Shown here piece by piece: positions 1-64,000 of a stretch of DNA of 64,000 nucleotides. The translations under genes were made by a program, and so were the position numbers. The first letter of the stretch is position 1. The number at the start of each line of letters is the position of its first letter. The stretch spans positions 1,504,001-1,568,000 of the forward strand of contig CAWFQB010000001.1 of assembly GCA_963817895.1 (NCBI GenBank), written 5' to 3'. The DNA comes from an uncultured Chthonomonadaceae bacterium (GTDB taxonomy: Bacteria > Armatimonadota > Chthonomonadetes > Chthonomonadales > Chthonomonadaceae). The notes under the pieces were generated by a model. It searched no databases. It worked only from the letters and a program-made list of their open reading frames with translations, and was not told the origin of the DNA.

Positions 1-1627
1 CCGCCGCCAGTTCGATGGCAAGCGGCAGTCCTTCCAAACGCTGTCCGAGCAGGGCAACCGCTTCAGCGTTGTCGGGGGTCAGCAGAAAGGAGTAGCGCGC
101 GGCCTGCGCCCGATCCAGAAACAGTTGGATGCCCGGATAGGCCAGCAACCTTTCCGGCGTTTCCGCCCCCTCCGGTGTTGGGAGTGGCGGAAGCGCGATG
201 TCGCGTTCCCCATCCACGTTCAGTTTATGGCGCGATGTGACCAGGCAGGATAAGCGGGGCAGGCGTTGACGCAGGGTTTGCACGAGCGGTGTCCCCTCCT
301 CCTGAAGATGCTCGAAATTATCCAGAATCAGCAGCGCGGCGGGATACGATTGCAAAAATTCTATCGCCTGTTCCAGCGGCGCGGCATGGGCGGAACGGGA
401 TATGCCGAGCGTTTCCACAAGGGCATCGGCAATCAAATGGGGGTGGGCCACATCCGCAAGGGGCACAAACCACACAGACTGGTTGTATTCCGAACGCAAA
501 CGCCGCGCCACTTCCAGCGCGAGGCGCGTTTTGCCCGCCCCGCCCGCCCCTGTCAGCGTGACAAGGGGCGGAGGGAGATTGAAGGGTTGTGGGGCGGAAA
601 CGTCGGCGTAAACTGGCAGGAGGAGGGATAACAAATGCGCGATCTCCTCCTCGCGTCCGAAAAAGCGGGTCAGCGAAATGGGCAGCGGAGGAGCCGGGGC
701 AAGTGTGGGAGCAGGCGGGAGCGGCGAGATTACAGGGCTGAATGGCGGCGTAACCTGCGTTTGCGAAATTGCCGATGAAATGGGGCGGAGGGCATGTACT
801 CCCGTTTCTGCCTCCGCTCCTGTTTTCCCTGCTGCTGCCAATTCGCCGGAGCGTACCTGTTCCATCAGGGCTTTCGTCGCATCTGAGGGTTCCGCATCCA
901 TTTCGACGCGCAGCAGATGTTCCCACTCCTCGTACTGCCGCCGCGCATCCGAGGAACGGCCTGCCTGCGCGAAAACCCGGATAAGGGCGCAGCGCGATTC
1001 TTCCCGCAAGGGATCAGAAGCGACGGCCCTGCGCGCGGTTTCCAGGGCGGCTTCAAACTGGCCGAGGGCGGCATACGCATTGATAAGGCGGCTCATGGCC
1101 TGCCGATGCCGTTCCACAAGGTGTTCGCGCTCGGTCAGTATCCAGTCTTCATAAAAACCCGGCAGAAGTTCGCCCTGATACAAATGAGCGGCCTGTTGGA
1201 GCAGTTCGATCTGGCGGGCGGGAGTTTGTTCTTTCGCAAGCCGGCAGGAAGTTTCAAATTCGGCAACATCGGTCACAAAGGCAGTGGGTTTCAGGCGGAC
1301 GGTGGAGCGATCCGCCATCAGAACGCTGCCGGAGGAAACACCCTCCGGTTCCAGTTCCCGGCGCAGCATGGACAGGGTTTGCCGAAAGCGTTCACGCAGC
1401 GTATCCGGGGTTTCGTCCGGCCACAACTCTTCCGCCAGCATATCGCGCGGATGGGCGCGGTTGGGAAAGCAGGCGAGACGCGCCAGCAGCAGCGTCATGC
1501 GGCGCGTCTTGAAATGTTCCAGAACGCGATCCTGATGGCGCAGGCAGACGCCGCCCAAAAGTTCGATGCGCCATACGACACTCGATTGTTCCGGTGGTTT
1601 CGCAGATTTTGCCGCGTTCGCTGTCAT
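1..1627 (-). CDS. AfsR/SARP-type regulator: winged helix + BTAD + P-loop ATPase (runs off the left edge)
   Basis: Not in the ORF track. Hand translation from the ATG at 1627 gives WRIELLGG, LYQGELLPGFYEDW and DPLREE (BTAD), then LTRFFGREEE, Walker A LTGAGGAGKTRLA, LLILDNFEH and LEGLPLAIELAA. Confidence 0.9.
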   Translation of the reverse strand, partial: MTANAAKSAKPPEQSSVVWRIELLGGVCLRHQDRVLEHFKTRRMTLLLARLACFPNRAHPRDMLAEELWPDETPDTLRERFRQTLSMLRRELEPEGVSSGSVLMADRSTVRLKPTAFVTDVAEFETSCRLAKEQTPARQIELLQQAAHLYQGELLPGFYEDWILTEREHLVERHRQAMSRLINAYAALGQFEAALETARRAVASDPLREESRCALIRVFAQAGRSSDARRQYEEWEHLLRVEMDAEPSDATKALMEQVRSGELAAAGKTGAEAETGVHALRPISSAISQTQVTPPFSPVISPLPPAPTLAPAPPLPISLTRFFGREEEIAHLLSLLLPVYADVSAPQPFNLPPPLVTLTGAGGAGKTRLALEVARRLRSEYNQSVWFVPLADVAHPHLIADALVETLGISRSAHAAPLEQAIEFLQSYPAALLILDNFEHLQEEGTPLVQTLRQRLPRLSCLVTSRHKLNVDGERDIALPPLPTPEGAETPERLLAYPGIQLFLDRAQAARYSFLLTPDNAEAVALLGQRLEGLPLAIELAA

Positions 1628-1795
1628 TGCCTGTCCCTTCAGGATAGGTTAAAAGTTAGAAACATATTACGTTAATTTGACTTACACCTCTGTAAATCCT
1701 TCACGCTTTTTCTGACAAGCGCCTCAACCCCCTCGGCTCAGGATAGAATTTCTCCGAAACGAAACTTTTTCAATGCTGTTGACGGTATACAAACC

Positions 1796-2281
1796 GTGAT
1801 GAGAACGCGATGGATACATAATCGAAGATGGGCGGCGCTGCTGATGACGCTGGCTCTGTTCGCGATGGTTATGCCGTCGCGAGCGGCATGGCTGTGCGCG
1901 AACGGTACGCTCTGTCCGGCAAATTGCCCGATGCTGCGTGACGCTTCCGTGTCTACGCCGCATCATGTAACGTCTGTATCCGCGCGCTGTTCTCATTGCC
2001 TGCCTGCTTTGTCGGCAAGAAGTGGCGTTCTTCGCGCGCCGCAAACCTCCTGCGCTTCATCGGGCTGCGTCTTGCGGGCGGAAACCCATCCGGCAGCGAC
2101 ACTGGCGGGTGACGCGGTTATTTTTCTTCCCCTGCTGGCGCTTCCCCCGCCTATTTCACACCCTTGCGTTGCCTGCATCGAAGAACCCTCGGCGGTTTCC
2201 ATTCCCAACCCTGTTTGCGCGCTTCCACCCTCTTCGGCGCGGCCACACCCCGGTCGCGCCCCACCGTCACGCCTGTCCTGA
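1796..2281 (+). CDS. Cys-rich leader protein with a C-terminal RAPP motif (DUF2946/CruR/CutF-like)
   Basis: N-terminal hydrophobic segment, Cys clusters (CPANC, CSHC, CVAC), Pro-rich tail ending PGRAPPSRLS. It lies directly upstream of a metal efflux operon. Confidence 0.7.
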   Translation: MMRTRWIHNRRWAALLMTLALFAMVMPSRAAWLCANGTLCPANCPMLRDASVSTPHHVTSVSARCSHCLPALSARSGVLRAPQTSCASSGCVLRAETHPAATLAGDAVIFLPLLALPPPISHPCVACIEEPSAVSIPNPVCALPPSSARPHPGRAPPSRLS

Positions 2282-2435
2282 CTACAAAAAGCGCTTTCGG
2301 CAGGTGAGCCTTTTTCACCCTCGCCCGATTACGCGCCGTTCCTTTATCATCCCAACCCAAAGATTTTTGCGCACTGAAGCCATGTTCCGTCTTCTGCCGC
2401 GTGGCTGCGCCTGTTCCAACGCCAGATAAAACAGA

Positions 2436-3998
2436 GTGGAAGCAATGATACGTTCAATCAAATTTCGCTGCTGGACACATTCTTGCCAGGGGTTGAAAAC
2501 CCCTGTCTCTATGGCGTTCCGCCAAGCGTCCTACGGACGCAATCCTTTACTTACAGCCTCCCGCGTCCGAAGGACGCTTGGCCGCAGGCCACTCAGACGG
2601 GTGTTTTCAACACCCGGAAACATACGAACCGATGTACTGCCACTTCTCGCGCTTGCAATAGCAGGCTGCATCTTTGTCTCAGGGAATGTGAAAGCGCAAA
2701 CGCTCGGCGGCGACCGGATGCGGCAAAACGGCCCGCTGACGCTGGCGCAGGCCGTGCAAACCGGACTGCGCGAAAACCTGATGATTCGCGCGGCACAGGC
2801 GGATGTTCGGGCGGCGGGCGAAGAAACGCGAATAGCCCGCAGTCAAACACGTCCACAGGTGTCGGCAAACACGACTCTGGCGTTCGGGGATGCCAACAAC
2901 ATTCTGTATACGGCGGGAAACGTCACGCCGCAAAACTATTTGAACGTGCCTTCACAGGGCTATGCGGATCAGAACCTGACGCTGATGGTTCCGATTTATA
3001 CGAGCGGGCGGCTGGAAAGCGGCGCGCGGGCCGCCACGCAGCGGGAACGGGCCGTCACTTTCGATGCGGGGAGTGTTCGGGCGGAAACAGCCTTGCGAAT
3101 CAAAGATGCGTATTACCGCGCCCTGCTTGCGGGAGAAAACGTTGTGGTGGCGCAGTCCCGCGTGACGGCGAGTACGGCTCTGGCGCAGACAACGCAGGCT
3201 CTGTTTACCGCCGGCAAGGGGCTGGAATCGTCCGTGCGCCGGGTGGAAGCGGAACAGGCCGACGCGCAGCGCATAGTGACAACCGCCCGCAACACACAGG
3301 CGAAGGCTCTGCTCGACCTCAAAGCCGCGATGGGCGTCAATCTGGAATCCGAGATTACTTTGAGCGATACGCTCGGGTTTACGCCGCCAACCGGCGATCT
3401 GGCCGCGCAGCTTGCGGACGCGGCGCGGCTTCGACCGGAATTGCAGGCGACGCGGGCGCGATTGGACGCGGCGCAGGCGCAGACGCAATCCACGCGCGGT
3501 TCGCAGGGACCACAGGTGTATGGCATGGCGATGGCGGACGGGTTTACCTCCCACCCACAGGGAACGCGGGAGGGGTATACCGTTGGCGTGGTTCTCAGCC
3601 TGCCCCTGATAGACGGAGGACAACGCCGCGCGGAAACGGCGCAGGCGCGGGCGCGGCAGGAACGGGCAGACGCCGAATTGCGCGACATGGAACTGCGCGT
3701 CGGCGTGGAAATTCGGCAGGCATGGCTGGACGTGGAAACAGCCGCCGCCAACTATCGTACCGCGCAGGCCGCGTTGCAGGCCGCGCAAGCCGCCTACGAT
3801 GTAACCGCCTTGCGCGTTCAGAACCAGAAGGGCTTGTTGGTGGAGCAACTGGACGCCCTTGCCAGCGTCACGCAGGCGCGGGGAAACGTCGCCCAATCGC
3901 TGTATGACCATTCTCTTGCTCTTGCGCGTTTGCAGCGCGCGGTCGGCAGGCCGGAAACAAACCCCGGCGGAACCATGAAGGGCGGGAACGGACAATGA
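2436..3998 (+). CDS. TolC-family outer membrane efflux protein (true start probably further downstream)
   Basis: LTLAQAVQTGLREN, repeated Ala/Gln-rich helices, LSLPLIDGG, LARLQRAVG. Its stop overlaps the next start (ATGA). Confidence 0.9.
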   Translation: MEAMIRSIKFRCWTHSCQGLKTPVSMAFRQASYGRNPLLTASRVRRTLGRRPLRRVFSTPGNIRTDVLPLLALAIAGCIFVSGNVKAQTLGGDRMRQNGPLTLAQAVQTGLRENLMIRAAQADVRAAGEETRIARSQTRPQVSANTTLAFGDANNILYTAGNVTPQNYLNVPSQGYADQNLTLMVPIYTSGRLESGARAATQRERAVTFDAGSVRAETALRIKDAYYRALLAGENVVVAQSRVTASTALAQTTQALFTAGKGLESSVRRVEAEQADAQRIVTTARNTQAKALLDLKAAMGVNLESEITLSDTLGFTPPTGDLAAQLADAARLRPELQATRARLDAAQAQTQSTRGSQGPQVYGMAMADGFTSHPQGTREGYTVGVVLSLPLIDGGQRRAETAQARARQERADAELRDMELRVGVEIRQAWLDVETAAANYRTAQAALQAAQAAYDVTALRVQNQKGLLVEQLDALASVTQARGNVAQSLYDHSLALARLQRAVGRPETNPGGTMKGGNGQ

Positions 3999-5944
3999 AA
4001 ATGATTCCGTTTGTCATTGGGGCCTCGATTGTCGCGTTCGTTCTGTACCGCGTGTGGCGCACGGGGCAGAAACCGAACTGGCAAAGCGTTGCCAATCGTT
4101 CCGTTTTTGGCGGGCTGCTGCTGCTCTTTTTAATACTGGCGGGGGCCATCTATGCAATCAACAAATACCGGCGTCCTGGTTCCATGACGCCCCTCGAAGC
4201 GCAGACCATGCAAATGGAACTGCCCGCTCCTGCCGGAATCGCGCCCGTCGAGCTGGCGACCGCGCATCTTGGGCGTATCGAAAACACGGTTCGCTATACC
4301 GGGCAGGCAGTGGGGTTTGTGGAGCAGGACGTGACGCCGCGTATCACCGGCACGATCATTGAAATGAGCGCGTACGCCGGGGATCGCGTTCGTCGGGGAC
4401 AACTGCTGGCGCGATTGGATACCAGTCAGGCCGCGCCCCTCGTGGCGAATCAGCGGGCGGGAGTGAACATGGCCGCGCAGAGCGTAGGCGTTGCAAGGAA
4501 AGAGTACCAGCAGGCGCTTGCCGCTATCAACGAAGCCCATGCCGAAGTGGGCATGAAAACGGGAGCGGTGACAAGCGCTCGCGCCGATGTGACAGCCGCG
4601 CAGGAGGAGCGCGCCAACGCGCAGGCGCAAGCGGAAGCCGCGCAAAGCATGAGCGGGGATGCCGACGCGCAAGTACAGGCGGCGCAGGCTGACTGGCAAT
4701 ACTGGCAAGATGAGATCAGCCGGGAAGCCACCCTGCTCAAAGCCGGAGCCGTCACGCGGGAGGAGTATCAGCGCGAACGGGCACAGGCGGAAAACGCGGA
4801 CGCCAAAGCGCGGCAGGCGCAGGCGCGTATCACACAGGTACAGGCGCAAATCCGGGCAGCGCAATCGGCAGTCCGCAAGGCCGAGGCCATGATCGCGTCC
4901 GCGAAATCCAAAGTGGAACAGGCCCAGTCCGAACTCAATTCCCACAACGCGCACGTCCTCTCCACACAGGCGGCGGCGGACTCGGCGCGGCAGAAAATCG
5001 TACAGGCCGAAGCGGGGGTTGCGCAGGCGCGGGCAACCCTTGCGGGCGCGTCCGCCGCTCAGGGGTACAGCGAAATCCGGGCGCAGACAGATGGCGTAGT
5101 CACGCAGCGCGTCGTCAGTCCGGGCGTGCTGGTCAATCCGGGTCAGGTAATTTTGCGCGTGGCGCAGATTTCCCCCATTCGGTTGCAGGCCAATGTCACG
5201 GAGGGCGATCTGGCGCGGATTCGCATCGGCAGTCCCGTTCGGGTCATGGGGCAGGGCGGGACAGGAACGCCCCTGTCGGCGAACGTCACGTCCATTGCGC
5301 CCGCTATTGACCCTGCCGCCCGAACCGGAATCGTGGAGGCCGTTGTTCCCAATCCCAACGCCCGCTTTCTGCCGGGGCAGTACGTCACCCTCGACATTGC
5401 TACGGGCAGCAATCCTAACGCGCTTCTCATTCCGACGTGGGCTATTGGCTACCACACGACTCCATCCGGCGGTGTAATCTCTACGCAGGCTACGCCCTTT
5501 GTCTGGATTGCCGAACAGGACGCGGGGCAGGACGGGCAATATCTGGCCCGCGAAGTTCAAATCACGGTCGGCTTGAGCGACGGGCAGAACAGCGAAGTCC
5601 GTTCCGGCTTGAAAGCGGGGCAAAAAGTGATTACAGCGGGGCAGGACTACTTGAAAGATGGGGACGCGGTTGCTTCGACTGAAGCGTTGGCGTCCGCAAC
5701 GGCTACGCCCATTGCGCCGAGAACGAATACCGGCGGAATGGACTCCATGCCCGGTATGAATCATGCCGCTTCCGGCACAGCCGCAACGCCCCAACGTCCG
5801 ATGAACGCGCCTCCCGTTACGGCCATTCCCAACGCGGCGAAAACGCTTTATACCTGCCTGATGCACCCCGACGTGGTTCAGGATCATCCCGGCGACTGTC
5901 CGAAATGCGGCATGAAATTGGTTCCGAAAGGGAGGGCGAGATGA
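3995..5944 (+). CDS. RND periplasmic adaptor (MFP) with a C-terminal heavy-metal-binding domain
   Basis: Lipoyl-like halves (GDRVRRGQLLARLD, IRAQTDGVV) flank a long coiled coil. A Met/His linker precedes YTCLMHPDVVQDHPGDCPKCGMKL. Confidence 0.9.
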   Translation: MKMIPFVIGASIVAFVLYRVWRTGQKPNWQSVANRSVFGGLLLLFLILAGAIYAINKYRRPGSMTPLEAQTMQMELPAPAGIAPVELATAHLGRIENTVRYTGQAVGFVEQDVTPRITGTIIEMSAYAGDRVRRGQLLARLDTSQAAPLVANQRAGVNMAAQSVGVARKEYQQALAAINEAHAEVGMKTGAVTSARADVTAAQEERANAQAQAEAAQSMSGDADAQVQAAQADWQYWQDEISREATLLKAGAVTREEYQRERAQAENADAKARQAQARITQVQAQIRAAQSAVRKAEAMIASAKSKVEQAQSELNSHNAHVLSTQAAADSARQKIVQAEAGVAQARATLAGASAAQGYSEIRAQTDGVVTQRVVSPGVLVNPGQVILRVAQISPIRLQANVTEGDLARIRIGSPVRVMGQGGTGTPLSANVTSIAPAIDPAARTGIVEAVVPNPNARFLPGQYVTLDIATGSNPNALLIPTWAIGYHTTPSGGVISTQATPFVWIAEQDAGQDGQYLAREVQITVGLSDGQNSEVRSGLKAGQKVITAGQDYLKDGDAVASTEALASATATPIAPRTNTGGMDSMPGMNHAASGTAATPQRPMNAPPVTAIPNAAKTLYTCLMHPDVVQDHPGDCPKCGMKLVPKGRAR

Positions 5945-8900
5945 GAATTACCGATACTAATGAGACGCGCCCCGGAAACAATTTGGCCCACAAACAGAAC
6001 GCGCTTCATGCGATTCACAAATGGAGTATCAAGCATCCGTATGCCGTAATCGCGTTTTACGTGGCGATGGTCGGGCTGGCGTGGATGACGGTTACCGGCT
6101 CGATGCCGCGCCGGTTCGCGCCGTATGTGGAAAGCCCGCAGATCGGCGTTGTCACGATGATGCCGGGGCTATCCGCGCAGGAGATGGAACTCTACGTCAG
6201 CAATCCCATTGAGCAGCAGATGGTGAACGTAAAAGGGCTGCGCTATATCCGGTCGAACTCACAAAACGGGTTCAGCATCGTCACGCTGGAATTCCCGTAT
6301 GGCGCGGACATGCAGAAGGCGCTGACCGATGTGCAGGCGTTGATGAATGTCACGCAATCGCTGCTGCCCGCAACCGGGGCGAACATGAAACCCTCGTGGG
6401 TCGTGCCGATTGACCCGCTCAACCTGCCGGTTCTGACACTGAGCGTACAGGGCGATCCCAAACTGGGCTGGGACATGGCGCGGGTTCGGGAGTTTGCGGA
6501 TAACACGGTTATCAACCGATTAAAGGCCGTGCCGAGCGTGTACTCGGTTGTGCCGTTCGGCGGGTATCGGCGGCAGATGCAGGTGATCGTCGACCGGGAA
6601 AAACTGGCGGCGTACAAACTCTCGATTCTGGATGTCCGCAACGCCATTGACCGCTCCAATGTGACGCGGCCCGCCGGAACGCTGACGAACGGCGCTCAGG
6701 AGAGCATCGTTCGCGTGGACACCCGCGCCCGCAAAGCGCAGGACATACTCGATTATCCGATTACATCCGTAGCGTCCGAGCAAATTGCCTCCACAGGTGG
6801 GACAAACGGCGGTAACGGCGGTTCGCAGAGCAGTATGGGGAGTGGCATGAGCGGCGGTTCAGGCGTTGTTACCCCCGCTATTGCGGCCCAATCTGGAACG
6901 TCAGCCCCGTCGCGCTCCCCGCGTGTTGTGTATGTGCGGGACGTGGCGCGTGTGGTGGATACCCAGTGGGAACGGCGCAGCGGCTACCACTACCTGAAAC
7001 ACGATCCGGGCAAGCAGGCCGAAACCCTGCCTTCTATCGAAGTCTCTGTTCTCCAGAACCCCGGCGCGAGTTCCGCGCAGGTCGTGCCGGAAGTCATGCG
7101 GGTTGTTCAGCAGTTAGAGGCGGAGAACCCCGGCCTGCATTTTGAAACCGCTTATGACAACGCGCATTTCGTCAATATCCTGTTTCACAACGTCTGGGAA
7201 GAGCTGGCGATTGCCGTTCTGCTGACGGGCGTTGCCGTGTTGTTCTTTCTGGGCGAGTGGCGCGGCACCTTGATCGCCATGATTACCCTGCCGACAGTCC
7301 TGGCGATTGCCGTGCTGATGATGGTTCCGTTCCGCATGACCTTCAACAGCGGCACGCTGATCGGATTGTTGCTGTCCATCGGGCGGCTGGTGGACGACAG
7401 CATCATCGACATTCACGCCGTCGAGCGGCATCTGCGCATGGGCAAAGATCCCAAAACCGCCACCATTGACGGCATCGCCGAAGTGCGCGTCGCGGTGATC
7501 GCGTCCACTCTGATGATTGTTCTCGCGCTTTCGCCGCTGCTGTTTTCCGGCGGCATCACGCAATTGATGTTCAAGGAGTTGGTGTGGCCGCTGATTTTCG
7601 GCCTGCTCGCCTCCATGCTGGTCTCCTTCACGCTGACCGCGCTGCTGTGCGCCAACCTGCTGCGCCCCGAAAGCGCCCGCGAAGCCGACCGCGAGCATTG
7701 GCCATTGCGCTGGCTGTACGTGCTGCTCGACCCGTTTCAGCGCTGGCTTCGACCGCTTGGAAAGCGGGTACGGACGCGCGATCCGCTGGATGCTCAAGCA
7801 CCGCTTCGCCAACTTCGCCCGCGTCCTGGCGACGCTGATCTTGGGCATGACCTTCTACTATTTCATCGGCAGCGAGATGATGCCGCTTGCCGATGTGGGG
7901 CAGGCGAACGGCTTTCTGGAAATGGCTCCCGGCACGTCGTTTGCCGAAACGGAACGCGCCGTCGAGCCGGCTGGAGCAGATCATGGCGCAGATATCCCGA
8001 ACTGGAAAAGGCGAGCGTGGAAATCGGCGCGGAAAGCATGTTCGAGATCTTACAGCCCTACTACACCGGCTACCAGATGCCGCAGGTGAACGGCGCGTCC
8101 ATGATGCTGACCTTCAGCGACAAGGACAGCGCAAGCGCACGCATCTTGGAGATCATGGACGCCGTGCAGAAGGAGGCGCTGGCGACCATTCCCGGCATCC
8201 GGCGCTTGCAGATCAAGGAGATGGGCAGCGACGTGATGGCGACGGCGGCCGCGCCCGTTCACGTCAACCTGATCGGCCCGGACCTGGCGAACCTGGACCG
8301 GCTTGGGCAGCGAGACGCTTGGCAGTCGCGCAGAAAATGCCGGAAATGTTTCAGCCGGCGACGACCTGGACGATGGGGCTGCCGGATGTATCAGATCAAG
8401 GTGGACCCGCAGCGGGCGCAGGAGGTGGGACTGACGCCGGAAAGCATCTCCGAGCAGGCGTACTATGCCCTGAGCGGCGGGCTGACCAACGAGTTTTATC
8501 GCCTGCCCAACCTGCGGCAGGACACGATTCAGGTGCGCTACGAGGAGAAGGATCGGGCCACCGCGCAGGATCTGGAAAACCTCTATATCTGACGACGCCG
8601 GACGGGCGGCAGATCCCGCTGAAATCCGTCGCGACCGTCGAGCACGACGTGGCTCCCACCGTCATCGAACACGACGGCTTGAAGCGCGTCATCGGCATCA
8701 CGGGCTACTACCGCATCGGCAATCTGCCTTCGATGGATGTGGTGATGAACCTGGTCGCCAACGTCTATCGCGGGCAATCCGACAAACTGAGCGTCGCGCC
8801 GGTCAATTTCCCGCCCGGCTACGGCATGGAGATGCGCGGCGACATGAAGGAGATGATGAACTCGTTCCGCCGCATGATGTGCGGGCCTGACGCTCGCGCT

Positions 8901-9423
8901 CGTCCTGATGTATCTGGTCCTCGTGGTGCAGTTTCGGGGCTTTTTGCAGCCCTTGCAGATGATCGCCAGCCTGCCGCTGGAACTGGCGGGCGTGTTTACG
9001 GCGCTCTGGCTGGCGCATCAGTCGTTTTCGACGGTTTCGCTTCTGGGCATCATCGTGCTGACCGGCATGGACATCACGACCGCCGTTCTGCTGATTGATA
9101 TGATTATGAAATACCGCGACCGGGGCATGCCACGCGACGAAGCGATTGCAACCGCCTGCCCGCAACGCCTGCGCCCCATTCTGATGACGGCGGGCATCAC
9201 TCTCGTCACCATGCTGCCCGTCGCCCTGCGCCCGAAAACGGGTCTGGACGCCTATCAGCCGCTTGCCGTCGCCGTTGTCGGCGGACTGCTCGTCGGCACG
9301 ATCCTGAGCCTGTTCGACATTCCCATCATGCACACCTATGTCGACGACCTGACCCGCTGGCTCAACAAAACCTTCCTGAACCGCGACTACCAATGGCCTG
9401 TGACAGAGGAAGAAAACGAATAG
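5941..9423 (+). CDS. RND efflux permease (AcrB/CusA/CzcA family) with several frameshifts between about 7750 and 8910
   Basis: PGLSAQEMELYVSNPIE, IGRLVDDSII and RLRPILMTA are spread over ORFs 5905-8592, 7757-8089, 7887-9098 and 8908-9423. Confidence 0.88.
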
Positions 9424-9443
9424 CGGATAGGCTGAAAGTGGAG

Positions 9444-9857
9444 TTACGCGCTTATTTCAATAGACCGTTGCCGTATCCAACCGGTAAACTCTTCAAGAGT
9501 GACCTTGCTATCCGCAGTGGCAAGCGTGAATTCTTCGGCGGCTTCCATATCGCTCAAATCTAATTCATAGCCATTCTGTTCCAGCATTACCGCGCAGGCT
9601 ATTAGCCCTGTGCGTTTGCACCCATCATGGAAAATATGACGGGTCATAATGTGATAGCCAATGGCAGCCGCTTTATCTACGACTGTAGGGTATTGATCAA
9701 CCCCAAAGACTAAACTCTGTACCGCTTCGAGTATGTAATCGAGCGCTACAGAGTTTTCCAAGTTGTCTTTGCCTGTGAATAGTCCACCAGTTGCTTCAAT
9801 CATCTGGCGATTTAAGGCAATAATGTCCGTTCGGGTTATTTGGCTAGTCGTTGCCAT
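9444..9857 (-). CDS. Doc/Fic-family toxin
   Basis: YPTVVDKAAAIGYHIMTRHIFHDGCKRTG resembles the Doc motif HxFxD(G/A)NKR. The ORF is 137 aa and more AT-rich than its neighbours. Confidence 0.85.
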   Translation of the reverse strand: MATTSQITRTDIIALNRQMIEATGGLFTGKDNLENSVALDYILEAVQSLVFGVDQYPTVVDKAAAIGYHIMTRHIFHDGCKRTGLIACAVMLEQNGYELDLSDMEAAEEFTLATADSKVTLEEFTGWIRQRSIEISA

Positions 9858-10024
9858 AGCGGGCGATATTTGTCTATGTAGCGCTGTCCGATAGCCAGAA
9901 CAGCAGGAGAAGGCTCTTCGACAGGAGACACCATGCCGCCTTTTTCATCATCCATCTTAGGGGATGTTTGCTCATCCTGTCGCGTCACACCTGTATTGAT
10001 GGGTGATTGTGAAATGTTTGCCAT
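9836..10024 (-). CDS. Probable antitoxin of the Doc toxin
   Basis: Small ORF overlapping the toxin start, with an AAAGGAG RBS. The C-terminal helix YIDKYRPLWQRLAK resembles Doc-partner antitoxins. Confidence 0.7.
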   Translation of the reverse strand: MANISQSPINTGVTRQDEQTSPKMDDEKGGMVSPVEEPSPAVLAIGQRYIDKYRPLWQRLAK

Positions 10025-10270
10025 TGATTTGTCTCCTTTCGCGTAATTTACCCAACGGGGCTTGTTTAATTACATGGTCATTATACCACTTCCTCTGATA
10101 ATCAAGAGGTGTTTTTCCACACCGCGCAAGAATCAATTATGCTCGCGCCAGACATAATTGTTAGCGGCAGGGCGCGGAAATCGCAATCAGGGTAGGATTC
10201 CGACAAACCTTTCTGGAACTTACAGGGCAGGGACAATACCCAAACGCAAACTGAACTTCACGAGGACAAC

Positions 10271-11341
10271 ATGAACGATACTACTCCTTATCGCTACGCT
10301 ATCATTGGAACAGGCCGCCCGTGGAAAGCAGAGGGCGCGACCGGCTTCGGCATGGCGCACCCGCACTACAAAGGCTTTACCGCCACCAACCGCGTTGATC
10401 TTGTCGCCATCGCCGATCTGGACGATACCCGCGCCCACCAGTTTTTAGAAGACTACAAGGAAGACGCCAAAATCTACCACGATTACCACGAGATGCTGAA
10501 AGAGGAAAAACCGGAGATTGTCAGCATCACGACATGGCCGCATCTTCACGCCGAAATGACGGTTGCCGCGTGTGAAGCGGGCGTCCGGGCTGTCCATTGC
10601 GAAAAGCCGATGGCGACAACGTGGGGCGACGCCAAACGCATGAAAGCCGCAGCGGATGCCAGCGGCACAATCCTGACGTTCAATCATCAGCGGCGGTTTT
10701 TGGAACCGTTTCAAAAGGCCGCGCAGATGATACGGGATGGCGAATTGGGCGATTTGCAGCGGATTGAAGCGCAGTGCGGCGACATGTTCGATTGGGGAAC
10801 GCACTGGCTGGACATGATGCAGTTCTTCAATGAGGAATCGCCGGTCGAGTGGGTGATCGGGCAGATTGACAGCCGGGAAGAGAAACGGGTGTTCGGCGCG
10901 TTTGCCGAAGGGCAAGGATTGGTTCACTACAAGTGGGCGAATGGCGTCCGGGGCCTGCTGATTACCGGGCATGAGGCGAAGTGGGATTGCGCCCTGCGCG
11001 TGACGGGCACAAAAGGAGCGCTGGAAGTGGGTTGGGATATGCCCTGCCTGCGCGTCCGAACGGAAGGAGATTCGGGCTGGCGCATGATTGAGACAAAAGA
11101 GGGCATTCACGGCGAAGTGGCGATTGATCGCGCCTGCGCCGATCTCGTCCGCGCCCTCGACGAACCCGGACACAAGCCCCTCCTTACGGCAGAAAAGGCG
11201 CTGAAGCACACCGAAATTATTTACGCGGCGTACTACAGCAGCCTGTATCGGGGACGGGTAGACTTGCCCCTGACCTACGAAGGAAGCGCATTGCTCGACA
11301 TGGTGGCGCAGGGTTCTATCGGGCCGGACCGCAAAGAATAG
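10271..11341 (+). CDS. Gfo/Idh/MocA family oxidoreductase
   Basis: YAIIGTG, VHCEKPMA, NHQRRF, DWGTHWLD. Confidence 0.92.
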   Translation: MNDTTPYRYAIIGTGRPWKAEGATGFGMAHPHYKGFTATNRVDLVAIADLDDTRAHQFLEDYKEDAKIYHDYHEMLKEEKPEIVSITTWPHLHAEMTVAACEAGVRAVHCEKPMATTWGDAKRMKAAADASGTILTFNHQRRFLEPFQKAAQMIRDGELGDLQRIEAQCGDMFDWGTHWLDMMQFFNEESPVEWVIGQIDSREEKRVFGAFAEGQGLVHYKWANGVRGLLITGHEAKWDCALRVTGTKGALEVGWDMPCLRVRTEGDSGWRMIETKEGIHGEVAIDRACADLVRALDEPGHKPLLTAEKALKHTEIIYAAYYSSLYRGRVDLPLTYEGSALLDMVAQGSIGPDRKE

Positions 11342-11389
11342 GGAGGTGACGCCGCCACCCTGATATAGCCTCCGAAACTAGAGGACACT

Positions 11390-12910
11390 TCAAACCTCCG
11401 CGTTAGTTGCCGGCGCGTTGTCGTGGGACATGATGCTGTGATGCCTGCCGTACCCGAAATAAATTACCATGCCGATTGCCAGCCACACAAACAGGCGTAT
11501 CCAGTTCTCTACCGGCAGCGAGAACATCAGCAGCAGGCAAGTGGCGATACCCAAAATCGGCACCAGGGGAACCAGCGGGGCGCGGAAAGGACGCGGGGTT
11601 TCCGGGTGGGTGCGGCGCATAATCAGCACGGCGGCGCATACGATCACGAACGCCAGAAGGGTTCCAATGCTGACCAGGTCGGCCAACACGCGCAGGGGCA
11701 GAAAGGCCGACAGCAGCCCGACGAAAACGCCCGTCAGAATGGTTGATTTCCAGGGCGTCTGGAAGCGGGGATGCACCGCGCCGAAGAAACTTTTGGGCAG
11801 CAGGCCGTCGCGCCCCATCGCAAGCAGAATGCGCGGCTGACTGAGCATCGTCACCAGCAGGACGGACGTAATGCCCGCAACCGCGCCCACGGAAATGAGC
11901 AACTCGGCCCAGGGCAACCCGGCCTGCCGGAACGCATCGGATACGGGCGCATCCACATTGATGTGATTGTAGGGAACCATTCCCGTCAGCACCGCCGCGA
12001 CCAGAATGTAGAGTATGGTACACATCACCAGCGAGCCGAGAATGGCAAGCGGAACGTCGCGCTGTGGATTTTTCGCTTCCTCGGCATGGGTCGAAATGGA
12101 GTCGAAGCCGATATACGCGAAGAAGATAATGCCAGCCCCGGCCAACATGCCCAGGGGTTCGCCGCCTTTGCCGGACTGCCCGAACAGCGTCTTGCCGAAA
12201 AAGCTGACGCCCGAATATCCATACGGCGCAAAGGGATGCCAGTTGGCCGGGTGAACATAGAACGCGCCCACGATAATAACGAAAGCCACTATGGCCAGCT
12301 TGACCAGCACCATAACCGAATTAAACTTGACGCTCTCCTTGACGCCCTTGACAAGCACGAGCGTGATGAGGGCCGTAATGAAGATGGCCGGGAGATCAAA
12401 CAGCGCTCCTGTCGGCTGCATACGGCCCTGCGTGGGATCGTAGTCGAAGGGGGCCGTCGCCACCAGATGAGGCAGATGGAGGTGAAAGATGCCTAAGAAA
12501 GCCTGAAAATATTTCGACCAGCCATGCGCCACCGCTGCCGCGGAAACGGCGTATTCGAGAACCAGGTCCCAGCCGATAATCCAGGCGAACATCTCTCCCA
12601 GAGTGGCATAAGCATAGGTGTACGCCGACCCCGCGACCGGAACCATCGCGGCGAACTCCGAGTAGCAGAGCGCGGCAAAGATACAGGCCAGAGCCGCCAC
12701 GATGAACGACAGGATCAGGGCGGGGCCGGTCTTGTCATGGGCGGCCACGCCCGTCAGCACAAAGATGCCCGTCCCGATGATCGCGCCCACGCCCAGACTG
12801 GTCAGGGCAACGGGGGTGAGGACGCGGTTCAGGTGAACTTTGCCGGCCTCCCCTTCCACCTCCTTCAGCAGTATTGCCAGTGGCTTTCTGGCGAACAATG
12901 GGTTGCTCAT
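11390..12910 (-). CDS. APC-family amino acid permease
   Basis: GVGAIIGTGIFVLTG, GSAYTYAY, FFAYIGFD, EEAKNPQRD; multiple TM segments. Confidence 0.95.
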   Translation of the reverse strand: MSNPLFARKPLAILLKEVEGEAGKVHLNRVLTPVALTSLGVGAIIGTGIFVLTGVAAHDKTGPALILSFIVAALACIFAALCYSEFAAMVPVAGSAYTYAYATLGEMFAWIIGWDLVLEYAVSAAAVAHGWSKYFQAFLGIFHLHLPHLVATAPFDYDPTQGRMQPTGALFDLPAIFITALITLVLVKGVKESVKFNSVMVLVKLAIVAFVIIVGAFYVHPANWHPFAPYGYSGVSFFGKTLFGQSGKGGEPLGMLAGAGIIFFAYIGFDSISTHAEEAKNPQRDVPLAILGSLVMCTILYILVAAVLTGMVPYNHINVDAPVSDAFRQAGLPWAELLISVGAVAGITSVLLVTMLSQPRILLAMGRDGLLPKSFFGAVHPRFQTPWKSTILTGVFVGLLSAFLPLRVLADLVSIGTLLAFVIVCAAVLIMRRTHPETPRPFRAPLVPLVPILGIATCLLLMFSLPVENWIRLFVWLAIGMVIYFGYGRHHSIMSHDNAPATNAEV

Positions 12911-12923
12911 TCAAAAGTCCCTT

Positions 12924-13643
12924 CTATTTCGCTTTCTCGTACATCTTCTGGTAGGCCTCGGCTTTCGCCAGCAGGTCGCCTCGCCTCTTTTGCAGCGTTT
13001 TGCGCGCGTCGAAGCCGGCAACGCCCGTACCCTCGAAGGTGTCCCTCAATGCCAGCCCGCCGCTTGCGACGCCGGTAAGAAGGGAATTGTCCTGATGCGC
13101 TTTTTCAATCTCGCCGCTGATGACAAAGGCGAGGGTCAGGTAGGTATAGGAGCGTTCCAGGTCTTTGTCGGTCGTGATGTCGGCTTTGGGAAACTCCTTT
13201 TTCCACTGCGCTTTGTCGTAGTAGTAGACTTTCGCCAGCTTCACCATCGCCCAGGGATTGAGGTAGTCGTCTGCGGCGATGGTCATATACTTGATATAGT
13301 TGGCGTAATCATCCTTTTGGATAGCCTTTAAGCCCAGGTAGTAGAAGCCCCAGGAAGCCTCATACAGCGTGACATTTTTGGCGTTCAGGCCGGCCTTGAT
13401 TTCCGGTATGTCGGCTTTTCTGTCGCGCTCGATGATCGCTTTGACCTGCTCGAACTTTCCGACAGGCAGATGAAGTTGATTATAATGGTTGGCGCATAGA
13501 CTGTCAAGGCCACTCGTTTTGGCGGGGCTGTTGCGGACCGGCGCGGCTTCGGCAGTTTTCGAGGAGGCTGTGGCGCATCCAATCAGCGCGACAAGCAGCA
13601 GTGAAAGCGGCAACGGGTTTTGCGTTAGACGGTTCATAATCAC
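12924..13643 (-). CDS. Secreted hypothetical protein, possibly with a Sel1-like repeat
   Basis: Signal peptide; AMVKLAKVYYY...DLERSYTYLTLA. Confidence 0.65.
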   Translation of the reverse strand: MIMNRLTQNPLPLSLLLVALIGCATASSKTAEAAPVRNSPAKTSGLDSLCANHYNQLHLPVGKFEQVKAIIERDRKADIPEIKAGLNAKNVTLYEASWGFYYLGLKAIQKDDYANYIKYMTIAADDYLNPWAMVKLAKVYYYDKAQWKKEFPKADITTDKDLERSYTYLTLAFVISGEIEKAHQDNSLLTGVASGGLALRDTFEGTGVAGFDARKTLQKRRGDLLAKAEAYQKMYEKAK

Positions 13644-14010
13644 GAGTTTCCTTTCAAATCAAAGCCGCGTCAAGCCGCGTCGCGCGGACATGGCAGGCAT
13701 CAACAGGCAGCGCGGTTCAGGCTGTCAACGTCCGGGGCGGGTACGCCGAGACGGTTACGTCGCAACTGCGCGATGCTGAAAGGAATGTACGCGCCAACCG
13801 TGATACTTCCGTAAAACTCTCGTGATATTTTGAACAGGCAAAGATATTAACGAGCGCAACCTATGGCTCCTTTACCTCCTCCGGTCTGCTAAATTTTCCG
13901 TCAGGGTTCCTGATAAAAACGAATGTTTTTCCGAATTCGAGCAGGAACGTTTCCCGGCGATAGCGTAATACTATCTTGATTGCGCGCCTGTCCATTTCAA
14001 TCGCAGCCGT

Positions 14011-15869
14011 ATGCCTTTTGCAGAGGAGCTTTCCGCCGTGAACTTTGTCAAATATGTCTCCGATAACCCGTATCGTCTGCTGCAAGTCGGTTCCGGCGCC
14101 TCGTCCCGCGATCTGCGCAAAGCGGCGGAAAAAGCCGCCCGAACCGTACAGGCCGGACTGCCGCAGGAAGTAGGACTGGAAACCACATTCGGGGCCGAGG
14201 AACTGCCGCGCGCTGCCGACCTTGCGCGAAATCTGGCGAACGATCCGCCGCAGCAGACGATTTACCGCCTGTTCTGGCCGTTCGCGTATGAACGCCCGCC
14301 CCAGGCGGACGGCACAAGCGGCGACCTGCAATGGCTTATCGCGCATCCGCTTTCCCCCTCCGCGTTTTATGTGACGCAACTGCGCTTTTTGCAGGCATGG
14401 TTCGATTATCAGGAAGCCCCGACATCGGAAAATGCCCGCAGAGTCTGACGGCCTTTCACGCGCTAATGTATGATGCGGAATGTGGCTATTACCTGGGCGA
14501 CCTGCTGCGGCAGGAGGGCGCGGACGCTTCCGCGACGCTTCCGATGGTATGGGAGCAGGCTTCGGCGCATCTGCTGGAAACCCTCTGCCAGCAGGCTGCC
14601 GACGCCTGGGAAGCGGGGGATGATGCCCGGTCGCAGGCGCTCGTCGGCGTGGTTTGCGCGTCCGGCTTTTCCGAGGCGACGGTGAACGCCGCGCTGAAAG
14701 TGATGGTGTCGGCGGGCAACCGCGAAGTGGCGCGTCTGCATACCATCAGCGACAGTTTCGACGGCTGGACCCCCGAACGCGGAACGTACAACCTACAGGA
14801 ACTCTCCAAATTGCGCGGGCTTGCCGATTTGATCGCGCCCCGCGTCCCCTCCGCCCGATTGTGGCAGCAGGAGATTGACGATTGCGTGGGCAACGTGGCC
14901 GGACACATGCGCAGCCACGCCATTGACATCGCCAACGAGAAAGAGGATTGGAGCGGCAGCCGCGCCATTTTGCAGCAGATACAAACCCTGCCGCTTTCCG
15001 CCGAATGGCGCGAGCGGCTGACCGGCGATTACGCGCAGCTTGAAAAGAACGAGAAGATGGCGGGGCGGACGCTGAAAGCGGGCGACATTCGCCCCGTAGA
15101 TAAGCCGCCCTCACTGTCAACCATCAACGGCATCGGCACGAAACTGTACGGGCGTTCCATGCTGGATCGGGACACCGGCATTTATATCAGCACCCTGTAT
15201 TTTGTCGTGCTGTTTCTGCCCATTTTCCCGATGGCCCGTTATGTGGTGCGGGACGCGGAGGGCGGCGGCTGGTACTTCATGGGCAAAGCCCCGCTGTCGA
15301 AATTCAATAAGGCCCATCTTGGCGTTTCGCTCGCTATGACCGCGATTTTCGCGCTTTGCATCATGTTCAGCGCGCCTTCGGGCAGTTCGAGCCGCTCTTA
15401 CAATTCCGACAGCAGTTACTCGTCTTCCCCCTCCTCCTCCGTGATGCCCGATGGTTCCGCAACCGGAGATGAGACCGGCAATCCGCCCCCGCCGCCTGCC
15501 AACGAAACGCCGGAACAGCGCAAATCCCGCCTGTACGCGGAAGCCCTGCGCATCAAATTGCGCCTGAAAACGGAAGAGGACACGCTGCCACAGGCCAAAA
15601 CCGGGGTCACGGAGGAGCGAACGCGATTGGAAGCGCAGGAGAAAGAGGTTCTGGACGAGCGCGACAAGCTGGAAAAAGCGCGTAAGGCTGGACACAAACC
15701 GACGGCCAAACAAAAGGCGGATTTCAAAGCAAAGATAGATAAACTGGAAGAGGGATGGACGGCGTTCGATAAAACCGTGCAAGCCTACAACAAGCGCATA
15801 GATAAGGACAAGGCGGATGTGGCGCGCTTGAAGCAGATTGCCGACGTTCTCAAGCAGACGGGGGAATAG
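14011..15869 (+). CDS. Membrane-anchored protein with a J-domain-like N-terminus (one frameshift near 14440)
   Basis: DNPYRLLQVGSGASSRDLRKAAEK resembles J-domain helices I-II. ORFs 14011-14448 and 14331-15869 join with a single indel. Hydrophobic segments and a C-terminal coiled coil follow. Confidence 0.65.
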
Positions 15870-15871
15870 GC

Positions 15872-16297
15872 ATGGACGCCAACGATGCCGGACAGGAAGC
15901 ATCTCACGCAACCGACGCGGGGCAGAACGCGGTTGCCTTACCGGATGCGGCGCAGGAGGCGGGCCGCCTTTCGCTGGAACGGGGCGGCATGAGCGACCTG
16001 ATGGTAGACCTATGGCGCATCCAGAAGCGGGCGCAACGCGATCCGGCCACTTCCGAGGGCGTACACATCGCCTGCGAACGCGCTCTGGAACGCGCCCACG
16101 CGCTGGGCTTTGAACTGCAAGAGATGACAGGCGAACCCTACCACGCGAACATGAACCTGCGCGTGGCGCATCGCGACGGCGGGGAGCAGAACCTGCGCAT
16201 CAGCGAGTGCCTGTCGCCCGCCGTATACTTTACCCCGGCGCAATCCAGTCAAAAGCAGTTGATACGCAAGGCCGAAGTAGTTATACAGGGAGAGTAA
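15872..16297 (+). CDS. GrpE-like protein
   Basis: A helix followed by GFELQEMTGEPYHANM...ISECLSPAVYF...LIRKAEVVI matches the GrpE beta-domain pattern. It is adjacent to Hsp70. Confidence 0.65.
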   Translation: MDANDAGQEASHATDAGQNAVALPDAAQEAGRLSLERGGMSDLMVDLWRIQKRAQRDPATSEGVHIACERALERAHALGFELQEMTGEPYHANMNLRVAHRDGGEQNLRISECLSPAVYFTPAQSSQKQLIRKAEVVIQGE

Positions 16298-16393
16298 GAA
16301 GTTGATAGTTGCCCTCACCCCCTGCCCCTCTCCCAAAAAAGACTGGGAGAGGGGAGACTTTAACATGGGAATTGGAACGGAGAAAGCGCGAAT

Positions 16394-18802
16394 ATGGAGC
16401 GGCAAACGGTTGACTTCGGCATTGATTTAGGCACGACCAATTCGGTCATCGCCCGAGCCACGCCGCGCGGCGTCAAGATCGTGAAGAACGGACACGAGAC
16501 GGAAATCACGCCCTCGGCTGTCGCTTGCACCCCACAGGGACAAATGCTCATCGGTGAGGACGCATTAGACAAGCCCGATTTGTCGCCTGTCACGCGGTTC
16601 AAGCGGCTGATGGGAACGGCGAGTCGACAGGCGCTTGCGGATGGCCGCGCCCTGCTGCCGGAAGAGTTTTCCGCCGAAGTGCTGAAGGAGCTGAAAGCCT
16701 GCGTGCAATTGCGCTACGATATTCAGCCGGAACACGTTGTGATCACGGTTCCCGCCATGTTTCAGCAGCCGCAATGCGAAGCCACGCACCGGGCGGCGGA
16801 ACTGGCCGGACTGAAAGCCGTCACATTGCTGCAAGAACCGATTGCGGCGGCAACCGCGTGTTTGAATGAAGAGCCGGAAGAGGGCAATTATCTGGTGTAC
16901 GATCTGGGCGGCGGCACGTTCGACGTGTCCATTGTGCGGCTCAGGGATGGCGAAATGAATGTTGTCGCGCACGGCGGCGACAACTATCTGGGCGGCGCGG
17001 ATTTCGACCAGAAGATTTTTGATTGGGCGGTAGACCAACTGGAAATGAAGTTCGTGCCACTGCCCCAATTGCGCAAACCGCCCCTGCGCGACCGCCTGCT
17101 TCAGGAGTGCGAAGAGGCCAAGAAACGCCTGAGCGTCCACGAGTCAACCGCCATTGACCTGAGCGATTTTGCCCTGCCCCTCGCGCAACTGACGTTTACC
17201 CGCGAACGGCTTGAGCGGCTGATGGAAGAGGATGTTGCCCGCACGATGCGCTTTGTCCGCGAACGATTGCAGGCGGCGAACCTGAAACCGCAGGACATAC
17301 GCAGCATTCTGCTTGTCGGCGGGGCCACCAAATCCCCTATTGTGCGGCAGCGTTTGAAATCGGAATTCAACATCCCTTTATCGTTGGATCACGACCCGAT
17401 GACGGTTGTGGCGGTGGGCGCGGCCATTCACGCCAGCGCGTTGCTGAAACCGGATCGGGCCAGCGCAATGCCCCTGACCGGAACACAGGAGTTGAACCTC
17501 GAACTGTATTATGAGCCGGTGGCTCTGGATAAGGAGTGCGCCGTATCGGGCAAAGTAACGTCGCCGCCCGGATTTGCGGGGGAAGTCCGGCTTGCCCGGA
17601 TGAGCGGCGATTGGGATACGGGCTGGATGCCCCTGCGCAACGGCGCGTTTTTAAGCGATGTGCTGCTTGGTCGGGAAGCGGTCACGGACTTTACCCTTGC
17701 CGCGCGCGATCAGACCGGAACCCTGTGGAAAACGCGCCCGGAGGGGCTGACGATTCGCTACGGCGTGGCCGCAGCGCGTCCGGTCACGCCTTACAACTAC
17801 GGCGTCGCCCTTTCCGACGGCAAGTTCGGCCCGATTGTTAGTCAGGGCAAGCCGCTTCCCGCGCAGAATACGGTCATATTCGGCGCGGCGAAAACCGTAT
17901 CGGCAGGCTCGGAAGACTCGCTCGTGATTCATTTCATCGAGGGACACAGCACAATCGCAACGGACAATGTAGAGGTTGGGGAACTGAAAATCAGCGGGGC
18001 GGATTTGTCGCGGACGCTGCGGGCGGGCGAGAAAATCGAAGTGCGTATACAGATGGACGAGTCGCGGCGTCTGGAAGCCCGCGTATCCATCCCCATGCTG
18101 GATTTGGATTTCAAGGCGCGGCTGATTTCAAGTCTGGAAACCCCGCATCTGGACGATCTGGAACACTCGCTGGCGGAAGCCAAAAACACGGTGCAGAAGA
18201 TCGAAGGCGCGGTGACGGAAGAGGATCAGGATGTGGTGCTGCGTTCCAGCCGGGAACTGGAACAACTGGAAGCGCAGGTGGAAAACATTCAGCCGGACGA
18301 CGTTGGCGTGGCGGAGCGCGCGGCCAAGAAACTGGCGGACATCAAGGCACAGGTGCGCGGCCTGAGCGACAAGTACGGCGCGACAGTGGCGTATCGGGAA
18401 GCGAACGAGGCCATTGACCTTGCCGCGCAAATGACCGATCAGTTCCGCGACAGTCTGGGACAGGCGCAGGTGGAGGATATGCGCCGGGACGCCGAAGACT
18501 ATCTCCGCCAAAACGAGACGCGCAGCCTGCAAGCCCTGAAAGTCCGCGCCATGGAGTTGTTCTGGAAGCACTACCCGAAAACAGAAGAGTGCTGGACGGG
18601 ATGGATCGAATTTCTGCGCGAAAACAGGGAGTCGGCTTCGGACGCGCGGGCGTTCCACGAGTATCTGCGGCAGGCGGAGGATTGCTTGCAACGGCATGAT
18701 GTGGAGGGCGTCCGCTGGAACGTAGTGCGCGCCACCGCCTTCCTGCCCAAAAGCGAAGTGCAGACCAACCGCTTCTACAACGCCGGCCTGCGCAGTTTGT
18801 AA
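16394..18802 (+). CDS. Atypical Hsp70-family protein (802 aa)
   Basis: GIDLGTTNS, VITVPAMF, EPIAAA, YDLGGGTFDVS, LGGADFD, LLVGGATKSP. The C-terminal half is extended and divergent. Confidence 0.92.
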   Translation: MERQTVDFGIDLGTTNSVIARATPRGVKIVKNGHETEITPSAVACTPQGQMLIGEDALDKPDLSPVTRFKRLMGTASRQALADGRALLPEEFSAEVLKELKACVQLRYDIQPEHVVITVPAMFQQPQCEATHRAAELAGLKAVTLLQEPIAAATACLNEEPEEGNYLVYDLGGGTFDVSIVRLRDGEMNVVAHGGDNYLGGADFDQKIFDWAVDQLEMKFVPLPQLRKPPLRDRLLQECEEAKKRLSVHESTAIDLSDFALPLAQLTFTRERLERLMEEDVARTMRFVRERLQAANLKPQDIRSILLVGGATKSPIVRQRLKSEFNIPLSLDHDPMTVVAVGAAIHASALLKPDRASAMPLTGTQELNLELYYEPVALDKECAVSGKVTSPPGFAGEVRLARMSGDWDTGWMPLRNGAFLSDVLLGREAVTDFTLAARDQTGTLWKTRPEGLTIRYGVAAARPVTPYNYGVALSDGKFGPIVSQGKPLPAQNTVIFGAAKTVSAGSEDSLVIHFIEGHSTIATDNVEVGELKISGADLSRTLRAGEKIEVRIQMDESRRLEARVSIPMLDLDFKARLISSLETPHLDDLEHSLAEAKNTVQKIEGAVTEEDQDVVLRSSRELEQLEAQVENIQPDDVGVAERAAKKLADIKAQVRGLSDKYGATVAYREANEAIDLAAQMTDQFRDSLGQAQVEDMRRDAEDYLRQNETRSLQALKVRAMELFWKHYPKTEECWTGWIEFLRENRESASDARAFHEYLRQAEDCLQRHDVEGVRWNVVRATAFLPKSEVQTNRFYNAGLRSL

Positions 18803-18848
18803 AATCCAAAGCCGTTCAAATAAGGTGGTTGTCACCTCAAAAACACGT

Positions 18849-18940
18849 TCGTAGGGACACAACTTGTTGTGTCCGCATTGACACGGTTGTGTCCGCGTAG
18901 CCGTTATTGGAAGAGGACACAACAAGTTGTGTCCCTACGA
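18849..18940. repeat. GTAG-type REP pair (REPIN-like)
   Basis: Perfect 26-bp inverted repeat TCGTAGGGACACAACTTGTTGTGTCC at 18849-18874 and 18915-18940; each arm is internally palindromic. Confidence 0.85.
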
Positions 18941-18972
18941 GTTGGTATTGCTTCAAGACAGGTGACAATTCT

Positions 18973-20865
18973 ATGTTCACTGCTCTAATGGTATGCCTGA
19001 CATTATGGGGGCAAAACGATGTTCGCGCGGTTCACCTGCCGCCGCGCGTTCGCAGTCTGGCGCAATTGGCGCAGGAGTTGCGGGCGCAGGGCATTGCCGC
19101 GCGGTGCGAGGCGGCAATCGGCAATCGGCTGGCGCTGGTATGCGTTCAAGATCGTAGTTGGGACGATTTGCGCCCCCTTCTGGAACGAGGGTTGGAACTG
19201 CGCTTTGTCCGGCAGCCGGAGGGCGCGTGGACGCTGACGGCGGATGCCGGGGTTGCGGCGCGCGAAACAACCCTGCGCAATGTCTTCGTCAAGCGCTACG
19301 AGAAGAGCGTAGACGACATACTCACGCCCGCGCTGGACGGGGCAGACGCCCTGAACCGTCTGGACGCGCCTGAAAAGGCTGCCAGAGAAAAGGAACTGCG
19401 CGGCATTATCGGTCTTCCGGGCGTTCCCGGCGGTTCGCCCATTCAGCGAGAAATCGCGGATTTAACGCTGAATCTGGCGTATTACAACGGCAAGCGGGCT
19501 GCGCTGTGGCCGTTGCGCCCACTGAATCTGGCCCCCTTGCTGACCTCGCCCGTTTCCCATGCGCAGCGCGTTCTCGACATCGCGCAGGACAACTCGGAAG
19601 CCGCTTTGCGCTTTCGCGCCGGACTGCAGATTTCGCGCCAGAACAACAAATTCGCGGATGCCGCGCAGTTGGATTGGTACAGCAGCCTGCGCTTTCATCC
19701 CCTGACGTTCAGCGTTACGGAGAATATCCGGGGCGTGTTCGAGCCGAACGGCATTGTGAGCGGCAGCGCGGAACTGGTTCCCGGCAGTATCCGGCATCTG
19801 TATTTCGGCCTGCGGGACGTATTTACGGGCGCGGGGCAGGGCGACACTCTGGCAGCCGATGAACAGGCGACGGACGCATGGCTTACGCAAATTAGCAGCG
19901 GCAGCAATGGCGACAAACCTGTGTCTCTGGAGGTGGGCGAACGGTCGTTGTCGGCAATGGTACAAAAATGGAGCGCGAAGAACGGGCGCGAAGTTATCAT
20001 GGAGGTATCAGCGCATCGCGATATATTGCCCGGTTACAAAACGATTTCTTCCAAACTTATCCTCAACATAACGCGGGCGCTGCAAAGTGGGCATCTTCCC
20101 GAAGAGGGCGAACTGGATGAGGGGGCGCGTGTGGGTGAGCTGAATTGCGCGGCGTTACGCTATCTGAACGCCACGCCTGTAGTGGAGAAAACGCCCATAA
20201 ACGTCAACATGCGCGTGTGGACGGTTTCACAGGCCGAGAATGTCGCGCTCATCCACAACCAACTCGCTTTTCTGGACAACATTGCCCCTCGTAACCCCGC
20301 CGCGATGCTGCTGCTGACCGAACGCCGCGCCCTGCATGATGATCATCTGCTGACATTTGACGACCTGCTGGATGCCGCCCGCGCGTTGCCTCCCCGCGAC
20401 AATACCCTTGCTTCCGGCTCGTCCCTGTACGTAGGAATGGGCGATTTTGCCGACGCGTACCCGTTTCTACGGCTGCTGGATACGTATCCGCAACGTGACG
20501 CCTTGCAAAAAGAGCTGATCCAAAACGGCGTCGCGTATCTGGAGTGTCGCCACTGCGCCCTGTCCGCGCTCAATTCTCTGACCGACACGCTGCGTTCGCT
20601 GGCCCTGCTCGCGCCGAACGGCGTTGCCGAATTCGGATGCTTCAAACCCGACTTTCCGCAATGGCTGCGGCAGGGCGTGGTGGAAATCAAAGCCGAACCC
20701 TCCGAGTTCGGCAAGGGCGCGTGGCTGACATTCGCGCTGTACAAATCGGCAGAGCGCCAACCCGACCAGACGTATGCCCTTCCCGAAGCCTTATGGACGG
20801 CAACGGTTGGCCCCCTGAACAGCCCTCTTCCGCCTGCAAGCGCAAAGCCGAGCATCAGTCCATAA
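18973..20865 (+). CDS. Hypothetical exported protein
   Basis: Long ORF of about 630 aa with a short hydrophobic N-terminus and no recognised motif. Confidence 0.7.
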   Translation: MFTALMVCLTLWGQNDVRAVHLPPRVRSLAQLAQELRAQGIAARCEAAIGNRLALVCVQDRSWDDLRPLLERGLELRFVRQPEGAWTLTADAGVAARETTLRNVFVKRYEKSVDDILTPALDGADALNRLDAPEKAAREKELRGIIGLPGVPGGSPIQREIADLTLNLAYYNGKRAALWPLRPLNLAPLLTSPVSHAQRVLDIAQDNSEAALRFRAGLQISRQNNKFADAAQLDWYSSLRFHPLTFSVTENIRGVFEPNGIVSGSAELVPGSIRHLYFGLRDVFTGAGQGDTLAADEQATDAWLTQISSGSNGDKPVSLEVGERSLSAMVQKWSAKNGREVIMEVSAHRDILPGYKTISSKLILNITRALQSGHLPEEGELDEGARVGELNCAALRYLNATPVVEKTPINVNMRVWTVSQAENVALIHNQLAFLDNIAPRNPAAMLLLTERRALHDDHLLTFDDLLDAARALPPRDNTLASGSSLYVGMGDFADAYPFLRLLDTYPQRDALQKELIQNGVAYLECRHCALSALNSLTDTLRSLALLAPNGVAEFGCFKPDFPQWLRQGVVEIKAEPSEFGKGAWLTFALYKSAERQPDQTYALPEALWTATVGPLNSPLPPASAKPSISP

Positions 20866-20916
20866 TCAGGCGCGTGTTGAACCGGGTAACAATCCGCTAT
20901 TTAGCGTTGAATGCTT

Positions 20917-21375
20917 TTATGGAAGAATGTTTTGCCATGTGTCTGCTGAGACATAGCGCGAAATATGCGCTACGTTCGTGGTAGCAACAATAATATCTGT
21001 GGATGGCAAGCCCATCTCAATTACTTGCGCGGCAAGAATAACGTCGCCATCCAGCGCTTGTGGTGTTGCTGTCGCCCACCTGTTGTTCCGCGCCTGCGCC
21101 CACAAGTTGGCGGCATGGCGCATGACGCTTGTTGTCAGCGGCAGGTAGTCGAGCGTCAGCAGTAGGGCATCCAGTCGCGCAAGTCCTGCCACTTGATTGG
21201 CCCGAATCAGTTCCCTGCGCACTTCGTAGTCGGTAATTTCCGGCACATAGACACTACGCCCATTCACCAGCAAAGTTCGTAACCAGAGTTGACACGCATC
21301 TACATCTGCGGACTGCCCCGGCCTTTTCGTCACCAATCCAAGCGGACCGGAGTCAAGAAAAACGGTCTGGATCAT
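20917..21375 (-). CDS. PIN-domain (VapC-like) toxin
   Basis: VFLDSGPL, VPEITDYEVRRELIR, ALDGDVILAAQ, IVATTNVAH. Confidence 0.88.
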   Translation of the reverse strand: MIQTVFLDSGPLGLVTKRPGQSADVDACQLWLRTLLVNGRSVYVPEITDYEVRRELIRANQVAGLARLDALLLTLDYLPLTTSVMRHAANLWAQARNNRWATATPQALDGDVILAAQVIEMGLPSTDIIVATTNVAHISRYVSADTWQNILP

Positions 21376-21663
21376 GGATATACCGGGAGTTTTCCTTCGT
21401 CCGCGCGATTGGCGTTTATGCCAGCTTGAAACTCCGTCAACTCTGCTTCACGGCGGGCGAGTTCCGCCGCGTCGTCGGTTGCATCCTCTTGCCGCCACGA
21501 GTTCCAGCAGGGCGATAGCCGCCTTTTGCTTTGTGGTCAGTGTCGGGGGCGCAAGGCGGTCAATAGCCTCCCGCAGATAAACCTCCAGTGGCTTGCCCTG
21601 TGTCTGCGCCTGCGCTTGCAAACGGGCTTCCTGTTCTGGCGACAGGTCTAAGGTAACTGTCAT
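21372..21663 (-). CDS. Antitoxin of the PIN toxin (one frameshift near 21500)
   Basis: Starts MTVTLDLSPEQEARLQAQA. Removing one base gives LLESWRQEDATDDAAELARREAELTEFQAGINANR...VYP*, whose stop overlaps the toxin ATG (ATGA). Confidence 0.8.
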
Positions 21664-21820
21664 GTGTTTTCCCCTTTTCCCTTTTCCCTTTTCCTCTTGC
21701 GAGCAGATTGAAAATGGTGTCTTCTCGCGCGTGTATTAGCATTATACGCCACTCCGGTTTATTCCTGCAATTGGCTGACAGCGAGCAGACGTATGGGGAG
21801 TAGGGGCGTATAATAGGGGT

Positions 21821-23803
21821 ATGAAGGTTTCACATTCTCAAAATACGATTAATACTTCCTCTGAAATGCCGCGCAAACTTGTCGCTCAATTGTCAAAAGA
21901 GTTTTCAGAGAGTACATTACGCGCAGCCTTAATTTACTGTTGGGCAAACGCGAACGGAATCCCGCTAAATCATCTGGAACGGGGGCAGGCAACGGCGGAA
22001 TTCCTGCTTGATGCAGACCGGTTGGAAACGACAAGGGTGGTGACACGCTTGCAACCAAGCCTCAAAACGTTCCCCTTGAAGGCATTGGAAGCGGCTTTTG
22101 AGAGCCTGATGAACGCGGAACAGCGCAAATCGTATGGCGCGGTGTACACGCCCGATTTCATCATTGACAATCTGTTGGAACACGGATTGGCGCTCGGATG
22201 GCGCAATCATGCAAAACTGCCCACAATTTGCGATCCCTGCTGCGGCAGCGCGGGGTTTCTCATTCGCGCTGCGGAACAACTGCGGCGGCAGGGTATCGGG
22301 ATTGAAAAAGCGTTCGCGGAGTGTCTGGTCGGTTTTGATAAAGACGCCTGTATTCTGCGCAGCGCGAAATGCCTGATAGAACTGTATCTTGCTTCCAACG
22401 GCGTATCTTTGCCCGCCCCGGAACTGCGCCTGCATAGCGCGGATATTCTGCTGTCGGAAGCCGCCGCTATCTGGCAGCAGGCGAACGCGCCCAACGGCTT
22501 CAACCTGATCGCCACCAATCCGCCCTACGTGAAACTGCAAAATCTGGAAGCGGACTATCGGACTGAAATCGCCGAACGCTACGCCCGATTTGCGCGGGGC
22601 AGTTTCAGCCTGAGTCCGCTGTTTCTGGTTGCCGGTCACAAACTGCTTGCCGATGAGGGCTGCCTCGCCGTGATTACGCAGAACAATCTTTTTACCTCTT
22701 TATCAGGAATCGAAGTTCGCCGCTATTTACAACAACAGCAGTGTTTGCGCCGCATTGTCACCTTCGGTTCGCAGCAGATTTTCCACAACGCCAGCGCGTA
22801 TACGTGCCTGCTGTTTCTGGGCGCGGAGAAAGCGGAAACGTTCGAGTACGGTTCCGTGACCGAAACGGCAGACGCGAGTAGTCTTGAAAATGTGTCCTTC
22901 AATGTGATTCGCGCGGAGGAACTAAAGCCGGAAAAGTGGCGATTGGCCGACGAAACGCATCTGGCAAACCTCAAAAAAATAGAGTTGGCGGGCAGACCGT
23001 TGGGCGAGTTGACTAACATCCGAGTCGGCTTTGCAACCCTGAAAGACACGGTTTTTCAGGTCAGGCAGCAGGGCGGGGTTTGCGTTACCAATCCAATTGA
23101 TGGCGTGACTTATGAAATCGAATTGGGAATCACAGCCCCGATGGTAAAAATCGCGGAATTAAGCGGACGTGAGGATTTACGACTCAACCACCGGCGCGTG
23201 ATTTTCCCGTATAAGCGCGTGGGGGGGCAATACCGCCTGCTGTCGGAAGAGGAACTACACGCGCTGTTTCCAAAAGCGTATGCCTATCTGACGGCCTGCC
23301 GGGAACTTCTGAGCGGACGGGATAAGGGGAATAAAACGTATGAGGGCTGGTATGCGTGGGGCAGAACGCAGGGGATGGAAGCCCCCGGCCCGAAACTGCT
23401 GACCAAAACCTTCAGCAAGCGTCCCAATTTCATTCTCGACCAGAGCGACCAACTCTTCTGCAACGGCTACGCCATATTTCCGCGCAAGCCCCGTCCTGCA
23501 AACCCCGATTATCCGAGTTATCCAATGGAAGTTTACGAACGCCTGCTGAACAGCTGTTTGATGTATTATTACGCCCGCCTGACCAGTTTTGAGATTGCAG
23601 GCAACTTTCAGTGCTACCAGAAGAACTTCATTGAGCGTTTCGGCATTGTGGATATGCGTGCGGAACAGGTGACAGAATTGCTAAATCTGCCTCCCTGTGA
23701 CATAGACTCTTTTCTCGCTGGCCTCTACGCCCTTCCGCTGGAACAAATCAACAGTCAACTCTGCCCCGTAAATTGTGTTTCGTCTGTGAACTTGGGTGTA
23801 TAA
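21821..23803 (+). CDS. Gamma-class N6-adenine DNA methyltransferase, apparently orphan
   Basis: Motif X GAVYTP, motif I DPCCGSAGFL and motif IV ATNPPY, followed by a long C-terminal target-recognition region. Confidence 0.9.
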   Translation: MKVSHSQNTINTSSEMPRKLVAQLSKEFSESTLRAALIYCWANANGIPLNHLERGQATAEFLLDADRLETTRVVTRLQPSLKTFPLKALEAAFESLMNAEQRKSYGAVYTPDFIIDNLLEHGLALGWRNHAKLPTICDPCCGSAGFLIRAAEQLRRQGIGIEKAFAECLVGFDKDACILRSAKCLIELYLASNGVSLPAPELRLHSADILLSEAAAIWQQANAPNGFNLIATNPPYVKLQNLEADYRTEIAERYARFARGSFSLSPLFLVAGHKLLADEGCLAVITQNNLFTSLSGIEVRRYLQQQQCLRRIVTFGSQQIFHNASAYTCLLFLGAEKAETFEYGSVTETADASSLENVSFNVIRAEELKPEKWRLADETHLANLKKIELAGRPLGELTNIRVGFATLKDTVFQVRQQGGVCVTNPIDGVTYEIELGITAPMVKIAELSGREDLRLNHRRVIFPYKRVGGQYRLLSEEELHALFPKAYAYLTACRELLSGRDKGNKTYEGWYAWGRTQGMEAPGPKLLTKTFSKRPNFILDQSDQLFCNGYAIFPRKPRPANPDYPSYPMEVYERLLNSCLMYYYARLTSFEIAGNFQCYQKNFIERFGIVDMRAEQVTELLNLPPCDIDSFLAGLYALPLEQINSQLCPVNCVSSVNLGV

Positions 23804-23914
23804 TGTAGCAGGAGAAATATAAATGTATGGCATGAACAAAACAACGACTTTCGGCAGGTCGGCTTCCGACCTCAATATACCGGCGGAAAGGTTAGCCGAA
23901 GGGAGAGGCTACTT

Positions 23915-24160
23915 ATGTATCATGGTCAAGTGCCGCTTACTTCCGTTGCAATCAATCCAGAAACTGAAGACGCTGCGCTTCTAAATCTTCTGCATCAGGA
24001 GTTGAAAGACATCAATGAAAGCATGGTTCGCGCGAATACTGCCCTGCTTGAACTCGTCGAAGAGATGAAATCTTTGCGCGCGTCTCAGCAGCGAGATTCT
24101 ACTTCCATCAATCAACAAACTGCCGCCACTCAAACTTATGTCCAAAACTTCCTCCGATAA
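23915..24160 (+). CDS. Small hypothetical coiled-coil protein
   Basis: 81-aa ORF with an upstream GGGAGAGG; overlaps the next gene. Confidence 0.45.
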   Translation: MYHGQVPLTSVAINPETEDAALLNLLHQELKDINESMVRANTALLELVEEMKSLRASQQRDSTSINQQTAATQTYVQNFLR

Positions 24161-25100
24161 ACAACGTCGCGCTTTACCTGCCGAAATTGGGGTTGCGGTC
24201 GTTTGCCTTATCGTGTTCGTTTATTTCGGCAGTCAGTCGCCCGCGTTCCGGTCGCCGGAAAACATGCGGCTGCTTGCGAAACAGGCGGCGCAACTGGCGC
24301 TGGTCAGCACGGGCATGACGCTGGTGATCGCGACGGGCGGCATTGATATTTCCGTCGGGTCGCTGGTCGCGCTGTGTTCCATGACATTGGGGGCGTTGTG
24401 CGTTCGGTCGGGATGGCCGCTGTTCCCCTCCTGTGTGGCGGCGGTCAGCGTGGGGGGATTATGCGGGCTGTTCAACGGCCTGCTGATTGCCCGCGCCAAA
24501 CTGCCGCCGATTATCGTCACCCTTGCGACGCTGGCGGCTGCGCGGGCGGGGGCCGCCCTGTTCAACGCGGGCAGCAGCATTTCTCCCATTCCCCTCGCGC
24601 TCAATGACGTGTTCGACAAGACGCAGATTATGGGACTGCCGCTTCTGTTCTGGATCGGCGGTCTGTCGCTTGTTGCCGGACACCTGATTTTACGCGTGAC
24701 CACGTTCGGACGCCAACTGCTGGCATTGGGCGGCAACCGCCTGACCGCCCGCCTGTCCGGTATGCCCACTGTTCGGACGGAAACCCTTGTTTACGTGTTA
24801 AGCGGCGCCCTCGCGGGACTGGCGGCGGTAATCAACACGGCCCTGAAAGCGACCGCCACGCCGGACGCGGGCAAATATCTGGAACTCAACGCCATTACCG
24901 CCGTCGTGCTGGGCGGCACAGCTATCGCGGGCGGGCAGGCCACCATGCTGGGAACCGGATTAGGCGTTGTCACGATTGGCGCGTTGCTCAGTGGGGTTCG
25001 TTTGCTGAAGTTCGAGGATCAGGTGGCGTGGTTTCTCGTTGGCGGCGCCCTCCTTTTGGCCGTAGAAGTGCAGAAGTGGCGGCAGCAGAAGCGCAGTTAA
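24138..25100 (+). CDS. Sugar ABC transporter permease (RbsC family)
   Basis: GMTLVIATGGIDISVGS, LPPIIVTLA, FGRQLLALGGN, ELNAITAVVLGGT. Confidence 0.93.
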   Translation: MSKTSSDKQRRALPAEIGVAVVCLIVFVYFGSQSPAFRSPENMRLLAKQAAQLALVSTGMTLVIATGGIDISVGSLVALCSMTLGALCVRSGWPLFPSCVAAVSVGGLCGLFNGLLIARAKLPPIIVTLATLAAARAGAALFNAGSSISPIPLALNDVFDKTQIMGLPLLFWIGGLSLVAGHLILRVTTFGRQLLALGGNRLTARLSGMPTVRTETLVYVLSGALAGLAAVINTALKATATPDAGKYLELNAITAVVLGGTAIAGGQATMLGTGLGVVTIGALLSGVRLLKFEDQVAWFLVGGALLLAVEVQKWRQQKRS

Positions 25101-25115
25101 GAGTTATCAAAGGAC

Positions 25116-25149
25116 AAAACGCCGGGTGTTAAACACCCGGCGCTTTTTG
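25116..25149. terminator. Probable bidirectional intrinsic terminator
   Basis: AAAA-CGCCGGGTGTT/AACACCCGGCG-CTTTTT between convergent genes. Confidence 0.75.
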
Positions 25150-25172
25150 TGGCTTCGTATCGTCTGCCTGAT

Positions 25173-26447
25173 TTACGGCTGAACGAAGGCTTCACCCGGC
25201 AACAGGCGTACTCGAACCGTGACGAATGTGCTGCCGCTCGCGGGACGGGCAATGGCGTTGGATGGGGGCGGCAACACGGGAACTTGCCCTGCCACGTCGG
25301 TTGATTCCTGTATGGTCAGGGCATGTAGATCTTTACGCTGCGCGCCGATTTGTGGCAGGGGTGTGCCTATCTGACTCAAATGCGTTTGCAGGCTGTCGGC
25401 GACGCGGGCGGGAACGCGCATTTCCAGCAGGATTCCGGCGGGAAGCGAAGCGCCATTGGCGTTGACGACGGCAGGCGCGATGCCTTTTTCCGCCATCACG
25501 CGCATTCTCGCGCCTGATGTTTCCGCCCACTGCTGTAATTGCTGACGCGCTTCCGAAACGTTCGCGACGGCAAGCGCGATTTGCGGCGTTGCCAACGGCG
25601 CGATTGCGTTCGCGGGATTGGCATGTGGCTGCGCAGAGGGCGCATGTTTCGCGCTTGCAAGCCTCTGCTGATGCCGCGCGTTCAGCATTTTGCCGATGGC
25701 AAGGGACGCCCGACGCTCGGCCTCGCGGCTCGTTGGGTCGGTATACGCCTCATCCGAAGGAGCCGGAGAAGCGGCATCATTGCCGGATGCGTTCGCTGTT
25801 GTCTCTGGCGTTGCGCTTGTTTCCAATGCGGCGGGACGCGCCAATCCATTTCCCGGCGAACTTGCCGCGCCTGTATCTACCGTTTTTGCCTCGTCAAAAC
25901 TGTGTCTGGGCGCGGTGAATATTCTGACAACGCGCAACGGCCTGTCCGTTGTGGGCGCAAGGGGCGGTTTTGTCTCGTTTACTGCCATCGGAACTGTGTT
26001 TGTCAGCGTGGGCAAATTTGCGGTCGCGTTTGCCGGGGAATGCAGGCGCATTGCGAACGCCCCGCCCATCAGCAGCGCAATCGCGGCCAAACTTCCAAAA
26101 GCCAGCGTAGGACGAAGCGCGGGCGTATAGGAAGTTCGCGGTTTGAGGACGCTCTCCCTATTCGCCAACTGCAAGGGCGTCTCGGCGGGCAGGCAGGCGA
26201 GAATACGGGCGCGGAGTTCCGGGCGCGGCGATAAACCGGGGGCGTTTTCCCATTCGGCAAAATTCCCGTTCATCTGCTTCAGCCAGTTCGCTTCACTCCG
26301 GCACGACGCGCACCGCTGTAAATGCCACGCGGCCACGCGCTGCCGCCACAGCGGCATTTCGCCATCCACATACGCTTTGAGGTCGCCGCGCAGCCAGTGT
26401 CCCGGTTTTGGCGTCTGGTTCATGAGTGTTGTCTTTCTACGATTCAT
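25173..26447 (-). CDS. Anti-sigma factor (zf-HC2 type, single TM)
   Basis: LKAYVDGEM...HLQRCASC followed by a TM helix; lies downstream of an ECF sigma. Confidence 0.85.
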   Translation of the reverse strand: MNRRKTTLMNQTPKPGHWLRGDLKAYVDGEMPLWRQRVAAWHLQRCASCRSEANWLKQMNGNFAEWENAPGLSPRPELRARILACLPAETPLQLANRESVLKPRTSYTPALRPTLAFGSLAAIALLMGGAFAMRLHSPANATANLPTLTNTVPMAVNETKPPLAPTTDRPLRVVRIFTAPRHSFDEAKTVDTGAASSPGNGLARPAALETSATPETTANASGNDAASPAPSDEAYTDPTSREAERRASLAIGKMLNARHQQRLASAKHAPSAQPHANPANAIAPLATPQIALAVANVSEARQQLQQWAETSGARMRVMAEKGIAPAVVNANGASLPAGILLEMRVPARVADSLQTHLSQIGTPLPQIGAQRKDLHALTIQESTDVAGQVPVLPPPSNAIARPASGSTFVTVRVRLLPGEAFVQP

Positions 26448-26451
26448 TCTT

Positions 26452-27234
26452 TCACGCTTCGTTCACATAGCCGCCAAGCAGGTCGCGCAAACGCCGGAAG
26501 GCATTGGACAGACGGGATTTCACGGTTCCCACCGGCACATTCAGGGCTGAAGCCACTTCCTGATAGGTCAATCCCTGTAGCTCGTGCAGCACAATCACGT
26601 CCCGATGCTGGGGCGAAAGGTGCTGCAAAGCGGCTTCCACCCGCGCCGACAACTCCGATTTGCCTGCCGACAATTCCGGGTCTTCGCGCCAATCGTGGCT
26701 GGCAAGCGCGAGTTCCTCATTATAAGGGACGCTTTCCAGTTTGCGCTTGCGCCGAAACTCCAGACAGTGGTTCATGGCAACGCGATAAATCCATGTTCCC
26801 AACGCGGCCCCGCCCCGGAATTTGCCGATGCTCTTGTAAATGCCCAGAAAGATTTCCTGCGTCACGTCCTCGGCATCCGAAGCCGTTCCCGTAAACTGCA
26901 ACGCAAGGCGATAAATACGCGCTTCGTAAAGGTCGAGCAGTTGCGCGAACGCTTCCCGATTGCCCGCCTGCAACTGCCGGATAAACCACAGGTCTTCCGG
27001 CGTGGCCTTGTTGACGCCATGCTTGCCCGTCGGGGCAAGGCGCGGCAGTGGCGGCCCGCCCGCGAATTCCGGCGATGGCGCGGCAGTTCTCTCGTTTATC
27101 TGCGCGGTTTCAAGGCAAGTCGCCATGCGGTCCCGGTGTTCGCGTTCCGCCGCCACGAGAGGAATTTGTCCACCCGTCGGCTGCAAACGCGCTTTCTTGC
27201 TGCGCCATTCAGAAATCGGTTCGTCAAATAACAT
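26452..27234 (-). CDS. ECF RNA polymerase sigma factor
   Basis: DAEDVTQEIF, TWIYRVAMN, GLTYQEVA, GTVKSRLSNA. Confidence 0.95.
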   Translation of the reverse strand: MLFDEPISEWRSKKARLQPTGGQIPLVAAEREHRDRMATCLETAQINERTAAPSPEFAGGPPLPRLAPTGKHGVNKATPEDLWFIRQLQAGNREAFAQLLDLYEARIYRLALQFTGTASDAEDVTQEIFLGIYKSIGKFRGGAALGTWIYRVAMNHCLEFRRKRKLESVPYNEELALASHDWREDPELSAGKSELSARVEAALQHLSPQHRDVIVLHELQGLTYQEVASALNVPVGTVKSRLSNAFRRLRDLLGGYVNEA

Positions 27235-27378
27235 TACTGTCCTGTACGTTCCGAAACCGGGCTGCTGTTTCCATGTTTCAGAGCGTCAATAGATTAGTTG
27301 CATACAAAGGGGAAATGGTTCAAAAACACAAACTATCCGTAAACCGTTTGCGTACCAAAGCACAGGAGGATGTCTGCC

Positions 27379-27891
27379 ATGCGAAAAAGTTCCTGGGTGG
27401 TTCTGGCGGTTTGCGCCGCGCTGTCGTTCGTTCTGGGATTTGCGTATCTGCTGTCGCGGACATCCGACGACACGCTGACGCAAGCGCAGGCGAATCAACT
27501 GGTTGGCCGTATGCAGGCGGCGGTAGCCCAAAAAGATGTCAACGCCATCATGGGCGTTATCGACCCCGACCCCGCAACCAAAGTGGCCGGCGTCAACCAG
27601 GATCAACTGCGCTTCATGCTGGCCCGCGCCCTGCGCGCGATGGATCATCCGCGCGCCGAAGTCAACAACATGGCGCTTGCGGGCGGAAGCAAGGGCGACG
27701 CCACCATTGACTTCGACCTTGCCGTGAAAACCGCCGGCCCCGATTACATGTCTATGCCCTATCAGGGCCATATTACCCTGCATTTGAAGCGCGTAGATGT
27801 GCCGCATCTGCTTGGCGTGTACCACACCAACGAATGGCGCATCGTCAGCGGCTCCACAACCGGCCCCCAGCCTGCGGAGATGGGGGAGTAG
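27379..27891 (+). CDS. Hypothetical membrane-anchored protein
   Basis: GGAGG RBS and an N-terminal TM helix. Confidence 0.65.
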   Translation: MRKSSWVVLAVCAALSFVLGFAYLLSRTSDDTLTQAQANQLVGRMQAAVAQKDVNAIMGVIDPDPATKVAGVNQDQLRFMLARALRAMDHPRAEVNNMALAGGSKGDATIDFDLAVKTAGPDYMSMPYQGHITLHLKRVDVPHLLGVYHTNEWRIVSGSTTGPQPAEMGE

Positions 27892-28026
27892 GGGAGTAGG
27901 TTGTTAGTTGTTAGGTTTTTAGGTTGTTAGTTGCGGCTATGGAAGGTAGGTATTGCAAATTTCTGAGTGAACATCAGGAACCTAACAACCTAACAACTAA
28001 CAACCTGCATTTAGAAAGACGTACCG

Positions 28027-29642
28027 ATGTTCCTGTTTCGTTCTGTTGGGCGCGCGGCAACCGCAGCGCGCCTTTTAATAGCGGTTCTGGCGTTGGGGAT
28101 TGCCGGACTGGGGGCGCAGAAGTCTGATACCCCTGCCATTGAGAACGGGGAGCGGCTGTTCGCGGCGGCAAAGTTCGGCGACGCGCGGGACGTTTATACG
28201 CGCGCCTGAAGCAGATGCCGGACGACGTTGCCCTGCGGAATGGCCTGATTCAAACCTTGATGCGGCTGGATAGCTGGCAGCAGGCGCTGACGCAGGCGCA
28301 GGCAATGGTTCGCGACGCGCCCCAAAACGCGGACGCGCATGGCCTGCTCGCCCTGTCCCTGCTGCGGGCGGGGCAGCCCGTCGGCGCGGAGCGGGAAACG
28401 GTTCGCGCGCTGGAACTGGACCCGAAGAACTACTGGGGACTGGTTGCCGGGGGACGCCTGCGCCTGTGGAACGGGCAAAAGGCGCAGGCGCATGATATGC
28501 TCCGACAGGCCGCTCTGCTTCGCCCGCAAACGCCGGATGCGTGGTTTTATCTGGTAGATTCGTTTGAGGACGATGTTACCGAGGAGTTGCTTCACGACAT
28601 AGATGCCTATGCCGCGCTGAAGCCCAAAGGCCACCCCCACGATCTGGCAATGGAGTCCCTGCCCCCCCTGCGAACCTACCTGAACTATTTCAGCAACGAC
28701 TCGCCGTACCATGCCGACAAACCCGTTTCCGAAGATCAGTTAAAACAGGCGGATGCCGGAAACGCGCCGCCCGTTACCTTCAGCGCGTCCTTTGAGCGGG
28801 GCGGCAATTATGTTGTGCTGCCGGTAGTCATTAACAATCAGCCCATGCGGGTATTGTTCGATACGGGCGGCGGGTTCAGCATCGCCTTCAACAAAAAAGC
28901 CGCCGCGAAACTGAATTTGAAGCCGCTCGGCCAATCATTCGTGCGCGGCGTCAGCGGCAAGGAAGCGTCCACGCAGGCCAAAGCCGACACGATGACCGTA
29001 GGCAATGAGACGTTTCGCGCCATTCCCATTGACGCGCTGACCGGAGATGTGGGCGAAGAGGACGGCGTGTTCGGCGTCGGCAACTTCGACCACTATGCTG
29101 TGACTGTTGATTTCAGCGCAAAAAAACTGACTCTTGCGCGCGGCAAAACCGCTTTCGCTCCCGGCCCGGAACCGGGACGGCGCGTAGTCGTGTTGCCGTT
29201 TCACGATTTAGGCGGCGACATCATTATCCCGATTACCGTGGAGGGCCGGGACGTGTGGGCATTAGTGGATACGGGCGCGGACGCGGAAGTGATTTTATCG
29301 CTCGAACTGGCGCGGGAAGTGGCGGGCAAGCGCAAGCGCAAATCGTGGCTGAACCAATCCGTAAAAGACCGGCTTGGATTGGGCAATACCATCAAAAAAC
29401 AGAACCTACTCGTGTTCCGCGATCCCGTTGATGTTCGGGTTGGTGATCTGGACGGCAAACCGTTCGTGTCGCATATTCAGCCCGCGTTCGGCGCGGACCT
29501 GATAGACACGCAGGTCAACCCCGCTTCGATGTTTCAGGTGAGCGCGATTGTGGGCATCAATTTCATGAACAAAGCCGCCCGTGTCACCTTCGATTATCCC
29601 CATCACCTGCTCACGCTGGAATACCCGCCGGTGAAAAAGTGA
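28027..29642 (+). CDS. Secreted TPR protein with tandem retropepsin-like aspartyl protease domains (frameshift near 28205)
   Basis: Signal peptide, TPR helices and two catalytic-type motifs, LFDTGG and LVDTGA. Confidence 0.82.
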
Positions 29643-29773
29643 ACCGTATGACTGTTGCGTCCCTGACAAGGACAATCGCCGCGATTTTCAAGTCCATTTC
29701 CAATACTTTAGATGCGTTCGCCCTGCGGAACAGTGTTCGCCGCTTGACAGGGGTGTTATAATGGGTAAACAGT

Positions 29774-31063
29774 ATGCAGCCCGAACATTCCTGTGAGCAA
29801 CGAACCATGCCTGACAACAACAAATCAGCCGACTCAACACCGGACACGCGTACCGGAAACAGGGCAGAGAACCAACCCCAGGACAAACCGGCTTGCGCGG
29901 CGGAAAGCAAGAGATCAAAGTGGTTTCTGTTTAGCGGAGCGGGCAAAGCGACTGAAGCGGAAAAACGTCTACAGCGTTTGGAAGAGTTGCGGCGCGACCT
30001 GTATGGCGAAAACAGCGCGTTGGGCGAGTATGCCGTCAACACGCTGTTTACCATGCTGTGGATAGAAACCGCGAGTGAGCGTCTTGCCGTCGCCTGCGCC
30101 CTGAGCGACTCGCTTCCCCTGCCCGACAAAGGGGATGCGTCTCCGTTCGCGGCCCGTTTGTGCTATCGGGTTCAGGCTCCCGCCGCCGACCCATTAGCCG
30201 TTCCCCCGCTTTCGCCCCTGCTGCCGCCGAAGGGCGCGAAACTGCGGGAGTGGGCCGAACAGACGCTGCTGGCGATTTTTACGGACGCGCTGAACACAAT
30301 CAAACTGATGTTACGGCAAACACCGCCTGCCGCCGCCAACGCGCTGTATGTCGAAACCGATGTTTGCCATGCCGCGCTGCGTTTAGCGCCGCGCTTGAAA
30401 TCGCCCGCTCTCGTAGAAGCGACCCTGCGGCTGCTGCGGATGTTTCCTCCCGATCTCGCGCGTGAAACCGGCCCCTTCGGACGCCAAACGCCGGAACTGC
30501 GCTCCCTCGCGTCCCTCTACCTCGCCGCGCTGTCCCCTGATGATCTGTATCCGTTATGGGTGGGGCTGAACGGCTCTGACGCAAACCTGCGCCAGAGCCT
30601 GCTGCCCGTTCTGGACTATCTCAATGACCCTCGCGTGGTCTCCTATTTAATTAAAATGCTGGAGCGGCACAGCCAGTGGGCGGATGGCGACCTGGCGGCG
30701 TGGGCTGCGGTTCGCGCCCTGCAGCGATTGCGGGACCGCCGCGCCCTGCCGGTTCTGCGCCGCCTGGTCGCCATGTCAGAACGCGCCGCTGCCACTGCCT
30801 CGCCAACGCGCGCCACCTCCGCCCTCAATCCCGCGCTCATTCAGGCCGCCCGCCGCGCCATTGAATCCATCGAGCATCAGCGCCAGCCCAAAGAACACTC
30901 GTTTCTGCTGCGCCCCTCCCAACCCGATACCACGCGCCTGCTGCGCCCCGCCGAATCAATCCCCGACAGCGACGCGAACCACGCGGAACTGCTACGCTCG
31001 GACGGGGAAGAAGAGGAGAAAAGGAGAAGAGGAGAAGAGGAGACAGGAAAACAGGGAAATTGA
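29774..31063 (+). CDS. HEAT-repeat protein
   Basis: LDYLNDPRVVSYLIKML, AAVRALQRLRDRRALPVLRRL; C-terminal LLRPS/LLRPA/LLRS repeats. Confidence 0.7.
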   Translation: MQPEHSCEQRTMPDNNKSADSTPDTRTGNRAENQPQDKPACAAESKRSKWFLFSGAGKATEAEKRLQRLEELRRDLYGENSALGEYAVNTLFTMLWIETASERLAVACALSDSLPLPDKGDASPFAARLCYRVQAPAADPLAVPPLSPLLPPKGAKLREWAEQTLLAIFTDALNTIKLMLRQTPPAAANALYVETDVCHAALRLAPRLKSPALVEATLRLLRMFPPDLARETGPFGRQTPELRSLASLYLAALSPDDLYPLWVGLNGSDANLRQSLLPVLDYLNDPRVVSYLIKMLERHSQWADGDLAAWAAVRALQRLRDRRALPVLRRLVAMSERAAATASPTRATSALNPALIQAARRAIESIEHQRQPKEHSFLLRPSQPDTTRLLRPAESIPDSDANHAELLRSDGEEEEKRRRGEEETGKQGN

Positions 31064-31138
31064 ACAGCAAAGATGCGAAAACGCTTGCAGTTCTTTTTCT
31101 CCTTTTCTCCTTTTCTCCTTATTCTCCTCTTCTTCCCA

Positions 31139-32554
31139 TTACGCCGCTTTGAGCAGGGGCAGGCCCTCGCGTTCGCCGTTTGCTTCCGCGCAGGCGAGGC
31201 GGGAAAGCGGTTCGGACTGGCGGAAGTCGCGGGGAAAGACCGCGCTGCCGACGCCGAATCTCACAAGTGGTTTTAAGCCCTGCCAGCCCTTTTCCGACAG
31301 CCAACTGCCCAGGTTCTGCTCGATGCGGCGCGTGACGACATCCACGCTTTCCCCGGTAAACGGCAGAATGCAAGCGAATGTCTGCTCGTCGTAGCGGGTG
31401 AGTATGTCCACGCGGCGCATGCTGCGGCGCAGAATGTCCGAGGTTCCCGTCAGCGCCTCATCCCGCTTCAGCGTTCCCTGCGTTCGCGCCAGATTTGCCA
31501 GCCCCTCCAGACGGACGAAGATGACCGACATATCCGTACCCGTGCGACTGGCGCGGCTCACCTCCTCCTGCAAACGGTTGTCGTAGTAGCGGCGATTGTA
31601 CAGGCGCGTCAGATCATCCACAATCGGCGTCTGGTCTATCTGCGCCTGCTGCGTCTCCAATCGCTGCCGCATGTGCGTCAAGTGTAGTTGTGAAGTCCGC
31701 AGTTCGTCCGTATTCAGGATGTTCTTTAGTTTTTTGGTCGCGTTGCGCAGGATATGCGATACATAATTGCAGGAAATGCCCATTTGCCGGGCGATTTCGG
31801 TCTGGTTCAGGTCCTTGAAATAAAAGGCGAACAGGACGTGCTGTTCCAGTTCCTTTAGTTTGAGCATCGCGGTTTCCAGCACGATGCGATCTTCCACCGG
31901 CAACTGGAAACTGGTGGAGGGGTCGCTGCGCTGTTTGCGGTCTATGTCAACCGTGTTGCCGCTGTCCTCCTCGCTGTCCGTGCCGCCGTCAATGCTCGAT
32001 ACCTTGAACACTTCGCGCGTCATCATGAGGTCCGTGACCGCCTCTTCAGTCATGTCCATCATGCGTGCGATTTCAAGATTGGTGGGCGGGCGGCTCAACT
32101 GTTGGCCGAGCGCGGCTATGGCGCGCGTCATGCGCTGGTTCAGTTCCTGCAACCAGGCAGGCTCCTTGATGATTTTGCCCCGGTCGCGCAGGCAGTGCTT
32201 GATCTGTCCAATGATAAAGTGCGTTGCGTATGTGGAGAACTTGACTTTTTTCGCCGGGTCGTACAGGTCTATGGCTGTCAGCAGGCCGATGTAGCCCTCC
32301 TGCGCCAGATCCTCCACGGGTTCGGAAGCCCCGGCAAATCGCCGCGCGATGCTTTCCACCAGATTGGCGTACTGCGCGACAAGCCGTTCTCTCGCTTTCG
32401 GGTCGTGTTTTTGGCGATATGTCAGCAACAACGCCGCCGTATTCTCCTCCTGACGTTTGCGCGTCATGGCAATATCAGGGGTCGTCATGTCCCGTGTCTG
32501 AAATTGATTTGCTATCGGCATTGCTCCCTGTTGGACGCGCGCCTTCGTTCCCAT
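31139..32554 (-). CDS. SigB/SigF-like sigma-70 factor fused to a degenerate GGDEF domain
   Basis: Region 2 EDLAQEGYIGLLTAIDLYD...FSTYA and region 4 LNQTEIARQMGISCNYVS, then DDLTRLYNRR and RRVDILTRYDEQTF. Confidence 0.88.
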   Translation of the reverse strand: MGTKARVQQGAMPIANQFQTRDMTTPDIAMTRKRQEENTAALLLTYRQKHDPKARERLVAQYANLVESIARRFAGASEPVEDLAQEGYIGLLTAIDLYDPAKKVKFSTYATHFIIGQIKHCLRDRGKIIKEPAWLQELNQRMTRAIAALGQQLSRPPTNLEIARMMDMTEEAVTDLMMTREVFKVSSIDGGTDSEEDSGNTVDIDRKQRSDPSTSFQLPVEDRIVLETAMLKLKELEQHVLFAFYFKDLNQTEIARQMGISCNYVSHILRNATKKLKNILNTDELRTSQLHLTHMRQRLETQQAQIDQTPIVDDLTRLYNRRYYDNRLQEEVSRASRTGTDMSVIFVRLEGLANLARTQGTLKRDEALTGTSDILRRSMRRVDILTRYDEQTFACILPFTGESVDVVTRRIEQNLGSWLSEKGWQGLKPLVRFGVGSAVFPRDFRQSEPLSRLACAEANGEREGLPLLKAA

Positions 32555-33038
32555 CGTACGCGACGCGCCCCTGGCTTTCTTTGACCCCGCAATTCATCCG
32601 TGCTTGCGAAGACGGATTGATTATTGCCAGAAGTGGGAAGCGGCTAGAGACCTGCCGCGAATTCCGATTCTTTAGCCGTATTTTCACTCTCTTTTGCTTC
32701 AAATTCCGAATTCCGAACACCGAACGCCGTTTTTTTCTGGTAGAATGAAGCAGAACGCTTAAAGTTAAATTAAGTATTCCTGCGGGCTGATACGAGGAGG
32801 GCGCGAAATATACGCTTGCTTCTCCCGCAACAAAACCGGACGCCCCTTTGCCGCGTAGTGTCTTACGCGCTTGCGCGTATTCTGTTTGGGTTTGGCGCGT
32901 TTGTGTTTGACGCGCATGTGCATCGGCGCAATTTCCGCCAGGTTATAGCCATACAGGGTTCTCCCCGGCGCAGGGTTTCCATACTCGAACCCGCGTCCCG
33001 CCCTGTGCGCCGTTTGTGCTGAAAGGAGTTATGACAAC

Positions 33039-33782
33039 GTGAATTTTCTGTTGACGCAGGTTGTTTCCGGCCTGGTTTGGATCCTCTACGGCAGTTTCTT
33101 CGAGTGGTACTGGCACAAGTATTTCATGCACCAACCCCGTTTCCCCATGCAGGCTTTCAAGGGCCATACCATTGTCCATCACGGGCTGTACAAGGGCGAA
33201 CAGGACTATTTTTGCAGGGAAGACCGCCACCCGGAACACATTCTGCTCAAGCCCTACGCGCTGCCGGGCCTGGTCGCCACGCACATCCCCTTAATGTTGC
33301 TGGTTGAGCACTTCGTGCCGCATACCTTCATCGGCGCGTTTACGGCGATGCTGGGCTACTTTGTGGTCTATGAGTACCTGCACTATAACATGCACGTTCC
33401 GCGCAAACAGTGGGTGGAGCGCTTCGGCTGGTTCCAATTTCTGCGCAACCACCACAAGCTGCACCATACGCACTACCAGAAGAATTTTTGCGTCCTCTTT
33501 CCTCTGGCCGATTATGTGATGGGTACGATGGTCACGGAAGCGGACCTGGCCCGCGCCAAAGCCGAACGCGAAGCCGACATTGCGAGCGGCAACATCCGCG
33601 TGGAGCGCAAGCCGCGCAATCGCCACGCTGCCCGCTCGATGCCCCGCGATTACAAACTGGCGCGCGAGTTCTTCAAGTTCAAGACGCGGCGCGTCCGGGC
33701 AGGCCGGGTTCGCCGCAAAGTGGGCGACTTGAACGACCTGCGCGAAATGCTGCACATCGGCAAGAACCGCCGGGGACGCTGA
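33039..33782 (+). CDS. Fatty acid hydroxylase/sterol desaturase family protein
   Basis: His boxes HKYFMH, HTIVHH, HYNMH, HHKLHH. Confidence 0.85.
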   Translation: MNFLLTQVVSGLVWILYGSFFEWYWHKYFMHQPRFPMQAFKGHTIVHHGLYKGEQDYFCREDRHPEHILLKPYALPGLVATHIPLMLLVEHFVPHTFIGAFTAMLGYFVVYEYLHYNMHVPRKQWVERFGWFQFLRNHHKLHHTHYQKNFCVLFPLADYVMGTMVTEADLARAKAEREADIASGNIRVERKPRNRHAARSMPRDYKLAREFFKFKTRRVRAGRVRRKVGDLNDLREMLHIGKNRRGR

Positions 33783-34167
33783 ACACAGTTGATAGTTGAT
33801 AGTTGATAGTTCCGGTTTACTCATCGCTTTGTGTCAGGCTGTAAATAACTTTATGGCGTATTGCGAGTGGGACTGAGACTGGAACACTTTTGTAAATGAC
33901 GCCGCAGTGTACCGATACACTGCGGCGTAAAACGTTGGCTCATCGTTCATGTCCGCGCCTGTAACCTTACCGTCAGCCACAATTGCAAAACTTCCACAAT
34001 TGCAGAACTTCCCCCTGCGCCGCCTGAAACGCCGCAGGGCGCGTAGGTTGCTGTCGCTATCGGAAACGAATAATACGGATGTTGGGTATACAGGTGTTGA
34101 GACAATGCGCGAGTTGAACAACAATCTCCTCAACACTCAACACCTGACACCCAATACCGGAGGTTTT

Positions 34168-35244
34168 ATGAGCGAACTGAACTTTGATTTGTTGAAGCGT
34201 TTGTGCGAAACACCCGGCATCAGCAGCCGCGAAGAGCAGATGCGCAGGCTGGTGGCGGACGAACTCCGGCCCCTTGCCGACAGCCTGGAAGCCGATGTGA
34301 TGGGCAATGTCATCGCGACGAAAAAAGGCGCGGAGGGCGGGCCGCGCGTGATGATCGCCGCGCATACGGATGAGATTGGCTTTGTGGTCAAGTATATTGA
34401 CGACCGGGGATTTATTCGCCTGTCCCCTGTGGGGGGCTGGGACCCGCGCAACATGGTGGCGCAGCGCGTATGGGTGCATGGATTTGCCGGACAGAGTCTG
34501 CGCGGCACGCTGATGCCCGGAGGCAAGCCGATACATTTGCTGACTCCTGACGAAGCCAAACAAGGCCCGAAAATAGAAGAGTTCTTTGTGGATCTGGGAA
34601 TGTCGGGCGAAAAAGTGAAGGAACTGGTCGAGTTGGGCGATATGGTGACGATGGATCGGACGTGCGAACGCATGGGCGATATGGTCGTCAGCAAAACGCT
34701 GGATGACCGCCTGTGCGTGTTCGTGATGATTGAAGCCCTGCGCAAATTGCAGGGAACCAGCCTGCAATCCACGATCCTTGCGGTCGCCACCACGCAGGAA
34801 GAGGTGGGGTTGCGGGGCGCGATTACGTCCGCGTATGCGCTGAAGCCTGACATTGGTATTGCGCTGGACGTGACGCTCGCCGTTGACTTCGTTGGCACGT
34901 CTGAAAGCGAGCGCGTTACCAGTCTGGGCGGGGGCGCGGCGATCAAAATTATGGATAGTTCGCTGTTGTGCCATCCCAAAATGGTGCGCCATTTCCGCGA
35001 CGTGGCGCAGGCGAAGAATATCAAAACGCAACTGGAAATTCTGCCGCGCGGCGGCACGGACGCGGGCGGTATTCAGCGCAGCCGGGGCGGAGTCCCCTCG
35101 TTTACGCTGTCCATTCCTACGCGCTATATTCACACCGTCAATGAAATGGCGCACGTCGAGGATATTCAGGCCGCCATAGACCTGCTGGCGGCGTATCTGG
35201 AAGAGGCGCATACCCGCAATTACGGGTATGCGGATGAGATTTAG
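34168..35244 (+). CDS. M42 family aminopeptidase
   Basis: AAHTDEIG, KTLDDR, QEEVGLRGA, GGTDAG, RYIHT; GGAGG RBS before 34168. Confidence 0.93.
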   Translation: MSELNFDLLKRLCETPGISSREEQMRRLVADELRPLADSLEADVMGNVIATKKGAEGGPRVMIAAHTDEIGFVVKYIDDRGFIRLSPVGGWDPRNMVAQRVWVHGFAGQSLRGTLMPGGKPIHLLTPDEAKQGPKIEEFFVDLGMSGEKVKELVELGDMVTMDRTCERMGDMVVSKTLDDRLCVFVMIEALRKLQGTSLQSTILAVATTQEEVGLRGAITSAYALKPDIGIALDVTLAVDFVGTSESERVTSLGGGAAIKIMDSSLLCHPKMVRHFRDVAQAKNIKTQLEILPRGGTDAGGIQRSRGGVPSFTLSIPTRYIHTVNEMAHVEDIQAAIDLLAAYLEEAHTRNYGYADEI

Positions 35245-35372
35245 TTGATAGTTGTAGTTGATAGTCTATGCTCTTTCCTGTAAGTCGTGTCCATTAGATG
35301 TTCAATGCGCAAATCCGGCAGGGAAGAGATATCAACTATCAACTATTAACTATTAACTCTAAAGGAACAGAC

Positions 35373-36005
35373 GTGGAAGTTCAGATTGCGAGCGAAACGT
35401 ACCAGACGGCAGGCTATCAGCACAAATGGCGTCTGTACAGTTTTGTGGAGCAGATACACGAAACCTTGCAGCTTCATCCGCGCCGTGTGATGGAAGTGGG
35501 AATCGGCAACCGGTTCACCACGCAGGCTTTGCAAAGCGCCGGCGTAGAGGTGACGACGGTTGATTTCGATGCTGATTTGAAGCCGGATATTGTGGCTTCG
35601 GTGCGCGACATCCCGCTTCCTGACGCCTGCGTGGATGTGAGTTTGTGTTTTCAGTGTCTGGAACATCTGCCGTTCGAGCAGTTCATACCTGCGCTGCGCG
35701 AACTGGCCCGCGTGAGTCGGGAATACGTTTTCCTCTCCATTCCCGACTGTCGCCCCCATTTTCGGCTGGAAATCGCGCGCGGCTGCCATTATCAGACGAT
35801 CTAGCGGCGCAGTATCAGCCGCCTGCCTTGGCGTAAGCCCGCCGCGCATGAGTTCGATGGACAGCACTACTGGGAGTTGGGCAAAGCGCAAACGCCCGAA
35901 GAGGTTGTTCTCGCTGCCATAAAGCAATCCGGCCTGCATCTGGAACGCCACTATCGTTTACCCCTCAATCCGTACCACCATTTCTTTTTGCTGCGCAAGT
36001 CCTGA
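35373..36005 (+). pseudogene. Class I SAM methyltransferase interrupted by an in-frame TAG at 35802-35804
   Basis: VMEVGIG and CFQCLEHLP precede the stop. The frame continues after it with HEFDGQHYWELGK...NPYHHFFLLRKS*. Confidence 0.7.
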
Positions 36006-36136
36006 AATATTTTCCTGAAAACCTGTGTAAAATCCTCTAATTAGCAAGGCGAACTCTGTCGTGGTATGATAAGAGTTGGAACAATCTGGTTTGCAAAAGT
36101 GATTGTAGACAGATTGCTGATAAGGAATACGGCACG

Positions 36137-37484
36137 GTGATATTGACGGGAAAACAACAAAAATTAGGACGAAATCGCGTAGGGCGCGTGTGGCTGCTGA
36201 CAATGGTATTTTGCCTGCCGATTTTGCTGATGGGTGGATTGCTGCTGGCGCAGGATTACGCGGAAGACCCTGTCAACTACCTGAAAACCTCGCCCTCGGA
36301 TGCGGTTGCCGATTTGCAGCAAAAGCTGGACAGCGGGCAGGCGCAGTTGAAGTTCGACAGCAAGCGCGGGTATCTGCTTGCCGTACTACAGGCGCTGCAT
36401 GTTCCCGTCTCATCGCAAATGCTGGTGTTTTCCAAAACCAGTTTTCAGCGCGACCTGATTACGCCGCAAACTCCCCGCGCCGTGTATTTCAATGACCGCG
36501 TGTATGTGGGGTGGGTGCAGGAGGGCAATTATGTCGAAGTGGCCTCAGCAGACCCGCAATTGGGCGCGGTGTTCTATATTCTCAAGCAGGAGCCGACCGA
36601 CAAGCCGAAGTTTATGCGGCAAACGTATGAGTGCCTGCAATGCCACGACTCCAATCTGGCGGGGAGTGTGCCGGGGCATCTGATGCGTTCCGTGTACCCC
36701 GACCGGACGGGCAACCCGATCTTTTCCGCAGGCAGTTACGTCACTTCGGATCAGAGTCCGCTTGGCGAGCGGTGGGGCGGCTGGTACGTGACGGGGCGGC
36801 ACGGCGGGCAGTTCCACATGGGCAACATGGTGGCGCAATCCGAAACCGCGCCGCAGCAGACAGATTGGGCAAAGGGCGGCAACCTGACGGACTTGAGCAA
36901 AGTCATTAATGTGACGCCATATCTGAGCAAACATAGTGACATCGTGGCCCTGATGGTGGCCGAGCATCAGACGCAACTGCAAAACCGCATCACGCGGGCC
37001 AATTACGGGACGCGGCAGGCGCTGCAATACGCGAAATTGCTCAACAAAGATTCTGGGACGCCCCGAAGAGTTTCTATCCGACAGCGTGAAAAGCCGGATT
37101 AAAAGCGTGTGCGAACCGTTGGTAAAAGCCATGCTGTTTTCGGGCGAAACCAGACTTACGGCTCCCATTACAGGCACGTCGGCTTATGCCGCGCAGTTCG
37201 CGAGTTACGGCCCGTTCGACCGGCAGAAACGCAGCCTGCGCGAATTCGATCTGCAAACGCGCCTGTTCCGCTACCCGCTGAGTTATCAAATCTATTCCGC
37301 CACGTTCGACGGCCTGCCCGACATGGCAAAACAGTACGTCTACGGGCGCTTTGAGGAGATTTTCACCGGCAAGGACAGGAGCGCGGATTGGGCGCATCTA
37401 TCGGATGCCGACCGCCGCGCCCTTCTGGAAATCCTCCGCGACACCAAGCCGGAGTTTGCCACCTGGGAAGGGGGGAAGCGGTAA
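36137..37484 (+). CDS. Exported protein with one CxxCH heme-c motif (frameshift near 37050)
   Basis: Signal/TM segment and ECLQCHD. ORFs 36137-37102 and 37086-37484 join after one indel (KDLGRPEEFLSDSVKSR). Confidence 0.7.
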
Positions 37485-37548
37485 GAGATAGGGATAAGAA
37501 GAATTAGATTTTACTTATCCCTTACCCCTTCTCCCTTATGACTTCCTC

Positions 37549-37577
37549 TTGACAAACTCTTGCCGCCGTGCTATACT
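37549..37577 (+). promoter_or_regulatory. Sigma70 promoter of the tRNA operon
   Basis: TTGACA-N17-TATACT. Confidence 0.85.
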
Positions 37578-37609
37578 ACATCTGCTTGCGGCGCAGCGGA
37601 CGAGAGAGC

Positions 37610-37682
37610 GGGCGAATAGCTCAGTCGGTAGAGCGCTTCGTTTACACCGAAGATGTCACGGGTTCAAGTCCTGTTTCGCCCA
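37610..37682 (+). tRNA. tRNA-Val(TAC)
   Basis: Cloverleaf with anticodon arm CTTCG-TTTACAC-CGAAG and T-loop GGTTCAAGTCC. Confidence 0.97.
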
Positions 37683-37710
37683 TGTGTTGGTGTGCGATGT
37701 TTGTGGTTGT

Positions 37711-37784
37711 GGGGGTGTAGCTCAGTTGGTTAGAGCGCCAGCCTGTCACGCTGGAGGTCGCGGGTTCGAGCCCCGTCATCCTCG
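37711..37784 (+). tRNA. tRNA-Asp(GTC)
   Basis: Cloverleaf with anticodon arm CCAGC-CTGTCAC-GCTGG and T-loop GGTTCGAGCCC. Confidence 0.97.
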
Positions 37785-37808
37785 TTCTTGATAGTTCTTG
37801 CTAAATGG

Positions 37809-37843
37809 TGAGGCTTATAGTACAAAACTATGAGCCTCATTTT
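37809..37843 (+). terminator. Terminator after the tRNA pair
   Basis: TGAGGCTTATAGT/ACTATGAGCCTCA followed by TTTT. Confidence 0.7.
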
Positions 37844-38311
37844 CACGTTTAGAGTGTTCCCCGTCACCTATTGCGCCCCCGTAATATAGCGCTACAAACA
37901 GGAACCGGAAAGCGGCAAACGCTTCGCCGATTTTCTTTGCCCTGCTTTACTGCCTGCCAATGCAACCGTCGTTTAGCACAACAGCCACAAGAGCGCCGTC
38001 AAGCGTTCTCTATGGCTGATTTAGCGTGTAAAACTCTCCTTGCGCTATGCGTGACTCGTGGATTTAAGGAGAGGCATCAGAACGGCCTGAATGTCGGCGG
38101 GAACAGATGCAGGCGAACGGTTTCCCGGTTTGCGTTCCAGGCAGTTTTTGCGCGTGATGTATTTTCTTCAACATCGCGGGCTTTTCTTTTTTGACACGGC
38201 AGGAGTATCGGCGGAAACTTCTGCCATCAACCAATCAGCCACAGGCCGCATGTTCGCGGTTCCTGTGGCTGTTGTCTTTGCAGTCTCGATTAGGAGCGTT
38301 CTTGCAGTCGT

Positions 38312-38980
38312 TTACGCGGCTTTGCTGGCAGTCTTGCGACGGCGCAGGAAGGCGGCTCCGGTGAGGCTCAGTCCGGTGAGGAGGGCGATGGAGCCGGGTT
38401 CGGGAACCGGAGCCACAGTTACCCGAATGTTGTCATAGTAGACGCTGTTCGGAAAGGACGTGCCGCCGCCAATCAACGTAATGCTGAGGATGTTGGAGGC
38501 CGACACAGAAATGGTATCAAAGATAGGAAGGGAGGTATTGCCGTAGTTGTCGCTTCCTGTCCCCAACAGAGTGCCGGTTCCATTCAGACCGCTAAAGGCA
38601 TTAAGTGTGAAGGTGTCGCTATCCCCGCCAAAATCGCCATAATCCAGACTGACGGAAGACAAAGGAGCGGAAAAGTTGACCACAAACGGGGTTGCACTGG
38701 ATGAATCGTTGAACGGAGAGAGACTGTGGTTGCCAAAAGTAGCGGGGAAGGAGCCTGCGGGGGCAGTCGTTGTGTCCACAATATCAAACGCGCTGCCGGG
38801 TCGGGTGAAGGTGGCGGTCACGCCCCCGCTGGTTTGTGGCAGCGTTGTCAGGCTGCCGGGAAAGCCGCTACCGAAAGTGGTTGTAGCCGTTGCCCCCTCA
38901 AAATTGAAGGTTTGCGCCTGCACAGTGGAAGCGGCGGCAAGAGCGCAGACAGTGACGAAGGCCAGTTTAATGAAGCGCAT
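38312..38980 (-). CDS. PEP-CTERM protein 1
   Basis: Signal peptide; C-terminal VPEPGSIALLTGLSLTGAAFLRRRK. Confidence 0.93.
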   Translation of the reverse strand: MRFIKLAFVTVCALAAASTVQAQTFNFEGATATTTFGSGFPGSLTTLPQTSGGVTATFTRPGSAFDIVDTTTAPAGSFPATFGNHSLSPFNDSSSATPFVVNFSAPLSSVSLDYGDFGGDSDTFTLNAFSGLNGTGTLLGTGSDNYGNTSLPIFDTISVSASNILSITLIGGGTSFPNSVYYDNIRVTVAPVPEPGSIALLTGLSLTGAAFLRRRKTASKAA

Positions 38981-39061
38981 GAACGAGTCTCCTAGTTAAG
39001 ATTAGTGAGAGAACACAGAAGCGGGGAGGGTATCAAAAAGACTACCGTTACCTCTATGTAT

Positions 39062-39077
39062 TGCAAGATTTATGCCA
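39062..39077 (-). promoter_or_regulatory. Sigma54 -24/-12 promoter of PEP-CTERM 1
   Basis: TGGCATAAATCTTGCA on the minus strand. Confidence 0.8.
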
Positions 39078-39341
39078 AACTGCCACGTTTGCGCCCTGTG
39101 CCTCACTTTTTCTGCAAAATCCCGCATTTCTCCAATGGAGAATACTTCTTGTAGACGCCTTTGCGTTCACATAAGAGGACGTACAAACATGCGGCTTGCG
39201 GCTTTGGCGGGGCAGTGGCTAGAATGGAGAGGGCTATAACGCGCAACGTGAACGGTGACAGCGCGACAACAGGCCCTTACCCGGTGACAGCACAACGCTT
39301 CAACAGCGAACAGTTCAGATTGAGGACGGCGAAAGCGGCAG

Positions 39342-39406
39342 TCAGTTGGTTAGAGCGCCAGCCTGTCACGCTGGAGGTCGCGGGTTCGAGCCCCGTCATC
39401 CTCGTT
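39342..39406 (+). repeat. 65-bp exact copy of tRNA-Asp lacking its 5' end (att-like)
   Basis: Identical to 37722-37786; the first 11 nt of the tRNA are missing. Confidence 0.92.
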
Positions 39407-39493
39407 GGTAATTATTCAGTCAATCAGCCACAGTTCCCAATAATGGGTACTGTGGCTGATTTGTTGTGTCAGACCAGGAATTATTGTTGGCGC

Positions 39494-40093
39494 TCAGGCG
39501 GCTTTGCGGGCCTGTTTGCGGCGGCGCAGGAAGGCGGCTCCGGTGAGGCTCAGGCCGGTGAGGAGGGCGATGCTGCCGGGTTCGGGAACGGCGGCGGGGG
39601 CGAGAACTCTCACATCATCCAGATACGTCGTAGTCGGGGCAGTGGCACGTGAGTAGCCGAAAATGGAAAACCCGGAAAGAACTTTCGTAGTATCGAGGTT
39701 GGAAGTAACGTCAAAAAAATCAAAGTTGGTATCGGGGGTAGTAACCGTGAATCCCGTATTGCTGCCATCCGTGTAGAACAGCGATACGAAAGCGGGCTGT
39801 TGACTTTCAGTGGGATGTTCCAGCCAAAACGAGACTTCCGTGATTGTACTAGCGGCGGTGGGCGTGAAGTTTTGCCGGATTTCCTTGTTACCTATATCGG
39901 TAGCGCTGAACGTGCCGGAATGTGATACAGCGGAAGTAACGGTCCAATCTTCACTACCGTCAAGATTACGGTCTTGGAACCAGGGCGAAAGACTGCCTGT
40001 TTCAAAGCCGGGATTGATAATGAGGTTCTGTGCCTGCGCCTGTGAGACAGTCAGAACGAACAGAGTAGCAAGCGCGAGTTTACCGAAACGCAT
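39494..40093 (-). CDS. PEP-CTERM protein 2 (NPGFETG, carbohydrate-binding-like passenger)
   Basis: MRFGKLALATLF...AQAQNLIINPGFETG; same sorting signal as PEP-CTERM 1; AAGGAG RBS. Confidence 0.93.
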   Translation of the reverse strand: MRFGKLALATLFVLTVSQAQAQNLIINPGFETGSLSPWFQDRNLDGSEDWTVTSAVSHSGTFSATDIGNKEIRQNFTPTAASTITEVSFWLEHPTESQQPAFVSLFYTDGSNTGFTVTTPDTNFDFFDVTSNLDTTKVLSGFSIFGYSRATAPTTTYLDDVRVLAPAAVPEPGSIALLTGLSLTGAAFLRRRKQARKAA

Positions 40094-40172
40094 GAAGAAT
40101 GTCTCCTTAAAGGTGAATAGGAAATAGAGAAACGGCGAGGGCATCGAAAAGACTACCGTTAAATACACCTAT

Positions 40173-40188
40173 TGCAAGATTTATGCCA
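40173..40188 (-). promoter_or_regulatory. Sigma54 promoter of PEP-CTERM 2
   Basis: TGGCATAAATCTTGCA, identical to the copy at 39062. Confidence 0.8.
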
Positions 40189-40445
40189 AACTGCCACTTT
40201 TGCGCCCTTTGCCTGAAAATCTACCAAGCTTTCTGATAAAAACTGGTAATGAAGAAGGGTTTCGCAAATTGGAGAAACTTCCGTAGACACAAACTTACGC
40301 ACATAAGGGACTGTACAAACATGCGGATTGCGCATTTCTCGATATAGTGGCTAGAATCCGGGCGGCTGTAAGACGCGGCTTCTGCGACCATTCCTGAACA
40401 CATGGAACGTAATGGGTTACAGTGTGGCAACAGACGGCTAATTTC

Positions 40446-40496
40446 AACGCGTAAAGGGCGCGGGCAGAAATTTTCTGCCCGCGCCCTTTACGCGTT
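40446..40496. repeat. Perfect palindrome with 25-bp arms (REP-like or terminator downstream of rsr)
   Basis: AACGCGTAAAGGGCGCGGGCAGAAA-T-TTTCTGCCCGCGCCCTTTACGCGTT. Confidence 0.8.
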
Positions 40497-40570
40497 ATGC
40501 CCCGATTAGCGACCCCAATAGGAATCAGACTGCTGCTTCAAACGGCCCGCTTGTCTGTCTGCTCACTTTC

Positions 40571-42202
40571 TCAGATACGCCCTGCCGCAAACTCGGAAAT
40601 AACCGCAGGCGCGCTCGTATCGAACCCTACCAGATCGAGCATATTGGGGTTGTTGGGATCGGCGATGCTGAATTCATTGGACACCATGCCGACGACTATC
40701 AGCCGGGCGGCTATGCCCATCTTGTCCTGATACTGCTTTAGCGCCTGCACGGGGTGAACCTTTCCCGCGTAGGTTTCGCTATCAGTAAAGATAACGAAAG
40801 CGTCCGCCTCCACCTTGTTTTGCATGGCCCAGACCATAGGCAGGGAGCAGTCGGTTCGGTCAAACGGCATTCCGTTCATACGGGCGGTCACAGCATCCAG
40901 ACACTCGTTCCTGCCGACTGCGAACGGAACGAACTTGTTGGAAAACGCCATTGTCGCCACGTTGTTTTCCACCCGGTTCGTTGCCATTGCCATCGCCGCC
41001 GTTCCGATGCGCGGCGTGATACCCGGCATTCCCGCAATCAGGCCCCCGGCCATCGAACCGGACACGTCCAGCCCCAACACGAAGCGCATACCGGTTGGCG
41101 CAATCGCGTCGAACGCCATGTAGAAGGCGGCATCCAGCGCCTCCACCACTTTGGGTATCACCGGCCATTCCCCGTTGCCCCGGATGCCGCGCCCACTGCT
41201 GTACGTGTTCAGAGCCACCAGCAGCGACAGGGGGTGAACTCGCCCGCGCCGTATCTGTTCCCCGTCCGTCAGCCGAGCGATAACCGCGTTCAGGTTGCTG
41301 TACTGGCCTTCGGCAATCGCGCCGGTCTTGCTCAGGTTGCTCAGGTTGCGCAGCAGCCACGTCATGCCCGCCGAGGGAATCAGCGCCTCATAGACCGCCT
41401 TGCTCCGCTTCTCCGACGGCACACACTCCATCGGCAGGCGATAGGTCTGGATCAGGTGAACCAGTTCCTTCTCGTCGGCTGTTTTGGCGCGTTCTGCCGC
41501 CCATATGATTTGCAGCGCCTCATTTTCATGTGGAACGATCCCGACACCCGGCCAACTGTCCACCATGTAAGAAAAGATGGCGTTGCGCGTGTCACTGGCT
41601 GCGGCAATGCCCTGATTACGCGCCTGAACGTGCGCCAGTCGCAGCATGTCGGCGTGCGCCCACCCTCGCGCTGCCGATACTTCACCGCCTGAAGCGCCAG
41701 CACGGCCTCAGTCTTCTCCATATACCAGTGGGAAATCGCCTTGCGCAGCCCCTTGCCCCATCCGCGCAGGGCGTTGACGTAGCGGGCGTACTCGAACAGG
41801 TGCGTTCCCGTCCGCGCTACGCGAGGCAGGGCGGCAAACGCCGACTGGCGCGTCCGGTCATCGCCGGTTGCCGAACACAGCGCGAGCGCGAACAGGGCAG
41901 GCGAGTTCTTTGCGGCGCGGCCCGTATCGGAAATCTCCACAATCATGGCAACGGCGCGCGCTCCGTCTTCCGCAATCGCGGCAAGAGAAGCCGCCATGTT
42001 GTCCCGCGTGAGTTTCTGTTCACTGAGCATAGTACGAGCCGCCCTCCGAGCCGAGAATCAGAAAGCGATGCAGGCGGGTGAAGTTGTCTACCGCATAGAC
42101 GTAGCCGCCCGCGTCGTTCTTCACCTGGTTTGCGCCGGGAATGGGATCGGTCTGCGGGGTTGCCTTCGGGTTCAGGATGTTGTTCAGATACGCGGTAGAC
42201 AT
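40571..42202 (-). CDS. rsr: Ro60/TROVE-domain protein with C-terminal vWA domain (frameshifts near 42025 and 41660)
   Basis: QVKNDAGGYVY, RFLILGSEGGSYY, VARTGTHLF, RGWGKGLRKAI, KYRQREG, MLRLAH, GLDVSGSM, FTDSET, LDLVGFD. Confidence 0.95.
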
Positions 42203-42226
42203 GAGTTTGCTTTCAGATTGACAGGT

Positions 42227-42318
42227 CAGTCGAGACAAGTGGCGCGTTGCGTTTTTTCTTAAAGGCTGGTATTCACAGCGCGTTAAGCCATGAGAACACA
42301 ATGCTGCGGCCCCGACTG
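42227..42318 (-). ncRNA. Y RNA-like hairpin 3
   Basis: CAGTCG-GGGCCGCA...GTTCTC...ACTTGTCT-CGACTG; ends 24 nt before the rsr ATG. Confidence 0.78.
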
Positions 42319-42325
42319 CAAAAAT

Positions 42326-42395
42326 GGGCGGAGACAAGTTGATTGAAGCGCGGCTTTCTTTTTGGATGAGAACACACTTCATTCGGCCCCCGCCC
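42326..42395 (-). ncRNA. Y RNA-like hairpin 2
   Basis: GGGCGG-GGGCCGAA-TGAAGTGT-GTTCTC...GCGCTTCA...ACTTGTCT-CCGCCC. Confidence 0.8.
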
Positions 42396-42404
42396 GTACA
42401 GAGT

Positions 42405-42479
42405 TTCGCAGACAAGTGAAATGTCGGGCGAGCATTTTATCTTAATAGGATAACGCTCTGTTGACGTTCGGCCCGCGAA
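42405..42479 (-). ncRNA. Y RNA-like hairpin 1
   Basis: TTCGC-GGGCCGAA...GAGC-GTTATC...GCTC...ACTTGTCT-GCGAA. Confidence 0.8.
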
Positions 42480-42687
42480 CACAGCGGAATGGTGATAGAT
42501 TGGCGGTCTGTCTGTTCCAATTTCATTTGCACAGAACTGAAGTTGTCGCCACTTGCATAAGAGACAGTCTGCCGCCGCGAAAAGTTGCGCCATCAGTTCG
42601 CGCTTATACACTGTTATCCGTATTGTTGCGGTTTCTGCTCCGTAGGGTTGCGGGAGTTGGGCTGATGAGAGGCAAAAAGGCTGCGGT

Positions 42688-42703
42688 TGGCACGGTTCTT
42701 GCA
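42688..42703 (+). promoter_or_regulatory. Sigma54 promoter of PEP-CTERM 3
   Basis: TGGCACGGTTCTTGCA, a consensus match. Confidence 0.85.
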
Positions 42704-42769
42704 ACTAACGCACTGTACCGCCGGCTATTGGCGGGATAAAGTTTCTCATCTGAAAGGTTTTCTCTTTAC

Positions 42770-43480
42770 ATGAACGTTCAAACTCTCAAGACGCTATCCG
42801 TCACATCCATCGCTGTTCTGATGATGGCCGGTGGAGCGCGCATTAGTCAGGCGCAGTCCAACTTTATTGACACTAATATCGACCTCAACTACGTCAGCAC
42901 CGCTTCCGGTTCGCCCACCGTAATATCCTCCGGCAACAGCATCAATGTGTCTTATACGTCCGGCGATTTTTACAATATTAACGGCGCGGGCGCGTCCGAT
43001 GCCGACACGCGGGATGGTTCGGGCGCGGGCGCGTTTATTCGCCTGACCCCTGCCGGCAACGGGCTGCGGGAAACCAGTACCCAGAACGCCGGGATGAACA
43101 CGTCCCTGATCAACTACCGCTTCGACATTACCATTCAGGATGTTTCCAGCGGTATCAGCCAGTTGGTAAGCCTGCCGTTCCAGTTCAACAATGCGTTCAA
43201 AGAGGGCAGCAACGGCGGCGACGGCGTCCCGGCGTTCACGCTTCCCAACCCCACGCAGATCGGCAACAACCTCTACACGTTCTCCGGCTTCGCGTTCACG
43301 CCCGCCAGCGCGCCGCGAACAACGGGTGGCACATCGGCAACAGATGGCTCGTTCGGTTTGCGCGTACAGGCCACGCCGGTTGCGGTTCCCGAACCCGGCG
43401 CGGTTGCCACGCTCGTCGGCATGGGCATGACCGGCGCGGGTTTCCTGCGCCGCCGCAAGTCTGCGCTAAAAACCGCCTGA
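42770..43480 (+). CDS. PEP-CTERM protein 3
   Basis: Signal peptide; VPEPGAVATLVGMGMTGAGFLRRRK. Confidence 0.93.
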   Translation: MNVQTLKTLSVTSIAVLMMAGGARISQAQSNFIDTNIDLNYVSTASGSPTVISSGNSINVSYTSGDFYNINGAGASDADTRDGSGAGAFIRLTPAGNGLRETSTQNAGMNTSLINYRFDITIQDVSSGISQLVSLPFQFNNAFKEGSNGGDGVPAFTLPNPTQIGNNLYTFSGFAFTPASAPRTTGGTSATDGSFGLRVQATPVAVPEPGAVATLVGMGMTGAGFLRRRKSALKTA

Positions 43481-43696
43481 CGTCCGGCGCAATGCAGGTT
43501 CCTGCCTGCCGGTAAATTCAGAGCCACAGCGCCCATCAACGGGTACTGTGGCTCTGATGTTTTATTGCGAGGGTTCAGCAATGTGTCGCGAGGGTTCAGC
43601 AAGCAGAACCCCTACAACGTATCTTGGCATTCACCCTTGATGAAGCGCGAAACGCGGTTGCGCGGCAGTAAGCGATGAACCTGTTAAAGTTGGTTG

Positions 43697-44701
43697 CTAT
43701 CTGCCTGCGTGAATGTCGCGTTCAATGGCAGCCGTAAAGTCGTGAAAACGGAGCGCGATTTCACGATCCGAACACTTGCGATGCCTGGCCTCGCGGCGGC
43801 GGGCGCGTAACGCTTCGCCCAAACGCGGAAGCGCATGGAACAGACCTATCAGGTACAGGGTGTCACGGCGTTTGATGGCCCACAGCAGGCCGCGCGGAAG
43901 CGCCAATGCGATATAGGACAGGAGGTAGCCGGTATCGGAAATGTTCTTGAGGATAAATAAATGCTTGTTCCTTGCGCTGATCAGCGCCTTGCGGCGCACT
44001 GTCGTGACACGATGAATGGTGCTGCTCTCTTCATGCCATACGGTTGCCCCCGGCTCGTACAGGCATTTCCATCCCCGCTTCCAGGCGACATAGCCCAGAT
44101 CAACATCCTCCTCATAGTAGGGGCGGTAGAGCAGGTCGACGCCGCCAACCGCGCGCAGTTTGGCGGCGTCGAAAAGCGCGCACGCGCCCGTGCAAAACAG
44201 CACGGGCGTCACCTCGCGGCTTTCGGGATTACGCTGCCAGAACAGCATAAAATAGCCCAGGCGAAAACGAAAGGAGGTGAGCGATTGGCACTGCGGATGC
44301 GTATCAGGCCGTTCCACATGGGGCGACACCGCAAACACGTCGGGATCGGCGAAATGCCGAAGCAACGGGTCGAGAAAGCCGGGAGAGACCCGCGCGTCGG
44401 TGTTGAGCAGCAGGATGTAAGGATACCGCGCCGCCGCAATTCCGGTGTTGCAGGCCGCGCCAAAGCCGCCGTTCGTCGTATGGCGCAGATACGCCACGTT
44501 CGGATACCGATCCTGGAGGAACTGCCGCGTATCGTCCTGTCCGGCGTCGTCCACGACAATCACCTCATCCGCGTTGCCCCTTTCCGCCAGCGCTTGCAGG
44601 AGGAACGGCAGATATTTTTCGAGCAGCGCGCGGTTGTTATAGGCCGGCAGCACGATACTGACAGGTTCTTGTTCCCTCTTATCCGAAAGCGCCTGCGTCA
44701 T
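43697..44701 (-). CDS. Glycosyltransferase family 2
   Basis: VSIVLPAYN, VVDDAGQD, GFGAACN, LLLNTD, YEEDVDLG. Confidence 0.93.
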   Translation of the reverse strand: MTQALSDKREQEPVSIVLPAYNNRALLEKYLPFLLQALAERGNADEVIVVDDAGQDDTRQFLQDRYPNVAYLRHTTNGGFGAACNTGIAAARYPYILLLNTDARVSPGFLDPLLRHFADPDVFAVSPHVERPDTHPQCQSLTSFRFRLGYFMLFWQRNPESREVTPVLFCTGACALFDAAKLRAVGGVDLLYRPYYEEDVDLGYVAWKRGWKCLYEPGATVWHEESSTIHRVTTVRRKALISARNKHLFILKNISDTGYLLSYIALALPRGLLWAIKRRDTLYLIGLFHALPRLGEALRARRREARHRKCSDREIALRFHDFTAAIERDIHAGR

Positions 44702-46227
44702 TTCGGCTTCCTTTGATTGCGCGAGACCGGCAGGCGAGCCATCACGTTTGCGCCACGTTGCCGCATGGCTTCCCGCATCCATTGGGGCGCGCAGCGCCAC
44801 ACGCCGAAGCCATAACCCAGGGTGGCGGCGGACAGGGACATCAGGACATGGAGCGGGAGAGGAAGGGGCAAAAGCGCAGCCGCTTCCCCGCAGGCAAGTC
44901 CGAGCAGCGTGGGAACCGTCAGCCAGGTCAGCGGGAGGACGACGCGGCGCAACACGTCCGGCCCCAGGGCGCGCGCGAATAATGGTATCGAAACCCCTTC
45001 CACGATCAGGGCCGTGACCGCGATGCCATTAAAGCCGAGCCAGATCACCATAGGGATGCCCATGGCGAACTGGCAAATCGTGCGCCCGGTAACAAGGCGC
45101 GCATTGACAGCGACCCGGCCTGTGCCGGTCAGCGCGGTTCCCAGCATCCAGACGATCACATGCAACGCGACGGACGCGGCGTAGCAATGGAGCGCCGTAA
45201 TCGCAGGCATCCATTTGATGGTATAGATCAGGGGAACGACAAAAGAGGCTCCTACCGAAATCAGGGTAAACCAGAGCAGAGCGGGCATGACCAGATAGTT
45301 GAGGTAACGCGCCAGGATGCGATTTACCTCCTGTGGATCGTGCTGAAGGCGGGAAAAGTGGGGAAAGGAGACGCGGACAATGTTATCCACAAGCACGAGT
45401 GGCTTGTTGCCGTTCGCCGAGGCAAAATTGAGATAGCCGACTGCCTGCATCCCGATGCGATGCGCGACCAGAGTGGGGGTAAGCGCGGAACCCAGGCTGC
45501 TGATAATGGCTCCGGCCTGAAAGGGCAGGCCAAAACGCAGCAGTTCACGCGCCAGGCGGGGATCGTAGACTAATTTAAGGGGCCAGGGCGCGGCGCGATA
45601 CACGAGGAGAGTTCCCAGGAGGGCGCGGGCGAGCGTGGCCCATACCAAACTCCAAACGCCGCAATGCGCCAGGGCGAGGCCGACGGACAGCGTAATATAG
45701 AGCAGGATTTCCGTGACCTCAATCCAGGCCAGACGGTTGAACTGCATCTGGCGTTCCAGTTGCAGCGCCCCCATCGCGCGCCAGGACATGAGGAAGACAT
45801 TGAGGGCAAGGGCGCGTACCAGCCATACCGTTTCCGGCGGCGCGGTGGCGTAGAGATGAACCATCAAGGGGGCGCTGAACCATAAGACAAGCGCGACGGC
45901 AAAGGTGAGCGTTTGCTGAATGGTAAAAGCAACCTGAAGGTCGCGCTCCTGAAGGGTCTGTTTACGCTGGATGAGCGAGGGCGCGAGGCCAAAATCGCCG
46001 AATTGCGCGATTATGGAAACAAGAAACTGCGCCGTCGCGAAGAGGCCGAACAGACCGGGCGTAAGGACGCGGGCGAGTATGATGCCGCCGAGAAAAGTAA
46101 TGATTTGGAGCGCAACCTGCCGAACCATCATCACGCTGATGCCGCGTCGCGCCTGCTGGTTGACATGTTCAATGGAGGAGGCGTCACTCTCGTCCCCGGC
46201 TGTCTGATTGATGGGTTCCGCGTTCAT
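44698..46227 (-). CDS. Wzx-type polysaccharide flippase
   Basis: ILARVLTPGLFG, DFGLAPSLIQ, LERQMQF; many TM segments. Confidence 0.92.
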   Translation of the reverse strand: MNAEPINQTAGDESDASSIEHVNQQARRGISVMMVRQVALQIITFLGGIILARVLTPGLFGLFATAQFLVSIIAQFGDFGLAPSLIQRKQTLQERDLQVAFTIQQTLTFAVALVLWFSAPLMVHLYATAPPETVWLVRALALNVFLMSWRAMGALQLERQMQFNRLAWIEVTEILLYITLSVGLALAHCGVWSLVWATLARALLGTLLVYRAAPWPLKLVYDPRLARELLRFGLPFQAGAIISSLGSALTPTLVAHRIGMQAVGYLNFASANGNKPLVLVDNIVRVSFPHFSRLQHDPQEVNRILARYLNYLVMPALLWFTLISVGASFVVPLIYTIKWMPAITALHCYAASVALHVIVWMLGTALTGTGRVAVNARLVTGRTICQFAMGIPMVIWLGFNGIAVTALIVEGVSIPLFARALGPDVLRRVVLPLTWLTVPTLLGLACGEAAALLPLPLPLHVLMSLSAATLGYGFGVWRCAPQWMREAMRQRGANVMARLPVSRNQRKPK

Positions 46228-46466
46228 GAGGCTATGCTTTCTCCTTCCTGATTATACCTCTTCCAGCCGTCCTGTTATGTCAAACTTATAAATTTTGACA
46301 CATTGGCAGGAATCACAGGGAGCAACAGTGAATAGAAGCGAAGTTTTCAAGACGGAAGATATGCAATGCTTCTTTCGTACTCCCGTTTAAGAATTTCGTC
46401 TTGATTGCGCGTAATCGGCAACAAGAACAAAAAGGTACTATCTACCGCAAGGAAAGAGACGTGACA

Positions 46467-47066
46467 ATGCGAAAATTTCAACTGAGTATTGTGCTGCTGT
46501 CCGGCAGCCTGCTGCTTGGCGCCAGCATCCTTACCGGGTGCGGCGGCGGCTCGAACAACAGCAGCAATGCCGGCGTTCCCAACGGCAAGGCCACGCGCGA
46601 TCAAGTGCTGCGCGGACGCTATCTCGTAACCTCCATCGGTTGCACCGACTGCCACAGCAACGGCGCGGACCCCGGCAGCGCCAACTGGCTGGCCGGTTAT
46701 CACAACGGCGCGGCGAACAGCGTGTTCACTCTGGGGCCGAACACGGTTTACACCGCCAACCTTACCCCGGACAAGGCAACCGGCATCGGAACGTGGACGG
46801 CAACCGACATTTTCAACGCCCTGCGCAACGGCAAGGACAAGGACGGCAAGTTCCTCGCGCCCGTCATGCCTTGGACGGCCTTCCGCAACCTGACGGATGC
46901 CGACATCTACTCCATCGCCGCTTACCTGCAAAACCTCCGCGCCGTCACCAACGCGGTTCCCGCCAATACCGGGCCGGGCGGGGGTGAACCGGACTGGTCT
47001 CACGCTTACGATACCTTGAAGCCGCTCCCGACCTATCCGGCTGCCGGCGAAAACAACGTGCCATAA
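46467..47066 (+). CDS. Cytochrome c lipoprotein
   Basis: Lipobox ILTGC, RGRYLV...GCTDCH, NLTPDKATGIG, MPW. Confidence 0.9.
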   Translation: MRKFQLSIVLLSGSLLLGASILTGCGGGSNNSSNAGVPNGKATRDQVLRGRYLVTSIGCTDCHSNGADPGSANWLAGYHNGAANSVFTLGPNTVYTANLTPDKATGIGTWTATDIFNALRNGKDKDGKFLAPVMPWTAFRNLTDADIYSIAAYLQNLRAVTNAVPANTGPGGGEPDWSHAYDTLKPLPTYPAAGENNVP

Positions 47067-47086
47067 TCAGGGTTCAGCGTACGGCA

Positions 47087-47119
47087 AAAGGCTCAGGGCA
47101 GACTGTCCTGAGCCTTTTT
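47087..47119 (+). terminator. Intrinsic terminator
   Basis: AAAGGCTCAGG...CCTGAGCCTTTTT. Confidence 0.8.
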
Positions 47120-47223
47120 CTTGCTATAAATTTTTCAAAATGCGGCGAGAGCGAGGTAAGGCTGTGGCGGCGTTTCGCCGACAATAAACGGCAGAAACCA
47201 CAGGAGGTGGAGGGAGAAACGCT

Positions 47224-47460
47224 ATGGACAGCCTACGCATACAACGCATCGTACACGACATCAACTGCTATCTTGCCAGCAAGCAGCAGGCGGACGCGCT
47301 CTGGGAGCAGGTGGAGATGCACCTGCAAACTTCGCATCTGGCGGAGCGTTTGGGCCATTCGGAAGTGGTTCCAAAACATCTGGACGCCGCCGCCCGCCTG
47401 ATGGTGCAGGCCAATCACGCGCAGCAGCAGATACAGCAGCATCTTCCCGCGTCTCAGTGA
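47224..47460 (+). CDS. Small hypothetical protein
   Basis: 78-aa ORF with an upstream GGAG-rich RBS. Confidence 0.5.
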   Translation: MDSLRIQRIVHDINCYLASKQQADALWEQVEMHLQTSHLAERLGHSEVVPKHLDAAARLMVQANHAQQQIQQHLPASQ

Positions 47461-47551
47461 CAGGGCTGCCGGTGGGGGTGTCCGCGCAGCCAACGGGAAC
47501 AGGGAATTGGGAAAGGCGGCGGACGCGCATACGCGTCCGCCGCCTTTTTCC

Positions 47552-48100
47552 TTACGCTTTGCTTTTGGCGGGCTTCTGGTGTTCGTTCGCGTACTGCTTC
47601 AGGGCGCGATCCAGCGTTCGCAGGGTAATGTTCTGTTGCGCGGCCAGTTCCCGGCAGAACTCCACGTATTCCAGCCAGAATTCCAGCGTGTACACTTTCG
47701 GGGGCGCGTCGTAGCCAAGCGACCACAGAGTCGGCCCGTTGAGCATCGGGTAGCTGTTCTCGTAGCCGAAGTGCAGCAGCAGGGTGGCGGTGGGGTAGGA
47801 TACGCCCCGTAGCGAGGTCAGCACCTCCATGCGCAGGGCTTCGTTGTAGGTGGAAAGCGCCGTGCGCGTATGGCGCTCCACATGGGCCGGATCGTTTTCG
47901 GTCAGCAATTTCTGGTTGCGCGCGGTCGTCCACTTGCCCACTTTCAGCAGTTCCTCATACGTGTAGTAGCCGCGCTTTCTGGCGTCCGCGCCAATCGCTT
48001 CCACTTCCGCCTCCTCCGCGACGTTGTACCGTTCCGCCCAATGTTCAAGCTCTTTCTCATCGAACTGCAGTTGAAACAAGGCTCTCCTCCTTTTCGGCAT
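47552..48100 (-). CDS. Hypothetical protein with a helix-hairpin-helix-like motif
   Basis: LTSLRGVSYPTATLLL and LRTLDRAL resemble HhH-GPD-like small proteins. Confidence 0.6.
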   Translation of the reverse strand: MPKRRRALFQLQFDEKELEHWAERYNVAEEAEVEAIGADARKRGYYTYEELLKVGKWTTARNQKLLTENDPAHVERHTRTALSTYNEALRMEVLTSLRGVSYPTATLLLHFGYENSYPMLNGPTLWSLGYDAPPKVYTLEFWLEYVEFCRELAAQQNITLRTLDRALKQYANEHQKPAKSKA

Positions 48101-48289
48101 GACGCCGTCATGCGTTTTTGCCGTAATCCTCCTTTATCATAGCAGATAATCGCCTTTCCTCGCCTGTTGTAATCTCCCGCGTTTTGAAGCATAATACTTG
48201 CCAACGCAATTGCCATCCGCGAAACATGGCCGCAGGGGATCAGACGCGCCGCTGTTTTGCGGGTATTTGATGGGATAAAGGAGTTCGCT

Positions 48290-49246
48290 TTGACTGCAAC
48301 GATGCCGACACAGGAGTTTGGGCCGGAGAAAATCCCGGTAAGCCGCATTGCGCTTGGCTGCATGGGGCTGGCCGGGACGTGGAACCCCTCAGAAGTGGGG
48401 CCGGAAAACCGCAAGCGGGCCATTGCCAGTTTCGAGGCTGCGCTGGAAGCGGGCATTACGTTTTATGACCACGCCGACATTTACGGCGGCACAGCCTGCG
48501 AGTCCATCTTCAAGGATTGTCTACAGGCGGTTCCGGGCAGCCGAGAGCGCATTTACATCGCGACCAAAGTGGGTATCCGTTCGGGGTACTACGACCATTC
48601 GCCCGAACATATCCGGCAAAGCGTGGAGGGGTCGCTACAGCGCATGGGCATTGACTTCATTGACCTGTACCAATTGCACCGTCCCGATCCGCTCGGTCAT
48701 CCCGCGCAAACGGCAGAAGTGCTGGATGGGCTGATTGCCGAAGGCAAAATCAGAGCGGTTGGCGTGTCCAACTACTATCCGCAGCAGACGCTTGCCCTGC
48801 AAAAGTATTTGCAAGCGCCGATTGTGTCCAATCAGATCGCGCTATCCCTCCTGCACCTGCCTCCCATTTACGAGGGGCGCGAGGGGCAGGGCGGCGACGG
48901 CGTTCTGGATCAGTGCGAACAGTTGGGTATCACGCCCCTCGCGTACAGTCCGGTCGGCGGCGGCTGGCTGTCGGGGCGGCGCGACGTTCCCGCCGACAAT
49001 CCCAACCGCGAACGCATCGAGCGGGTTCTGGCCGCGTTGCGCGAACTCGCCCCCGCGTACAACGACGCCACACCCACCCAACTTGCGCTTGCATGGCTGC
49101 TCCGCCATCCCGCCAAAATTATCCCCCTCGTAGGTTCCAACAAACCCGAACACATCCACGAGGCGGCGGGCGCGGCGCATATCGAACTGAGCCGAACCGA
49201 CTGGTATAAATTGTGGGTCGCGTCGCGTGGTCAGCGCGTACCCTGA
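48290..49246 (+). CDS. Aldo/keto reductase
   Basis: LGCMGL, YDHADIYG, IDLYQLHRPD, VGVSN, LAYSP. Confidence 0.93.
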   Translation: MTATMPTQEFGPEKIPVSRIALGCMGLAGTWNPSEVGPENRKRAIASFEAALEAGITFYDHADIYGGTACESIFKDCLQAVPGSRERIYIATKVGIRSGYYDHSPEHIRQSVEGSLQRMGIDFIDLYQLHRPDPLGHPAQTAEVLDGLIAEGKIRAVGVSNYYPQQTLALQKYLQAPIVSNQIALSLLHLPPIYEGREGQGGDGVLDQCEQLGITPLAYSPVGGGWLSGRRDVPADNPNRERIERVLAALRELAPAYNDATPTQLALAWLLRHPAKIIPLVGSNKPEHIHEAAGAAHIELSRTDWYKLWVASRGQRVP

Positions 49247-49365
49247 TTCTGATTGTTGCAAGAATCCGGCGCGTCCATAGCGCAATAACACTCTATCCCT
49301 GCCGCCATTCCCATTCTGCGGCTTGCGACGAAGCGAACTTAACAACCAATGGAGGTTACAGCGCG

Positions 49366-50457
<1,092 letters not shown>

Positions 50458-50608
50458 ATAGGAGTTTCTACCCTAAGGTGGGCGAAGCCCGGATGAGGGT
50501 AGAAGCCCCGTCATACCGTTCAAACAAGCGTTCGCAGGGACACAACAAACGTGTTCCTGCGAACATTTCTTTTGAGGTAAATACTGCTTTATCTGAACCG
50601 AAACGCGT

Positions 50609-51847
50609 TTAAGGCACGGACGCGACAAGTTCAATTTGGGTATCTGTGGCGGGGGCGACGGGCTGCGCGGTTCCGGTTACGACGGCCTGAGTAGGCTTGC
50701 TCGGCGACATTTTCCACTCTTCGCGCAGCAGGTCGGGGACGTGGAACTGCGGGCGGCTGTCCGTGCGCTCGTAATCTTCCAATCCGTGCAACATCAATCG
50801 GCCCAACGAATCGGTAGCGAGTCCGAATAATTGATGGTCGCGCAGAAACGTATGTTCGATGCCATGCACGAACTTCACCACGTCCAGCAGGTGGGGCGTT
50901 ATCGCATACGGCGATACTTTTGCCACGCCGAGCATGTCCGCTACCTTATCCCCCATATACAGCCGAATTTTGGCGGGAATAATCTGATCCAACACCACGC
51001 CGGGTACGATGTCCTCCATCAGTTTCACCAGCGAAGTCGTCAGGGCAATGCCGGCAGGACTGGACGCATACACTCGATCCGCGATGGTATGGTACAGGGC
51101 GCTGCCATCCGCGACGCTTTCCGGCAGCAGCTCCTCCTCGACGCCCATCAGGTAGCCGACATAGCGCCACAGGTGCATGTAACTCTCCTGCTCTTCGGGG
51201 GACACGTACAGGTTGAGTTTGGCGAGACTGTCCAGTACCACAGTGGCGAACGTCATCAGCGTGAGCGCGAGGTCTTCCTGATTGAGCGGCAGGCCCCACG
51301 CCTTTTCGTTCCACCGCGCTTCCGGCTGATTGCGCAGCATACGCCGATTGGTGGCGTGCAGCAGACGCACTTTTTTGCACACAACCGCGCCGTGTCCATT
51401 TTCCAGCAGTGTGCCGGGCAGCAACACTTCCAAAACCATACGCACGGTTTCCACCACGCGGCGCAGGGGATGTTTGGTCAGTTGGTGGGTTTGATCCAGC
51501 GCGGCCACGCCCGCCGCGTCCGCATAGCAGGCAGGCAGGGACGCGCACAGCAGAATCATACAGATTTCCACGCCGTTTCGCCGGAACAGTTCGTTTGCCA
51601 GCGCGAACTGATTTGTGTCCACCCATGCCGGTCGGGTCGTATCGTTGAAATACGCTTTCATTTTCGCGGGCATATCATCCGGCACGGTAGAATGGACGCT
51701 GACGATCTGCCCTATCAGCCGCCCCATGCTCGCTTCGCCCGCATACTCCGACCCGCCCGCCGAGACGATCTCTTCCACCAGGCCGTCCGCCCACGTATCG
51801 CCCACATTGCGCTTGTTTTGCAGCGCGGCTGTCCAATCTTTTGCCAT
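50609..51847 (-). CDS. MpaB/DUF2236 (Lcp-like) oxygenase family protein
   Basis: SLPACY, RRVVET, VRLLHA, WGLPLNQED, HLWRYVGYLMGV. Confidence 0.85.
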   Translation of the reverse strand: MAKDWTAALQNKRNVGDTWADGLVEEIVSAGGSEYAGEASMGRLIGQIVSVHSTVPDDMPAKMKAYFNDTTRPAWVDTNQFALANELFRRNGVEICMILLCASLPACYADAAGVAALDQTHQLTKHPLRRVVETVRMVLEVLLPGTLLENGHGAVVCKKVRLLHATNRRMLRNQPEARWNEKAWGLPLNQEDLALTLMTFATVVLDSLAKLNLYVSPEEQESYMHLWRYVGYLMGVEEELLPESVADGSALYHTIADRVYASSPAGIALTTSLVKLMEDIVPGVVLDQIIPAKIRLYMGDKVADMLGVAKVSPYAITPHLLDVVKFVHGIEHTFLRDHQLFGLATDSLGRLMLHGLEDYERTDSRPQFHVPDLLREEWKMSPSKPTQAVVTGTAQPVAPATDTQIELVASVP

Positions 51848-51995
51848 TATGTCTCCTCCTGTTTCACCGTAAATCCACATCGAACGTTTCTATCCCGTAT
51901 TTATACCATTCTATCCCGCATTTACACCATACGGGAAACGGATTTTTCAAATAGCGTTGAGGGCTACATAGCATTTGAGAGTATAATAAACACCT

Positions 51996-54518
51996 ATGGA
52001 CGACAACAGTACCAATCGCGAACAGGTTGCCGAAGCCCTGCGCCAGAGCGAAGCCCGCTACCGCCGCATCGTCGCCAATGCCCCCGGCATGGTGTACCAG
52101 TTCGCGCGCCGCGTGGATGGTTCCGTCGCGTTTCCCTACGTCAGCACGGGTTCGCTGGCCCTGTTCGGCGTAGCCCCGCAAAGCATCATGGCCGATCCCC
52201 TCGCGCTTGTCGGGCTGGTGCATCCCGACGATATGGGCAGCTTTATGCAGACAGTGGAAACCTCGGCGCAAACGCTGGGCGAGTGGAAATGGGAAGGGCG
52301 GTTTGTGTTGCGTTCCGGGGAAACGCGCTGGATTGGCGGCGCATCGCACCCGGAACAGGAGGCGAATGGCGACGTGCTGTGGGATGGCCTCCTTCTTGAC
52401 ATCACGCCCACCAAAATCGCCGAGGAGAGCCTGCGCCTTCAAAACGAGTATTTCGCCGCCCTGCACGAAACCACGCTTGTCCTGATGCAACGGCTCGATC
52501 TGGAAGATTTATTAGAGCATCTGGCGGCGCGGGCGGGGCGGATGTTGAACGCGCCACACGGCTATATCTATCTGGTCACGCCCGACAGCGAATTCATGGA
52601 ACTCCGAGTCGGGTTGGGAATCGGCGCGGCCTTTCGCGGGCATCGGATGCGCAAAACTGAGGGCGTCGCGGGTCGCGTGTGGGAAAGCGGGCAAACGTGT
52701 ATTGTCAACGATTATAAAGCGTGGAGCGGGCATGTCGCCGACTTCGATACCACGCCCCTGCGGGCAATCATGGCCGCGCCTCTTCTATCGGGCGGGCAAA
52801 TCGCTGGCGTTATCGGGCTTGGCTACGGTTCCGAATCGCAGCAAACGTTTGGCGCATCGGAAAGCGAATTGCTGAACCGCTTTGCCCAACTCGCGTCCAT
52901 CGCTCTGGACAATGCCCGCCTGTATACCGCGCTGCAAACGGAACTGGGCGAACGCAAAAAGGTCGAGGCCGCCCTGACGCTGGCGAAAGAAGAGGCGGAA
53001 ACGGCCAACCGCACCAAAAGCCAGTTTCTCGCCAACATGAGCCACGAACTGCGGACGCCGCTCAACGCCATCATCGGCTACAGCGAAATGCTGCAAGACG
53101 ACGCGGCAGATGCGGGGCAAGAAGAAATCATTCCCGACCTGCAAAAAATCAACAGCGCGGGCAAGCACCTGCTGACCTTAATCAACGACGTGTTGGACCT
53201 GTCCAAAATCGAAGCGGGCAAAATGGAATTATACGTGGAAACCTTCGATGTTGCCGCGATGATTCAGGAGGTTGTCAGCACGATTCGCCCCCTCGCGCAG
53301 AAGAATGGCAACACGCTTGAATCACGCTGTAGCCCGGATGTGGGCGCGATGCGCGCCGACCTGACCAAAGTGCGCCAATCGCTGTTCAACCTGATTTCCA
53401 ATGCCGCCAAATTTACCAGTCAGGGGCGCATTACGCTGGACGCGAAGCGCGAAACGGGCGAAAGCGATTGGATCGTGTTTCAGGTGTCGGATACGGGCAT
53501 CGGCATGACGCGGGAGCAGATGGACAGGCTGTTTCAGGCGTTCGCGCAGGCCGATGCGTCCACCACGCGCAAATACGGCGGAACCGGGCTGGGGCTGGCG
53601 ATTACCCGCCACTTTTGCGAAATGATGGGCGGCGCAATCACGCTGGAAAGCGCGGCCGGCGAGGGAACCACCTTTACGATTCGCCTGCCCGCCGGGGTTC
53701 ATGCCGAAGCCGCCGTCGTGGAAGAGTTGCCGGCAGAAACAATGGATGCGCGAACGCAATTGGAAAGCGCGAAAAAACCCGCCGCGATTCTGGTGATTGA
53801 CGATGACGCCGCCGCGCGTGACCTGATGCGCGACGCGCTGACGAACGCGGGCTACCGCGTTGAGTGCGCGGCTTCGGGCGAGGAGGGGTTGCGCATTGCC
53901 CGCAAAATCCATCCCATTGCCATCACTTTAGACGTGATGATGCCGCACATGGACGGATGGGCAACCCTGTCGGCGATGAAAGCGGACCCGGAACTGGCGC
54001 ATATTCCCGTTGTGATGATGACGCTGTCCGAGGATTCGAGCATGGGCTACTCGCTTGGCGCGGCGGACTACCTGACCAAGCCCGTGGAACCCCTGCGTCT
54101 AGCCGCGATTCTGGACAAATTCCGCGCCCATCCGTCCGTGAAAACCGTACTTGTTGTGGAAGACAATGTGCCAACCCGTCAAATGCTGCGCCAGATGCTG
54201 CAAAAGGCGGGCTGGAGAGTGCTGGAAGCGGAAAACGGGCGCGTTGGTCTGGAACGAGTGGCGGAACATCTGCCCGACCTGATTCTGCTGGACTTGATGA
54301 TGCCGGAAATGGACGGCTTCGAGTTCACGGCAGAGATGCGCGAGCGCGAAGAGTGGAGCGCGATTCCCATCATCGTTATCACCGCCAAAGATATAACGTC
54401 CGAAGACCGTCACCGATTGGAAGGCCGCGTCACGCAGTTGCTGCAAAAAGGTACCTACAACCATCAGGCGCTTATCGGGAGAATTCGTGAATTGTTACGG
54501 AGCGAAAAAGATGCCTAA
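51996..54518 (+). CDS. Hybrid sensor kinase (PAS-GAF-HisKA-HATPase-REC-REC)
   Basis: [44 protein letters not shown]. Confidence 0.95.
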
Positions 54519-54888
54519 AATATTGCTGGTGGAAGACAATGAGGATAATCGCGATATGCTGTCCCGGCGCTTGACCAAAAAGGGGTACGAGGTCGTGTGC
54601 GCAGCCGATGGAGCGCAGGGCGTGGAAATGGCGCGTTCCGATGCGCCCAACCTGATTTTAATGGATATGAGCCTGCCCATCGTGGACGGTTGGGAGGCTA
54701 CGCGCCGTATCAAGACCGACGCGGCGACGCAGGCCATCCCCATCATCGCGCTGACAGCCCACGCGATGGCCGGGGATCGGGAAAAAGCGCTGGCTGCGGG
54801 CTGTGATGATTACGATACCAAGCCGATTGAACTGCCCGGCCTGCTGAACAAAATCGAAACGCTGCTCAAGACGGGACAAAATAAATAG
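54511..54888 (+). CDS. Single-domain response regulator (DivK-like)
   Basis: ILLVEDN, MDMSLP, ALTAHAM, KP. Confidence 0.93.
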
Positions 54889-56289
54889 ATGAATTCTCAG
54901 ACCCCCCTCCATTCCAATGAGGAAGGCAGCGACGAACTTGCGCTGGCGGCGGAAGTGGCGCACGTTCGCCACGACCTGATGAACCCGATTAATCAGATTA
55001 TCGGCTATGCGGAGATGCTGATCGAGGAGGCCGAAGACGCGGGGCAGGATAGTTTTGTCCCCGACCTGCACCGCATCCGCAACGCCACCAATACGCTCGT
55101 GATGCTGATAAACGAGTTTTTCGGCTCACAGTCCGATAAAGGCGAGGGAGAGAATACTCCTCCCACGCTGGACAGGGCGGTTGTCGGCGCGTTGATTGCG
55201 CCCGAAACTGGTGGAGGCCTTCCGCGACCGGGGCAGAGTCGTTTGCTTGTCGTGGACGATCTGCCCGAAAACCGCAATGTGCTTTCCCGGCGATTAGAGC
55301 GGCAGGGGCATTATGTGGCGACGGCGGCAAACGGGCGCGAGGGGCTGCAAAAACTGCGGGCGGAACCGTTCGATCTGGTGCTGCTGGATGTGCTGATGCC
55401 CGAAATGGACGGTTATCAGATGCTGCAGCAGTTGAAGGCCAGCAAGCGTATGCGGCATATTCCCGTGATTATGATTTCCGCGCTCGGCGAACTGGACAGC
55501 GTTGTCCGCTGCATCGAACTGGGGGCCGAGGATTATCTGCCCAAGCCGTTCAACCCCATTCTGCTGCGCGCCCGGTTGGGCGCGTGTCTGGAAAAAAAGC
55601 GGCTGCGGGATCGGGAGCAGGAGTATCTGGAACTGATTACGCGGGAGCGTGAAAAGGCCGACAGCCTGCTGCTCAACATCCTGCCCGACGCCATTGCGCA
55701 GCGTTTGAAAGCGGGCGAAACGCCGATTGCCGACCGATTAGAAGACGTGACGGTTCTGTTCGCCGACATCGTAGGATTTACTCATCTCGCCAGCCATACG
55801 CCGCCGGACGACGTGGTAGGACTGCTGAACACCATCTTTTCCCGCTTCGATCAGCTTGCCGAGGAGTACGGACTGGAAAAAATCAAGACTATCGGGGATG
55901 CCTACATGGTGGTCGGCGGCCTGCCCACGTACCGCCCGGATCACGCTGAAGCCCTTGCGGATGTGGCGCTGGCAATGTGTACGGTTACGTCGGAGATTGA
56001 AGCGAAATACGGAGGCAGCCTGCAAATCCGTATCGGCATGCACACCGGCCCCGTCGTCGCGGGCGTGATCGGCAGGAAAAAATTCGCCTACGATCTATGG
56101 GGCGATACGGTCAACATCGCGCACCGGATGCAGACAACCGGCGAACCGGGCCGCGTCCATACTACCCGCGCGGTTCGGGAACGCCTGCAAGCGCATTTCA
56201 CATTCGAGGAGCGCGGCGACACGGAGATTAAGGGACAGGGCTTAATGGCGACGGCGTTTCTGGTGGGGAGGAAGGAAGAAGGTTGTTAG
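54889..56289 (+). CDS. HisKA-like + REC + class III adenylate cyclase
   Basis: RHDLMNPIN, LDVLMP, LFADIVGFT, KTIGDAYM, YDLWGDTVN. Confidence 0.93.
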   Translation: MNSQTPLHSNEEGSDELALAAEVAHVRHDLMNPINQIIGYAEMLIEEAEDAGQDSFVPDLHRIRNATNTLVMLINEFFGSQSDKGEGENTPPTLDRAVVGALIAPETGGGLPRPGQSRLLVVDDLPENRNVLSRRLERQGHYVATAANGREGLQKLRAEPFDLVLLDVLMPEMDGYQMLQQLKASKRMRHIPVIMISALGELDSVVRCIELGAEDYLPKPFNPILLRARLGACLEKKRLRDREQEYLELITREREKADSLLLNILPDAIAQRLKAGETPIADRLEDVTVLFADIVGFTHLASHTPPDDVVGLLNTIFSRFDQLAEEYGLEKIKTIGDAYMVVGGLPTYRPDHAEALADVALAMCTVTSEIEAKYGGSLQIRIGMHTGPVVAGVIGRKKFAYDLWGDTVNIAHRMQTTGEPGRVHTTRAVRERLQAHFTFEERGDTEIKGQGLMATAFLVGRKEEGC

Positions 56290-56385
56290 TTGTTAAGTTG
56301 TTAGTTGTTAGTGTCAGGATTACAGCTGAATTACCTAACGACTTAACAACCTAACAACTAACAACCTAACAACTAACAACCTTCT

Positions 56386-56877
56386 CTAATCGTGCCGCAG
56401 TCCGACAATCTCATAACACGCTTTGCCGTCGGGGATGGGGACTTCCACTTTATCGCCCACTTTTTTGCCGCGCAGTTCCCTGCCGACGGGGGAATTGACG
56501 GAGATTCGGTTGTTGCCGGGGTCGGCGGAGGTGGCGTCTACGAGCGTGTACTCCCACTCGTCTTCCATTTCCAGATCGCGCACCTTGACGATGGAACCCA
56601 GTCCCACCATGTCGCCGCCCGCCGATTCATCCGCAACCACGCGGGCGCGTTCCAGCAGCGATTCCAGTTCGGCAATGCGTCCGTTGTTGATGGCCTGCGC
56701 CTGCCGCGCCGACTGGTACTCGAAGTTTTCCGACAAATCCCCGTACTCGCGCGCTTTACGGATGGCTTCGGTAATCTCAGTGCGCTTCACGGTACGCAGC
56801 AGCGTTAATTCTTCTTCTTTCTGCTTTTTGCTGCTGGCGGTCAGAACAATTTCGTCATGCTGCATGGCCTCTGCCAC
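56386..56877 (-). CDS. greA: Transcription elongation factor GreA
   Basis: AREYGDLSENFEY, ISVNSPVGREL. Confidence 0.95.
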   Translation of the reverse strand: MAEAMQHDEIVLTASSKKQKEEELTLLRTVKRTEITEAIRKAREYGDLSENFEYQSARQAQAINNGRIAELESLLERARVVADESAGGDMVGLGSIVKVRDLEMEDEWEYTLVDATSADPGNNRISVNSPVGRELRGKKVGDKVEVPIPDGKACYEIVGLRHD

Positions 56878-56986
56878 TCCTTCAAGCCAATGTTGAAATA
56901 GGTATCAACGCTTATAAGAATTAAGAACCGCCAAAAATAAAAGACGCGCGAACGCCGCGTTCAAAAACGCTCGTTCGCACGTCTCT

Positions 56987-57015
56987 AAGATACCATACCC
57001 GCGCCTGCCTGTCAA
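56987..57015 (-). promoter_or_regulatory. Sigma70 promoter of greA
   Basis: TTGACA-N17-TATCTT with an extended TG. Confidence 0.75.
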
Positions 57016-57228
57016 CGAAATTTATAAAACTATGTGGACATTCCGGCACGTAACTGACCTGCCCCCGGTATTTTGGTTCACCAAAAGCAGCGGTGAACCA
57101 AATTTTCAGGGGCATATCATTAGATTGTCAGGTGTTCTGCTAATAGTCCGCCGCGCAAAAACAAATGTGTTACTCTTGCGCTGTCCTGAACACCTGAAAA
57201 CTTAACAACCTGACAACCTGTTATTAAC

Positions 57229-57515
57229 CTACCGTTTACCGATGGTCACGCCTCTGCGCTGCAAGGCCACGCTGAACGTGTCGGCCAGCGTCGCTTTGGT
57301 AATGACGGTACTCAGGTCTACGCCCAGATGGATAATTCCAGCATATCCTCCTGTCGCGGAACAGACTCAGGAATTCGCGGCACTGGTCGCGCAGTTCCGA
57401 ACCCTCAATCAGGTTGCTGCGCATCGCGCGTCTGCGCGGCCAGCCACTCTGCCAGCAGGTCGGCGTAGCGCGTTCGTAAAATCTCCGGCAGGCGACTCGC
57501 GCCGTCAGATGTCAT
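57229..57515 (-). pseudogene. Internally deleted rsbR-like (STAS) remnant
   Basis: AAGGAG RBS, then MTSDGASRLPEILRTRYADLLAEWL, LIEGSELRDQCREFLSLF and IIHLGVDLSTVITKATLADTF...* in shifting frames. Confidence 0.7.
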
Positions 57516-57746
57516 CAGCGAAACTCCTTTGGGTATGATACGGCACAACGGAAAATGAGGGCAGTCCTTCAGCTCCTCTAAAGCGAACAGCGAGGGGTGG
57601 AAGAGGGACTGGAAACACGATAAACCGTCTGTTTACCGGAACCCTGCCATCGTACCATAAGCGGGCGGGAAACGCAAATAGTTCGTCGGGCATATTCGGT
57701 TTGCAGGCGGTACAGGTATACTGTATTCGATCAACGAAATCAAACC

Positions 57747-58733
57747 ATGGCTCAAATTCCACAGCAAAATCAGAATACGGCGACTGCGCAAGTTCATGGC
57801 GTGGTCGTGGTGGACAAGCCGCAAGGCATGACCTCGCATGATGTTGTCGCTATTGCGCGTAAGATGTTTCGGACCAGGCGCGTGGGGCATACGGGAACAC
57901 TGGACCCGGATGCGACGGGCGTGATGGTGTTGTGTCTGGGACACGCGACAAAAGTTGCCGAATACCTCAGCGCGGCCCGCAAACACTATACGGCGGAAAT
58001 CGTTTTCGGCGTGGAAACCGACACGCAGGACGCGGGCGGGCAGGTTATCGCCACGCGGGATGCGAGCGAGGTGACGGAAGCGCGGGTACGCGCTGTTTTG
58101 CCCGCTTTCCGGGGCGCAATTCAGCAGGTTCCCCCGATGGTTTCCGCTCTGCACCATGAGGGCAAGCGTTTGTACGATCTGGCGCGGCAGGGCATTACCG
58201 TAGAACGGGCGGCCCGAACGCTTCATATTGATGAACTGGAACTGACCGCTTTTACGTCCGGCGCGCATCCCGTCGCGCAATTGGAAATAACCTGTTCTAC
58301 GGGAACGTATATACGCTCGCTTGCGTCCGACATTGGAACCGCAGTGGGAACGGGCGGCATGATGCAGTCCCTGCGCCGAACGTGGGTAGGCGAACGGCTG
58401 GACGAGCCGAACCGTCCGTTTACGCTGGCAAACGCGCATACGCTGGAAGAGTTGCGTGACCGGGCGCAGGCGGGAACGCTGGCAGACGTAGTTTTGCCGC
58501 TGTCTCTTGCGCTTACCGGATGGGCGCAGGCGCAACTCAATAGCGAACAAGCAGGGCGTATCCGGCGCGGGCAAACCGTTACGCTTGCCGATATAGACGC
58601 GCAGCGCTTGACGAATTGGCCTCCTGCAACAACGGATACGCCGGTTGCCCTGCTCGACGAAGCGGGTGAGGTGATTGCGCTGGCCCGTGTGGAGGTGGCG
58701 CACCTGCAACCGTATAAGGTTTTCGCGGCGTAA
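57747..58733 (+). CDS. truB: tRNA pseudouridine(55) synthase
   Basis: DKPQGMTSHDVV, VGHTGTLDPDATG, QVPPMVSA, CSTGTYIRSL. Confidence 0.97.
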   Translation: MAQIPQQNQNTATAQVHGVVVVDKPQGMTSHDVVAIARKMFRTRRVGHTGTLDPDATGVMVLCLGHATKVAEYLSAARKHYTAEIVFGVETDTQDAGGQVIATRDASEVTEARVRAVLPAFRGAIQQVPPMVSALHHEGKRLYDLARQGITVERAARTLHIDELELTAFTSGAHPVAQLEITCSTGTYIRSLASDIGTAVGTGGMMQSLRRTWVGERLDEPNRPFTLANAHTLEELRDRAQAGTLADVVLPLSLALTGWAQAQLNSEQAGRIRRGQTVTLADIDAQRLTNWPPATTDTPVALLDEAGEVIALARVEVAHLQPYKVFAA

Positions 58734-58771
58734 GTCAAACACAAATATGAGTATTATTCCAAAGGCTGAGA

Positions 58772-59813
58772 ATGAACGTTTACGATGGATTGGAGGCGGT
58801 CACGACGCCGTTTCCCGCCTCTTCGGTGGCTATTGGAACTTTTGACGGCGTACATGTCGGGCATCAGGCGATTATTCGCGCGGCGGTGGCGGATGCGCAG
58901 CGTCACGCGCGCCCCGCGCTGGTTTTTACCTTCGACCGTCACCCGGCGGAACTGTTTGCCCCGGAACACGCGCCCGCCCTGCTGACCACGCCCGAACAGC
59001 GCAATACGTTGATTGCTGAATTGGGCGTGGATGGGCTGGTTATCGCGCATTTCGATACCGCGCTGGCGCAACTATCGCCGGATGATTTCGTACAGCGTAT
59101 TCTGAAAGACAAACTGGGCGCACAGGCCATTGTGGAGGGCGCGAACTTCTGCTTCGGCAAGGACCGGGCGGGCAATGTGGCGTATCTGCAGGCCGCGCAG
59201 TCGCAGTACGATTTTACCCTGACCGCGCTGGAACCCATTATGGCGGCGGGAGCGCCGGCAAGCAGTACCCGCATCCGCGAGGCGCTGCGGGCGGGCGATG
59301 TGGCCTTAGCGGAAACCGTTTTGGGACATGCGTATCAGCTTGTCGGCACAGTCGTAGGCGGGCAGCAGTTGGGCCGGACATTGGGCTACCCGACCGCCAA
59401 TCTGGAACTGACGCTATCGGCAGGCGGTTCCCGGCGATGGCATTTACGCGGTTGTCGCTACGCTCGACGATGGCCGCAGGGTTGGCGGGGCATGCAGCAT
59501 CGGGGAACGCCCGACGGTCGAGGGCGCGGGCCGCTCGATTGAAACGTATCTGCTGGATTTCGCGGAAGATATTTACGGGCAGCAAATGTCGCTGCGCTTC
59601 GTGGAAAAGTTGCGCGACGAACTGCGCTTCGCTTCGCTGGCCGAACTCACCGTCCAAATGGCAAATGACGTGACGCAAACCCGCTATATTCTGGCAGAAA
59701 AGAAATTTGGGATGAGACATCAGCCCTTATCCTTCGCACAAGGAGGGGAGCGCTTACATTTAAGGGGGACGAAGGCTTTTCATAATCTCTTTTCTCGAAT
59801 GAATGGGGAATAA
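58772..59813 (+). CDS. ribF: Bifunctional FAD synthetase/riboflavin kinase (indels near 59415-59435; 3' end uncertain)
   Basis: IGTFDGVHVGH, SSTRIR, GRTLGYPTAN, then GIYAV, IETYLLDF and LRDELRF in another frame. Confidence 0.93.
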
Positions 59814-59827
59814 TTCAACGCGGAAAG

Positions 59828-60716
59828 ATGAAGAGGGCAGTGGCTATGAACTTTGCGCGTTACAACGATGGCAGCAGTAATCCGCCGCGCCTGCGCGTTC
59901 AACATTCGCTGTGGTCGCTGCGCAAACTGCCCATGAACGGCGCAGTGGAATGGACGCTGGCGGAAAAGTTTCGGCGCGTGAAGGCTGAAGGGTTTGAGGC
60001 GGTGGAGTGCTGGCTCACGGACGAGGATGAGCGGGAACACAAGGCCGCGCTGGATGCGGAAGGGTTGAGGCTCGTGTTGGGACACCGCCCGTTCACGCTC
60101 GACGATGTGAAGAAGACGGTTGACCGCGCGGTTCGATTGGGCGCGGATTATATGTTTGCGCAGCCTGCCGACGCTTTCACGCCCCTTGAAACGGTTGCCG
60201 CTCTGTGCCGTGACGGGCGCAAAATCGCCAACGACGCGGGTATTCCCTTTTTCGTGGAAACGCATCGCAACAACTTTACGGAAACCCTGCCGCAAACGCG
60301 GCAGTTGATAGAACAGGTTCCCGACATCCGCTTTACGGGCGACCTGTCGCATTTCGTGGTCGTGGGCGAGTTTTATGGCTGGAAGGACGAGCGGGCTGTA
60401 GACCGCATGATGCCGGTTCTGGAACGCGCCTCGCATCTGCACGGGCGCATTTCCAACGGCGAACAGGTACAGGTGGATGTGGGTGAGGGAACCGGCGACA
60501 CGGCGCAATTTTTCGTCAACCTATGGGCGACAGCCATGCGCCACTGGCTCAAAGACGCGCAGACCGGGCGACGTATTTCCCTTCGCCAGCGAACTCGGCC
60601 CGCCACGCTACGCCATTACTACGCCCGATGGCCGCGAATTCAGCGACCGTTGGGAACAGAGTCTCGTGATGAAGCGTCTGGCAGAACAAGCGTGGGAGGA
60701 AGGGAGGAGGGAATAG
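59828..60716 (+). CDS. Sugar phosphate isomerase/epimerase TIM-barrel protein (frameshift near 60560)
   Basis: EGFEAVE, VETHR, GDLSHF, HLHGR, ELGPPRYAI. Confidence 0.8.
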
Positions 60717-60804
60717 AGAGTAGGGAGTAGGAAAAGCGTTGTTCAACTCGCGCATTGTCCTACTCCCTACCACCTACTCCCTATTCCCTACCCGGAGGAT
60801 AACG

Positions 60805-62028
60805 ATGCCCAGTTTTAACATCGGGATTGAAGAAGAGTACCAGACCATTGATCCCGAAACGCGGGATTTGCGCTCGCATATTGACGCGGAAATTATCGGC
60901 AAGGGCAAGACGCGGCTGCGCGAAGAGGTCAAGGCCGAAATGCACCAGTCCGTTGTCGAGATCGGGAACCGGCATTTGCGCCAATGTGCAGGAGGCCAAA
61001 GAGCAGGTCACGGAGATGCGCAGCCAGATTATCGCACTGGCGCGGGAAAACGGCCTGCTGCTTGCCGCGTCGGGGACGCATCCGTTTGCCGACTGGCGCG
61101 AACAGGAGATTTATCCCGATGAGCGCTATCGCGTGATTGTGGAAGATTTGGCGCAGGTGGCGCGGGCGAACCTGATTTTCGGCCTGCATGTCCATATCGG
61201 CATCGAAGACCGCGAAGAGGCCATTCATGTAATGAACACGGTGCGCTACTTTCTGCCGCACATTCTGGCCCTGTCCACCAATTCGCCCTTCTGGATGGGC
61301 ATGGATACCGGCCTGAAATCGTATCGCTGCAAAGTGTTCGACAAGTTTCCGCGCACCAATATTCCCGACTATTTTCTCAGTTGGGACGAGTTTGAGAATT
61401 TTATTGAGATGCTGGTGCAGACCAACAGCATTGACAACGCCAAGAAAATCTGGTGGGACATTCGCCCGCATCCGTTTTTCCCCACGCTGGAATTTCGCAT
61501 CTGCGACGTGCCGATGCGCGATAGACGAGACCATTGCCATTGTCGCGCTGATACAGGCGACCGTCGCCAAATTGCACAAGACTGCACGCGGCCAATCAGG
61601 ACTATCGCCAGTATCGCCGCGACCTGCTGATGGAGAACAAGTGGCGCGCGCTGCGCTACGGCGTGGAGGGCAAACTGATTGACTTCGGCAAGAAGATCGA
61701 AGTGCCGTTCAAAGATTTGATGCTGGAGTATCTGGATTTCGTGGACGATGTGGTAGACGAATTGGGTTCCCGCAGGGAACTGGAATATATCAAAACGATG
61801 CTGGAAGTGGGCAGTGGCGCCGACCGACAATTAAAGGTATATCGTGAAACAGGAGATTTGAAGAAAGTGGTAGATTACATTGTTGCGGAAACGGCCCTGC
61901 CCCCCGGCAGCCCGGTAGGTTCGACTTCACTGCCTACAACCGGACATGACAATCCGAATGCGTGGCCGGATATTACCAGCCATGCGGCGGTGAAAACATC
62001 CACAGCGGAAGGGGGCGTAACGGCATGA
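60805..62028 (+). CDS. YbdK-family carboxylate-amine ligase (frameshifts near 60965 and 61520-61585)
   Basis: IGIEEEYQ, ASGTHPF, FGLHVHIG, LSTNSPFW, WWDIRPHP, LEFRICD, ENKWRA. Confidence 0.9.
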
Positions 62029-63041
62029 GCATGTTAAGCGCGTATCCCTTTAACCCGGCTTACACGCTTGGCGCGAACAACGCCGTGAAAGTGTGCCTGC
62101 GCATACAGCCGTCCGAAAAAGTGACCGTGATTACGGATCGCGCCTGCCTGGAAATCGCGGCCAGCCTTGTCCGCGAACTGGATGAGTTGGGCGTCGCCTA
62201 CAATCCCTTTATTCTGGAAGACCTTGCCCCGCGTCCACTCGTTGATATGCCCCGCGAAGTGCTGGACGATCTGGAAACCAGTCAGGTCAGCATTTTCGCG
62301 GTGCAGGCGCAAACCAACGAACTGAAAACGCGGATGCAGATGACGGAAGTGGTCAATCGCCGCAGTATCCGCCACGCCCACATGGTCAACATCGAGCCGC
62401 AGATCATGGTCGAGGGGATGCGGGCGGACTTTCTGGAAGTGGACGCCCTGAGCGTCCGCGTGTTCGACATTGTGACGCAGGCCAAAGTGATCCGGGCGAC
62501 AACCCCGGCGGGAACCGACATTACCGCCCAACTCAACCCCGATTACAAATGGCTGAAAACCAGCGGCATCATCAGCCCGCACAAGTGGGGCAATCTTCCG
62601 GGCGGGGAAGTGTTCACCACCCCGCATGAAGTGAACGGAACCTTCGTCATTGACGGCGTGGTGGGCGATTATCTGTGCGCCAAATACGGCAACCTGCGCG
62701 AAACGCCGCTGACGATTCGCGTGGAGGGCAACCGTCTGGTATCCGCCGATAGCGACAACAAGGAACTGGTCGAGGAGTTCTGGAACTACACGCATACCGA
62801 CGAGAACAGCGACCGCGTGGGCGAGTTCGCCATTGGAACCAACATCGGCCTGACCGACGTTATCGGCAACATTTTGCAGGATGAAAAATTGCCCGGCGTC
62901 CACATCGCGTTCGGCAATCCCTACGGCCTGCACACGGGCGCGGAGTGGGACTCCTCCACGCACATTGACGTGGTCGGCCTCAAATTCGACATCTGGGCCG
63001 ATGATTTTCAGATCATGCGGGCCGGGAAGTTTCTGATATAA
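62025..63041 (+). CDS. M29-type (thermophilic metalloprotease) aminopeptidase
   Basis: NLPGGEVFT, GEFAIGTN, QDEK, HIAFG, HID. Confidence 0.88.
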   Translation: MSMLSAYPFNPAYTLGANNAVKVCLRIQPSEKVTVITDRACLEIAASLVRELDELGVAYNPFILEDLAPRPLVDMPREVLDDLETSQVSIFAVQAQTNELKTRMQMTEVVNRRSIRHAHMVNIEPQIMVEGMRADFLEVDALSVRVFDIVTQAKVIRATTPAGTDITAQLNPDYKWLKTSGIISPHKWGNLPGGEVFTTPHEVNGTFVIDGVVGDYLCAKYGNLRETPLTIRVEGNRLVSADSDNKELVEEFWNYTHTDENSDRVGEFAIGTNIGLTDVIGNILQDEKLPGVHIAFGNPYGLHTGAEWDSSTHIDVVGLKFDIWADDFQIMRAGKFLI

Positions 63042-63123
63042 GAGGAGTAGGGAGTAGGGAATGGGGAGTCAAAAGGATACCCTATCCTGGTTCTACTCCC
63101 TCACTCCCTACTCCCTACTCCCT

Positions 63124-64000
63124 ATGATTACCTCCCTACGCCCGCCTTCAACGCCAATTTCACCCCGGAAAAGTACCAGACGTTTTTGCAAATGCTGGAC
63201 GCGGGGTGCGGCAGTCCTGTGCCGTTTCGTAACTGTGAAACGCCGTGCTTTTTTCCGACTGCGCTGCTGGAGCAGATGGCGGAGTACGGGAAAGAACTGG
63301 TCGGGCAGTTGATGTCCAATGAGGAGTATTTGCGTCGCGCGGCGGAAACCATTCCCCCCAACTTTCGGGTACGCGACGATGGCAAGCCGCCCCTGTTCGT
63401 GCAGGTGGATTTTGGGCTGACTGAGGACGCGCAGCCGCGACTGGTGGAGATACAGGGGTTTCCGTCCCTGTACGCGTTTCAGCCGTTTCAGGCGGAAGTA
63501 TACCGGCAGGCGTATGGTCTTGGTCGCGGAACTTGCAAACGTTTCTCGGCGGTTTGGATGCACGACAGTTATAATGACCTGCTGCGCACGGCGATTTTGG
63601 GCGGGCATGACCCGGAAAACGTCGTTCTGCTGGAAGTTGATCCGTACGGGCAAAAAACCCTGTGCGATTTCCTGCTCACGCAAAAGCTGTGCGGGCTGGC
63701 GATTGTGGATGTAACGCGAAGTTCGGCAGCAGGGGCGCGAATTGTTTTATGAGCGCGACGGCAGGCAGATTCCCATCCGCCGCATTTACAACCGCGTGAT
63801 TGCGGACGAACTGGAACGCCGCAACATTCAGCCCGGTTTCGATTTACGCGCGGATTTGAACGTAGAATGGGCGGGGCATCCCGACTGGTACTTCAAAATC
63901 AGCAAGTTTTCCCTGCCGTTTCTGCAATCACGAGTGCGTCCCCAAAACATGGTTCCTGAACGAACTGGAAACCCTGCCCGCCGATCTGGAAAACTACGTC
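63124..64000 (+). CDS. Circularly permuted ATP-grasp-like protein (frameshifted; runs off the right edge)
   Basis: QVDFG, PRLVEIQGFPS, IRRIYNRV, WAGHPDWYFKISK. Confidence 0.65.

Follow-up and report, generated by a model that had tools for sequence, protein, structure and literature searches.

The region directly ahead of the rsr (Ro60) gene in this window, meaning the whole 64,000-nt stretch of DNA that was analysed, raises the question of what three neighbouring hairpins on the minus strand are. A sequence-only reading had taken them for a tandem array of metazoan-like Y RNAs. Known bacterial Y RNAs are encoded no more than 4 kb away from Ro60 and on the same strand (Chen et al. 2014, PMC4201824). 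We examined the anatomy of the hairpins, their relatives beside other Ro60 genes, the condition of rsr itself and the other kinds of element that they could represent.

Three hairpin units upstream of rsr

Three units are found on the minus strand, spanning 24 to 277 nt upstream of the rsr ATG, and a short spacer separates the last of them from the gene:

Unit U1, 42479-42405, minus strand: 75 nt, closing stem TTCGC/GCGAA
Unit U2, 42395-42326, minus strand: 70 nt, closing stem GGGCGG/CCGCCC
Unit U3, 42318-42227, minus strand: 92 nt, closing stem CAGTCG/CGACTG
U3-rsr spacer, 42203..42226, minus strand: 24 nt, ACCTGTCAATCTGAAAGCAAACTC, with GAAAG as a weak Shine-Dalgarno-like sequence

The sequence-only reading had given three minus-strand units of 70-92 nt with spacers below 10 nt and a shared pattern, and its coordinates and description are exact. 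The spacers are ACTCTGTAC between U1 and U2 (9 nt) and ATTTTTG between U2 and U3 (7 nt), so that AUUUUUG stands directly 3' of U2. The distance of 24 nt from the end of U3 to the rsr ATG (42202-42200) was also confirmed, and the gene is indeed Ro60, with the Pfam domains TROVE and vWA_Ro60.

Each unit has the same order of parts: closing stem, GGGCCG(A/C)A, inner stem, GUU(A/C)UC, variable loop, inner stem, ACUUGUCU and closing stem. The 3' conserved strand, which reads ACTTGTCT in DNA letters, lies between the inner and the closing stem. The closing stems are unlike among the three units, yet pairing in each of them. The interior of U1 consists of GGGCCGAA, the inner stems, GUUAUC, a hairpin loop CUAUUAA and ACUUGUCU; that of U2 has GGGCCGAA, a 9-bp inner stem, GUUCUC, an A-rich loop and ACUUGUCU; and U3 has GGGCCGCA, GUUCUC, an apical insert that is longer and contains an additional hairpin, and ACUUGUCU. 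The GUUAUC block of the units presumably resembles human Y1.

A GNCGAAN0-1G motif is found near the 5' end of bacterial Y RNAs and is followed in YrlA by a conserved YUAY (PMC4201824). It is exact in two of the three units (U1, GCCGAACG; U2, GCCGAATG), while U3 has GCCGCAG at this position, with one mismatch; YUAY is present in U1. In all three units C9 is unpaired between G8 and C10, both in the folds and in the match to the covariance model R2 described below. The earlier statement that a tRNA-like domain is absent stands, since a pattern scan found neither the T-loop (G[GT]TC[GA]AN[TC]C) nor the D-arm (TAGC[TC]CA) motif in U1-U3. The T-loop motif does not occur anywhere in 42530-42203, and there is no tRNA-model match on the minus strand at the array.

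The window contains two occurrences of the pattern GGCCGNA-N30-60-ACTTGTC where 0.02 would be expected, and two or more were seen in 0/100 shuffles. A stricter pattern applied to the whole 7.48 Mb genome matches at U1 and U2 only, with no match when reversed as a control; U3 escapes it for the sole reason that its loop exceeds the permitted gap by one base. A loose regular expression without the closing-stem test gives 196 genome matches and is uninformative. The minimum free energy folds of U1-U3 are the described hairpin, in which the 5' and 3' ends pair and the stem holds the Ro-binding nucleotides. Their energies are -23.4 kcal/mol for U1 (z -3.05; 1/200 shuffles as stable), -31.7 kcal/mol for U2 (z -4.48; 0/200) and -31.5 kcal/mol for U3 (z -2.57; 5/200).

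An RNA family beside Ro60 genes

Ro60 was found in 11 of 60 related genomes, and in three of the related genomes a regular expression recovered similar units adjoining Ro60, with different closing stems. The seed of the covariance model R1 consisted of U2 together with three units of two relatives (alignment A3), with the structure set by hand. Two of its four seed rows were off by one inner-stem column, and the model's own realignment (A5) was used afterwards; the MAFFT alignments A1 (8 units) and A2 (5 units) were structurally wrong in loops and 3' ends and were discarded. R1 has matches beside rsr in 10/12 loci, always on the rsr strand and either just upstream or just downstream of the gene.

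Through a Ro60 protein alignment (A4) we analysed 80 of 565 confirmed loci, from Chthonomonadales, other Armatimonadota, Chloroflexota, Abditibacteriota and a few others; one of them (L019) is from the contig of a family-mate genome (G017) to which the related locus L004 also belongs. At E<=0.1, R1 gave 72 matches in 48 of the 80 loci; 71 share the strand of Ro60, 63 being upstream of it and 8 downstream. The model R2 was rebuilt from these 72 matches (A5) in the Ro60 flanks of other genomes and has no window sequence inside, although the recruitment into A5 was shaped by a window sequence, since the R1 seed included U2. U3 is in no model seed.

On the window, R2 recognises U2 with 56.8 bits (E 3.8e-10), U3 with 40.1 bits (1.6e-06) and U1 with 28.8 bits (4.5e-04), and the next-best match within the window has 13.4 bits. 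The motif is not scattered genome-wide, an outcome that the sequence-only reading had named as counting against it: in the whole 7.48 Mb, beyond U1-U3, the only other R2 match among those listed has 18.7 bits (E 8.5). A covariance-model search of TROVE-gene flanks, also suggested by that reading, bore it out, as R2 at E<=0.01 gave 176 matches in the 80 loci, 172 of them on the Ro60 strand. The best 150 of these 176 matches are spread over 64 loci, with 1-5 per locus, and vary from 60 to 183 nt in length (median 81), U1-U3 being among the smallest members of the family. Spacers between units in relatives measure 0-16 nt.

The family is exclusively associated with Ro60 genes. Whole-genome scans at E<=0.01 matched 9/61 genomes, all among the 12 that are Ro60-positive, and 20/21 matches are on the contig carrying rsr; in the 49 Ro60-negative genomes the same scans gave no match. 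Two genomes of the same genus, G001 (97% complete) and G002 (91%), have no Ro60 detectable with this query and no member of the RNA family. The family is reported under no model of Rfam 15.

Covariation and conserved positions

In the 72-row alignment A5, which was fitted to the model and therefore leans towards the structure, 93.9% of the pair cells are standard, against 40.5-46.4% with the partners slid, which is a large margin. Changes on both sides are found in 17/20 pairs, namely in 8/11 of the handle helix and in 9/9 of the inner helix, and 0/500 shuffles reach any of five covariation measures. The sequence-only reading had already seen covariation in the three closing stems, each of which pairs.

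Across the 72 rows, the outer five pairs and the inner helix are free in sequence. The conserved blocks are G6 G7 G8 C9 C10 G11 R12 A13; G21 G22 G23 U U A U C; a CCC pairing with G21-23; and A C U U G C C Y. Conservation reaches 65/72 for G7, 66/72 for G8, 69/72 for C9 and 72/72 for G11, while position 12 is A in 40/72 and G in 24/72. C9 is bulged in the family and G11 pairs with U in 67/72 rows. U2 and U3 read UUCUC where 66/72 family members have A, and all three units keep every conserved handle position.

Comparison with known Y RNAs

Judged by their sequence features, U1-U3 very likely belong to the bacterial Y RNAs, and within these to the simple-hairpin type known from YrlB and Yrn2, not to YrlA. 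Like YrlB and Yrn2, they are located beside rsr, on the same strand and together with other Y RNAs, they form a long hairpin with paired ends and a small loop, and they have the Ro-binding motif near the 5' end. A polycistronic precursor is known for both of these RNAs: in M. smegmatis, YrlA and YrlB arise by processing of a single precursor encoded upstream of rsr, and the Yrn2-tRNAAsp-Yrn1 transcript of D. radiodurans is polycistronic (PMC4201824). However, three such units without a tRNA-like companion are present here, whereas each characterised species has one. The present family also differs in being findable by covariance model across phyla, and its likeness to YrlB and Yrn2 is drawn from their published description.

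With YrlA (RF02553), the units have in common a GNCGAA-type 5' motif, the YUAY/GUUAUC block after it and their place next to rsr. In this comparison GUUAUC is the counterpart of the YUAY of YrlA, and it is also found in YrlA-like members of the Ro60-flank family. Long members of the family contain a T arm, an acceptor-like hairpin and a D arm, in the order of YrlA, and therefore the handle is shared with a recognised Y RNA architecture. In contrast, U1-U3 have no T or D arm. RF02553 has no match at the gathering cut-off in the window and none at E<=10 on the 901 and 266 bases searched at the units. The best YrlA score in this genome is 29.6 bits, at a place elsewhere, against a gathering cut-off of 69, and no YrlA above the Rfam cut-off was found in 20 related loci or in 61 related genomes. 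Of the Armatimonadetes, Table S1 of the published survey has a single species, Fimbriimonas ginsengisoli, whose putative YrlA is 382 nt away from Ro60 (PMC4201824).

The description of the units as metazoan-like holds for the Ro-binding helix, of which both strands and the bulged C are present, a feature shared with Deinococcus. Both strands of this helix are kept in Deinococcus and metazoan Y RNAs, whereas just the 5' strand can be recognised in those of Salmonella and mycobacteria (PMC4201824). Rsr protects G7, G8, C9, G11 and A12 of D. radiodurans Yrn1 (PMC4201824), and the family has the same nucleotides under the same numbers. The two-stranded conserved helix with its bulged C is the feature in common with Yrn1 and metazoan Y RNAs, and a bulged C9 is described as the main Ro60 determinant in human Y RNAs (PMC4030889). 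The 5' strand of the units, GGGCCGA, is one base off the vertebrate GGUCCGA (quoted in PMC4201824). The presence of several paralogues with unlike loops also recalls human Y1, Y3, Y4 and Y5 (PMC4030889).

The description does not extend to the Rfam Y_RNA model, RF00019, which even with lax filters has no match at E<=10, whether 266 or 901 bases are searched. Unlike Yrn1, U1-U3 lack a T arm; Pol III features do not apply to them, and they stand in tandem with 7-9 nt spacers instead of being separate genes. The Rfam comparison that had been proposed was thus without a match at the units for the Y_RNA and the YrlA model alike, and at E<=10 it returned chance matches only (SNORD110, mir-1184, bxd_2, HOTTIP_1).

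The literature already contains examples of more than one Y RNA ahead of rsr, of simple-hairpin Y RNAs and of bacterial handles like those of metazoans. Since several Y RNAs upstream of rsr from one precursor have been described, the array is a further case of a known system, and for the biology of this organism it represents an ordinary Ro60/Y RNA module and not a new system. On the other hand, it belongs to a family that the searched RNA family library (Rfam) does not hold. Non-YrlA bacterial Y RNAs have eluded bioinformatic discovery, and variants were expected in Ro60 bacteria without a YrlA candidate (PMC4201824); so far they have been found mainly by immunoprecipitation, in three species. 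The papers found on bacterial Y RNAs are all from the Wolin laboratory, and neither this Ro60-flank family nor these phyla appear in the titles and abstracts listed. R2 recognises the Ro-binding handle itself and places units next to Ro60 in at least 64 of the 80 loci, which span Armatimonadota, Chloroflexota, Abditibacteriota and other phyla, so non-YrlA Y RNAs become searchable. The small units of the window would also be convenient substrates for binding and structural work on the handle and on the contacts of the invariant GGUUAUC.

The rsr gene and the flanks of the array

As assembled, the rsr frame is broken twice, with one extra base near 42026 and one missing near 41662, and the gene is found in three pieces:

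rsr piece 1, 42020..42202, minus strand: ATG at 42202, in-frame stop at 42022-42020; 47/75 identical by tblastn with the Ro60 of L004
rsr piece 2, 41452..42030, minus strand: second frame; TROVE 1.5e-09; 75/120 identical to L004 Ro60
rsr piece 3, 40571..41647, minus strand: first frame again; vWA_Ro60 5.4e-62 and TROVE 2.4e-11; 233/364 identical to L004

The homologous part of piece 2 stops near 41662, and piece 3 comprises the rest of TROVE and the Ro60 vWA domain, ending in the stop TGA at 40573-40571. By tblastn, the three pieces have 63-64% identity with the intact Ro60 of the relative (L004) and contain no further stop, and the two indels restore each other's frame. Among public sequencing runs, one (X1) is listed as containing part of the stretch, with 0.07 of its words and in the form of contigs, and no run recorded as RNA is listed. 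The contigs of relatives in X1, which were matched at 85% likeness (26/32 pieces are less than 95% alike), lack one base at 42026 and have an additional one behind 41662. The essential genes rpoC and ribF are likewise frameshifted in this assembly: rpoC is split between two frames, and ribF is split at about 59411-59421, with positions 1-30 of the Flavokinase profile in one frame and 34-123 in the next. The assembly (7.48 Mb) is 81% complete by marker genes despite having just 14 contigs. Since rpoC and ribF are affected in the same way, the breaks in rsr are probably indel errors of the assembly. If they were real, the Ro60 partner protein would not be made in this organism.

Two further features were considered as possible limits of a transcription unit:

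Promoter candidate TTGGAA-N17-TATCAC, 42492..42520, minus strand: present in the sequence, fails the consensus scan
Near-perfect palindromic hairpin of ~24 bp, 40446..40496, minus strand: 75 nt after the rsr stop, without a U-run

The promoter put forward by the sequence-only reading is present at 42520-42492, and transcription from it would begin a few bases before U1. However, it fails the consensus scan, which found no promoter-like site in 40300-42900. One low-depth relative contig (X1) skips 42482-42613, the region of this candidate. Terminator-like sites number 3 against a shuffle mean of 2.9, and on the minus strand none is located between the units and rsr. The palindromic hairpin at 40446-40496 is likely the end of the transcription unit; its core gives 13.4 bits with R2 on both strands, as a bare GC hairpin. 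A handle-like GCGGGCCG at 40550-40543, ~20 nt past the rsr stop, has no R2 match and was not counted as a unit.

The immediate neighbours encode PEP-CTERM proteins and glycosyltransferase/polysaccharide-synthesis functions, in agreement with the earlier statement that neither rtcB nor rtcR adjoins the array. A 65-nt direct repeat of the 3' part of tRNA-Asp, found 1.2 kb beyond rsr, is a sign of past integration nearby. A location of rsr on an island was rejected, as this repeat has only two copies, which bracket 37787-39341 and not rsr; the GC content is not distinctive.

Proposed working and alternative explanations

U1-U3 are members of a conserved, covarying family that adjoins Ro60 genes on the same strand. 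We consider it quite probable that they are Y RNAs, likely cut from one transcript that also carries rsr, and that each binds the Ro60 ring via the bulged-C helix. One transcript would start upstream of U1 and continue through rsr to the palindromic hairpin at 40496-40446. Cleavage in the A/U-rich spacers of 7-24 nt and trimming to the closing stems would release three RNAs, and binding by Ro60 would protect the mature forms. By analogy with the relatives, where units are separated by 0-16 nt, and with M. smegmatis and D. radiodurans as precedents, a polycistronic precursor is plausible.

Each RNA would attach to the outside of the Rsr ring by its bulged-C helix, and the Ro60 handle would be this conserved helix, with G6 G7 G8, the bulged C9, C10-G, G11.U and A12-U. 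The apical part, composed of the GGUUAUC block and the loop particular to each unit, may then work as an effector or gating module, either tethering Ro60 to a partner such as PNPase or controlling access to the ring cavity. This suggestion is drawn by analogy from Yrn1, which tethers Rsr to PNPase according to a preprint (bioRxiv 10.1101/312249). As the apical loops differ among the units, the three units would give three differently equipped Ro60 particles.

The hairpins could instead act mainly in cis, as a 5' leader by which Ro60 binds its own mRNA and sets its own synthesis, and not as stable trans-acting RNAs. Such a leader would agree with the end of U3 only 24 nt before the ATG, with relatives in which 19-51 nt separate the end of the last upstream unit from the Ro60 match (15/63 upstream R1 matches), and with the absence of terminator-like sites between the units and rsr on the minus strand. 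An autoregulatory leader had been raised by the sequence-only reading, but units found downstream of rsr in relatives make it weak as the main role; these include 8/71 same-strand R1 matches and the units of L005, L006, L009 and L011. Moreover, many units of relatives are 500-1500 nt upstream of Ro60 with tRNA genes between, and the Y RNAs known from the literature at this position are stable and bound by Rsr (PMC4201824). We therefore regard a mainly cis-acting leader as unlikely, while a leader role may exist alongside the Y RNA role. Nor do we favour the view that the locus is a decaying relic, in which rsr would be a pseudogene with two real frameshifts and the hairpins functionless leftovers, and which we find quite improbable. 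Both frame breaks and the patchy distribution of the locus, with neither Ro60 (with this query) nor the RNA family found in G001 and G002 of the same genus, speak for it; on the other side, the rsr pieces keep their identity with no other stop, the indels mutually restore the frame, and the contigs of relatives differ by exactly one base at both sites. The splitting of rpoC and ribF in an assembly with 81% completeness in 14 contigs, and the conservation of all handle positions in the three units, also argue against a relic.

The least probable explanation, which we take to be very improbable indeed, is that the units are generic structured elements (terminators, REP-like repeats or ends of mobile elements) located near rsr by chance. 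The AUUUUUG after the GC-rich closing stem of U2 could be read in this manner, and the tRNA-Asp 3' repeat mentioned above could point to an integration. Elements of this kind do not explain why no other copy above 18.7 bits is found in 7.48 Mb among the matches listed, why the 49 Ro60-negative genomes have none, or why 172/176 matches are on the Ro60 strand; besides, the blocks conserved across phyla match the Rsr-protected nucleotides. Y RNAs released from a common transcript remain our preferred reading.

tRNA-shaped relatives carrying the handle

In related loci, 13/34 tRNA-model matches are 106-126 nt long and have normal acceptor, D and T arms. Four of the long tRNA-like matches were examined, and in each an insert of ~50-65 nt stands in place of the anticodon arm. 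A tRNA-shaped relative of this kind is found at L031:1788-1896. The insert read in this Capsulimonadaceae locus (L031) carries an inside-out handle, with ...CUUUGUCU/CUUGCC, a short cap and GGGCCG..., then GGUUAUC. A strict pattern for such inside-out-handle tRNAs found 23 of them in 18/80 loci. All 23 share the strand of Ro60, and the window contains none. In the literature searched we found no description of a Y RNA topology with the handle in the anticodon arm.

We tentatively suggest, with more doubt than confidence, that the Ro60 of some Armatimonadota runs on an array of minimal Y RNA cassettes alone, with an invariant handle, swappable heads and no tRNA mimic. The handle would be a portable module, present also in YrlA-like RNAs and, inside out, at the anticodon-arm tip of tRNAs of otherwise ordinary appearance that would mature like tRNAs and load Ro60 onto the tRNA body. 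If this were true, arrays with minimal units only would violate the rule by which a tRNA-like Y RNA is present in every Ro60 bacterium. The inside-out-handle tRNAs alternate with minimal units, and in L031 about seven elements are arranged upstream of rsr.

tRNA-shaped RNAs and tRNA genes in related Ro60 loci

Among the 80 Ro60 loci, from Armatimonadota, Chloroflexota and other phyla, several carry tRNA-shaped RNAs upstream of Ro60, all of them recognized by the Rfam tRNA model:

L031 (Capsulimonadaceae), 1566-1685, tRNA-shaped RNA
L031, 1788-1896, tRNA-shaped RNA
L028, 2186-2310, tRNA-shaped RNA
L024, 1964-2085, tRNA-shaped RNA

The acceptor, D and T arms of these RNAs fit the model with 35-45 bits, an insert of about 50-65 nt takes the place of the anticodon arm, and they are interleaved with minimal Y units (predicted hairpin Y RNAs). 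In L031, where the sequence of the insert was inspected, it contains the predicted Ro-binding bulged-C helix (the handle) in reversed order and capped by a loop, followed by the conserved GGUUAUC block. Under a strict pattern, 23 tRNA-shaped RNAs with a handle insert were found in 18 of the 80 loci, all 23 on the Ro60 strand.

In other loci, Y units adjoin rows of tRNA genes of ordinary length, located immediately 5' of Ro60 and on its strand, an arrangement resembling the Yrn2-tRNAAsp-Yrn1 transcript of D. radiodurans:

L020, 139-489, tRNA gene row
L026, 1150-1942, tRNA gene row
L036, 1-1002, tRNA gene row
L037, 375-1468, tRNA gene row

Only 4 of the 176 matches to covariance model R2 (E<=0.01) are on the other strand from the fetched Ro60, downstream of it, and these are possibly part of a second, convergent locus:

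L039, 4134-4252, 4438-4501 and 6292-6351, minus strand, family matches
L072, 4219-4342, minus strand, family match

Surroundings of rsr and distribution in the genus

Two sequences lie just beyond rsr, the Ro60 gene of the window, and a tRNA repeat is found further on:

40543-40550, minus, GCGGGCCG, about 20 nt past the rsr stop
40446-40496, minus, near-perfect palindrome (arms of about 24 bp), 75 nt past the stop
39342-39406 and 37722-37786, both plus, perfect direct repeat of about 65 nt, the 3' part of tRNA-Asp(GTC)

GCGGGCCG resembles the 5' strand of the handle, with the matching 3' strand absent and no model match. The palindrome, not followed by a U-run, may be a site for a protein or a terminator acting in both directions. 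The tRNA-Asp repeat, over one copy of which Rfam places a weak partial tRNA (39340-39396), has the appearance of a scar left where an element integrated at tRNA-Asp; its copies enclose just 1.55 kb and a single PEP-CTERM gene, rsr being outside. Searches of the whole genomes of two members of the same genus (G001, 97% complete; G002, 91% complete) found neither Ro60 (358-aa query) nor the RNA family, and therefore the rsr/Y module is patchy within the genus.

Frame breaks and assembly quality

Single-base frame breaks were found in three genes:

window 42026 and 41662, rsr
window 59411-59421, ribF, within the Flavokinase domain
G000:C3:352734-357250, rpoC of the window's own genome

Together with the 81% completeness of this genome, in 14 contigs, these breaks point to an indel-prone assembly, which calls for caution with every gene call in it. 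A single open frame of 484 aa (31142-32593, minus) joins sigma-70 regions 2-4 to a GGDEF domain, through either an unusual fusion or an assembly indel that merged two genes.
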